From NCBI GenBank assembly GCA_030265395.1, contig JARFYF010000022.1:30471120-30535119 (forward strand): 64,000 bases of DNA, read 5' to 3'. Under the pieces are notes generated by a model that worked only from the letters and a program-made list of their open reading frames with translations, did not search any database and was not told the origin of the DNA. A program made the translations under genes and the position numbers. This stretch comes from Rhina ancylostomus. Its lineage: Eukaryota. Positions 1 to 64,000 of the stretch are shown one piece after another (the stretch's first letter is position 1; each line of letters starts with the position of its first letter).

Positions 1-249
1 TGCATTTCCAGCAGTTTTCTTTTCTCTTCTTCTGGTATCTCAGATNNNNNNNNNNNNNNNNNNNNNNNNNNNNNNNNNNNNNNNNNNNNNNNNNNNNNNN
101 NNNNNNNNNNNNNNNNNNNNNNNNNNNNNNNNNNNNNNNNNNNNNNNNNNNNNNNNNNNNNNNNNNNNNNNNNNNNNNNNNNNNNNNNNNNNNNNNNNNN
201 NNNNNNNNNNNNNNNNNNNNNNNNNNNNCTGTTTCCTTCCAAATGGTTA

Positions 250-332
250 CTGACCTGAAATGTGAACTCTGCTCCTCTCCTCACAGATGCTGCCTGTTGC
301 GTATTTCCAGCAGTTTCTGTTTTATTGAATTC
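250..332 (+). mobile_element. Penelope-like terminal-repeat fragment
   Basis: gacctgaaatg...acagatgctgcctg...tatttccagca, the motif that ends the GIY-YIG-bearing relic at 49.4-50.8 kb. Confidence 0.6.
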
Positions 333-1413
333 TTACTAATGGCGGCCATACATTATGGGATTGTCATAAATGCCTCTCTCGCTCACTTATGTCCATCAGG
401 GAAGGATGTTTGTCACTCTCACTCAGTCTGGTCTTTGGATAATTCAAGATCCATAGTAACATGGTCGACTCTTAAACACCGGTTAAATGGCCCAAAAAGG
501 CATGCGGTTCAAGGCTGATTAAGGCAGGCAATAAATACTGCCCAATGTAGCAAAAACCCAATCCAATAAATAAATAAGAAAAACACTTAAGAATACCAGA
601 GCATGTAAGACATGCATAGAAGTATTTAATTAAAGATAGTTATTGTTCTTTAACAGAATAAATGGTCACCATTCCATTAATCATAACACACTCACCTAAG
701 AATTAAGCTTCATATTTTTTATAGCAAACTATTCCTGTTGTCAGCCAATAAAAAGATAGTTTAATTACACATTCAGCAGACTAAAAATTCTCTTTTCATT
801 CCCAAGAAAAGGCTAAAATTATAATCTATCAAGGCTTTTTGTGTGGAAAGGTTAGCTATTAAGTAGTTCATCCTACCTTTGCCCATGACTCAGCAATTTC
901 AAATATCTCAATTCAAACAAAATCAACACCCAAAAGTATGTCTATGATACAAAACTGACTTATCTATGTGCTAGCAGAGATGTTTTCTGAAATTTCTCTT
1001 GCACTAACCTAGTTAGTTATTGTTGTTCCTCTTGTCAGTGTGAATAAGTTGTAAGGACTGACTCTCCCCATAAAAAGATGTGAAAAGTGAATGGCATGGT
1101 GCAATGCCTCTTTTCTTGGTGCATAATTGTAAATCACAGATAAGACGGGTCTTATTAGCCTGAAGCTACTCAAGTGCGCTTTATGACTGAGGTAGAAGAG
1201 CAGATAAACATTGAAGAGTTTTGGTATTAAAGAATATACTAGAGAAAGGAATACTAATTAAACTCTTTAAATGACCTCAAAGCACTATTATTATGACAAC
1301 CATCGGATATCCTTTTTAACCACGCCAATCCTATACACTGGCTTTGGCTACCAAACCAAAATGGTTTTGTTAACCGTGTGTGAACTCAAAAGGGAAAAGG
1401 AGCCCATGCCTAC

Positions 1414-1624
1414 CGTCTTGTTCAGTCTTTGTCATTTCTTCGAGCTTCTTCTGTTTCAATGTGTCCACCACATCAGCTAAGCTTCCTTTGCGTCTCTCAG
1501 GTGTTCCAAAAGCTGCACTAGTGATCATGTCACTGCGCTCGCGGGCCCCTTCTTCTGGCTTGTGCGGTGAGGTAGTTGCATTGCGGAAGGAGTACAAGGA
1601 ACAGACTTTGTTGTTGTCAGAATC
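1414..1624 (-). CDS. SOX6: SOX6 next coding exon (211 nt; [70 protein letters not shown] + 1 nt)
   Basis: Carries the SoxD motif [19 protein letters not shown] and the SOX6-type [12 protein letters not shown]. Acceptor ttttcttctttttaatag|GAT is phase 0, compatible with the upstream exon. Donor GACG|gtaggc is phase 1. The gene continues beyond the left edge of the window. Confidence 0.96.
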
Positions 1625-2157
1625 CTATTAAAAAGAAGAAAATGATGTATTGGCACAATCCTACTCAGCAGCAACATGAAATTGCTGTGGTATCTTCTAG
1701 TAAGTCACTTTCAAATGTTTAATTCACACTCTCATCCAACTCAGCTATTTTCTTCCCTCATTTGGGAGAACCAAATGATTCAGAAAAATGTTATCACCAT
1801 GAACACCATTCATGCCATTCTTCATTTACTTATATGACATTCAGTAGAATTCTAACAGTTACAATTCCTTCTTTCCCAAACAAAAGACACAAGGAAAAGC
1901 TCAAGGAAACATATGGTTCCATAAATCAAATGAGACTGGAATCCTAACCTTTATGAATAATACCAAATCAAATATTGTGATGTCTGTCTAATTGGTTAGT
2001 TTACTAAACCACTATTGTTAGATGAAGTCATAAATGTCTATCAGATGATTAGACACCTGAGCAACCTGCCAATTATTATGAGAAAAATTAAAAAAACAGA
2101 ATAGCATTAACGACATGCAGTGGATTTCACTAACAAATATGGTAAACCCTTGGACTT

Positions 2158-2464
2158 CTAGAGTCATAGAGTCACACAGTATGGAAACAGTCCCTTCAGC
2201 CCTCTGAGTCTGCACCAACCCCTGAGAACCTATTTACACTATCCTACATTAATTTTATTTTATTCTCTACATATTCCCAAAAACTCTCCCCAGATTCTAT
2301 CACTCATCCATACACTAGAAGCCAATCAACCTATCAGCATTCATGTCTTCAGGATGCGGGAAGAAACCAGAGCACCCTGACAAAACCCACATAATCACAG
2401 AGAGAGTGTACACACAGTCAGCAATGGAGGTCAGAACTGATCCCAGGTCACTGGAGCTGCGACT
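2158..2464 (-). mobile_element. V-SINE (HE1-like) with CR1-type tail, ends at an assembly gap
   Basis: Reverse complement shows the gtgggttttgtcagggtgctctggtttcttcccgcatcc core and a gggctgaagggactgtttcc tail. Confidence 0.75.
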
Positions 2465-3674
2465 NNNNNNNNNNCAAAATATTTTAGAAATACCATTGGG
2501 TAGATCATCTTCACTGAGGCAACATTTCCCCACCTGTAATCCTTCATCCCATCACTGAACTCCTGAAATCCTGCTGTGAGGATCTGAAAGGCCTCCATTT
2601 TAGTATGGAAATAATGCAGTTAATGCTTCCTTCTGCCACCTCTATCATACACCCAGAATAGCATCACAATCCTTTTAATAAATCTCAAACTATTTTAGCA
2701 TGGTGAATAATCTGATAACTCAACCAAATCTGTTGTTAGTTTAAACCAGTGATGTCACCTTATTACATGAATGTTGCTTGGGTGGAGGTTTTAATCCCTA
2801 GACTACCTCAGTCATAATCAGTCTGTAATCAATGCTGGCTATGCTGACAGCAAGATCTTTTAATAATGACATCACATACAAAATGTCAGTAACTTTCTCA
2901 AGGGTGCACAATGCTGATGGTTTCACCCTTAAAGCCCGGACCAAGTCTCTTGTGAATTCTGCAAACAAAATTAGCCTGATTCTCATTACATTAAAGCCAT
3001 AAAAGTTCTGTGAAAATGAAATTAGGGGATGAAAAAAGGAAAGTATTGATAATCAGCATGAACAGGCTTTCTTTGTGCCAAGTTATAATGAAAATTTTCG
3101 TTTAGATAAAACACGAAGGATGAATTTCCACAGTTCTGGTATTTCCTGAGATTAACAACTCTTTCAGCACTCCCTCAAAAGTGAGATCCAATCGCTATAC
3201 ACAGGTTTCTGCTGGTATACCACGCAGCGATTCAAGCAATGGGTGTTCTTTGACACTAAGACCAAGCCAAATATTGCATCTTTCATGTGAGGTTAAGAGA
3301 AGTAACACAAGAAGTAGAAAGTGTCACCCATGCCTCTCCGTATGTGGAATTGCAGAGAATCACAGAACAAATTAGATCTTACTTATCCTCAAAAATAAAA
3401 TCTGTATCTATTGAATTTGAATACATTTTGTTGGTTGGGTTATTTTTTAAGGTCTATTGAGATAGGAGCTCTACAGAACTTCATTGTTCCCTGCAGGCAC
3501 ACTCCCTGACGAAACCTGGCGATGATGTCGATAGAGTGCATCTGTTCTCACTGCGTGTTTGCCTACTGACATATGTGGAGCAGCCAGTTACATAAGATTG
3601 TGTTGTATAGCCAGGAGCTGGCTGAATAAACTGAGCCAATAAGAGACATGAAGGAGGAAACTAATTTCTACTGA

Positions 3675-4045
3675 AACTGTAGCATTCTCGACTCTGAAGC
3701 AGACGGTTGTGGGTTCAAGTCCCACTCCAGAGATTTGAGATTTGGCTGACTCTTGAGGGAATGCTGCTCTGTTGGAGGAGCCACCTCTCAGTTGAACCAT
3801 TAAAACCAGTTCTCACAGGTGGATATGAATAATCCCATGGAATGATAAAAAACAGTGAGTTATTCCTCAATCAACTTCAATGAAAAATCTTTTTATGTCA
3901 CTGTGACATTACTCTTTGTGGGTTTGCTATGTATAAATTGGATGCCGCATTTCTTACATTGCAATAGAATTACTCTACATTGGCTGAAAAGTGATTTGGA
4001 ATATCCAGAAAGGCAATGTATAAATGAAAGACTTGTTTTCTTTTT
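3675..4045 (+). mobile_element. Deu-domain SINE (SacSINE1/AmnSINE-like), decayed
   Basis: tRNA-like head ggttgtgggttcaagtcccactccagaga, central caggtggatatgaataatcccatgg, 3' aaattggatgccgcatttcttacattgcaa...tataaatgaaagact. Confidence 0.65.
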
Positions 4046-5003
4046 TTTAAAATTATTGCACCTTTACATAAACTTATTCAGGAAGAAGGGATACAGAAAG
4101 TAGCAAATTACAGAGCAGAGCAGACTTGAAGGGCCAAGTGTCCTAATTCATATGTTCGCATAAGAATTACCCTTCAATGTGTTCACAATACAATCAAGCA
4201 GTCTTCTTTGAAAACAAATGCTAAAACTTCATGCCCAATTAGTTGAAGTGAACCATTCACCTACACAGACAAACTCAGTTTTTCTGTCCATCTTCATCAT
4301 ATTTTAAACCAACATATTCAAATTATTGTGCAACATAAACTAGGAAATTCTAATCATACTGCACTTGACAAAATAAACTTGAAGACAATTCCCCCATAGT
4401 TTCCCTAAGTTCTGCTATCGTCTGCTTAGTACAAACAAGTGCTTTTTCAATTTAAGGCAGCACAATCCCATATGTGTAATATTATTCAGTTAATTACAAA
4501 GAGCTTAATTCTGCCCAGATTAGTGTGGGTTTCTCTTCTACTACTGAACACTCCTATCATTTGCAACCACAGAAATATTACACAGGCCCTCAAAGCACAA
4601 ACAAGTACAGACATCTTGGGATAATTTCTAACCAGAGATAATGGGTACAGGCAGACACATCTTTTAATTACCTTTATTTAAGTATTTTAATTAAAGAGTA
4701 TTAATTACATCGTGTTGCAGAGGTTCAATCGTGGTTGTCGCTCAGTTATACGACTGTGATGCATTAACAAAATCTCTGGGGTTTATGCCCTTCTACTGGG
4801 ATAAACCTATGTTTAGCCTGGAATTCCATTATTCTAGATGTTAGTCTGTACTGCTGCTGGTTTACTTTTGCCAGATAAATTCTGGTTCACATCTGCATTG
4901 AATTCTGAGAGGGGCGTATTTGACAAATGGATAATATTCAGTCAAAGAGTTCAACCATTGAGGATACCATGTCATTACAAACTCAAGTGAAAGCATGTTA
5001 AAT

Positions 5004-5164
5004 AAATTCATCTTTGGCTGCCTGTACAAGGGTATCAGCCATGGGTTGTGCTCACCTCTACATGTTGAGATTTCATTGATCTGAATGGGCCAATATGGGA
5101 TTGTGGGTGCAATGGACAGCCAATACTCTAGACTATGTTTTGTGCATGCAGCCAAAGATGATTT
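5004..5164. repeat. Degenerate palindromic (MITE-like) element
   Basis: Perfect 14-bp inverted match tcatctttggctgc (5008-5021) / gcagccaaagatga (5148-5161), extending to about 25 bp with few mismatches. Confidence 0.6.
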
Positions 5165-6544
5165 AGCTTGACTCTCGTTAGAGTAAAAGTGACCTCTGAT
5201 AAACCAACTAGTGCAAAGATGTCACAGCAAAACAATATTATTGTTATGTACAAGCATTCCAATACCTAAAAGCCAGTAATTGCATATAATTTAACATTAT
5301 TAGTGAGTTGCATAGATTCCACAAACACCTTTATTGTCCAGGCTGCAGTTGCTGGACCTTTAAGAGCTTGAATTGACATAAAAGATTAAACATTGAAAAG
5401 TCCAATTAAAGAAAGGAGGGGAGGGATTGGCTGTAAACCAAGACAGATAATCCTTATAAACATGCAGGAATGCGGTAAGCTTAAAGTGAATGCTGGCTGT
5501 TCTGCTGCACGTTTCACGTTACACATAGTGCACATCCTGGTCAGAAGGTTCTTTCACCATTGCACCCAAATCATATAGCTCCTCCTTCTATCCTAGTATT
5601 GAGAGAATTAAGGTATTGCTTTCCCTAACCAAGTGATGTGTAAGGCGTATATTGTGTTGCAATATGAAGTGAGCGCCAGCCAGAAAACAATACTTGTGTA
5701 TTGTGTGCACATAGTCAAGGTCTATTTTTCAAATCTATTGGCAGACATTCAGAAAAGCAATCCACACAAACACACACGTTCACAGGCAGGAGTTGTTAAT
5801 CAACATGCACATTTGACTCATTGCTCCAGTAGAGAAGTACAGTTTACAATGGGTTTGCCCAGGCAACATGCCTTTGAGGAGACATATTACACAACCACCA
5901 TAATTATCATCATTCAATATCTTTTATAGAGCATGGAGTCACAATTGATGCACACATCCAAATAACAACATTCAGCGTATTCCCTAGTCATCAATTAAAA
6001 GTCAACAGAAGGGAGTTTATCTGGAATTTTACTTTGTGAATCACAATTATAGAGGCTCCATGAACTCATTAATAGGACAAAAATACAATAAAAGTACAGT
6101 GCTCAACTAATACTAGTATTAGACTAACATATAAATTCACAGACATAAACCACAAAATAGCGGAAACTAATTATCAATACAGCAGATAATATATATNNNN
6201 NNNNNNAAGTTCAGCTGATTGACAACATGCAGTTACTCCCCAAGATCTTAAACAAGTAAAATGTAAAAGCAATAAAGGAAACGCCAAAAGGCAGAAAGAA
6301 TAGGATCTCTAATGTCACAATATAAATGACAGCACTTTTAGGCCTTACTGCAATGAACTGCTGTTAACCTCCCATGTCACGATGACAATAATTATAGCCC
6401 CATGATTGCTGTCACAATAAAATGGCCTTAACTTTCCATGTTACTTGAACAATTGTCCAAATATTTGCTGAACTAAGTCACTATTGTAGCAAGTAATTGC
6501 ACACAAAATGTAAAATAGGAAAATATTCTGCTCAATGAGTAAGG

Positions 6545-7545
6545 CAAGTATAGGAATGCAATTAAAAGGGATATCAAGAAAGTACAGAGAGTGCAAATAA
6601 AACAGACAAGTAAAACCAAAGGAAATCTAAAACTGTTTTATAAATACATAAAGAGTAAGAGGGTAACTAATGAAAGAGTAGTATTTATTGTGGACCAAAA
6701 GCATAGTCCATGTGGGGAGGCAGCGGATGTAGGCAGGACTATGAATTAATACTTTGTGGCTTTTTTCTAAAAGGACATGTTGCCAATGATGTAATTGGAC
6801 AAGTGTGAAATACTGAATGGGATAAACTAGTAAATGAGGAAGTGTTCAGGTGTTTAGCATCTTTTATAGTAGAAAAAAATGCCAGTTCTGATAGAAACAT
6901 CTTCCAGGCTGTTAAAGGAAGGAAGGGGAGGAAATTACTGAGGATCTGACCATCATTTCTCATTGCTACAGGAATGGGACAAAAGGATTGGAAGATTTCT
7001 AATGTTGCACGGTTCTTTAAAAAAGTGAAGGGATGTTCAGTAATTAGAAGTCACTTAGTTTAAATTCATAGATTGTCAACTATTGAAATCAATTCTAAGG
7101 GCTAATATAAATATTTATTTAGAGTTGCTTGAGTTAATCAAGGTCAGTCAACATAAATTTGCTAAGGAGAGATCCAGTCTACCTAGAAGCCAAATAGTGC
7201 AGATGTTAGAAGGTCATTGACCTTAAGATCTTTTTCTCTCTCCACAGATGCTGCCTGATCGGCTGAGTATTTCCAGAATTTTCCATTTTTATTCTTGTCT
7301 GACTAACCTGATTGAAGTTTTTGAGAAAGTAACAATAAAGGTCAATGAGGGCATTGCATTTGACGTAGATTTAAAAAGGTCCACGTGGTAGGCTGATCAA
7401 AGAAGTAAAGACCAATAGGATCCAATGAAGAGTGGCACATTTGATCAGAAGTTGGCATAGTGCCAGGAAACAAAGGGTATGGAGTGAAGGCTGAATGACC
7501 TCCTTCTCCGTCATAAGTTTACTTGGCTTCTATGATTCTGTGAAG
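6545..7545 (+). mobile_element. CR1 LINE relic (ORF2/RT region and 3' tail), interrupted by a Penelope-like fragment at about 7185-7272
   Basis: Decayed FYKYIKSKR, CLTNLIEVFEKVT-like peptides and a ggctgaatgacctccttct...ctatgattct tail; frameshifted. Confidence 0.75.
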
Positions 7546-7699
7546 ATCTTCCAAAATCCCAAATAAGCATCCGTGATTTTCCTATGTGCTTTAATTTTAT
7601 ACTTACATCTATTTTTATTACTACTATTAGCAAACAGTATAAATTGTAGTTTTCAACATAGACTATATTGATAATAAACCGAGGGAAATTACAAAGAAT

Positions 7700-8290
7700 G
7701 TTACAGAAAAAAACATCAAAGAATCAGGCCATTTCCCAACCATTATATGCTGGTGTTTATGCTGTACATAAGCCTCTTCCTATTTTTCTTCTTCCAACTC
7801 TATCAGTGAAGCCACTATAATAATCTCCCTCACATGCTTACTTAGTTTCCTTGAAATGCATCTGTATTATTCACATCTTCCACTCCCAATGACAGCAAGT
7901 TCAATATTTTCTGTGCAAATGTCTAAGCACATCAATTTCCTCTGAATCCCTTTTTGTTTTTTTGGAGTCTTACCTACTGATGGTTGCTAGATTTGCACTC
8001 CCCCAGTGACTACTCTAGCAAAACCTTTGAACATTTTAAAGACCACTATTAGTTCATCCCATTGGCCTTCTCTTTTCAAAAGAAAAGAGAGTCAGTCTAC
8101 TCACACTTTCCTGATAGGTATAACCTTGCTGTCCTGATATCATTCATGTGTATCTTCAACTGTGCCTCCCTATCCATTTTGCAATAACATGAACAGAGCA
8201 ATATGCAATAATCCAAATGTTGTCTAAACAAGATATGATACCAGTTTATCAAAAATGATACTGTTCAAGTCCATCCCTTGTATCTTTATA
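7700..8290 (-). mobile_element. Highly decayed CR1 3' end
   Basis: caggccattt...tatgctggtgtttatgct tail followed by CR1-like ORF2 C-terminal remnants. Confidence 0.45.
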
Positions 8291-10333
8291 TATTGCATCG
8301 AGATTTAATATAAGAATATTTCAAAGAGTATTTCTTATCAAAGATATCCAGTGTTCTGGACTCATTCACCACAGAGCAATACATCACAAGTGAAGGAAAA
8401 TACTTAAATTCTCACTGCTATACTTTTAGTCAAAACAATGTCAATTATCTAAGCATGCTCTATCTTAAGTCAGTATTTTAAAACCCAGTCAACTTAAATC
8501 TCTGAAGAGAGATACAATGGGAATGATGGGTACTTAAGGAAAATATTTTAACACTGGAGCAAGAACAATTGAAGCCATTATCTATTGTAATATACAACCA
8601 CTTAACTGAACGTATGATAGGTAATGCAATCACCCAAATGCTGAAAGTTATCGCCAGAAGGAAAATTCCAATGTTGTTATATTGAGGTTTGCCAGCTTAA
8701 TCATTCCATTCTTCTGGTATAGAGTAAAATGTTCAAATACCTATTTATAATTTAAGGTTGAAAATGGCCTCAAAATTCATAATTGTGTAAGGTGATCCTT
8801 GCTGGTGAAGTAGAATTGGCTTTTCTATAATTACTCATAACATAGTGTTCTAACAACACCATTGTTAAAACAGCCTCTTAAAGGAAAGTCTAAGGAATTA
8901 CTTTTTGTTCAAAGTATTTCCTTTTCACTCTTATCAAAGAAAATTATGCCATATCTTAAAACAAAATCAAATTTCCTAACCCATTATCAACCTCTAATTT
9001 GGCTCTTCCACTTATCAGAGCCAGTTAGCTATTATCCTTGTCCCAGCAATTTGGTTTCCTAAAATTTAACATTAATCACAGGATTTGTAAAGACAAAATA
9101 CAACATAGTCAAATATAATCCAGCTTGTATAAAACAGATCGACTTAGGAAATAGCGCTCTAAGTTGCCTCACTCCATAGCACATATTCCTTTTAAAATTA
9201 TATTACATTAAAATGATTTACTGCACACAGCATGAGGGATTTTACACTGGTTTTAATGTACAATGGTGGGAGGGTCCAAAACTATGACATTTCCCCACTG
9301 AGCTTTTGAGGCAGCTGAACCAAGCGAGAGTGTGGTCTTCAGCACGTATATTGAATGTTATAATGTATCAGAGTGCAAGACGGATAGTTCTTTTCACTGA
9401 AAAACTAGCAGACTCCAGGCTTCAATAAGGGTGTCGTTTACTGCATTGATCTTCCGGTAACAACTGGTGATTGTCTTGAGATGTGCTCCTGCTTACAGCT
9501 CATGGAGCACAGTATTGTGAAGATTTCCAGTCTTCACAGAATTTATCTTGTGCACATTTATAAACTTCTTTTCTCCACATAAAGGCAAATGGAGTATAAA
9601 AGAGTTCCTTTGAAGTTTATTTTTCTTCAATTCTAACTTTTTTAGATTAACAGCTACCACTGTAGATAATAGCTAGTTAGACAAATGTTGGCTTCACATA
9701 CAGTAGTATTGCTTGGTTTGCTCTTGGATGTAAGTGTTCCCATTCCATTTTAAATTGGATAACAGACACAGGAATGTCATAGAAATATCTTAAGTATTTG
9801 TCTGTTCCTATCAGTAACGGTAGTTTTCAGGTCCTAGTTTTTTAAATGTATTAATTGAGGTGTGATAATGCCACAAGGAAGCTGTAGTGATTTTCCAGAC
9901 AATGCTATAATAGAACCCATACATATTCTATCCTTGATTATATTTCTCCACAATTCATCCCAGCACCGGTGCAGTTTACACCTTCTCAAATATTAATTTT
10001 ATCATCAGCCAGCCTTGGTCATATTGGGGCTCACAGAATACCATCAGATTGTTTTTTGGCAGTTACTCTTTGAATGTTGCTTCTGACAGTTAATTACTGC
10101 AAATTAATTTTTCATTTTGCTAAAGTGGTGTTGGAATACATGAGATTTATTTTGCAGATAAACAGGCCAGTGCCGTCTGGATCGCTGTCTGATTCCCAGC
10201 TTCTGCCAATGTTTTTCCCTAACTGGCAACCAGGAGGAAATAGAATTACAAATTTTCTCTTTTGTGAGCAATCCAGGTGATGAGCCAAAGCCCTGTATGA
10301 AATTCAACCAGACACTTGAGTGGGGGAAGGGAG

Positions 10334-10391
10334 TCGGCACTAGGGGTTTGCCATTGGAATAATCGGCACTAGGGGTTTGCCATTGGAATAA
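10334..10391. repeat. Perfect tandem duplication, 2 x 29 bp
   Basis: tcggcactaggggtttgccattggaataa at 10334-10362 and 10363-10391. Confidence 0.95.
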
Positions 10392-10431
10392 AAGTATTGA
10401 CAAGAAGGTCACATGTAACTTAATAACAATA

Positions 10432-10640
10432 AATAGCAACTTGTATCTTTATGGTGCCTTTAATGTACTAGATCAGCCAAGGTGCTTCAGATGAGCGTTA
10501 TCAGGCAGAACTGACAATTTGGGCAGATAACCAAAATGAGTTTTAAGGATGTCTCAAAGGAGTAATGGGAAATGGAGGTTGAGAGGTTCAGGGATAGAAT
10601 CCACAAGTTTGGCACCAGTTGTGGAGTTCGGGATGAGTTT
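10432..10640 (-). mobile_element. L2-type LINE 3' end
   Basis: caacttgtatctttatggtgcctttaatgta...ccaaggtgcttca resembles the reverse complement of the L2 tail at about 29160-29210. Confidence 0.5.
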
Positions 10641-12074
10641 TTAAACTTTAAAACTTTACTTATACAGCACAGTAACAGGCCCCTCCGGCCCAATGTCCCC
10701 ATGCTGCCCAATTACACACACATCTTTAGAATGTGGAAGGAAACTTTTTGTAATACGTTTGATTCATATTCAGCCTGCAAACTTATGAGTGTGTTAGGAC
10801 TTTTTTGCTATTATTGTCTGCATTAATTCCAGTATCAATCTGTCAAAGTTTCTAGTAATTGTTCTCCTTCTCTATACAAAAGCACAATTCTTTTATGCGT
10901 TTCATTGCTGATATGCTTCAATTCAATGGAAGTTCAAGCCTTTGGAGATGGATGGAATCCTTTGAATGTGTCACGACACGTTTTAATATCAGCAATGAAA
11001 CACATAAAAGAATTGTGCTTTTCTATGGAGAAGGAAAACAAATACAAGAAACTTTGACAGACTGATACTGGAATCAATGCAGACAATAATGGCAAAAAAG
11101 CCCCAACACATTCATAAGTTTGCGGTCTAAATATGATTCAATCATATTACAAAAGGCCAGACACACAATAATGGATGTGCAACGTCCCATTCAAAGACTT
11201 ACTTCATCAACAGGCAAAATACAATTTACCCGATTCAGGTCATTAAACTAAGAGAACATAAGCAAAACACAACTGGTCTAATGCAATGGCATTTCATGAT
11301 CAGTATTAACACTTAAGAAAATAAAGAGAAAAGTACCGATAGACTAAGGTTGCAGGCATGAGATGAGAAAAGTATTTTATATGATTTGTCTTCTCAAGTG
11401 GTGACTATTCATTCCTTGATTTCATGAATACAGAATATGGAAAGAACTGCTCTGGTCACTAGTTGCAAAGTGTAATGAAATTATAAATGTTGCCTTTTTG
11501 AATAAAGTCCCAGTATAATTATTTATGGGTACAAAGACAATTCTTTACGTAATTTAGAAAATTTCAAAATACAATCTATGGAGCTTGCCACTCTATTTTA
11601 CAACCTTACTTTGCGTTATTTTATATATTTCTAATGTTAATTTTTTGTACAAATTAGGTTATAAGGTGTAAGTCAAATAATAAGTAACATTCCAGGGAAC
11701 TCCAATCTGATGATGTCATTAAACTGGAAGTTATATTGCTGCCAAGAGTTAAAAAAACAATTATTTGCAATCTGACTTTCATTGTGGCCAAACAGTTTCA
11801 AGATCTTGGCCCAAGGGTGCAATAATAAAATTATTACTGGATTCCTTGCATAGTTAACATGAAGAGGTCAAATAACAAGCACCGAATATGTTTTGATTAG
11901 ATACGGACTTCCCTAATACATCTNNNNNNNNNNNNNNNNNNNNNNNNNNNNNNNNNNNNNNNNNNNNNNNNNNNNNNNNNNNNNNNNNNNNNNNNNNNNN
12001 NNNNNNNNNNNNNNNNNNNNNNNAAAAAAGGCACCAAAATTGGAAGGCAAGGATCAATTCTCGAATGGTGCTGC

Positions 12075-12655
12075 TCAATCCCGACCTCCGGTGCTGTCTG
12101 TGTGGAGTTTGAACGTTCTCCCTGTAACCGCGTGGGTTTCCTCTGGGTGCTCTAGTTTCCTCCCACATCTCAAAGAGGCACGGTAGTGTAGTGGTTAGGG
12201 TAACATCACAACACCAGCGATCCAGGTTCAATTCCGGCCGCTATCTGTAAGGAGCTTGTACATTCTTTCCGTGTCGGCGTGGGTTTCCTCCGGGTGCTCC
12301 GGTTTCCTCCCACATCGCAAAGACATACGGGTTAGGAAGTTGTGGGCATGTTACGTTGGCACTGGAAGTGTGGCAACACTTGCGGGCTGTCCACAGAACA
12401 CTCTGCGCAAAAAGATGTATTTCACTGTGTGTTTCAATGTACATATGACGAATAAAGAAATCTTAAATTGCTTGGTCAATTGGCCACTTTAAATTGCCCT
12501 TAGTGTGCAAGTGAGTGGTAGAATTAAGGGTGGTAGGAAAGCAAAAGCAGGCAAGATAAAATCAGATTAGAGTAGGATTAATGTAAATGGATGTTTGATG
12601 GTTGACACAGACTCAGTGTGCCAAAGGGCCTGTTCCTGTGTTGTATGTCTCTATG
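12075..12655 (+). mobile_element. Older V-SINE split by a younger SINE insertion
   Basis: The 5' half ends at ...cccacatctcaaaga (12176). The 3' half resumes near 12466 (ggtcaattggccactttaaattgccc...ccaaagggcctgttcctgtg). Confidence 0.8.
12177..12465 (+). mobile_element. Young full-length V-SINE (tRNA-derived head)
   Basis: A-box-like ggtagtgtagtgg, B-box ggttcaattcc, V-core gcgtgggtttcctccgggtgctccggtttcctcccaca, 3' aataaaga. CpGs are retained. Same family as 37895-38180. Confidence 0.88.
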
Positions 12656-13369
12656 AACGTATCCGCTAATTGTCTCAACCTGCTGTTGGTTCCATGGCCC
12701 AAAATTACAGTTTACAGTGTCTTCTAATGGCTTCAGATTAAACTATTTCTGCATTGCACGACAAGGCTTGTTGGCAGGTCATATGTCCCTGCCCCAATCT
12801 CCATCAGAAATTCTGATCTTTCCCCCATTCAGGGATCACACTGTTTCAGGTTCTCATGATATCACCTCCTCCTTTAATCTCAAGGATTTTGGTCACTTTG
12901 AAGAAAAGATTTATTTCATCACTCTGCAAGCTGGTTCGTGAGCTTGGCCAAATATGCTGAGGCTTCTAAAATGCCCAGCTGGGGCAGTTGTGTTGCTCCA
13001 GTCAAATTAAACAACAGCATGGCTTGGTTTGGTGCATCTGGAAGTCCAATGATCGGTTAACACCACTGCATGCTGCCACTGTAACTTGCTCTGCACCAGT
13101 ACACACCGAGGCCTTGGTTCGAGTGATGCATGTGAATGGTCACAGAAAAACACCAGGAAATATCAGGTTTGGTGCTAAGAGCTCACCTAAAACTTGCCAA
13201 GTGAGAGTCAACAACGTCCTTCAGCCTTCTCAAAGAAAAACCGCAATTCCCATCACCTACGCCTAATGTTTATTGGCACAAGTCACACATATACCAAGTT
13301 CAGGTGACCTTGGTTCTAGGGAGAGGTTCAAAGGTCTCTTACTAGCTCCAAAGATTAGCTCCACTTTCA

Positions 13370-14210
13370 GGGGAAACGTGTTGGAGGTGTGGCGAGAAAA
13401 ATTGAGCAAAGTATAGGGGAATGACATTGGTCCTCACTGGGATTAAATCTGTCGTGGGTCTGCAGGGAATGGAGGGATATGAATCAAGGAAGAAGACATT
13501 TATTTTAATTTGGCCTCGTGTTCAGCACAGACATCATGAGCCAAAGGGCCTTTTCCTGTGCTGTACTGTCCTATGTTCTATCATTTAAAAGGCACTGATA
13601 CAAGAGCATATATAGAGAAGCAGGTATCTGCCATGCAGGGCTCCGAGACTGCTCTGCCATTTAATGAAATCATAGCCTTATCTTCCCTTTCCTGTTTCAC
13701 CCCCATGAGCACCCTTGCCACTGAATCTATCTTAGCTTTGAATATACTTAGGCACTCGGCATCTATCTCTCTCGTGAGTTCCAATGATTCTCAATACTTT
13801 GAGAGAAGAAATTCCTCAGTTTTAAATGAGCGACCCATGATCCTGACGCTATAGTTCTACACACTCCCATCAGAGGAAGCAGTCTCTCAGCAACCAATCA
13901 ACAAGCCCTGTCAGAACCTTAAATGCCAATTACAACCTTAGTCTAATAAATTTGACAAACATGAAACTAGATTGTTTCTGCCTCATCAGATTATGACTTA
14001 CTCTATGTTCCAGACCCACCTTTTTAATAATGGATTCCAGCACCTTCCCATCAGAGATGGATGGTTTACCAGCTTGGAGGTACTCCTTTCTACCTTTTTG
14101 AATGCTTTCTACCTTTTTGAATCTGCTTTTCCAATCCATTGCGTCTTTAAGAGACAAGAGAACCTTGGAAGATCAAAGCCAATGCACCCAATAATCCATG
14201 CCTCAGACAC
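13370..14210. mobile_element. CR1 relics: plus-strand 3' end (about 13370-13580) and minus-strand fragments (about 13600-14210)
   Basis: ccaaagggccttttcctgtgctgtactg tail; minus-strand LSIFKAKID and GKVLESIIK peptides. Confidence 0.6.
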
Positions 14211-16234
14211 CAAAACACCTCCTGAATAATTCCAGTTAACAAAATCTTCATTCTGTTTAATCTGCCACTTGTCAGTGAACCTGACATTACTTGAAACAAA
14301 ACAAAACCAAGCATTGCATTTTAGGTAATGTGTTTCTCTGAAAGATTTGCCAATGTCAGGATTTATTTTCAAATTTTATTACTGCATTTCCAAGTATTGA
14401 GATAAATGCAATGAATCAGGAAACTGCAAACTAAGACACTTGTTAAGTCACATGTCACGAGTATGAGAAGATTGCTTTCATCTGTTCTGATTTAATGTGC
14501 CTACACACCTCAATCCTTCCAGACAAGCTCGTGGTAAGTCTGTAAAAACTCAGTAACAGGCTGCAGAGAAACAAATGGCATGGTTTGGATAAGGTGTTAC
14601 TGATTCCTTCTTTTTACTACTCATCTTCAACTAGGCAGGAGCCCAAGAATGATACAATTCATCTTTGAAATTGTGCCAGATTCTCATGGTTTTACCTTAT
14701 TTTTCATCTCTCCCTTTCCTCTACCACCACGTAGAGCCAGAGTGAAGCTTTGTTTTGTACATCTAACGAAATGTCAGGAGATGAGAGAGGTAAAATAATT
14801 CTTCATATCAGTTTTCAACTGCAAGTTGCTTTGAGATCCAATTAAAGTGACTCAGGAATCCATGCACATGAAGAAAATCGAAGAATCAAAAGGCTTTATC
14901 AGAAATTCTCTGGCTGAATTTTTGCCTGACAGCATACACTAGTGCTAAAGCCCCCTTAGATGATTTGCAATGCCACACTGCGTTTCTTGATAAGTGTTTG
15001 GCTCAGTCATCTGCATTTGCTTTGAATGGACCAAAGACCAATTGAGCCAGTTATCCTGAAATAAATCTGCCCTTGCCCAATATTCAAGTAACACTCAGAT
15101 TAGTCTCTCTTACCATCAACAGTACATTTTACGTGCTCTGAAACTTGAAAGAATATGAAATGATTTCTGTATGGGCTGGCACACTCCTTCTCCAGAGTCC
15201 ATTTGTGTTATGTGGTAAAGGTCAGGAAAGAAAAGACCATTAGAGTTTTTAGAAAATGCTTCTGAACATCCCAACACGCAGTTCATAGAACTATTAGCAC
15301 TGACTTTCTTTACAACCAGGACTTAATTCCTTCCTTTATTTTACCCTTGTCTTGCATTTCAGCTCCACAATATCAATTTCATCCCGCTGATAAAAGTTGT
15401 TGAAAGTTCCTCAATTTCTAGTCATGCCTTTAACTTTAATTCTTTTGGATATAGGATTTAATTCTTCAAATCCTATGTGCAAGAGAAGAATTCTTCTGGG
15501 TCCCTCAGACATCTGGATGTCAATTGATTATTTCGGATCCTCCTGGGAGCAAAGATTCTTTTGTAGTAACACTGCCCTATTCATTAATGAATCAGACTCT
15601 ACCACGCTGGTCTCCAACACAAGAAAATAGCAGGATTAGGCCACTCAGCCCCTCAAATCTGCTCCACCACTTGTTATGATCGTGGCTGATCTATGCTGGC
15701 CTCAACTCCTCTCCAGCGCCTGTTCCACATAACCCTCAACAATCATTTCGTATGTTCAGTTTTGCTTTGAAAACAGTCTTACTCTAAGGTGAGATAGAGA
15801 TTCAACATGATCTTATTTGACTTATGGCATTGATTTTTGATGTTTTGTCTCCCCAAACTCATCTTAAAGACCTAAACTCATTCCATCTCAATTACCAGTT
15901 AAAAGCTCCAGAGCCACATGGTGCAGAAGGAGGCCACCAGCCCGCAGCGGTTCATTGCCGGAGCAACACTACAGTAATCCCACTGGCTTCACCTAGATGC
16001 ACTTCCTTCATCTCTCACTGCTTGAAATACTGACCTGCAATTCCTTTGGAAGCTACAACAGATCGTCTCAATCTTTCATTATGACAGCATATTCTGTGCT
16101 TCATCTGAGTTTGTCATGAAAGAGCATTTGTCTCATGATCTCCTTTTGGAAGAAATACAATATTCTCTGAGCATGCAAGTAGAAAAAGGGTTGTAGTAGG
16201 AAAGTGGACCAATACAGATGAAAAAGAAAATGTG

Positions 16235-17260
16235 CCAACACATTTTAAGTACTTCTGCACCAAGGAAGAAGTTGCTGTTAGATTCTCAGCAAAGACAGAT
16301 GTAACTGAAACAACTGCAGCTGCTGGAGTCTGGAACGACAAGCTATCTGTTGGAGGAACTCAACAGATGGAACAGCATCTGTAGGGGTGGGGGAAGGAAT
16401 TGTCGGCATTTCAGGTTAAAATCCTGCATCGGGATCCTTCAGCAGAGAGATGTAATTGAAGTTCTGGATGTGCGAAAATTTGAGAAAGAGGAGGCATTAG
16501 AAAGGCCAGCTGCATTTTAGGTGGATAAGACACCCGGTCCAGATGGAATGCATCCCAGAATACCGAGAGAAGTAAGGGAGGAAATTGCAGAGGTCTTGGC
16601 TGTAATTTGCCAACATCTGTAATTTGAGATTAGTGCCCGCGGACTGGAAAACTGCAGATGTTACACCAATATTCAAAAAAAGGGTGTAAGGATAAATCTG
16701 GTAACTATGGACTGGTCAGTTTAATCCTGGTGGAAGAGGAAGTTCTAGAAATAATCATCTGGTACAGAATTAGCAGTCACGTGACCAAGTGTAGACTGAT
16801 TAGGAAAACCTGCATGGATTTATTAAAAGCAAATCGTGTCTAATTAACTTGACAGAGTTGCTCGATAATGTAATACAAGTTTGATGATGGAAATATGGTT
16901 GTCTGGACTTGCAAAATACATTTGAAAAGATGCCAAACAATTGGGTTGCCATTAGGATTAATAACCATGGAATAAATGGGACTGCAAACTGTAGAATGGA
17001 AACAAGTATTAGGGATCTTGTTTGTGGGACTCGAGTGGTGTACAGCATAATTCCTCAGGAATTAGTACCAGGATTATTTTTCTTAATGGATCTTAAGGGC
17101 TTGGATGAACAGGGAGCAANNNNNNNNNNAAACTTGAAGAGGTGGTGAACTGGGAGTAAGAGACTTCAAAGAGATATAGACAGGCTGATGGGATGAATGA
17201 ATAGCTCGTGAGTAAACTTTAATTCCGAGAAATGCAAAGTGTTACATGAGGAGAGGTAAT
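16235..17260 (+). mobile_element. CR1 LINE relic (RT region) with a minus-strand Penelope-like insertion at about 16305-16438
   Basis: DKTPGPDGMHPRIPREVREEIAE, KKGCKDKSGNYGLVSL and RLQRDIDRL, typical CR1 ORF2 motifs; stops and frameshifts. Confidence 0.85.
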
Positions 17261-20200
17261 AGAAACCAGAGACCATAATTCTGCATCTCCTTACATGGCC
17301 ATGATGTACAAGAAGCCATATGTTGCAAAGCACTAATCTCAGCCCTTCAGCTCAGTTTTATAAGGTTACTGCGTGTAATTTAGGGAGTTGCTTGAGAAAC
17401 ACCATAGCGAATTTCGGACAATTCACCCGGGGCTATTTTGAGAAGGTTCTTCAGCTGTGAAGCACTGTCAGGTAATGGACTAGTACTGGTGAGATGCAAA
17501 ATGGAACAGCAGAGGCAGAGACCTGGGGGAAGCCTTGGGGCAGTTGGGATTCCCTTCTCCCACACTTTACCTTCCACAAAAGAAAGAAGGCCTTCTTCTA
17601 ATAAAGAGAGACATCTAGTTCGATGAAGATTCCAAAATTTAGGGATGACCCACCACAGTAGTGTAAATTACTTCTCCTAACGACACCTTCTTTTACATTC
17701 AAGGCTGACGATGTTTCCTGTGCATATTTACACTCTAACATTGAAGTATAGCTATCAGCTGTGAATCAGAGGTCAATTGAATTCACTTCGTGCATACAGC
17801 AACCTCCACGCGTTGGCATGCAATCAATTTCACGCTGCTGCATTAAAAGCATGCACTACATGATTTAATTTCTAGCTTTCTACCTCAGTAATAAGTCAAA
17901 AGCTCCTTAGACTTGAGGTCAGAGTTGGATGCAAGGCTCTGGTGAGAGGGATTTCAGGAGACAGCTTGCTATGGTTAAGTATCACTGGAGGCTATCTTTG
18001 CAATCCAAGACAATCTTGAGTAGTAGGTGGTCCTCTTGGAACCAAATTCTACTGAACAGCACACTTGGTGTTGGCAACACAGTGGCACTCAGTCAATTAA
18101 TCATGAATGTTTACTCTCAATTCATTAATTATTATTTTCTTCAGCTTCCATCGCCCCATGTAAGATGTCGCAACATCTTTTGTTTAGCTTCTGTCTCCTT
18201 AAAATATTTAACAATCCCAAAATCTCTTTGGCAAAGACTTTTCCCAATTCTTCTGAATAATCAAATGGCTGGGGAATGGTTAGAGATTTAAGGTATTTAA
18301 AGTCAAGCAACGAACCATTACCTCAGGCAATTGGAACAATCATTATTCCTGATTAAAAGCTGATTCAGCTGAAAACCTCATCTGTAAAGTGGTGGCTGCC
18401 AAATTAATTAATAAAAAGCATAACCACTGATTATGTTTTGTTTTGTAAAATTTACTGCAGCATGTAATTAGACAAAGGTTCAGACCAAATAACCTTCTTA
18501 CCTTGGTTCTATTAGCTAGAAAAGCATATTCATCAATTTAACATATCTAAATATTGGAATAGAATTTCCACTATGGCACCACTCATCCTGTTGCTGTTTC
18601 TACTTAAACTCTTGAATATTGCCAACTATCTAATCTTCTACAGCTGATACAATCAGTGTTTGAGAAGGCAATGATTTATTTTCTTTATATCCTTGGTTTA
18701 GAGTCATCCTTGAAATATTTAACCAATTTGCTGAATGCAGTTTAAATGGGTTTCCTACAAAAACTAAGCATTTCTATTCAGTCCAATCAAACCAACCAGT
18801 GAATAACTTGATAAGTAAAAACTACACTGAAAAAGAAACTAGATACATTGGTGTTAGCAGTTTCTTAGTAAATTAAATGTTATAAAATTTAAAACCTGCT
18901 GAAAGATTTTAACATCCACATTAATGTTGCAGTACTACAATAAACGGATTAACTTTAAGAATATCTATAATGGAGCCCAAATGGACACAATTATTGGAAA
19001 CAGTCTGTGGTGATTACTTCCCTCTCGAGTCAGAATTTGGTCCTGTTGCAATGTTTTTAATATCAGTGCAAAAGTTTACAGAAACACTGTTTACGCTGAA
19101 TGTCCTGTGCTCAAAATCCTTTACCTTTGGCACTGGCTTGTCCACCCGTCAGTAAATTACATTGAAGGAATGCAGCGCAACCAAGTGGGAATTCTGGGTC
19201 AAAACCTTTACTGTCAGACCAGACCAAGAGGGTGGATTTATTTTTCTTTGGTTCAGCTGGTTAAATATATCCCAGTGGGATGTGATAGTTCATATCATTA
19301 CTAGTTAAAAAATAACAAGACCTTTTGGAAGATCACAAAATTGCATTGCTAAACTAACATGACTTCAAAAGTAGAGGGTGGGGAACGTGTGTCCTGGATT
19401 GGGAAAGACTGGGCAAATGCAATAACAAATAGTGGAGAGATGGAATCAGCATTTCACTGTAAAAGAGACTGGCAGAGAGAGCAGGACAGTTCATGGATGT
19501 ACATTTCTCAAATGAGGAATCCTTCCAGAATCCAGATGTCGATTGCATTTGGTTGTGGCTACCACCTTGCTGCTCACCAGCTGACTATCCTGCTTCCTTC
19601 TTCCAAAAAATCCATGGAACTTTATTTCCCACACTGTGCTGACGATCCTGAATCAGTCCTCGCCTTTCCAAATGCTGGTGGATCCTTTCTCTCAGAATCT
19701 CCTCAGTAACCAGGTAGCACCAGGCAGGAGTCTCCAGTCAATGAGCCAGAGCAAGAAACAAGCCAGTGCTTCACAATGACTACATCACATGTATTCACTG
19801 AGTATAAATTACATCCAACTTGTAGAATATTAGCAAGACAAGCGTTCACCTGCAACCTGCAGCAAACTGGGAGCCCAGACAATGTGTAATCTTGCAATGT
19901 TTAACTAGAGTGCCAAACATACAAACGGCACGGTGAGGGTAATTAGTGGAGAACATTTTTGATTCCAGTCTATGCTATAATTCCTCACTCCAACACATGC
20001 TGCTTCATACACGACTGAACATGAAGTGAATTGCTAGTTAGACAAGTAGTACTGACAAAATCCAGTAGTAATCTCTTTCCTTCAAATTACTTCCAACAGG
20101 CTGGATTCTCTGGTCTTGTTTCCATGAGCTAGTCAATAAAATCCATATACATATGATGGGGTAATGAACAGGAGTTCTTTCAGTGAAAAGGACAAATATT

Positions 20201-20289
20201 GAATTAAATTAAAATAAATTAATTTGAATAGTTCAATCAAATGATTGACAAAAGTGTTCTCTTTAAAGTTAGACTTCCTTTTAAATTAA

Positions 20290-20548
20290 GGCCTAATTAT
20301 CCCTGATAAGGTGATGGTGAGCTGCCTCTTGGAACCACTGCAGTCTGTGATGAAGCTAATCCTATGGAACTACTGGGGAGGGAATTCCAGGATTTAGACC
20401 CAGTGATGCCAAAGGAATGGTGTATATTTCCACATCAGCACCATGTGTGTATGTGTGAAGGGAAAATGGTGGTGGCGTTTCCTTGCACCAGCTGCCCTTG
20501 TCCGTCTTGGTAGCAGAGGTCATGTGGGGTTGGGAGGTGCTGTTAGAA
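20290..20548 (-). mobile_element. LINE 3' fragment, clade uncertain
   Basis: ggtgagctgcctcttggaaccactgcagtc...gggaattccaggatttagacccag resembles a common chondrichthyan LINE end; a similar piece lies at about 49395-49445. Confidence 0.45.
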
Positions 20549-20628
20549 CTGATTGGTTTATTACTGATTACTAAAAGCCATCTGATCTGCGCTCTTGCGG
20601 CTCTAGAAAATATCAGTCCTTAATCATA

Positions 20629-20972
20629 GGCAGCAGAGTGGTGCAGGTAGCAGAGCCGCTGTCTTACAGCTCCTGTGACCCGGATTCAATCCTGAATCCC
20701 AGTACTGTCCGTGTGGAGTTTGCACATTCTCCCTGTGGCTGCATGAGCATCCTCCAGCTACTCCAGTTTCTTCCCACATCCCAAAGATGTGCAGGTTAAT
20801 TGTCCACTGGAAATTGCTCCTAGTGTATAGGCAAGTGGCAAAATCTGGGAGGAGTTGATGGGAAGGTGAGGAGAATAAAACTGGGATTAATGTAGGATTA
20901 GTGCAAGTGCATGGTTGATGGGCTTAGTGGACCAAAGAGCATGTTTCTGTGTTGTATCTCCCTATGATTCTA
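20629..20972 (+). mobile_element. V-SINE, full length, decayed
   Basis: tRNA-like head (gattcaatcc), gtgtggagtttgcacattctccc core, ctatgattcta tail. Confidence 0.8.
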
Positions 20973-21289
20973 TAACAAAGAGATTAGAGGTACTTGCTCA
21001 TTAAAATGTACTAAACAGATACAGAACAAAATCTTGCAAAGACTAACGAATTATTAGATTTTAGTTTGATAGGGAGATAATAAAAAGGAAGTTGATCTAC
21101 AACCACACAAGGAAGACTCCTGAACTACTATGTGCAGGACTTATCAGTGTCCCCCAGGAAAAATACATTGGCTCAGGAGAGAGCACACTTGTGGGTTCAC
21201 CAGAATGGTACCAGAGCTGTATGACATAGATTGAGAGAGGAGATTACAGAATCTAGACTTAAAAAACCAAATTAAAACTGTGGATATTG

Positions 21290-21662
21290 AAATCTGAAAT
21301 GAAAATAGAAATTGCTGGAAAGGCACAGAAGGTCAGGCAGCATCTATAGAGAGAGGAAATGGAGTTGATGAGCTCAGGTCTGGTGAAACATCATAAACCT
21401 GACATGTTACCTGTACTAGAGACACAAAAGACGGCAGATGCTGGAATCTGGAGCAACACACAAAGTGCTGGAGGAACTCAGTGGGTCAGGCAGCATCTGT
21501 AGAAGGAAATGGACAGTTGATGTTTTGGTGGAGGCCCTTCATCTGGACTGAAAGATGGAGGGGAGATAACCCAGATAAAAAGCTGAAAGGAAGGGGTGGA
21601 GCAAGAGCTGGCAGGTGATTGGTGAAGAGATGCTGCCTGTACTTCCAGTATTTCCAGCATTT
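21290..21662. mobile_element. Fold-back Penelope-derived element with a second Penelope-like copy nested at about 21418-21627
   Basis: Minus arm (tgctggaaa...caggcagcatct) at about 21290-21415, plus-arm remnant agatgctgcctg...tatttccagca at 21628-21662, and an inserted minus-strand copy with a hammerhead-like core at 21514-21550. Confidence 0.65.
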
Positions 21663-22729
21663 ACTCATTACACTTGAAACATTGAAGGTTAGGGAGAAAT
21701 GCAATTAAAAAAAAGAAGTTGCCACTTCTGCAGAACATTCTAAATTTTTATTGAAATCGAGATTCACAACATCAAGCTATGTGATTCACATCCTGGTGTA
21801 ATTGAGGTGGTACTGTCACTGAAAAGCAAATAAAAAGAAATTCTGTAGAATCATTAACACTTCTACATGCAGAATAATTGACAGACAGTTACAAGGTAGC
21901 TACACAATCTTCAGTTTTGGCTTTAGACTCTGTCACAAATCATGAAAATTTATCACATTATTTCCAGCAAAAGTTTGTTACTGCCTTTAGCTTCCCCTTT
22001 CCACTTGTTGAATGCAGGTAAAAATCAATATTCAGATACATGATGGAAGTAATCTCCTGAAGTGCAAAATCCCAAGTTTATTCATTATGTGGCCTTGCCT
22101 GTGGCCAGTCTACAGTTAAGTACAACATTTGGGCTGTTTCTACTGCAACAATAGGATCATCTAGTAAGCAAAGTTGAGAAATGGCTGCCTTTTAAAATCG
22201 GGGACTCACTGATAGATCCCTGAGCATAGGGAACCAAGGAGCTGTGGAAAGAAAGGGTTTATTAACTGAAGTTCCCATCACTGATCACTATCTAGCAAAA
22301 TTGTTGGATCAGTACAGGGTGGGGTCAGCCATGATATTGCCTTGGTTGAGTGGCATACAGAGACATGCTGACAAGATCAATATGATAACCAGTTGAGTGA
22401 GCTTCTGATATCTCTGGAAAACAACCCATCAGAAATACTTCCAGGGAAAAAAAGAGAGAAATAAGTGACAAGAGAAAAAGACAATAAATAAGCTTTAGCA
22501 ACAATTTCAGCACAATATATAAATGTCACCATTTTGCAAGGAAAGAGGATTAGAGAACTGTAAAGATAGAACATTGTGTCATTACTCAGGAGAGCGACAA
22601 AACAGTCACACAGATTCTCTAATTCACACTCCCTTCGAAGGAGACTCTACTTTTGGAGCAGAGGCTTTCAAATTCAAATTTACAAAAAAAAAACTCTGAA
22701 CTGGCATATAGTGATGTAACATCTTAAGA

Positions 22730-23420
22730 TGATAGTCTCATATTCATTTCAGCCATCTGGAGTCTATAAGGCGCATCTGTGGCCAAGAGAAGTACAAATA
22801 TATATGGAGATTGTGGTACAGCTATCTTTCTTAAACCATCCCCCGGGTTTGAGGGTGACATGCTTCACTCTGGTTTTGTGGATACTGAGGTGTCTAATGA
22901 TGTCACTGTGGGAACCATGGATTCTTCGACAGATGGAGCAGGCAATGTCTGATAGGGCCAGTAGGTGGGTAGTTATGAGTGTTGTTAGTATTATTAGGTC
23001 CATCACTTAGGTAGGGCTTAAGTGTGTGTTGGATTCATGGATCAGAGGTTCTCAACCATCCCGAGTGCTTTGTCCACTTTGAACTGCATGTGCAAGAGAT
23101 TCTCAGGAATCAGTGTGGATGTTACATTTCCTTAAGGAATCTTTGAGAACATTCATGAATCTTTTGCCTGATAATCTATTTAAATGACAGTGTTTGGAAC
23201 TGATTGTCTGAATCTGGTGTGGGGACTATGAATGATATAGCCTGCACAGTGTAACTCAATGCAACTAAAACTTCAATGCTGAGGATGTTGGCCTGGGAGA
23301 GGACACTGTGATTGGTTCACTTATCCTTCTAGTGAACTTAAATGATTTTATGGACAATATGCTGGTGGCATTCCAGTGCTTTGAGAAGCACACTGGAGGT
23401 CGTCCAAATCTCAGAAACTT
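22730..23420 (-). mobile_element. RTE-clade LINE relic (ORF C-terminus)
   Basis: Minus strand reads RFMNVLKDSLRKCNIH, similar to RTE/BovB C-terminal KRFKDxLKxxLKxCNI, followed by Cys/His remnants. Confidence 0.55.
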
Positions 23421-24889
23421 ACTGATGTAATTTAGGTCTTGTCTATGTTTATGTTTCCTCTCTTTTCCCTGATTTCTTGTGGTAACATAGGGAATGATTT
23501 CCTACATGAAGATCTTTGATCTTGTCAGTAATTTCAAAGCAGATTGCAATTTTAGCTATTATGTGATCAGGAATTGGCAATTTTTAATTCCCTCCAACTC
23601 ATCTTTTGAGTTTTGTTACATATTGTGGCAACACACAGGAGGACATCCCATCTGTAAATATCCAGATGATTTAATTTAAATCCCTATGGAAGAGTGAATA
23701 AGGATTACAATTCTGATTGTGGGGTTGGTAGAGCTGAGCACTGCAGCATGCAACAGAAACATACTGCAACAACTGGCATCATGATTCTGCATTTACTGGA
23801 AGGTGAAGAGGGGCAAAGGACAGGTCATTAGTTGGAGCCTGGAAGTGACAGTACAGGGACAGTAAACAAAGCATGAGGTAGAGTTGCAATACTTAGAAAC
23901 ACAAGAACAATGAATTAAGAACAAGAGAGGTGAGAGAGAATGAAGGTACTGTCAAATGTGCAAAATGTTGTTGAGAAACTAAGGACAACATCAAAAGATA
24001 ACACCCAAAATCACAGCTACATAAATTTGATCTGGGCACATGCTAATCAGTTATTTCAAAAAGAATTAAGTGCCTCAACTAAATCAGGTCACTTTCTATT
24101 TCTAATATTCATGTGTATAAAATGCCAAGGCAATGATTAGCTTCTGATTAAGGGATGACCTTTCCTCTCTCTTCTTATCCTAGATACACTGATATCAATC
24201 ACTTGGCCATCACCAACACTCCAAGAAAGGCCGGATAACTGAGGACAGATAAAGGATTAAACTTGATATCTTCCATGGGTGACTCTCTCAGTATCATTCT
24301 AAGCAGTGCAATTGCCAACCAAACCACTAAAAAATGCAACAAAATGTGTTTTTAATCTCATCACATTATTTCAATTGCTAGAATTTTGTTCCAGTAGCTA
24401 CCAGTGGTTGGATCTTAAATGTAAATCTTTTTGTTTTAAGGCTACTAGTTTTGTTGATCTAATATTTATCTCTCTTATTCATCAACTCACACTAAACTAA
24501 GATTTAGCTTGGAATGCAATCCCTCTCAGGCAGTTACTGTGAAGTGAATGTTGAAGTGGTTTGTTTTTACGAAAGGCTGCAATCAGGCAGCATTTATATT
24601 AATGTGGCTCAGGCAGCTCACTCACATAAAACAAAATTAAAATCAGACATAGGAAAAGCAAAGCTTTAACTGCAAATAAAATTAAATTCAAATCTCAGAT
24701 CGAATATTGTAATCTATCTAAAGATGTTAACAGAGATTAATCAGTATATTGAAAGACTTTGAGCTGTCATTGTACAAACTTTGTAATCTTGGTATCGAGT
24801 TCAATATTGTTTCCATCTGCAAAGATCAGAAGTGTTAAAAAAATAGTGTACTGATTGCCAGCACTCTGTCAGCCAGTGAGTTAGAGGTG

Positions 24890-25625
24890 GAGCATTTGAT
24901 GAAAGGTCATGAACCTGAAACGTTGGCTCTATTTACCTCTCTATAGATGCTACTTGACCTGCTGAGTATTTCCAGCATTTCCTGTCTTTGTTTCAGAAAT
25001 TCAGGGTCTTGACAAGGTGTTGCACAAAAATTCATGTTGTCAGGGTGATTATAGCAAGGGATAAAACAAAAATTGGCTGATAAGCAGAATGCAAAAAATA
25101 ATTGAGAGAAATGTGTTTTGGTGAGGTTGGGGAAGAGCTTGAAGTTGTGTGACCCGCGGATCAGTGCTGTGGCCACACTTGTTTTTTGGGACATATAGAA
25201 GATACGGACTTAGGAAAATTGTCACCCAATCTGTGCTTGGTTTCTCCAAAGTGGAGGACATCACATTTGTAGAGGTAGAATAAAACTCTGCTTCACATGG
25301 AAGAAGTGTTTAGGGTACGGGGTGGTGCAAAGGAAAAAGTAAACGAACAAAAGGAACATATTTTGTATCCACTCTGTTTGCATGGGAAGGTGCCACGAGA
25401 AGAGGAATGTATGCTGGTGGAGATGCAAGATTGATCCAGAGTCTCCTGAAGGGAACAATCCCTTTGGAATGCTACAAGGGGAGAGGAGGGGAAGGTGTGT
25501 CTCATGATGTCATCATGTTGGAAGTGGCAGAAATTGCTGCTGTTCCTTTCCCACAGATGCTGCCTGACCTGCAAAGTATTTCCAGCATGTTCTGTTTATA
25601 TTTCCAGTTTCCAGCATATGCAGGT
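24890..25625. mobile_element. Penelope-like element relic: minus-strand linker/GIY-YIG remnant flanked by plus-strand terminal-repeat fragments
   Basis: Minus-strand PLVAFQRDCSLQETL, RGTFPCKQSGYKIC and HFGETKHRLGDNF; repeat motif at 24895-24995 and 25535-25625. Confidence 0.75.
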
Positions 25626-25734
25626 TTTTGCTTAGGGAAAACGTAGATAGATTATCGGAATAGACAGATGGTACATGGTATAATTTAATGTGAATAAGTG
25701 TGTGGTAACACATTTGGCAGGGAAAACAAAAAAC

Positions 25735-26385
25735 ACATTGGGTATTCAGCTGAAAGATCCTAAAGGGTGCAGAAGCTTGGAGAGACCAGATGAGATCAAA
25801 TATATAAGCTTGAACAGAGGCAAAAAGCTATAAAAAAGCTAAATAGCATGAGTTTGGCCACAGTAAAAGTTCAGTCTGCTGTTTTGGCAACCCATTATTG
25901 TGAATATGAATATCACAGTTGGTATACAATAGAAATTAAACTACTCAGCAAAATGCCAAGGATGGGAAATTATGATCATTAGGAGGGACCTATAATATCT
26001 CCCCTCTTAGAGAATGTCTGCATGAATTTTTAAACATTTTTCTAAAGGTTTTGATAATAATGTCTAAGGAAAGAATATTTTCCTCTGATTGTGGAGAACA
26101 TCAGTTTTTAAATGTTCATTGTAAATTAGCTGAGGGATTAGGAGGTATTTGCATATAACCAGGAAAAAAAAGGATTGTTGGACCATTGTCACACTCATCT
26201 TGCATCTTTTTAGGGAAAAAGTGGATAAGTGAAGACAAGAAGGCTCTGGGGAGATGGTCAGGTTGGTGGAGGAGGACTGTACACAGGTGGAGAAAAGGGG
26301 ACAATTATACTGGTTTTGGATTGCTCAAGCAAAAAAAGCCTTAATAGGCTGAATGGTTGCCTTCAGTGCTGTATACTTTGATTCC
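25735..26385 (+). mobile_element. Highly decayed CR1 3' end
   Basis: Ends with ataggctgaatggttgccttcagtgctgtata; faint ORF2 C-terminal similarity. Confidence 0.4.
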
Positions 26386-27116
26386 TTAGTATTTATCCTG
26401 TGATCTTGTGATAAAGATGCATTTAGAATAATTCATGCTCCAGATACTAAGTTTAAAAAAACACACACAATATGATCTTAACAAAACTATCTGATCCACT
26501 ATAGAAATAACACAAAAGCTTTGAAAGGTATTGCAAAATCCCTCATTTTTGTCACCTCCCAAACATCTTCAACTGTGTGAGCTGAATTTTCCTAAGAACT
26601 CTTTTTAATCTAGTCAGAGTATGTAGATTTACACAACCAAAGCAGCTCCTGAAACTGTCTTGTTGAACATAGCTTAAGGGTCTTTGTTAAGTGTGACATG
26701 AGCACAAAGATAATCTTTCATCAATTTGTTTTGTTAAACAAACTCTAGGACCTTGAAATTACACTGTGAATTATTAGCTTGGATGCTTAGTATATTCATA
26801 AGTAATTCTGTTATCTAATAATTAAATGGAACCTTGATTGTATAAAATAAAAATTACAGAACAGAAAGAAAATTTAAATAAATATATTAAGAACTCATGG
26901 ATTTAGATCTTAGTTTATCCTTGACCTAAAACTTAATTCATTTTTTATCATGTAAAAATGCTACATTTTGGAAGGTTGTAATGCCATCATACATGTAGAA
27001 AATGATTTGTGAATCTTTTATTACGCAAATACCAGCCATCTGATAAAATGGAAAATATTGGAAATATGTTGTAGATCAGCAAGGATTGGAAAAAGGACAG
27101 GTTAATAATTTTTTTT

Positions 27117-27185
27117 TCAGAATCAGGTTTATTATCATTGACCTATATTTTGTGACATTTGTTGTTTTGCAGCAGCAGTACACAC
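27117..27185 (-). mobile_element. Rex1/Babar-type LINE 3' tail
   Basis: tcagaatcaggtttattatcattgac...tgttgttttgcagcagcagtac is the reverse complement of the tail at about 44795-44862. Confidence 0.75.
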
Positions 27186-27709
27186 AAAACGATTCTATTC
27201 ACTTTGACTATGGTTCTAGCTTTTCCTCTTTATGGTAGATTTCGTGTAAAATAAAGCATTTATATGAGCCCAAGCAGTTTGAAGTTCAATGTTGTGAGAT
27301 TGACTGTGAAAAGCCAAAAGCAAATGCCATTGAAACCTGTCAAACGGTCAATCAATCAATCAAGAAGACAGGGCGTGTACTTTACATAGTTCCAGCTTCA
27401 CTCCAGTTTGCTTTAACACACAAAAAATAATTCATCTGAACACTCTACTCAACTAATATAATGGGAAACTGCTTAAAACAAAGCTTAAAAGAATAAAATG
27501 ATGTCACTAAACACAAGTGGAACTCAAGAATGCTATCAACATTAGCAAAACGCTGCTGTGTTATAGCTTTGAGGCATGATTCAGCCTTTGCTATTTGTTT
27601 TTGCCCTTCTGTTTTTTGATGAAGCACCCTGTACTTAGGCATTTTTTCCCTGTCCTTGTAACCTGTACAACTGGATCCCACATTTGAACCAACCACACTA
27701 TGGCGTGGT

Positions 27710-27732
27710 TGTGTGTGCGCGCGCGCACGCGC
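27710..27732. repeat. Alternating purine-pyrimidine tract (TG/CG), Z-DNA-prone
   Basis: tgtgtgtgcgcgcgcgcacgcgc, 23 bp. Confidence 0.85.
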
Positions 27733-27989
27733 CTCTGTGTCTGTGTGTGGCCTGCCTATCATGACTTTCCATTATTTTTACATTAGTGCCTGACCCTTCA
27801 CTTTGATTCAGAACCCTGCAGGTGGGGGAATGCCAGTCTCAAATGTCACGCTCAACTACTCTGCCAGGATTTCAACTCACTGCCCTACATGCCATAATAA
27901 ACTCATTTCAAACCAGTGGGTGGTCTAAATAGTAGAAGGAACTATGTCATCTAATCTGAAAATGCACAGATATTATTTGGAAAAATGTT

Positions 27990-29212
27990 ATGGGGACTAC
28001 CCCATCTCTAGCTAACTTTCTCTACCAAGTCCCTAACCATGTCATAGCTTCCCAAATCTGTGACCACCTTTCTCTAGAACTATTCTTCTGAATACTTCTA
28101 ATCAGGTTCCGGCTCCCATCATAGCAACAATGATTCTTAGTAAAGGTCTCAAATAACTATCATTTCTCAATTCCACACAATCCTACTCCAGCACCTCTCC
28201 TCCATCTTCCTACTGGATAGGAATGCAGTAACCTGCTTCCATTCTTATCAATCCAGTCAGAAGATCGCCTTCATTGGCTATGCTTTCCACTCACCTACCA
28301 CTACCTCTGCTGTGAACTAAGAATCTATATTTGAACCTACTCTTTCTTAATTGCATGCTGCCCCTTGTGACATCAAAAACACCATGTGTAAACTAGTGAC
28401 ATTCAGCTCTACCTCACTAGCACCTCTCTCAAATGCTCCACTGTCTCTAAATTTTCAGGCTGCTTGTTGTATTAGATGAACAGAAACCTCCTCCAAAAAG
28501 ATAGGAGACCAAAATTATTACACTTAATCCCAAACACAAATTTCATATTTCTTTTATTTGTTCTGGTGACTGACTGAAACTGAACAGAGTTTTCATGTTA
28601 GTGTTAAATTTGACCCCAAGGTGAGCTTCCTGCCACATAATGCCTCATCAATAACATCACATTTTACCACTGTTATAAACTCACGGGCCCACTGTGTTTC
28701 ATCTCACCTCTGCTTACAAACTCCATCGTTTTCATTACCTCAGGAAATTGCCTACACAAATGCATTCCTGGGCTCTCTCCCAAATGCCAACCTCCTTGAA
28801 CATAACCACATCTAAAATACTGCTCAATTACCACTTTGTGCCATGTCTGGTCAGTCATCACAGCTATCTTTGCTAACCTACATTATCTCTTAGTTTTGTA
28901 ACAATTCTGTTTAGGAGTCTCATCCTTCGTTTTAATCCCCCTCTACCTCCAATCTCCTCTGGACCTATAACCTTCTGAGATCACTGCCCTCCTCTGTCCC
29001 TGCCCTCATGCTCATCCATTGCCAGTCATATCCTAAGATCCCTCCCCTAAAGATCCCTCCTTTTCAACCTTCCATTCCATATTTCAAATGCTACTTATAA
29101 CCTACCATTCTATCTTAACATCCATTCATGTATTTCTGACAAGTGATCTTTAATAACAGTTTAGATGTTTTACTAAGCTAAAGGTGCTATAAAAATGCAA
29201 TGTTGATGTTTT
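27990..29212 (+). mobile_element. L2 LINE relic (RT region to 3' end)
   Basis: C/T-rich strand with decayed QSGFR-like and RAHCVS/SHL segments; ends with ttttactaagctaaaggtgctataaaaatgcaa. Confidence 0.6.
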
Positions 29213-32200
29213 TATTGATGTGATGTAAACTGCAAAAAGTCTGCATAATCAGATCTAAACCAGAGTACAGTAATTGCAGGTTCTGCAGAATATATTAGAT
29301 CAGTATATTCCTAAACTGGCTAAACTATTAAATATTCTTGTACATCCTTTACTTATTGTATGTGGGCTTCTCCCATGTCCTGGATTTCTTCAGCTTCTTA
29401 AGCACTTATTTCCCCATCTACAATATAAAAATATATCAACTACTCCCACAAAGCAATATTTTTCTATGAAAAACAGTCAATCTGGTTTTATCACACATAT
29501 TTTCCCCTTTCCCTGAACTCCAATCCTTGCTGACACAGGATAACAATATATCAAAGTAAATAAGAAGGAGTTAGAAATCCAAAGGATGAAAGGAAACCAG
29601 CCTTTGCTTTATCTTTTCCTTAATTTAAACACATTTGAATGAAACAAGGAGTAATATGTTCAGAGGGAGCTCTAAGGATGCAAGTAGTTAAGTCCTCTGT
29701 GGATTTGTATATTTTAGACGCAAGTGACAAGAGTGAGAATACTTGCATATTGATTATTGCACTATGACAGCTCCTCAGAATCAACAATGCACACTTTGTT
29801 AGACTGTGAATGCCATTTGTTTTCCAAACCTGCGGGAGACTTTCAGTTTTGCCTTTGATCAGTAAGTCAGTGTCTCTGAGGACCACTTGAGCCTTGCTGC
29901 TTTTATTTATCTCTATGACATTAATAATGCAATTGAGACTGAAGCACGTGAAGTCAGATCATCAATTTCACCCACACTAGTGGAAGACAAACATGTAAAT
30001 TATGCAACTAGATAGGAATACATTTCCTGAACGAGTTATGCATTCACATCTTGGTTTGAGGGTTACGGGAGAAACTTGTTTCCTTAAATTGCAGATTTGA
30101 AACTTGTGCCTCTTTACTCATAAATGTTAAGGATGATCGTGCTACAAAATATAATGTTTTCTGTTTTCAAGCATCCAGGATAAACATTAAGCACTCATAA
30201 CACAGTAGAAGTTCCGTCTGCTCACTGACATGTGCTCCTCCTAATCTCAAAAAAACCCTATATCTCTAAAGTTTTGAGCTCCTTCCTTCCTGCCACCTTT
30301 CTGTCTTTCTACTATACAGCTTTTTTCAATCTCAAACTCAGTGTAACCTAACCACAACTCTTTGATACAAGTCAGCTTCCATAGGCAGTGGCTCCACTTT
30401 TGGATTTTTAAATTGTTGAAAAAAAAGAGAACATGAAATAAAATATAATGGCATCAATTAATTTCCACTGCACAAAGTAAATAGAAGAAATCAAAGCCCG
30501 CCAATAATACATAAGATCCTGTAAAACCTTCATCACTTTCAAACAAGTATTATACATTAATATACAGGAAATTTATGAATTCAAATGAAAGTTTACATTT
30601 ATGATTAAAAGTATGAATACTGAACCTCCTCTCTGTTCAGCCCATACATAAAAAAAATACTAACTGGCACTAACTTATACACGTGAAAGCCACATTCAGG
30701 CAAAAAGTTGTGAGTTGAGTATGTTTATGGAAGTTTAAATTCGTCCACATTCTTTTCTTTCTCTCCTCCACCCTGCAGAATGCTAGTTGAATTAAATTAA
30801 ATTGATTCAGTCATCTAGTTTTCAGATGTCTGCTGAAAATAAAATAATACTTAGTAGAATTCAAATAGGGAATTTCAATTATCTGCAATGGGGCTTGTTA
30901 CTCAGGCTGGGATACATCAAGAGGCAATATTCATTTGACATGTATCCTCAAACGACAGTGGTGATGAAACATGCCTCTCCTCTCCCCAAATCAAAGCTTT
31001 AATAATATAAAATACAACAAAGCTTATAACAATAAATCAGTCCTTAAAAAGGTAGATTCTACTTCTGAGATATTGATGTCAAAATTCAGCCAAACTGGCT
31101 AGATTCAATACTGAATGGAACTGTGACAATTGCATAAAAGTCAACATTACAGCAATTTTTTTGAAAAGCAATATTTTTAGACTATCATTCCCTTGTTGAT
31201 GTTCTCAGTAGAAGTAACATATTTTAACTCTTGCACCAATATATTAAAAGAAAGAGTAGGTCACAACCCTTACTACTTACTGGGTGCCAATATCTTGCAT
31301 CTTGACCCACTGCATAGGCCACATTCATTATAGTGACAGCTACATAAGGTTCACTCTTGTAAAGTTTTAATTTCTTAATTCAGGGAATACAAAATATGGG
31401 AATGCCTCTTGCAATGTTAACAATATTGTTAATGGAGGTTGGTCAAAGGAATCATTAATGGTGGGTGATCAAAAGAATTCTCACCTAAGAGCAGACTTGC
31501 TGCTCAGAAATGTAGTGGCGACATTGAAAAGGTGCAAGGATCTAAATATGCTTCTAACTAAAAGAACTTTGGGATAGTTGATTGGAGGTGCAAGGCAGAA
31601 CTGATGGCTCAGTTGAAATTAGTAAGGGTATCCATCCTTCAAAATGTGATCTAAATTAAGAAAAATTCCTCCAGTTGAGTTACCATTGAATAAGATTTGT
31701 AGTAGAGCCTGGGGTTATAACTACTGGCCAAGGGTTTCCTGGAACTCAATGCTCTTAGCAGCAATGTTGCCCAGGTGGATAGGCATGAAAATAAAACTAT
31801 GCAATAAAGTCAAAAGAAACTGCTACAGAAATTGGGCATTTGCACCACAATCAAAATGATAATGGGCAGTGTACTAGAAACAGCTCTGTCCCTCCACCTA
31901 ATGAAATAAAGTATAGAGGAAGCATTTCACTTCAGTTCAGCAGATGTCTCATTTGAGAATGCTGAATTGCATTAAAAGATTTTACACAGCATTTAATCTG
32001 TGCCATCCCTTTACGTGCATAATAGAACAGAATAGAAAGGGTCCTGCTCTGCATCTGACTAAAGCTAACGTCAACCTGGGAGTACTTGATGTAGCAGAGA
32101 GAGATTTTTTTCTCTCCATGTAACCTTACCATAACTAACAACTTTGGAATGCTCAGTACTTATATTGCTGCTAAAAATGATCCATTTCCCAAGAATGTAA

Positions 32201-32949
32201 TCCTCCCCAGAAAGAACATGAAAATCTCCCAAAATATGTGAAATAATATATTGCAATGGTCCTAATCAATGGAGAATACAGTGAGCAATATCCTCTAATT
32301 TGCTTGGAATACACTTGGAATGCATTTCCCCAAACAGTGCAACTTCAATATAACCTGTCTCATTATATCACGGTTTCAGATATACCACTGGTATTACTAT
32401 GTCACCAAGGATAGCGTGCATTTTTATTCCAGTGTTACAGGGAGGGATTAATCTTCCCAGCAGAATGTAACAGACCTTTTTGTTTTGTGCAAGTCCCTCT
32501 GACAACAGCAATCCTAAAGAGGGGGCAATGGATTCTGGAAAAGGATTGGCAATCCAGCACTGGGGATGTGTTTTACAAATTGTAGCTGTGAGATTATAGC
32601 AAAAGGGATTGATTGGAGAGAATGGGGTGGACATTGGGGAAATCTGTTCAAACTGGTTGTGTATGTACTGTATTTTATATTTACTGTGTGTATATATAAT
32701 ATGAAATAGTTTCTAAAATTAGGTAAGTTAATTTTATTTATAAGATAGTAACTCGAAATGCAAATGTGAAAGTTGTCCCCAATCCCCACATTATATTGAG
32801 GCTACACAATTTTATATGAATGATTTGTTTAGCAAGGCCAAATTGGTGCAATTCTAAAATGGTCTCTTGCTGTCTGCTAAGNNNNNNNNNNTCTTTTTTT
32901 TTTGCCCTGCTTGGTGACAGTCCAGCACATATTAATTCAACCTCCCTCA

Positions 32950-35150
32950 ATCTGTTCTGAATTTTTAACTTTTTACCCTCTCTTGTTTTGGCTCAGATAC
33001 ATCCTCCGCACTTTCACCTTTGAAGAGGGAAAATGTTGGCTGATATTCCATTCCTCAATGATCTATATCAAAATTATTCTGCCTTTTTTTGCACTTTCTG
33101 GTCAAAATAAATCTACATATTCCTTTACAGTTTTGTTTCTCACCGATGGTGATTCCCTGGGCAGAACAAACCATCTCTCCACATGTATCTATCTCTTTGA
33201 CCACAGTTGCTCCTGCAGATTCTACTGTCAGTGTGGTTAATTACAAGTAGGTGCAAGTTCCAGACCTGGACAATGGGGTCCTGGCAACCAGAAGCAGCAT
33301 CACAACAAAAGTAACATCATTTGTTGAACACTTTTAGCAAAATCTCCCAAAATATTTTACTTTGCAATTTGGATGGCAAAGGCAAGGAAGTGAGGAGAAC
33401 ATTGTAGAGGCATAGTGATAAATGTGAAAATATAAATACTTCTCTACAAATCAGTAGTTTCTTGTGTTCCTGTATATGCTCCCCGATCTCCCTATTCATC
33501 CCTGGCCACTAATACTTCCTCTTACACTGCAGAGTCAATCATTCACTCCAAGACAAAAGTAGTAACAGTGCTCTATCATTTTATTCTTTTGAAGTCAGGA
33601 ATCAATTACTCTGTTGGCTCTGAAGATCAGGTCACCTTGAGATGTACTCAGCTAAGTGCCTTGGTTACTGAGATTGTTTGCCCAGGTATACTGAATCTTA
33701 AGTTGTATGCCTGCCTCCTCACAAACATGCTCTGCAATGTCCTTGGCAGCCTTTGCAGGAGCTTAACAACAATGGTCCTGAGTTGCTTTTTATAACTGTA
33801 CACATGTACAGTTGTCCCCCAAGCATATTGATGAAACTTATCCAATCCAAAGATCATATCTTGTTGCCCCTCCTATATTTACACATCTCTATATTTGTCA
33901 AATTTGTTTCAATATGCTGTCATCTGATTCGCTGGCAAGATCACTGCTCCAAGATGCCTTTCTGAACCATCTACCTATGGTGTCAGCTACTAGGTATCAT
34001 CAAAGTATTTCAGCATTGGTTCTGCTGTGACTTCTCCTTGATTATCTTGATTGCTTGCTCATGAGTATCTAACCAACACCATTCTACATCCTTTTGGTCA
34101 GATGTCTGAGGGTATCATACATCTCACTCAATGGGGCAGGAACTTGCTTGGATAGTTGATGTTTTCCAAGTAGTGCTGTACAATTCTGATCCAATTCTGT
34201 TACTTCCCAACAACTAGTAAGTCATCTTCTATGGTCTTTACCTCACTAAGAATATCGCTGCACTTTAGTACTTCAAAAGTATAGACAAGACATATTTTTG
34301 GTCAACTATGCTGAAATCCACATAATAGCTTTTATGATTATTTGAGTTCACCACTTTCAGCTAGCATTTCATAAGCACCTTCAATATACTCTCATTGTAT
34401 GCTGAAAGCACAAGATTCAGCGAGCTTAACTCAACTGTCTTGAGGTTGATGACTTTCTTTTGGGGGCCATTACCTGTTGCTCCCAAGTCAAGATCAAATG
34501 CCACTAGTTGCTCTTGCAGCAATACCTTGGCATAGATACATCTAATGTATGTTCTTCATGTGTAATTGACTTCATATGGAAACAGTTAAAACATTCTTTT
34601 TAACTTGAACTCCGACCCTGTTTCTTTCCCTGCACAATGCATCTCGTCCACTTCATGAACTTCTAATGTCTTCGTCATCATACACTCTTTGTAATTTGTT
34701 TTAAAAAGTCAAATCATTTACACTTTTTCCCTAACACAGGCCATTTCTTTCTCAGCCACTCATCACGTTGTCCACAATATTTGCAACATCTAAGCAACCT
34801 TGGCAGTGCTTTCCCTTTTCTAACTTTAATCAAACAGTTCGCCATATATACTTTCATCTGTTGGCCAATCAATATCTCTAGCCTAGCCTCGGATAACTCC
34901 ACATATTTGTATGTCTGGACACAGTTTTCCAGAGTTTATTCTGCCTCAGTTGGTAGCTCTTCCCTCCTGTTGAAGGATTCCTCAAATCCTTCGAATCTGC
35001 ACAAGTGAAATTATCTGCTAACAATCTTAGCTTAATCAAGAAGTTTTCAAAGGATTGTCCCTGATCCTGCTTACACACAAAAAAAATTAAGAGTCATCTC
35101 TTTCACTTCTAGGCTACAATTTTTTTCAATTGTACTTTTAATTGAAACAT
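32950..35150 (-). mobile_element. Gypsy-like LTR retrotransposon internal relic (gag, protease, pol remnants)
   Basis: In order on the minus strand: KQDQGQSFENFLIKLRLLA (gag-like), CKYCG..KKWPVLGKKCK (decayed zinc knuckle), FDLDLGATGN at 34469-34498 (aspartic-protease DTGA-like site). No intact ORF; LTRs not located. Confidence 0.6.
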
Positions 35151-36658
35151 ATTTTCAATTTATTTTTTTAAGGTATTGATCAAAATCATAATACCTAGAT
35201 CCAGAGGAGTCTTAATAAAACATTTGGTGAGGAAAGTTAATTTGCTGTAATACACAAATCTAACTGCACTACTTGTTTTGTAATAATTTCTGCACAGATT
35301 TAATGCAGCCAGTCAATTTAAGAAAAATTGGGTTTGGCTTCTTCCAAATGTTAGAGTTAAATGCTTTAAAGCTTTATTAACATAGCACAACAGAGGTATG
35401 TCTAAGGATATGGAAAATTATCGATTACTTTATAAGAAAACTTTTAGATAGCTGTCTAAATTCTAAACGATCACAATCACTCTTAATGTTTTTTGTCAGG
35501 TAGTAAAAATCACAGCATCATGGTCAGCTGTGCAAAGAATTCAAATTAGAAACCAGGAAGTTTCCACTTCAGTTCCAATTTCTCATACCCTGCCTTGATG
35601 CCGCAATAAAGGTAATCAAAGGACTGGGGCAACTATTCCCACAGGACAAGGGGAGTACCTGTGGGTTGCCAATGAATGGGGTTGTGCTGAGTGGTGGGGG
35701 ATAGAAGGTACTGAAGGCTAGATTAACCACTGGGAAGAGTGGTGTTCCTGGAGAATTAATTCTCTTTACTTTGCATTTTATGAAGAGCAGAGTTACAGCG
35801 TTTTAAGTTAAAATCAACAGAATGATTGTCACCACAAAATCATTTAGTGCATCTTATAAAAACGGGCAAGGGTACTTCATATGATCGTACTCAAAATTTG
35901 CAAGAAAATCCATTTTTCACTCACCATTTGTATTATAAGTAAAATACATCTTTAAACTTTTGAGGTTCCCCACTGGCTCAGGCTAAATTAATCACACAGT
36001 ATGCTGCACATGGATTCAACCCAAAAAGACCACAGACTTAATCCCTGCTCTTTGCCAAGGCAGCCTTGGCAGTTGGAAGACAGCTGTTGATCTCAACATC
36101 CCGAACTAAGGTTGGGAAGCCAATGTCAAGAATCCCATTGTTTGATCACCAGCCTCTGAACTATGCTGGAAAATGTGTGCATGCATGGATATTGAGCAAT
36201 GACAACTTGTTTTTATATGACTAAGCAACTGCTAAAACAGCAGCTTAAGAATGACTACTTTGGTGATACACCCCAAGACTACAGGCAACCTTTGAAATGA
36301 TCAAACTCTTTGAAAGAGCAAGACAGAAAATTGTGACGAAACTTCTTATTGTCATCAGGTATTGCATTTAAAAAAATAGATAGGTATGATTGAATTTTAG
36401 TATCAGGTGGAAAACAAGTGGTAGATCAAAGTACAGTTTACAACACCACTCGATGCTTGTTTCCACTGAAGTTAATAGATATGAAAATCTGGTGGGGTGC
36501 TAAGTAAATGAACTATCCACTAACTCCAGTAGTAACCAAAATAAAAATGCACCTGGTTTTAAGTGATATGATCGAATTTATCTTAAGGCACATAGGAAAA
36601 ATAAAGCCTGGGAAACATAATGATTAAATCTCAGCAAATGGTTGGGCACTGTACTTAC

Positions 36659-36901
36659 TGGTCTGTGCTGGGTGGTAGCCATGTTGTCCCAATCACTGTC
36701 TGGTTGGAGGCTGCTGACAACAGGTGGTAGCTCCTCAGGATGAGGTTTGTTGATTACTATTGTATGCAGGGGCAGGTGTGAGGCTGTGTGCTGGTCATTG
36801 AGCTCCTCCCTTTCCCTCTCCCGTACCAATCTTTCCTGGACCATTGCTTCCTCCCCATCAGCAGAAGCAGCGTACGGAGAGGCAGCTTGTTTGGAAGACA
36901 T
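36659..36901 (-). CDS. SOX6: SOX6 first canonical coding exon, CDS part (81 codons, [10 protein letters not shown]...[12 protein letters not shown]); the exon extends 1-4 nt further 5' to 36902/36905
   Basis: Translation matches the vertebrate SOX6 N-terminus as I recall it (MSSKQATSPF..ADGEDAM..SHLPLH..NKPHSEELP..DWD). A pyrimidine tract and cagCAGA precede the ATG at 36901. Phase-0 donor CCA|gtaagt at 36659/36658. Confidence 0.95.
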
Positions 36902-37164
36902 TCTGCTGTTAAATGTAAAGGAGAAGAACATAGATTCAATTATTTCAATAAGTGCCATACTACTTCACGAAAATAATTTGAAGTGTTCAAAAAGCATGTG
37001 CTAATATGCATAATAATTTAAATACAGATGATAAATATTTTGCTAAGAGAGAAAGCCTGCTATTGCCGCAATGATTCTGAAGCTTCTGGCAGAATTTGAA
37101 TGTAGCATCCAGGATGTATTGGGACCTTACTTACTACTGCATTACTGCTGCCTGGCAGCTGCCC

Positions 37165-37270
37165 TTTAGAGTCAGAGAGCCATAAAGTTACACAACGCAA
37201 AAACAGGCCCCTCGGCCCAACTCGTCTATGCTGACCAACTTTCCTACCTGAGCTACTCCCATTTGCCATT
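37165..37270 (-). mobile_element. CR1/SINE 3' tail fragment
   Basis: aaacaggcccctcggcccaactcgtctatgctgacca. Confidence 0.7.
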
Positions 37271-37519
37271 TCTTCCCAACATCTACCTTTGGGTGGTAGA
37301 AGTACCAGCCTGTGTTAGGTAACAGATCCTTTAAAATGCCCATGACATACAGTGCTGACATATTAGGCCAATATTAACCAAAGCGTGTACTGCAAGTTGA
37401 TAGTCTCTCTCAAAATAAGCACCGTATATCCATTATGTTGGTTAGTCTCTCTGGTCCCAGACCCACTTTCCCAGCATCATCATTTTATGAAAATCAAAAA
37501 AAATCTCTTGGACATGTGA

Positions 37520-37838
37520 AACAAAAACAGAAAAAAAAACTAGAAATACTCAACAGATTAGACAGCATCTATGGAAAGAGAAACAGTTAATGTTTCAGGT
37601 CAGAGACCCTTTGTCAGAACTCAAAAAGTGAGAAAGCAAGTTAATTTTCAGTAGCGGAGAAAATGGGGGAGGGATGCTTAGGACAAAGGAAATATCACAT
37701 TAATTCATCTAACTCACCCTACCAGAAATAGTCCCTTTGTTCTACCCTTCTCTTATGGGACCTAAAATGTTAATTCTGTTTCTTTTTCCACAGATGCTGC
37801 CTGACCTGCTGAGTATTTCCAGCATTTTGTGTTTTTGT
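37520..37838. mobile_element. Fold-back Penelope-derived element (inverted terminal-repeat pair)
   Basis: Left arm 37520-37622 is the approximate reverse complement of right arm 37755-37838. Hammerhead-like core on the minus strand at 37584-37622. Confidence 0.75.
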
Positions 37839-37894
37839 CTCCAGCGTAAACAGCTGGTCTTGTCAGAATGGAATCCCTTGGAAGTATATACATT

Positions 37895-38180
37895 TAGATA
37901 AGATAACGTTATTGGTCACATGTACATAGAAAAACACAGTGAAATGCATCTTTTGCACAGAGTGTTCCGGGGGCAGCCCATAACTGTCTCCACACTCCTG
38001 GTGCCAACATAGCATGCCAACAACTTCCTAACCCGTACATATTTAGATGCGGGAGGAAACCGGAGTACCCAGAATAAATCCACGCAGACACAGGGAGAAC
38101 GTACAATCTCCTTACAGACAGTGGCCGGAATTGAACCTGGGTCACTGGTGCTGTAATAGCGTTACACTAACTCCTATACT
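37895..38180 (-). mobile_element. Young V-SINE, same family as 12177-12465
   Basis: Colinear reverse-complement match over about 285 bp. Confidence 0.88.
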
Positions 38181-38291
38181 TGTGCAGCTTGGAGGAAAAG
38201 GTTTATTTTTGCAAGCTTCACAAGAATCGCTTGGATCTATTCTCCATTCTGAACCCTCCTCCTCTCACCACCATCTTCCCACTGGAAATGG

Positions 38292-39631
38292 TGTCATGGT
38301 TCTGGGTTCTGGCCCTCAATTTGGCTCCTTTAATGCCTTGTTGTCCAGCACATGGATTCCATGCTGGACTGATTACATAATGACACACACCTGAGCCCCA
38401 TTAGGGGCCTAGCATAAGTACCTGGGTTTCTCTAGCACTAGTTGCCAGAGTATTGGTCTGCCTTTGGCTCCTAGTTGCTTAGAGTGGTCTACTCTAGAGC
38501 AGACCTGTGCTCTCTATTCCTTTCTGAAGATCCAGTTTGTGTTGGGATTCTTCTTCAGATGTCTGAGGCAAAATTCCTTCCAGTTGTTGCATGTGTTTTG
38601 TCCTGAGGAAGTATCCTGACTCCAGTCTTGTATCAGTGTGCTGCATTTGGGTTCTCTGAGCTTGCTCTTTGATCAACATTGTGACAAATGGGATTAGTAT
38701 AGATGATGGCCCAAAGGGCCTGTTTCTACACTATATGATTCTTGTATTCTAGGACCCTAAGATCATAAAAGGGTGAGTACCTTCTGTAAATAGCTCTTGA
38801 TAGTTTGGACACCTCATGTATTAAACACCAGTCTTCATCAGTCTTAAACAGTGATTAGAGGTTTGCTGCCTTCCCCTTCCTCCCTCAGTTCCTCATTATC
38901 TCTCAAACATACCCACAGCAGGGTTGCAAGATGGGCTTCAATTGGGCCAGACTGAGTTATCATTTCTAGTTCAATAATGCTATCTTTGCTTTTATATATT
39001 CAAAACTTATTATTTATTGTGGAGTACAACAGTACAGAGCAAGGAAGCAAAATTTAACTGCACAATTGCATGAAACCTATACATCAGAATCTGGTTTATT
39101 ATCACTGACTTGTATGTTGTGAAATTTGGTGCAAATACATAAAATTACTATAAATTACAAAATAAATAGTGCAAAAAAAAAAGTAGTGTTAATGGACCAT
39201 TCAGAAATCTGATGGCAGAGGGAAAGAAACTGTTCCTGAATCACTGAGTGTGGGTCTTCAGGCTCCTGTACCTCCTCCCTGATGGTAGTAATGAGAAGAG
39301 GGCATGTNNNNNNNNNNNNNNNNNNNNNNNNNNNNNNNNNNNNNNNNNNNNNNNNNNNNNNNNNNNNNNNNNNNNNNNNNNNNNNNNNNNNNNNNNNNNN
39401 NNNNNNNTTTGGCTCCTAGTTGCTTAGAGTGGTCTACTCTAGAGCAGTCCTGTGTTCTCTATTCCTTTTGAAGATCCAGTTTGTATTGGGATTGCTCTTC
39501 TGACCTCTGAGGCAAGATTCCTTCCAGTCACTGCCTGTGTTTTTCCTGAGGAAGTATCCTGACTCCAGTCTTGTATTAGTATGCCACATTTGGGTTCTCT
39601 GCAAGCTTACTCCTTGCTCAACTTTGTGACA
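38292..39631. mobile_element. LTR pair / non-autonomous LTR element: LTR1 38292-38686; LTR2 visible 39408-39631, 5' part hidden by a gap
   Basis: TGTCA...TGACA termini. AATGG at 38287-38291, 38687-38691 and 39632-39636. About 225-bp direct repeat, 38463-38691 vs 39408-39636. Confidence 0.7.
39083..39307 (-). mobile_element. Rex1/Babar-type LINE 3' end, truncated by a gap
   Basis: Reverse complement matches about 44600-44862 (HALFSLLPSGRRYR and tail). Confidence 0.85.
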
Positions 39632-41114
39632 AATGGAACTCTCCTTCAGTCCACCCTCTTCAGCCTCAGATGGTAAGAATTCCTGGGAGGCTTACTTTCA
39701 GCCTCAGCTTGTGTTCCCTCTGCCAATGAATTAGGTGCACAAAATAAACTAGACTTCCCATAGTCTTTTGGGCATCTGCCAGGCTGTCTCTAGTGGATGG
39801 CTGGCCAGTGAGTGCCCTGTGAGAGTGAGGATGGAGGTGTCATTGGATGCAGTGCATGCCAGGGTTCACCACAACATGTTTGTCTAACATTTAGTGGGCT
39901 GTTTGGGGTGAAATCCAAGCAGGAAGACCTAAACAAGTGATTTTAAATTGCCTTTACATATCTACTAATGTTTGTCTCAACACCAAGACTGACCATAAGA
40001 TGGAAACAAGCCACCTGCTGATCCTTGAGCTCAGAAACTGTAGAGGCAAAAGTGAAAGGAAACATTGGAAACTGAAACTTACTAAAAATGGGATAAGAAG
40101 ATTTGTTTAAAAAGTTGGCAATAGACCCCCTTTTCCAATGGATTCTCCAAGCAGTACACCAGCAACAGTTTAGGGTTAGCAACCTATTCCAGACTTTTGC
40201 TGGTGCCTTTTAGAATGCAAGCCACAGGAGTTGAATCAAGACAATTTTGGGACTGGATCTTCACTTTATTTTCCCCTACTCCTTCAGCAGAAGATTGAAC
40301 CCTGTGCAGAACAGGTTTATTGCAGGTGCCACCCAACACACTCTGTCTCGTTTGCGTTCTACCATATGTGATAATAATTGTGGATATGGTGAAGAAAAAT
40401 AAAATTCAAAGTACAATATAATTCTTCATAAATCCTCTGGCCATGCAGATAATTAGCAACCTTATATTAAATCTCAGTGCAGAAACTTCCTCAGGCTTTC
40501 AGAGAGCTGTCTCTTTTTTGAAGGTAAACACGGGATCTTTTTAAAATGACTCTGAATTACAATTATGCAGCACTATCTTGTGTGTGTTTTGAGTACAAGC
40601 TATTTCAAACAGATATTGGCCAAGATGATTCTTTTTAATCAGCTGACTATAAAACAGCACCACCCAAATTGTTAGTTATGTTCACTAGACTCTCAATTCA
40701 TTTAAGACGTTCCTTCTAAAATGAATGGCACGGTAGTGCCTCGCTCACATGTTGACCACAGCAATCCTAAATAAAGTAAAAGTTATTCCATGTGCATTTC
40801 TCTTGGCCTCAAGCTTGACATTTGCAAGCATTTCCCAATCTGCAAGTTTTCCCACCAGAAGCAATTCATTCCTAACTAATTTTGCAATTTATGAGGAGTA
40901 ATTATTGTGAGGCTTATGTTCATCTTCATGAAGTGCAATACAAAGTACATTAAAAGGTACAATTCACAGCTTAATCATCTAACTTAGTTTATCAATCAAA
41001 GATATGATTCTCAGTTCAATATCAAGTAAACTTAAAATTGAAGCAGCGACTAACAAATAATTTTATACACTAGGAGACCTTCCACTGGAACCAGAGGCTG
41101 AATCAATTTGAACT

Positions 41115-41446
41115 TACACAGAGTCACAGAGCATGGAAACAAGCCCTTCAGCCCACATGTGAACATCAAGCACTAATCTCATTTTTCCTTTCACATCTCC
41201 ATCAACTACTCTCTTCACCGATTCTCTTGGCACCCACTCTCACTAGGCACAATTTGCAATGGCCATTTAACCCATGAACCAGCCAATTTTGGCATGTGGG
41301 AGGAATCCAGTCCACTCAGAGAAAACCCTCGCTATCACAGGGTGAACATGCAAACTCCACACAGACAGCAGCCAAGGCCACCATCGAACCTGAGTCACTG
41401 TAGCTGTGAGGCAGCAGTGCTAACCACTATACTACTGTGCCACCCA
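41115..41446 (-). mobile_element. V-SINE, decayed
   Basis: acatgcaaactccacacagacagca core; aagcccttcagccca tail. Confidence 0.75.
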
Positions 41447-41524
41447 ATGCTATGCCCCAAAGTAACCCTTGCCGAAAAGATTTAAGAAATAGAAGTGATT
41501 AATTCTAAGACCCCATTTGCTTTC

Positions 41525-41700
41525 TCACGTGAATGTAAAAGATCCCAAATCACTATTTTTGAGAGCAGAAGAGTTCATTCTTTGGTGTTCTGGCCAATAT
41601 TTATCTCTCTATCAAAATAACTAAAAGGTTTATCTGGACATTATTTATAATGCTGGAGTGGGAGCTTCCTGCGCACAAATTAGTTGCCATGTCTCTGAGG
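41525..41700 (+). mobile_element. Deu-domain SINE fragment
   Basis: gtgaatgtaaaagatcccaaatcactattt...ttctggccaatatttatc...gtgggagcttcctgcgcacaaattagttgcc. Confidence 0.65.
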
Positions 41701-44289
41701 CAGCTGTTGGGCTTTACAATGTACTGACAACAGCTGGCTTGAGGGCAGAATTTAAAAAAAGTAAATATTTCCTTCTTTTTGTTATATTTTTTACTCATAA
41801 TGGAAATTGTCTGTGTGTGGACATGGGATGAGGAAACTTTGAACCTCTCTTAAATGGCCTAATAGGGGAACAGTTTGCTGAACAAGCTACTGAATATAGA
41901 ACGGCTATTTAGACAAGGTGGTTAAGCATTTCTGAATTCTGTGGAACACACCATGAATCAATGCTTTTAAAAGAGAAAACTCGAGAGAAAATAGAACGAT
42001 AGTTAAAATTGAACATTTTGAGAAATGCGAGCCAACATAATCTGTCACTCATCAGGGTGAGTGTTAATTCACTACTGGAGAATGGAACTTATTATGCTTT
42101 CCATCTGGCAATACTTTGATTCTGGCAGCAATACCAGAGATCCCTAAATTAGTGAAGAATTCATAAGGAGAATTGAAAACTGAGGATCCCACAGAATTTG
42201 CCAGCTCCGCAGTGAAAGCCACTGTAAAGACCTTGGGTGTGCATAGCATATGAAAATCCATCAAGGAATTGAAGTACCTTACAATCAAATGTTGACAGTT
42301 TGTTCAAAGATCTTTTCTACATTCAATACAACATTTGCCAGGTCTGAGGGTGGACAGACAAAGTACTTCTCCGTGTCTATCAACATCGATTCACTAGGAG
42401 GTCTACTGACTAGCTTAGAGTAATTCAGCCTTAAAATTTGTTTCATTTCCTGCAAAGGAGGTCTTGGGCTCTATTTGGGATCTAATCTATTGATCATCTG
42501 GCTGACCATTTGGTAAATACATCACACGATAAGCTGCACCTCCCTTTCTTCCCCTCCCCACTCCTCTCCTGCCCAACCACCCCAAATTAACTCTGAAAAC
42601 AATCAGAGTTGTCCAAGATTCACTCATTTAGAACTGCTTCAAACTTGCAGTAAATAGAATCAATGTCAGTGAATCTGCTTCAGGAAAGGAGAGAATACAT
42701 TTCCCGTCCCTGAATACTTTACACTGACTCCTACTGGATGGTGTAAAGATACAAGTATTGGTGAGAACCCACGCACAAACTGTCCAACCTCACCCATGAA
42801 AAATGGCTACTTAGCTGAGGCTCTTAATACTTGCAGACATTTATGTACCTTCAGTCTCTATAAGTCAGGACAAAGGGAAAGAAATTGGTGGTGAAAGTAA
42901 AATATACTATATCATTTTATGCTGTCCCACTCCGTAATATAGCAGAACATCATTATATCACTGAATAGTAGTTACTTTCTAAGAATATAATTGCAGACTC
43001 AAATGAACGTTAGAAATAGAAAATCATAGAGTGAATATAACTGGACCTTTAACCAAAAAGGCAAAACTACAGGGTCGTAAAATATATAATAGTGCAAGCT
43101 CTCCAACAATCACTGGAGTGAATTGTTGTAAACCAATGGATTTATATTGTGTGACTCTATGTACCGTTATGCACAGGGCAAATACAGAGGCCTATGAGGG
43201 TAAGTCATATCCCGGAGAGCTGTTTGATGTTAGTGATGTAATCACCATGGCTTATACGATTCCCTCAAAATGGTAAAAAACAACAGGGTGCACCAGCAAA
43301 GTGAAAACCAGAGATTCAATCACTTAAAGTTCAAATGGGGAAAGGCTGGATTTGATTACCAGTTATAATACACAGACTGTTACATGACCCTCTGGTTACT
43401 GAAAAATATAACCTTACACACGCTGACATGTGTGCATACAAAGCATAAAATTTACCCTGTATTTATTCACAGTTACATGTCTCTGGAATTGCAGTCAATT
43501 TGCAGACTCAGTAGACTAGTTTAGTGAAGCAAGAAGCCATTCAAATGTCTGCATTAACCTACAACAGACATTTGGAGAATGGATTATATAAATGATTCAA
43601 AAAGAGAAAGATAATGTATGTGGTTGAAAGAGAAAGAATAAAAGAGAAAGGGAAAGAGAGAAAGAAAAAACTGAAAGTAAGATTAACCTCACAACACTGA
43701 AACACGAATAACTCAGCCAATCACTTCGAAGTCACAATGTTAAATATACTCACAGGACTGTATGCAGAAATGGCATCTACAATGATGTAGCCTGAATACA
43801 TGAAACATGCCTCATTTTACCACTGATATTGCATAGCTTCAGTGTGCTCCAATTTTCAAAAGAAAATTCATCTTAATGGAAAATTGGCTAACTTGTTTAA
43901 TGACCACATCCATTCTATCTTTCATTCCTTTGGGTCCTAAAACCAAACCAGAAAGTTTCAAATACTGAGACTGAAATGTTCAGCTTGATCCAGCTTAGTT
44001 TCTATCTAAGTGAAAGGAAGTGCACTATTTAAAATTAAATAGAGGACAATTAAGCCAAGGTTTGGGAATGATATCTCTATTTTCTGGCTTCCAAAGACAA
44101 TGTTTGCTTTCATAATTTTCTGCCCTCTTCTGCTAAATGAGCTGACTCTTAGTAACAGTACAATCCTTATACTGTAAGCTGGGCTCAATTACTTCATCCA
44201 CACATGGTAGTTAAAGCTGGCAAGTTATTTGACAATGTAGGGCATTGCTGACAAACTTGATTCCCATCTTCACCAATATCTACCTTAGA

Positions 44290-44863
44290 GGATCCTTGGG
44301 CCCAACGCATTGATGTAATCACAAAGAAGGCATGTCAGTGGCTCTACTTCATTAGGAGGAGATCTGGTATGTCATCATAGACCCTTACAAATGTCTACAG
44401 ATGTCTGGTGGAGAGCATTCTGACTGGTTGCATCACTGCCTGGTATGAAAGCTCTAATGCGCAGGATCGAAAGAAGCTAAAGAGGGTTGTAGGCTCAGCC
44501 AGCTCCATCATGGACACAACCCTCCCTGTCATCGAGGACATCTTCAAGAGGTGGTGCCTCAAGAAGGCAGCATCCATCATTAAGGACCCTCACCACCCAG
44601 GACATGCCCTCTTCTCATTACTACCATCAGGGAGGAGGTACAGGATCCTGAAGACCCACACTCAACGATACAGGAACAGCTTCTTCCCCTCCGCTATCAG
44701 ATTTCTGAACGGTCCATGAACACTACCTCATTATTCCTCATTTGCACTCTATTTATTTTTGTAACTTGTAGTACTTTTTATGTATTTATGTCTTGCACTG
44801 TACTGCTGCCACAAAACAACAAGTTTCACGACATATATCAGTGATAACAAAGCTGATTCTGAT
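44290..44863 (+). mobile_element. Rex1/Babar-type LINE, 5'-truncated (ORF C-terminus and 3' UTR)
   Basis: ESILTGCITAWY..DRKKLKRVV..IIKDPHHPGHALFSLLPSGRRYR..NSFFPSAIRFLN, a characteristic C-terminus; ctgattctga tail. Confidence 0.88.
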
Positions 44864-45289
44864 GAGATAAGGTCAGCATTTGGGTGCTAGAGCTGCTTGG
44901 ATTTCTGGGAAGGACTTTCACTGTTACGTAGCTCCAGGGTGCGTTCCATTGTATCACTGAGATGGACTTTCGATGTTAACGGTTCCAGTCCTCTACCTTT
45001 CCCTCTGCTTTCATGGCCTCTTCTCATGTGAAGACCCATGGGTGGGTGAGGGTCAAACGTTCACCTGCCGATTGTAGTGCAGTTGGTGCGAGTGACTGTG
45101 TCAAATGTTACATGGGGAACAGGTTAAATGACAAAGGTGAAAGAATGTGTAGGAAGTGAAGGTTGGGAGTTGAGTGAATGAGGAATAAAGGAAACCAAGC
45201 AAAGTAATGACACTGGTTGGTAAGTTAAACCATCGGGTGCAGTGAATCCACAACCATACCCACCTAGTAAGGTCACTAAATTCTTCCCA

Positions 45290-45594
45290 CTTCCTCAGAA
45301 GGCTAAGGACTGATGACCCTCACCAACTTTTATCGAGGAACCATAGAACGCATCCCAACCAGATACATCACAGTTTGGTATGGCAACTACTCTGCCCAGG
45401 ACCGTGAGAAATTGCAGAGAGTTGTGAACACTGCCCAGTCCATTGTGCAAACCAGCCACCCCTCCACTAACTCCATCTACACTTCCCAGCGCTTCAGTAG
45501 AACAGCCAACATAATTAAAGGCCCCTCCCACCCCAGGCATTCTCTCTTCTCCCTCCTCCCATTGGGTAGAAGATACAAAAGTTTGAAGGCACGT
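45290..45594 (+). mobile_element. Second Rex1/Babar-type LINE fragment (different subfamily), runs into a gap
   Basis: LTNFYRGTIE..ITVWYGN..DREKLQRVVNTAQ..HPRHSLFSLLPLGRRYKSLK. Confidence 0.85.
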
Positions 45595-48089
45595 NNNNNN
45601 NNNNNNNNNNNNNNNNNNNNNNNNNNNNNNNNNNNNNNNNNNNNNNNNNNNNNNNNNNNNNNNNNNNNNNNNNNNNNNNNNNNNNNNNNNNNNNTTTTGA
45701 TTAAAGTTACCCAATTATGTCCAAGGGTACCAAGACCTTGTACATTCCATTCTGAAAACTGGCAAGAGCAGACATAACCTCTAAACATATAACAACTTGA
45801 AGCTAGCCTGATTTTAGTTCAATGATATGATATGCAGTTATATCGAAGCTGCAAACAGACACAGGTTTACTGTACCCTAGTCTGTGAGCCAGTTAAATTT
45901 TCTTCTTCCCTTGAATGTGTTCAGATTGAAGATTATTGTGGTAAAAATTGCAGGAACTTTGCTTAATTTCCCACACATAAATTATTTTCTGTTTTGGTGG
46001 TTTATCACCTGGAAACTGGATTTCAAGCTCTTTTAATCTGCCGATCATGTTTTGTGTAAATGCTGACTTGGATTTCTTAAAAAAGTTTATGAAGTTAGAT
46101 CACAAGATCACAAGATAAGGGAGCAGAAGAAGGCTATTCAGCCCATCGAGCCTGCTCCATGGAAATGGAAATGAGAGAGAGAAGTGGCGGGGAGAGGGGG
46201 GAGGCAAAAGAAGAGTTATGACATTCATCACACAGGTTCATGTGCTAAAACAGGAACAGTGCAACTCCTGCCAGGACCTCTGTGCAGAGATCACAGCCAA
46301 CCGTTGAAAAGTGAATCAGTTCTAAACAAAACTCTCCCCATAGCAGCCACAATACAGGTGGAGAAAAGGCTGCCATTGAGATAAGAAAATGCACAGAAGA
46401 GAAAGGGAAATCGTGGTCTCCTTTGTACCTGGGCACTAGCTACATGGTTGTCCATCCTGTGCAACTATTGTACTGCAATTGGCCCCAAGTTACCCCAAGT
46501 TATGGGCTGGTAAAGGAACCATTGATTGTAGCAAACAACTCAGTAGTGGTCTGTACAAAGGGACTGCAATCAGTGAAGCAACCACCAATGAATCATTTTC
46601 CATAATGTTGGCCAGTGAAAAGTGAAGCTGGCAAATGCTGTCAGTAAGATATATCTTTATGACAGGCATTTAACTACTGTCACATTTCCAAACCCTGTAC
46701 AATGTCTTCCTAAATTTTTCCGTGAGAAGATCATAGGTGGCACACAAAAGCCACCAATTCTGCCATGGGCACAAAAAACATGTGCCATGTGACCTGTGGC
46801 ATAATTTGATGTGCAAATGATACAGGGTAAAACTCAATTGATTAAAATGAATTGATCATGGAAATGCCTGGGCCAGTTTCCCCAAATACTTAATTTCACC
46901 CAGAGGTGATTGCTATTTCAATCTATCCTGGCTAAGACCACTATTATTGGCACATTGAAAACATGCATAAGAGGTTCCAATTTCAACGCTCAAGTTTCTG
47001 AACAGGCTCTTAACCTCTTTAGAAAGTTTTCGCAGTGGCATGAGACATTGATCTTGCCCAACACAAGTTTTCACTGATGCTAATCAGAACCGGACACTTA
47101 GTTAAAGCTGGTAATTCTTCTCATCCCTCAACCCACAATGAAATTCTTGCCACCATATTTCTGTCTCCCGTTTATGATGGCACTCTTATGCCCCCACCAA
47201 TTTTATGATGCCATTCTTCATCTTACTTCTTCCTCTCAGAACACCTATATTTGAGACCATTGCTGAGGAGAGATACAATAAGTGACACCAAAGGAAGAGA
47301 TACACACATGCTGAGAGACACCAATGGAGGAACCAGAAGTAACACTGTGGTAATAGTAAGTGATTCTGGAAGTGATTAAGTGAGTTACTTACCAGGAGTG
47401 CTACCAGTAGGGATTGTTGCTAAAGGGAGGAGTTGCTTTTGCCTACAAATGCAGATAAGCAGGCACTGATTATTCATGACAAATACTGATTGCTGGCATT
47501 TATGCAGGGTCAGTTGCCTCATCTGTACCTGATTTCTGTGGCTCAGAACTACACTGGACTATCACAGTAGCAGCAGATTCAAGCTTTCTTAATAGTTTAA
47601 TGATCTTTTCAGATGGTTTGACGTGTTATTTGTCGCAAGACACAGTGCTGCATTTGTCCAGAATGTGTTGGAATTATGTCTCAAGACCAATTTGATTTGA
47701 CCTGGATGCAATTGAGATGGTAACAAATTGATCCAAATCTCATCACGATGAGTTAGAAAATATTTTCAAAAGCCCGTCTTCGTTTTTCACATCAATCTTG
47801 CCAGGTGCACACACTCAGTGGGTTTCACTTCAAGTGCTGGGACTGATTCAATCACAATATTCACTGTGCACAGGAACTCTGCCAAGTCCCAGTTGGGGTT
47901 GTATACTTAGCTGAAGAGCTGACACCTTGTCTGGTCTACCTGACCTCTTCCATTACACAGAATGCTTCTGAGACAAACTATTGACTCAAGCAAACAGAGG
48001 GTCAACAGTTTGTTCTTCCAACTAAAGTTAGGTATCAGATGTACAGTGAAAGACTTCTTAGAGATAATCATAGCCAATGAAAACATTGA

Positions 48090-48295
48090 AACATGAAGAG
48101 AGAGAGAATGATGAGATCGAGAAAAAAAGGAGGAAAATAAAGAGGAAAGACGTTGAAAAAGGAACTAGGGAATGAGGTACAAGGGAGCTTTAATAAAGTA
48201 AGAGAGGAATGAGAAGAGAGGAAGGGAATAAGAAAAAAGTTCGAAAAGAAATGGAATGCAAAAAAAAACAACAGAAGCAAATAAAGAAAATAAGA
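48090..48295. repeat. Purine-rich low-complexity tract
   Basis: Almost only A/G on the plus strand for about 200 bp. Confidence 0.8.
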
Positions 48296-49446
48296 ATATT
48301 GGTTCTACTTCCTGATTGCTTGCTGCAGAGAGTAAATTTACTTTGTACTCTATTCTGTAAAATGCCCAAATCAGTTAACCTTAGGTAATCATACCAGCAT
48401 TTTTCAAATTAGCAAAATCATTAAATTCCTCGTATGGTTTCTTCAAGCAAATACATCCTGATTAAAATGCTCATAAAGCACTGTATAACTGTTAAAGACA
48501 AAATTTACAAATCTGTCACATGTTTTCATGAATATTTCAGTGAATGAAGTGCTTGAAATATCAGGTGCAAGATAAAATAATTAAGCTAATCCCTATTTAA
48601 ATAGGAATTTTATGAAGCAGTCCATGTTTCAAAAAGGATTTAACAGCTATTGCCACAACTCTCACAATTTATGGAGGTTTTGCAGCGTGGAGTTCTATCT
48701 TCCAGGGGAAAAAATTAATATAAGAGAGACTAAGAAATTAATGAGATTCACTAATCCAATTATGGACTTTTTTTAATAAATATATTTTGAAAAACACATA
48801 AATATTTCAAAATTGCATCTGAGAAATCACAGTGGCAGCAATTTAGAGTCAAATTATACATAATGAGGAAATACTCTGATCAATTGTCTTTCATATTTAA
48901 TATTAATGATTTACAGGTTTCATGTTTCTAGATGATGAGGAGTACATAAATTGTGGATGGCTGGCAGTGAGTTACACAACGTAGCCCAATTCAATAGTTC
49001 CAACTTGTCACTAACTTTAAAACTGAAGACTACAAGCATCACACGCCGATATGTCAGCCCCACTGGTGTGCCTCTGATTGGATCCATACACTCACATGAT
49101 CTTTCACTGTGGGTCACTTTCTCTTTCACTATAATAGGTGATTGCAAGGCTATGGAGAAAAAATAGCGAGTGGGTCCAATTGTGCAGAATTTTCTAAGAG
49201 CCGGAGCAGGCATAATAAATCAAGTGACCTGCTGTAAGATTCTATGTTTCTTTAAGTGTAGCATTATGAATTAATAGTGAATTTTAATAAATTCAACTAA
49301 CACTTGTTTACCGGTGTTCACCTAGATCTTGCCATTTAACTCCATTAATACTGTTCCTTTTTACTTCACTCTCACATTTTTTCCACACTCTTCTCCGTGG
49401 TGATGAGCTGCTTCCTTGAATGGCTGAAATCCTTCTGGTGAAGGTT

Positions 49447-50757
49447 AAAACTGAAAATGCGAGAAAGTCACCAGGTCAGACAACAACTGTGCAAAGACAG
49501 AGTTAATATTTCAGGTTGAGGTCCAACTGTCAGAACTGGGGAAGGAAAACAATTTGGTTACAAGTTGCAGAGAGGTTGGGGAAGAATGGACAGGACAAAG
49601 GAAATATCTGTGATAGTGTGTGGCCAGGGTTCCCATGGTGATAAGCTGTTGATGAAGCCATCCAGGTGATATATTAATAAGGGAAATTAGAGAGAAAGCA
49701 AACAAAGGGACATGTTAGAGTTGTGAAATGCGGGTCAAAGTTATAAAAAACAGCAGATCACGTAGTTTCAGTGAAGAGAGAAAAACTGAGTTTGTATTAG
49801 AAATGGGTAACCTGCAGCAGAATTGGCCAGTAGAGAAAACAAAGTATCTGAAATTGTTGAATTCTATATGGAGTCCTGAATGCTACATTGTGCCCAAATA
49901 GAAAATGCTGTCATCAATTTTATGTTGGGCCTGGTTGGAAAAGTGTAGGAAGTCCAAGACAGAAAATATACTCTTTTACCTCATCCTTTCTAACCAACTG
50001 GAGATCCAAACAGTCCTTTCAGATGAAGCAGAGATTCACTTCTACTTCTTCTCACTTTTAGTGTATTATATTCATTATTCACAGCGTGGCCTTGTCTACA
50101 TCAGAGCCAAGGGCTCAGTTTGAATGATCACTTTGCAGAGCACCTACGTTCATTCTGAAAGGGTGACACTGAGCTTCCAGCTGTTTGTCACTTTAATTCT
50201 TCATCCCACCCTGACGTATCTGTTGCTGGCATCCTGCACTATTCCAATGAGGCCCAAAGTAAATTTGAAGAATGGGACCTCATCTTCCATTCAGGCACAT
50301 TGCAACCATCAGGATTCAATGTCATATTCAAGAGTTTCAGATAATTTGCTTTCTCTGTATCAAAACCGATCGATTATCCATCTGTAATATTAATTCATTT
50401 TTTCTCTATTTGCTGATACAACTTGACCTGCTGGTCATTATTAATAGCGCTGACCAACATTTCACAACTTTTACATGTTCCTTTATTTGTTTTCTTTTGC
50501 TCTAACTTCTCCCATTAATCTATCAAACAGATGGCTTCATGAACAGCTTATCACCACTGCAACACTGGCCGCACCCTCTCAGATATATTCCCTTTGTCCT
50601 ACCCATCCCTCTGCTACCCTTTTTGCACATTGAAGCTAATTTGATTCGTTGCTTTCCCAGTTCTGATGAAGGGCCTTTGACAAGATCCATTAATTCTGTT
50701 TCTCTTTCCACAAATGCTGCCTGACCTGCTGGATATCTTCAGCATTTTCTGCTTTTG
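49447..50757 (+). mobile_element. Penelope-like retroelement relic with GIY-YIG endonuclease remnant and an inverted copy of its 3' region
   Basis: Plus-strand KQSFQMKQRFTSTSS / LVYYIHYSQRGLVYI / LNDHFAEHLRS at about 50008-50155 (frameshifted). About 49447-49965 is the diverged reverse complement of about 50215-50757. Confidence 0.85.
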
Positions 50758-53700
50758 AATCACAGCCCCAGATTCTATTCACTGACAGTCCCAACTTGTC
50801 CCCTCTGTTGCTGACCACTTGATCATGGGACAAAAATGAAAGTCACCACAAAAATTTCAAAACACATCTACACTTTAATATGCAATAAAGCATGATTTCA
50901 AGCCAATTAAGCACCTCTGTGCATCCCCTTGGTCCCTGCCTTTAAAGTGCCTTTGGCTGACTTGACATTCCTGTGTAACGTCATACCAGTGACTCCAGCA
51001 TAGCTGATGGAAGACTGATGAGGAGGGAGATGCAGAGAGCCTTATGGGATGACCACATGCAGCTCTGGGTTTCAAAGGCCTGGCTGCCTCCACCATCTTG
51101 GTAGGAACCACAGTAGTACAGGCTAGCTGCCAGAAATGATAAACATGAGCACTGGCAGAGTAGCAAGAAATGGAAGAGGGGGGCTACCTTACTGGGAGAT
51201 CACAGGAAGCTCATGCGCCATGGATCTATTCCCACTCTTCCGGGATGTTAGGTGGCTGCTGCATCTGGTTTAAAGGAACCTAGTGTCCTTAGCCACCATT
51301 GTGGTTGGGGAAGCAAGTGTGCAAATGGAGTCGGTTATTATTTCCACATGGGAATGAGTGGGCTACAAGCTGACTGCAAAACTTCAGACCATGTTGGTGT
51401 TGCATTGCTCCATGCCACTAGCCTTTGAAAGCAAGCTTTCTGGCAGACTTCCCAGAAAACTAAACAAATGGCAGTGCTTGCCCAACAAAGTCTTCCTCTG
51501 ATATTAGTATAGGAAAAATCATGCGAATCACTATGCAGAGAGCAGTCATGTGCATTATCTTTTCCCCTTGCCCTGTCTACAGTTTATGTGCTCAATGTTT
51601 TATCATATACACAATGTACCATTATTTTTTCTTCTAAGTCACACACACTGTCAATATCAGAGCTAATAGCTACAAATTTAGAAGGGCTTTTTTGGTGTTC
51701 TTTACTGGCTAGGTTTCTGCTCATGGATCTTTGAAAGGAAATAAGACAAGCATAAGGCTAAGATCTGGTGAAATTAAAAGGCGCAGGTTTACAGCATCTT
51801 ACAAGAGTGTGGGTTGAGGGTATGATGGAATGTCAAGATTAGGCATAAAGATGCTGTCATCTCATTTCACCCAGAGCTGATAGCCTCAACGACTGTCCTG
51901 ATAATTGTCCATATACTGTCCTCCATGCTGGTTAGGACATTTAGTTGCACTTGTTCTCCTCCAGATAGCTCCTGCTGCCTTGACTGTCCTGCTTTTGAGA
52001 AGAAATGGAGTTCTTAGTAATATACAATCTGTTTAAGTGATGATATTATCATAGTGGAATAGCTGGGGGTGTAGATGTGAGACCTGCAGCAGTGCCAAAT
52101 GTGCAAGAGTGCACGGACAATGCGAGACCATTGGGACTGCTCCCTATTAGAGATTGCTTGTCGGTGGGCCATGTCTGATGGTAGTGGTGCAGATGGTGGA
52201 TTATGCATTTGAAAAACCATTCTTTGTGAGGCCTTGACTCTTGGTCCTTTGCAGTTTGGGCATATCTGGGGAGCACACTGATTCTCTGAGAATGCAGGGC
52301 ATCTCTCCTACTTTGCATCTTCTCTGTCACAGATTCTGGTGCAGTATCTGAAAAGCTTTTAAATCTGCAGTCTGCTACGTTCTGCCATTCTATGTTTTGC
52401 ATATCAGATTCATTTGGAAACCTTCTGCCAAAACCTGGTCAAACCCACTGCTGCTTCTCTTTAGCGGGTGCAGGTTAGGCTTAAGAGATTCGGGCTTGTT
52501 TTTACTGAAGCTGGCCACTCATGCTCTTGGCCTTTAGAGCCAATATACCATTGGCTGAACACTGAAATTATTAAAATGAATAAGGAGCACAAGATTGGTG
52601 TGGTACCTGCTTTACAATCAATGGATATGGATTAATCATGCACTGTAATCCTGTGACCATTTCTAAGTGTTATTGAATTCAGCACCCATTTTGTTTTTGA
52701 AGAGGATAAGAAGTAATCTACAATGGACTGATGATCTGAGGTAAACAAATGAGCAGAGAATCAGTGTGTTTCCCAGATGCACTGAGGCTGCAAAGGAGCA
52801 AGAGTTAAGGCCTCACAGGGGAGTCAAGGTTATTGAATGCCACAATCCACCATCTGCACCACCACCGTCAGACAGAACTCATTGAAATACATCACTCACC
52901 AACCAGCAATCTCTATTGATCAGGACTTCTAATAATCTCACGTGGTCCCCGCATCTCGCACACTTCGCACAGCTGCAGGTCTCACATTCACATCACCAGC
53001 TATTCCACTATGATAGTCATATCATTCAAACAGATTGCACATGACTTAGAGCCACACTTCTGAGAATCATTCATTAAAATAGACTAGGTAATGATCATTC
53101 TTCAGATTAAAAACCTCTGATGTCAGAAAAAGGATACAAGCTTTTTGTGGCCTTTCAAATTTTTGCCTAATCTACATTTACTTTTATCTTAGATATTAAA
53201 TATTGCTTGAACTAATGAGCAAGTTGATTACATTCACTTTCATAGCTCTCAATTATCAACTACAAATACTTCCTGTCAATTCAAAATTGAAACAATTAAG
53301 TCAATTTTACTGAACTTACTTGCCATGCATTGACAAATCTTTGACAATTCCAATGTCATGCACTTGCTTGCGTAAAGGTGGATGGCAAATGGTAAACAAG
53401 AAAGAAGCTGATTTTTCCTACCGAGGCGCAGAAACAAAATCTCTACCAGTAGTTATCCTTATTGAACAGTCATCCACTTTACTCAACTATTTTAATTAAG
53501 CAATATTGCCCATTAATCAAGCACTTAATGGGTTTTCATCTGTTTTAATAGAGTTCTGTAAAAATAGCAAAGAAAATTCATTCATGCCACTCCCACAGAA
53601 TTTCAGAATTCTTGATCAAAAGGAAAAAAAAATTTATCTTATTTTCACAATGTAGTGGGTGGATATTAATTTTAACTGAGATAGCACAACCAATAGATGC

Positions 53701-56700
53701 ACAGACAACTGTGAATGGCTTGCAATGTTCGAAAGTAAGGAGGCTAAAAGCAGTAACCCAACAACTTTTTAGTACATTGGAAGGTGTGAAAGGAAATTAT
53801 TGCATTCATGAAACTCTATTTCTACAATCTGGTTAGGTAACACATGACATGCTATCTTCCAAATGTTGACCTGTAAGATATAAACCATTGAGGCAATACA
53901 CAAGACAACACAGATACTGAAAAAATAGAAGTGTGGCTCACTGGGAAGGATAACAAGACAGGTTTGCTGTTTGGTGGGCAGTGTTTTCGTAAATGGTTAC
54001 AACTGATCAATTGTTAGATCAGTGAATAAATCATGTTATAAGCAAATTGTGGCATCCTTCATAAAAAGATAAAATGTAACTATTATTAACAGTGCATATC
54101 CTGTTAGTTGTCTGGTCACCAGGTTCTCAGATCAAGAGGTTTTAAGCACTCTGATCACTGTTCCAAAAGTACTGTTCTATGATACTTTGTGAAATTTAGC
54201 TAAAATACAATATAGGTAAAGATTGCATTCCATTGTGCTCGGGATGCGTTGAGATGATAACTTTTAAACTCTGATATTTCCACTGGACAAGCCAAACTTA
54301 CAACTTCATTTATCTATGCTGATATATCATTATAACAATGGGTCATCTCTTTGAGTACTCCTATCAATTACCTGAACCATCATTCAAATACTTCCATGTC
54401 AAAATCTATTACAAATGAATATAATTTATTCTTTTACATAAATGCATCCTCAATACTAATTGCAATGACAGGAAATAAAAAGTTGGAAATATACAATAGA
54501 TAACTTGGCATACCTAAGTAGAAGTGATACCAATGTGGGTTTTGGCTTAGATGTCTTTTTATGTTCAGACGCATCTGCCATTCCCTTAAATAGTTAGAGC
54601 ATCTTTTATGGAAAGCTATCCAGACTGCTTAATATCTACTTCTATGATACAGCCACAATGGTATCCCTTTGTGTGCTGAAGAGTACATTCATATCTTTCA
54701 CACATGTCCTTCTTCAATCTCCCGGAAGGTGGACAGGGCAGACGTTTGGTAAGATGAGGCTTGATGTAAACAGCTGCTTTATTTCACAGTGCATGAAAAC
54801 GCAGAGCAACAGTTAAGATTATTTTAAGCAGGACAACTTATCTACATGTAATGTTACCAAAATGGTTGTAAGGTGTTTATTGAATACTGAGACGTTAATG
54901 AATTGCTTATTGTTCACAGCCTTTGGGGGGAAAGATCTTCATTAGCACATTAACCAGCTCTGTTCTAGGTGCCATTTATTTAAAAAAAATTGTGAGAATA
55001 CATTTGCTTTGAAAATGCAACATTAGAAGTAACACATTCCAAATCTTTACTGTGGAAGATTGGTGAAAAGGATCCCAAAATGGGACAGGAAACTAGGTTA
55101 ATTATTCCCATGTGACCCTCATAAAGGACCAGACCTGAAATGCTAACTCATCTTTCCCCTTCAGGTGTTATTTGATCTGCTCTTTACTTGAATTTTGATT
55201 TCAGTTTTTCAACATTTGCATTTGCTTGTGTTTCCAGTTCCACTGTGGCGATCTATTTACCGACAATGTCATTCTCTAATTATCCCAAACACATGGATGT
55301 CATTAGACATTAGGTTTTAAGATTTTATGGAATTGACAGGTCGATTACACATATTGTTCCAATTCCACATTATAATATTCAGCATTAGAGATTCAGAGAC
55401 AATTCTTTCTGTGGATCTTACAGGAAACATGTGAGAATTTGGAAAGCTGCAAAGGACATTCAGTACTCAGAGGGATAACACACAGTTCTCTAAAGAATTT
55501 CAAGTCCCAGAACAACAACAGCTTCTAAAATACTACATCTGTTTTTTAAATACTGTTTCTAAATCCCATTTAAATATGTAATGTAACATTTTTCATTCCA
55601 ATCCACCACAGCAAAGAAGGAATTCACACTCCATGTTTTCTGCAGTCTAATTCAGTTATTTTGTTGTGAACGAGTATTCTCATTCCTAGTCTACAATCTA
55701 TTGTACTAAACAGCTCTCTGGACCTCAATATACTGGAAAAGAAAAGCCCAGGAATGTGAGGAGAACAATTTCTTTTGAGGAAGAAACTGCTGCAAATGGC
55801 ACAACAGGTCAATCTGAAAGAAAGAAGGGTAAGTATTTCAGGTGAGACCCTTCCCAAAATAATACTAAATAATGTTTTTTCCTTTCAGAGTCTGTTCAAC
55901 CTGCACTGCATTTCCAGCATATTATTTTTAAAATAAAATCTGAATATATAAGAAGCAGCTCTACTGGTATAGAAAAGATGGAATGAGTTGGGTTTGAGGG
56001 ACAGGAAAGAAAGAATCAGGTCAGGAGTTTTCACTTAAGAGGATTTGACCATAGGTGGACAGGACATGCTGCATTTCAAGTCCCGAGACAATGCATTATT
56101 GTCATTTTATTCTCACAGCTGTAAATTCATAGCTGAATATCACCTTATAAAATATGATGAATCGATTATTCACTTTATAGGAACCTGTTTGAATTTGCAA
56201 CAGATATTAGTGATGGTAGATTGAGAAACAAAAACAAAAGCCTTTCACCTCCTATAAGTAACTTTCAAATTACCACAGCAGAGTATGTAAAAGAAATATT
56301 AAAGTTCTTAAAGCATGACATGCTTAAACACAGCTGTGAAAACAGTCTGCTGAAAAATTATAACTTAATTTTAAAAAATTGAGCTATGAGGTGTTTTCTT
56401 TAGGAATAATGTACCCTCATTTTCACTCAGCCAATAAAGTTGTTTCCTGTAATCAAATTAAATTGAAATGTATTTATACAAGAATTCATTTAAGACAAGT
56501 CCAAAGACAGGGTTTATTTAATTTTAAAAATTTCACATGTAGTGTTATTTTTATGAAGACTTTAAATACACATTTTATTTTTATCAACTTCACTCAAAGG
56601 GCCCTATTTTGTTCTCATCCTGATTTCGAACTCTAGGGCAGTGCTAGGCCAGATCACACTGATGGTTAGCCGGTGGTTTCAGACATCTATACCAGTGCAG

Positions 56701-57317
56701 CTGACATCCCATGGCACCCCTGAATACAGCGAGTTCAGGGGCAGATCCAAACCATACTAAGCAAAAGGCTGAATACACTTTGCATGGCCTCATCATTACT
56801 CCTCAGCATTAGACCAGTGACCATCAATAAAAAAAAAGTGAAGCTAAGATTTTAGTTTTTGGTCCTTTATTTTAATTTAACATTTTAATTAATTTACATA
56901 ACTTGGTGTTTTCANNNNNNNNNNNNNNNNNNNNNNNNNNNNNNNNNNNNNNNNNNNNNNNNNNNNNNNNNNNNNNNNNNNNNNNNNNNNNNNNNNNNNN
57001 NNNNNNNNNNNNNNATTTATTTTTAATAATGATTTTTAAAAATTTTTTTAATAATGATTAAAAAAAATATTTCAATAGTTTTTACATGTCCCTGATCACC
57101 ATAGATATGCTGAAGATGGCCTGTGACACCACAAACTGCCTGAAGGATCTCAGGACCATCCAGGAGAAGGACCGGAGTTTGTGACGTTTTGAGGCTTGGC
57201 CCCTGAGCAGACTACTCTGCTTTGAGAGATGGCCAAGACAGTGAAGCTCTAGGACAGTGAGAGTTACAGCATTGCAAAGAATAAGCATAGCTGGAGGCAT
57301 CCTGCAGGGGTGGGGTT

Positions 57318-57670
57318 GGGGGCCACAGTGGTACAGTGGTTAGTGCGCCTATCTCACAATTCTGGGGCCTGGGTACTATCCTGACCTTGGGGTTGTCTGT
57401 GTGGAATTTTCATGTTCTTCCTGTGACCTCGTGGGTTTCCTCCAGGAGCTCCGGTTTCCTCCCATGTTGAAAACATGCTGGTAATTGACTACTATAATCT
57501 ACCCCTTACTTAGGGAAATCAAAAAAAAGTTGAGTTGATGGACACAAGAAAGAATAGGTCAAAGGCTACAGGAAAAATAGGAGAGGGAGAATGGGACTGA
57601 TGGGATAGCTGTGTTTGAAGCCAGCATGGACTGGATGAGCCAAACGGCCTCTTTCTGTGTTGTAACGAGT
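57318..57670 (+). mobile_element. V-SINE
   Basis: gtggtacagtggttag head, cgtgggtttcctccaggagctccggtttcctccca core, gagccaaacggcctctttctgtg tail. Confidence 0.8.
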
Positions 57671-60179
57671 ATATGAAGAGCATGATCTGGTCCTTTATCA
57701 CGAGTGAGTCAAAATATATCAATCCCTTACAGGCTGTAAGCATGTAATCAGTCTCACATTGTAGTCTTCCAATCACTTGCCACATATAAATTGGTGACAA
57801 CACTTGTCTACAAAACAGCAACTGCATTTGAAAGATTATCCATTGGTTGGAAGTCATTTTGGGTTGATCTGACATAATAAGGAACAAAATTAGTATTGGT
57901 CCTTTCTTACTTCACAGTCTAATGCAGTACTGAATTCTAAATATCACATGTACTTAACTTTGGATAAGATCCTAATTAAGACAAGTGTGATATAGATAAA
58001 CATTAAAATATTGCTCATTTTGACTACTNNNNNNNNNNNNNNNNNNNNNNNNNNNNNNNNNNNNNNNNNNNNNNNNNNNNNCGTTTTAAAATGTTTTTTC
58101 TTTTAGGTATAATTATAATCTCCAATGATAAACAACCCCACACTTATTTTAATATTTTTAATGCAAAATTTCACATCAATGCAAATTTTCAGGAAACAAA
58201 ACATGTTTTATAGGTGACACTAGTCTGACTATTAAGCTTACATAGCTCTACTTATGATCATTATAAGGCATTCACAGAAACAGTACCAAATCCTTACTTT
58301 TTATCTATGCTATTCATAGTAACCCTAATGGCTGATTTGATAAAACTATTGACCCTGTGATACTGAGCTCTACGGATCTACTTTCCACCTTCAGTCTATT
58401 GGGTATACCCAATCCTGACTATCTGTCAGTGACTCTTGATGAATAGGTGGATTTCAAGAGAACATTTGGCTTGGTGTAGTGTCCACCAACTGAGTGACAT
58501 ATTAGATGGCAGTGTGTCAGGTTGAGTCAGTAATTTTAGAAAAATTGGGTAAAACAAATTTTAAAAACCATTAGAAACCATATTTATATGAACATGTTAT
58601 CAGGTGCTGATCTCTCAATCAGCTTTCATTTGAATCCCAACACCCACTGAAATTGGCATTTCATTACTTTGCAAGAGCAGTTTTGCTGGTGAACTACTCA
58701 TGGGATGAAACGCCTCACAATAAACAAAAGGGGCTAAAGAAATGTAAGGAGAAATTTACAACACAAGTAGACTTTCCAAAACTCTATTAAGCAAAGCTTG
58801 AAATTCATTTATTCTGAAAAAGCATACAAACAGCCTCAGCTGCCACTAAACTGTAAGTCTGAACCACAATCAAAACTGAAGAAGAAGTTAAAATACCACA
58901 TAGTTTCTTTGAAAAATAGTTTCAGGGTCCTCCTGCATGAAGTTAGGTTCCATTGCCAAATGAATAACCCTAATCAACTGAGACAGCTAAGTAGACTGCA
59001 TTTATTTTTGATCTGCTGCTCTGACTGAAGTACCAGGAATATTCCTGAAAAGATCTGATGACCAGGAATGACTGTTGCCCTGATCTTTTCATAAATCTGT
59101 TAATGTAAATGAAAAAAGCAAGTACAAGTGGGATTAAGATAATTCAATGAGATTCAGATTGCTTGTAAAAGAAATCATCACAGACTCATTGGGTCATTTG
59201 GTACTGTGAATTTTGTTGATCTAAAGCCCTTTAGTTCCGTATAATGGAGCAGTTGGGTGTGTATGTTGAATTCACCAAGCATCAGATTGTTGAGGTAAAT
59301 GGGAGTCCATGGATACATTTTTAGGGTGCATTGGTCGAGATATCTTACAGAGACTGTAAGATGAATTATAATTCAGTGATATTGTCACTAACTCGGCAAT
59401 CCTCTCCTCACATCTGTATAAGTCAGTTCTTCACCCTTATATAATTGTGATCCACCCAGTCAGTTCTCTAACAATACTCTCAGTGATCATTGGTTATACA
59501 CAAATATTCTCAAATTATAAATCAGTCACAAAAAACTTATTTTTAATTGATGGTTTTTATTTTAAAGTGTGAAGATGGGAAGTTGCTCCAATTAATTAAA
59601 TTTTTTCTAATTTATGTAAATATTCTATTAGGCTTCTCTTCATGTCATCTTTACGGCTATATTTCTCCTCAGTGCTTTCTTTTAACCTCTGTTCCTTCTT
59701 CTCTATTACCCACGTTTCTTTTTTTATTGTTTGCCTGAGTCTTGGCAGTGATTTGCCATATTTATACAAGGGTTATTCATTGACAGAATGATTCCTAGGC
59801 AAAACAATCAGTCCGTGTACTTAATAAAACAGGCTACAAACATATCACTGCTTGATCAGGATATGTTTCTCTATATAAGAGAACTAGACAATGGAATGAA
59901 ATGTTGATGCTGGTGACAACTAGTTGAATATGATGAAAGGACTACGGACTCACTATGAAATCTGGAAAGGTTATTTTATCGTACAGCCCACAAACATGGT
60001 AATTTTTAAATGACATGCATTTAAACTTAGGCAATTCTGTCACTGGGTTTCAGCAGCCGAAAACAACTCTGTGCCTACAGCTCAGAAGTGATGGGATGTT
60101 TTGACTTGTGAATTGTCCCTACATATAGCATTACATTCNNNNNNNNNNNGTATATAATTAGTTAGCATTATGGTCTTAC

Positions 60180-60400
60180 TGCTGTCTGCCTTTACAGTTC
60201 GCTAACAGCGCCGAGTGTCTCTCCATATCAAAACGGATATCCTATTTCTGCCAAGCTAAAGTTGTGGTTTATCAACTCCGACTTGCAAGTCACAAACTGT
60301 CCTTGATGATAACACTAGCTTATCATTCCTCTCGCACTGTGACAGAATTTTGTAATGCAGCTGGCCACCAAACTCACAAATAAACCTGGCTCTGACTGCA
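60180..60400 (-). other. Candidate upstream (alternative first) exon of SOX6; 5' boundary unknown
   Basis: Non-repetitive sequence. Donor-like GCA|gtaaga at 60180/60179. ATG at 60226 in GATATGG context reads in frame into the MSSKQ exon. No transcript evidence. Confidence 0.3.
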
Positions 60401-61889
60401 AAATAAATGTGCTTTTTAAATAATTTAAAAAATTAATTGTATTAAGAGAAAGCACCTTTGTTTTATGGTTACTGGCAGGAGGGCTTCAAAAGATATCGTA
60501 CCCTACTCTGTGATGCTTCATGATATTGAGTCAAATGTTAGGCAGAGCAGTTTTAAAATATAGTTACAAAACTATTCCAAAAATACCAAAAAGATCACAA
60601 TTAATTGTAAAATATCAAGCATCTTCTTTTCAGTGTTCAACAAGTACTCTCCAGTAGTATATATGGTATAGACAAGGATGTCAATGAAATATAGGTGAAT
60701 GGCTGGGAGGGCTGGCACAAAACACTGTACTCAACTGATTGGAACAAACAACACTGCTTGCAGTGCTAAGTTGTTTAAATAATTGTACCATGTACCAATG
60801 AAAGATGTACAAAATCATTAACAATACAAACTTCTTTCCAAAGGAGATAATAGAAGACACTAATATTTCCACTTTGTGTTTCTATTGTTTATGTAATTAA
60901 ACTAGAATTAGGAAACTCTCAAAATAACGATTAAAAATCAAAAACCATTTTGTATATATGTATTTAGTCTAGCTAATTCTGAAAGTAAAACAGTCAATAA
61001 GCCTTAAATTTCCCTGAGTATTATTTATTATTATTGTTGTTGTTTAGGGGATTAGGGAACTAATAAGATGTTTCTACAAATAGCTTTCTTAGATCCTGCA
61101 CAAACTTGTGATGAATGATTTGCAGCAATTGAAAGGAGACTCCACACTTTGAAACTTTAAGGAACATTATTAAGAAGCCTTTGCAGTAATAAGACAGCCA
61201 AGAGCTATCCACAGACTAAGGTCTGTACTCAGAAAAATTACTATTTCCTACTGGTGCAGTGATTGTGTCTCTGTTGTTCCACTCTTTCCTTTTACCAATT
61301 GTGGTAGGTTCTATAGTGGAATATGGATATCCAAATGCATAAATGACCATAATTACACGATTGTGTTTCTGCAGCATATTCAGAAATCCATCATGTTATT
61401 CAGTTCCTAAGCTATTGACTGCAGTTTGACGTTTCTACAGAGGGAGACCTGGGAACTGCACTCCCTAATGTAAGTGGATTTGTACTGGGGAGATAAGACT
61501 CCCACAAACTATTGTGATGAAAAGTCATCACTTTTACCAAGTGGGTAAAAATCTTCTGTCAACGTAGTAGGAGAAATTATATCCTACAATTTCTTAACTA
61601 TTTTGATACCTTAAAGGAAAAAAATGTGATTTTTAAAACTTTGCAAACTTCATAAACCTGTGTGAATTCTTAACATCATGATGTTTTGGGTTTTGATTGT
61701 GCTTGGTGGCTCTCAAAACGAAAGTTGTCAGCACCAGAATATAGCAAGTTTTCCATTTCTTACCTCTGACTGCAGTGTCTGGAACTTTGAATAAAGCCTA
61801 TCCCAGCACATTAGTGTATCTTAACCCTTGAACTACAGCTTGACTGCCAATACTCATATCACATAGGACTTGCACAATTAGTAGATCTT

Positions 61890-62242
61890 GACTCATCACG
61901 ATACAGAAGGAAACCATTCAGCCCATTGAGTCCATGCTGGCTTCAAAGGGGGCAGGGGTGGTGGCAATCCTATTAATCTCTTTTCCTCTCTCTTTATTTT
62001 CCTATCGTCCTGCAGCTCATTTTGTCTCACACATGCCCATCAACTCCCCATCGTTTTTTTTGGCATTAACCTACTGTGTGGGGTAATTTACCAACAGCAT
62101 GTCTTTGGGATGCAGGAGGAAACAGGAGCACCCAAAGGGAGTTTGTGCAGTGATGAAGACAGCATGCAAACCACATACATACAAGCATCAAGTTCAGGAT
62201 AAAACTTGGATCCCTGGAGTTGTGAGGCAGCAGCACTGTGAA
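61890..62242 (-). mobile_element. V-SINE, decayed
   Basis: ccattcagcccattgagtccatgctgg tail, gtctttgggatgcaggaggaaacaggagcaccc core. Confidence 0.7.
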
Positions 62243-64000
62243 AACAGTTCAATACATTTCCGATAGGTGAGCAGGCATGGCACCATGCATTGAACCACCA
62301 AAGCCCCTCTTAAAAACAGTTTAATAGAATAGTAGTCAAAGAAATAAAATAGCATTATCCAAAGCATTACCAAAGCTATTCCACATCCTCTGAATGTTTC
62401 ATGCATCTTTTTGGACATTTTAAAATCACAAGATCATTTCTCCCATCTGTAACATTAAGCAGATGTTGAAAATGTGAACATTCTGAACATTGATAAAACA
62501 TTAATTTCCTTCACAAATATAATTTAACATGTGACAAAACTCCAAACACATTGAATTAGTTTCACGGAGTTAATTTGAATCTTAATTGTTTTGAAATTTG
62601 GGCTATGTAGCACAATGGGATGAAAGAAGGATAAGCTTTTATCATCGTGCTCTGATTGATTAATATATACATACTGTAAAAGCTTATAATCCTACTTGGG
62701 CCACTCATTAAACAACAATTAGTCATGTCACATGAACTGAGAGGCTCATACCTCCAGGCTCTATTAGTAACTACTGAGAAGTCACATTCCCTCAGGGAGA
62801 CTGGAATTGCAGTCAATCTTAAAGAAAGGAGTGCCCCAAAGCACAGCAATACAGCAAGTCTTACTTTTGTTTCCTCAAGTAAAGAATTATTTGTTGATTT
62901 TGGTGGAAATGTAATTTTTGGTATCTGTACTACCTGAATGGTATCTTTTTTTCTCTCAGGCATACTTCCATCTAAGGCATTTATCTAGTAAGATTGACAC
63001 AATTTGTCATTTTAACATGTACAGAGGTAAATGTTGAGAACGTGAGGTTAAGAGTCCAGTCTCCCGAGGGTAACTTCCAGCTTCAAATTCATTTCTAACT
63101 GGTCAGAGTTAAGAGACATTCTTTCTACGTTTCACTGATATGCCTCATTTACAAGTGGTGCCATAATGTTGCTGACTTGGGACAGTATCTCCGTGTCCCT
63201 TCCAATGCTAAAAACAATAGTACTGGTGGAGGTGGGGTGAGCCAAGCCGATTTCTGCTGCTCACATTACTTCCTGGCAGTCACAACAAGATAATAAATAT
63301 GAAATGGGAATTCCAGCTGATTTTTGCCCTCTCCCTGGCCCAAAGATGTTGAAGCCACTTGTAGGATTTATGCCCCTTGTGACTGTGATTAGTGATATGT
63401 CAGATCAAACCTTGGCTCTTCTTGATCTGTGTAGTTCAGCTCTGCTCTGAGCATTAGTTTTTATCAGGACAGCCAGGGAGAAAGCTTCCAATAAAATAAT
63501 GTTGTAATTTATTTTAATATATTACATTTCTAATTGATTTTAAATATTTTTGATTGTCAGAGCTGTTCCGAAATATTTAAAGCCCTGACAGTTGTGAAAG
63601 CTAGCATAGCTGAGGTGAAGTTTAATCAGCTGTCAAAGGCTTCCAAAAGCATTTTCATGAGCAGGACTTCTTATGGCCCATCCACACCATTTCATGACAT
63701 TGGTCGAGGGCCTCCTGCTCAACTTCAACAGTGTATGGCTAAGCAACGTTGGCCTTCTGGTGTTAGGTAATATACAATCAGTGGAGTGGTGAGTAAGGAT
63801 GGTGAGCTTGTTTCAATCAGTCATAGTACTTTACTGCGCAGAAGCAAGTCATTTCATCTTCTCTGTCTGCGTCAACCATTTGTGCTCAACATGAGCCTCC
63901 CCCCCTTACAATGTCTGATCCTATCAACAAACATTCCCTTTTCCCCCCATGTATAGTCAGTTTTTCTTTAAATCTTCTTCACTATATGCTGCAATATACA

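Follow-up and report, generated by a model that had tools for sequence, protein, structure and literature searches.

The window, a stretch of 64 000 nucleotides from Rhina ancylostomus, holds a coding exon of SOX6 and, on the same strand, a decayed hammerhead motif within a truncated copy of a Penelope-like element (PLE), together with further remnants of the same repeat family (Table 1). The frame at 36901-36659 is 95% identical to the stingray and manta SOX6 entries. In contig coordinates (C22), SOX6 coding exons reach 30212731, and upstream exons lie at about 30546004, 30559970 (a weak match) and 30712887. Since SOX6 runs on the minus strand and its upstream exons lie beyond the window, the focal copy is sense-intronic, confirming the setting given in a first-pass annotation made from the letters alone.

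That annotation had read the minus strand at 37622-37584 as gagtt-CTGACAA-agggtc-tct-gacct-GAAA-CA-TT-aactg, in exact agreement with the letters, and had identified it as a minimal type-I hammerhead. The identity is upheld by the family: genome-wide, the full motif with its stems occurs in 1462 exact copies vs 0 in the control, and a loose core pattern gives 4446 matches vs 322 in the reversed control. Stem II is a hairpin, as proposed, but not one with an A-U first pair; it consists of GGGUC/GACCU, with G-U as the first pair and an unpaired A in front. Hammerhead positions follow the standard numbering scheme, which is also that of PMC4209133. The focal motif is the sole match in the window to a 35-letter subfamily pattern when up to three mismatches are allowed (it has two), and 100 shuffles gave no match. 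A scan of the window against Rfam at E values up to 10 returned no hammerhead, the focal monomer folded no better than shuffles (z -0.22), and none of seven sequences folded as monomers clearly beat shuffles (best z -1.73).

The changes in the focal motif are G8A and a broken ACGU palindrome. With A at position 8 and C3 unchanged, the G8-C3 pairing that a working hammerhead requires fails. Loop III reads ACAU, which is not self-complementary, so the requirement for helix III fails as well, and no intact partner lies nearby; the closest same-strand copies are 12 and 16 kb off, both defective. In a PLE hammerhead, G8 pairs with C3, and G8C or single changes of the pair abolish it (PMC11167929); the double change U3-A8 is the only tolerated variant of that pair given in the available portions of PMC3088659. 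Even intact minimal hammerheads are described as inactive as monomers and weak as dimers (PMC4209133). In the predicted fold of a 361-nt pre-mRNA segment (-128.6 kcal/mol), base pairs to the inverted partner take up the 3' half of that motif. Because G8A stands opposite an unchanged C3, ACAU is unable to form the dimer helix, the predicted fold ties up the 3' half of the motif in the inverted partner and the nearest same-strand copies are distant and defective, the focal copy is likely inactive as a ribozyme.

The focal copy is ~20% diverged, similar to other copies, and a search for a target-site duplication at its insertion found nothing longer than 6-mers. The window also contains a second dispersed repeat family, SINE-like (12075-12465, 20686-20787, 37899-38157, 41288-41417 and 57374-57475), one copy of which lies directly upstream of the focal insertion. 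Other repeats comprise a local duplication (38463-38691 / 39408-39636; period ~945 nt, 85-97% identical) and two structures unrelated to the motif: a long inverted repeat at 10746-11154 (two 169-nt arms with 89% complementarity, separated by 71 nt) and nested inverted arms at ~52001-53061 that resemble a DNA transposon or MITE.

Table 1. Hammerhead motif, PLE remnants and SOX6 exon in the window
Feature	Position	Strand	Basis or remark
Decayed minimal type-I hammerhead (focal motif)	37584..37622	-	pattern match, alignment, fold
Stem I of focal motif	37621-37618 with 37588-37585	-	
Core of focal motif	37617-37611	-	G8A at 37612
Extra A of focal motif	37610	-	between positions 9 and 10.1
Stem II of focal motif	37609-37605 with 37601-37597	-	
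GAAA of focal motif	37596-37593	-	
Loop III of focal motif	37592-37591	-	palindrome broken
Would-be cut of focal motif	between 37589 and 37588	-	
SOX6 coding exon (MSSKQ...)	36659..36901	-	~680 nt downstream of focal motif, same strand
5'-truncated pseudo-LTR copy with focal motif (pyrimidine tract, motif, tail)	37509..37696	-	alignment to relatives
Inverted partner, back to back with focal copy; 5' half of motif deleted	37696..37847	+	profile 37758-37847; start near 37696 read by eye
Inverted truncated PLE copy	49440..49901	-	motif 49542-49440 (G8A, broken palindrome); last endonuclease codons
PLE 3' end	49973..50770	+	GIY-YIG C-terminal remnant 50120-50341, UTR, decayed motif 50663
Copy starting at front edge of motif	24897..25004	+	lacks C3 and stem I 5' strand; palindrome kept
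PLE ORF remnant (linker and endonuclease region)	25170..25538	-	back to back with tail copy 25544-25617 (+)
Two tandem copies	21287..21552	-	upstream one, 21552-21453, has decayed motif (U4A, G12A)
Decayed copy of the C-at-9 subfamily	16347..16438	-	16430- has U4C
Truncated, decayed copy	7211..7297	+	profile
Truncated, decayed copy	242..327	+	profile

Copies in and around SOX6

A profile built from 55 natural copies found 11 copies in the window, 149 in the surrounding 1.064 Mb and 0 in the reversed sequence. The first-pass annotation had stated that every copy it read carries a core defect; the five sites it cited besides the focal motif are present, belong to the same family and are each defective (the copy at 50653+, with its motif at 50663, has lost GAAA). 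Stem I is covered by the alignment in 54 of the 149 copies; two of these keep all catalytic residues and none also keeps the palindrome, counts in which intact copies are possibly too few as 8.5% of the region is N, often bordering young copies. Just one other core in the 1.064 Mb is intact, but it lies antisense to SOX6 and its stem I is missing the 5' strand.

Within the SOX6 unit, 35/67 copies are in sense orientation (p 0.81), as are 14/27 solo insertions. Sense depletion was not found among these 67 copies, in a strand test blunted by the many insertions that deliver both strands. Copy density is 142 per Mb within SOX6 vs 163 per Mb outside, and neither strand nor density gives a sign of selection for or against the SOX6 copies. 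Most insertion clusters (63/99) are solo; the 36 multi-copy clusters include 17 simple back-to-back pairs and two face to face. The back-to-back inverted layout is a described PLE insertion structure (PMC4209133, PMC8557442). At ~30879577-30880365 of the same contig (G000:C22), five copies of alternating strand lie within 0.8 kb.

Parent element and family core

The proposed PLE origin of the repeat is borne out by a tandem junction, L153 (G000:C2762), in which a GIY-YIG end (a 211-codon frame to 636) is followed by a UTR, an intact motif (925-961) and the start of the next ORF. The two frames match the two ends of homologues that carry both RVT_1 and GIY-YIG (P0134, P0145), the new open frame matching the N-termini of full-length homologues. 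The hammerhead of the parent element thus sits between the GIY-YIG end and the next ORF start. A homologue search from the L153 frame yielded 28 proteins that passed, and none of one candidate passed in a search from a 61-aa remnant in the window. Pfam recognized GIY-YIG in the L153 frame just below its cut-off (E 2.3e-4, 21.8 bits vs 22.6) and left the other 15 of 16 fragments unnamed. This C-terminal GIY-YIG domain has the cysteines and histidines of the CCHH motif, a CX4CXXC linker ahead of the endonuclease and cysteines within the GIY-YIG motif. At another locus (L313), a YIDD reverse transcriptase motif lies upstream of a related hammerhead motif; the linkage of reverse transcriptase and endonuclease is pieced together from homologues and partial loci rather than from one full-length copy. 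The focal copy is 76% identical to L153 919-1033 over 115 nt, and endonuclease remnants lie upstream of several copies, including the window copy at 50663.

Across at least four subfamilies, N7, loop II and the UTR vary while CUGA, G8, GAAA, UH and the ACGU palindrome are kept. An extra A between positions 9 and 10.1 is present in 74/82 aligned copies, and ACGU is the loop III state of intact copies, the other states being products of CpG decay. Cervera and De la Pena (PMC4209133) describe both the extra nucleotide and the palindrome for minimal hammerheads.

Both departures of the focal motif had been ascribed to CG>CA decay, and the mutation spectrum at positions 7-8 and in loop III fits this. 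Among 100 listed of 386 matches of the focal subfamily, positions 7-8 read TG in 56, CA in 23, CG in 8, TA in 7 and other letters in 6, and loop III reads CA in 43, TG in 27, TA in 12, CG in 9 and other letters in 9 (hand counts that include the focal copy; 30 unselected copies counted by script give a concordant picture). Because CA is threefold more frequent than TA at positions 7-8, CUGACAA copies most likely descend from CUGACGA, a core still present in L153. The earlier reconstruction of CTGACGA therefore stands as the likely ancestor of these copies, but the commonest core in the subfamily today is CUGAUGA, and the TG surplus suggests that part of the subfamily began in that form. Position 11.1 is U in 98 of the 100 listed matches, vs the usual G10.1-C11.1 pair, which is present in L153 and in the subfamilies with a 2-nt loop. 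U11.1 is probably a lineage trait, since U11.1 and A1.1 variants both occur in contigs of four runs mapped to L153; it may instead be a third CpG decay, with 2/30 copies reading CA.

The stem I pair 2.1-1.1 is U-A in 386 copies genome-wide, C-A in 96 and Y-G in 2664 (96 C and 4 T among the first 100 Y-G). Pairing here is kept, yet the signal reflects one or two lineage events. In a 12-row alignment, pairing holds in 86% of the cells of the stems (10-45% after sliding), and three pairs show two-sided change, a number reached by 68/500 shuffles. Covariation in this alignment is not above shuffles, 43 to 141 of 500 reaching the observed values. The first-pass annotation had expected both a CUGANGA/GAAA consensus and covarying stems I and II; CUGANGA and GAAA are indeed in the family core, but covariation is confined to that one stem I pair and does not exceed shuffles in the 12-row alignment.

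Copy starts and the C-at-9 subfamily

Start points were read in two sets, 149 catalogue copies and 60 selected by tail alone, of which 16 and 19, respectively, were dropped as short, unaligned or N-cut. Of the 174 remaining, 132 start between -60 and +55 of C3. Starts at -8 to +1 number 43/132 vs 43/556 in a control of uniform random truncation of 16 long natural copies (p 3e-12; one copy was counted twice, leaving 42 distinct). At the cut site there is no pile-up (4/132 vs 12/556 in the control). None of the 43 front-edge copies has the upstream pyrimidine tract of long copies, and the sole upstream sequence common to them is that of inverted element copies (11/43), which argues that these starts are true ends. 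In long copies, the tract and a CAG immediately precede the motif, a context compatible in our view with a 3' splice site consensus or with an initiator whose A is the base that opens stem I.

From the copy ends alone, these results suggest that uncleaved RNA beginning at the front edge of the motif gets copied; reverse transcription may also stall at stem I. Run-off copying of uncleaved RNA agrees with the Anolis PLE, for which unprocessed RNA is reported as the main substrate (PMC11167929). Three loci (L259, L313 and L334) join one spot in the ORF interior to the motif region and are ~1 kb shorter than normal. Their joints differ slightly, none has GT, and the query favoured such matches; recurrent template jumps are a possible origin.

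A further 1155 exact copies read CUGANG-C-A, with C where A9 is expected. This C-at-9 subfamily (L221-L250, and 16347-16438 in the window) has its own flanks in 17/30 loci, often carries a GUC triplet and is preceded by same-strand endonuclease remnants in 3/17. This C may have been inserted after G8, with A9 itself retained. No description of this core was found in the literature searched, which included portions of PMC3088659; Lunse et al. 2016 may have it. Tentatively, and with more doubt than confidence, we propose that the 5' end of ray PLE RNA lies at the first base of stem I and that this RNA is copied without being cleaved, thousands of stumps thereby mapping its start site, and that a lineage of >1100 copies swapped A9 for C (or gained C after G8), representing either a new working core or proof of spread without cutting.

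Readings of the motif and related elements

We interpret the focal motif as a decayed minimal type-I hammerhead in a 5'-truncated PLE pseudo-LTR within a SOX6 intron, likely inactive neutral debris (probability ~0.9). The family is one of PLE minimal hammerheads, a feature of PLEs that is already known, and the focal copy fails two requirements of a working ribozyme (G8-C3 and helix III). By analogy with published work on other PLEs, the parent motif would dimerize via its ACGU palindrome and, in that state, cleave slowly. Judging from copy starts, reverse transcription of many stumps likely begins in the tail, ~70-100 nt behind the motif, and would proceed to run-off at the 5' terminus of an uncleaved RNA whose start lies at stem I. 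The focal stump is shown to have inserted together with its inverted partner, in the usual PLE structure, and going by the mutation spectrum, deamination of methylated CpG most likely removed its G8 and palindrome afterwards. By itself the focal copy matters little, as there are ~150 such stumps per megabase; the family as a whole documents, in a large natural sample, how PLEs use hammerheads, and its front-edge ends and C-at-9 lineage point to the copying of uncleaved RNA, which bears on the role of the ribozyme in PLEs.

Resemblance by chance in an ordinary repeat, which the Rfam scan, the fold scores and the covariation values would allow, is the least credible reading and very nearly negligible: core, extra nucleotide, palindrome, UH and pseudo-LTR position are all as published and at the place expected in a PLE, and the stems pair far better in register than when slid. 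Hardly more credible is a co-opted role for the focal copy or for neighbouring copies in cutting or regulating SOX6 pre-mRNA. The sense orientation of the focal copy, 680 nt upstream of a coding exon, would suit such a role, and intronic hammerheads are known in amniotes (PMC3088659), but G8A, the broken palindrome, the lack of a near partner and the predicted sequestration by the inverted copy speak against it, as do the unbiased strands and densities, a divergence like that of other copies and the fact that the only intact core in the region is antisense and lacks the 5' strand of stem I.

Two alternatives concern the family rather than the focal copy. The front-edge copies might be cDNAs of spliced RNA; the tract and CAG would then mark a 3' splice site, and the pseudo-LTR would contain an intron like that of Drosophila virilis Penelope, which ends at helix I (PMC4209133, PMC2377424). 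C, A and G at -5 to -3 occur in 48, 48 and 51 of 54 long copies, counts to be read with the tract as the sorting criterion and G present in most search patterns. The 43 front-edge copies nevertheless have no upstream exon in common, and an ORF interior is joined in 1/52 tract-less copies, at a site without GT; on these two grounds we prefer a start site and regard splicing as improbable. Less easily set aside, though still unlikely, is that some function unrelated to cleavage (as a promoter, protein-binding or template signal) maintains the parent motif and that cutting is dispensable for the element. The 1155 exact C-at-9 copies are a genuine subfamily, having distinct flanks and endonuclease remnants, copy ends do not pile up at the cut, catalytic mutants of the Anolis PLE insert normally in vitro, and none of its RNA-seq reads is reported to end at the cut in the portions of PMC11167929 available. 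Weighing for retained cleavage is the persistence of CUGA, G8, GAAA, UH and ACGU through at least four subfamilies despite the changes at N7, loop II and UTR, and a C inserted between G8 and A9 may leave A9 intact.

As in the minimal hammerheads of metazoan PLEs described by Cervera and De la Pena 2014 (PMC4209133), the ray motif has a type-I layout with a short stem I, an extra nucleotide between 9 and 10.1 and a palindromic 15.2-16.2, and it occurs mostly in solo truncated copies and in opposite-strand pairs 100-700 bp apart. It differs in its stem II, of 5 bp vs 7-8 bp in Schistosoma, in the G10.1-U11.1 of the focal subfamily, in the C at 9 of one ray subfamily and in the decay of the focal copy. 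Minimal hammerheads were found in fish Neptune, Poseidon and Xena elements (PMC4209133), and the motif is treated as general to PLEs (PMC6765202). The available portions of PMC4209133, with two supplement files, name no cartilaginous fish, and our literature search found no study devoted to the minimal hammerheads of rays or sharks. With the Anolis Poseidon element PAc (Frangieh et al. 2024, PMC11167929) the ray family shares a hammerhead near the ORF start, copies that end in a tail ~100 nt behind it and an absence of ends at the cut site. The ORF of PAc starts inside stem II, whereas the next open frame of L153 lies >100 nt behind the motif, and the activity of PAc was measured, whereas the ray family is known here from sequence. 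Non-LTR retrozymes, reported in the one chondrichthyan sampled (bioRxiv 10.64898/2026.07.22.740005), are likewise PLE-derived with a type-I hammerhead. They form tandem arrays with a motif per unit and are depleted in Xenopus introns, in contrast to the ray copies, stumps that are scattered and not clearly depleted in SOX6. Retrozyme identity was rejected, as 63/99 clusters are solo and 0/54 copies intact.

The ray family has the insertion traits of EN+ PLEs, namely tandem or inverted pseudo-LTR insertions with 5' truncation. Like Neptune-clade EN+ PLEs (PMC8557442), it has a C-terminal GIY-YIG with two internal cysteines, a CX4CXXC linker, a tandem ORF-pLTR-ORF junction and inverted 5'-truncated partner copies. 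The parent is a putative Neptune-like PLE, placed by motifs only, the zinc-finger linker among them, and Nematis has the same linker; a CX2-5CXXC linker with cysteines inside GIY-YIG is given for both Neptune and Nematis (PMC8557442). The 5' part of the second L153 ORF (1057-1700) is near-unchanged in contigs from three runs of different coded organisms (pieces of 455-732 nt with 0-2 differences), and six coded organisms hold ~0.8 of its words; close kinship, recent transfer and a shared source are alike compatible with this near-identity. Three ray proteins (P0125, P0130 and P0146) that bear host-gene names (divergent kinase domain 1C, mucin-2, chitinase-domain 1 isoforms) match the PLE endonuclease end at 60-67%, element sequence taken into gene models through annotation error or exonisation.
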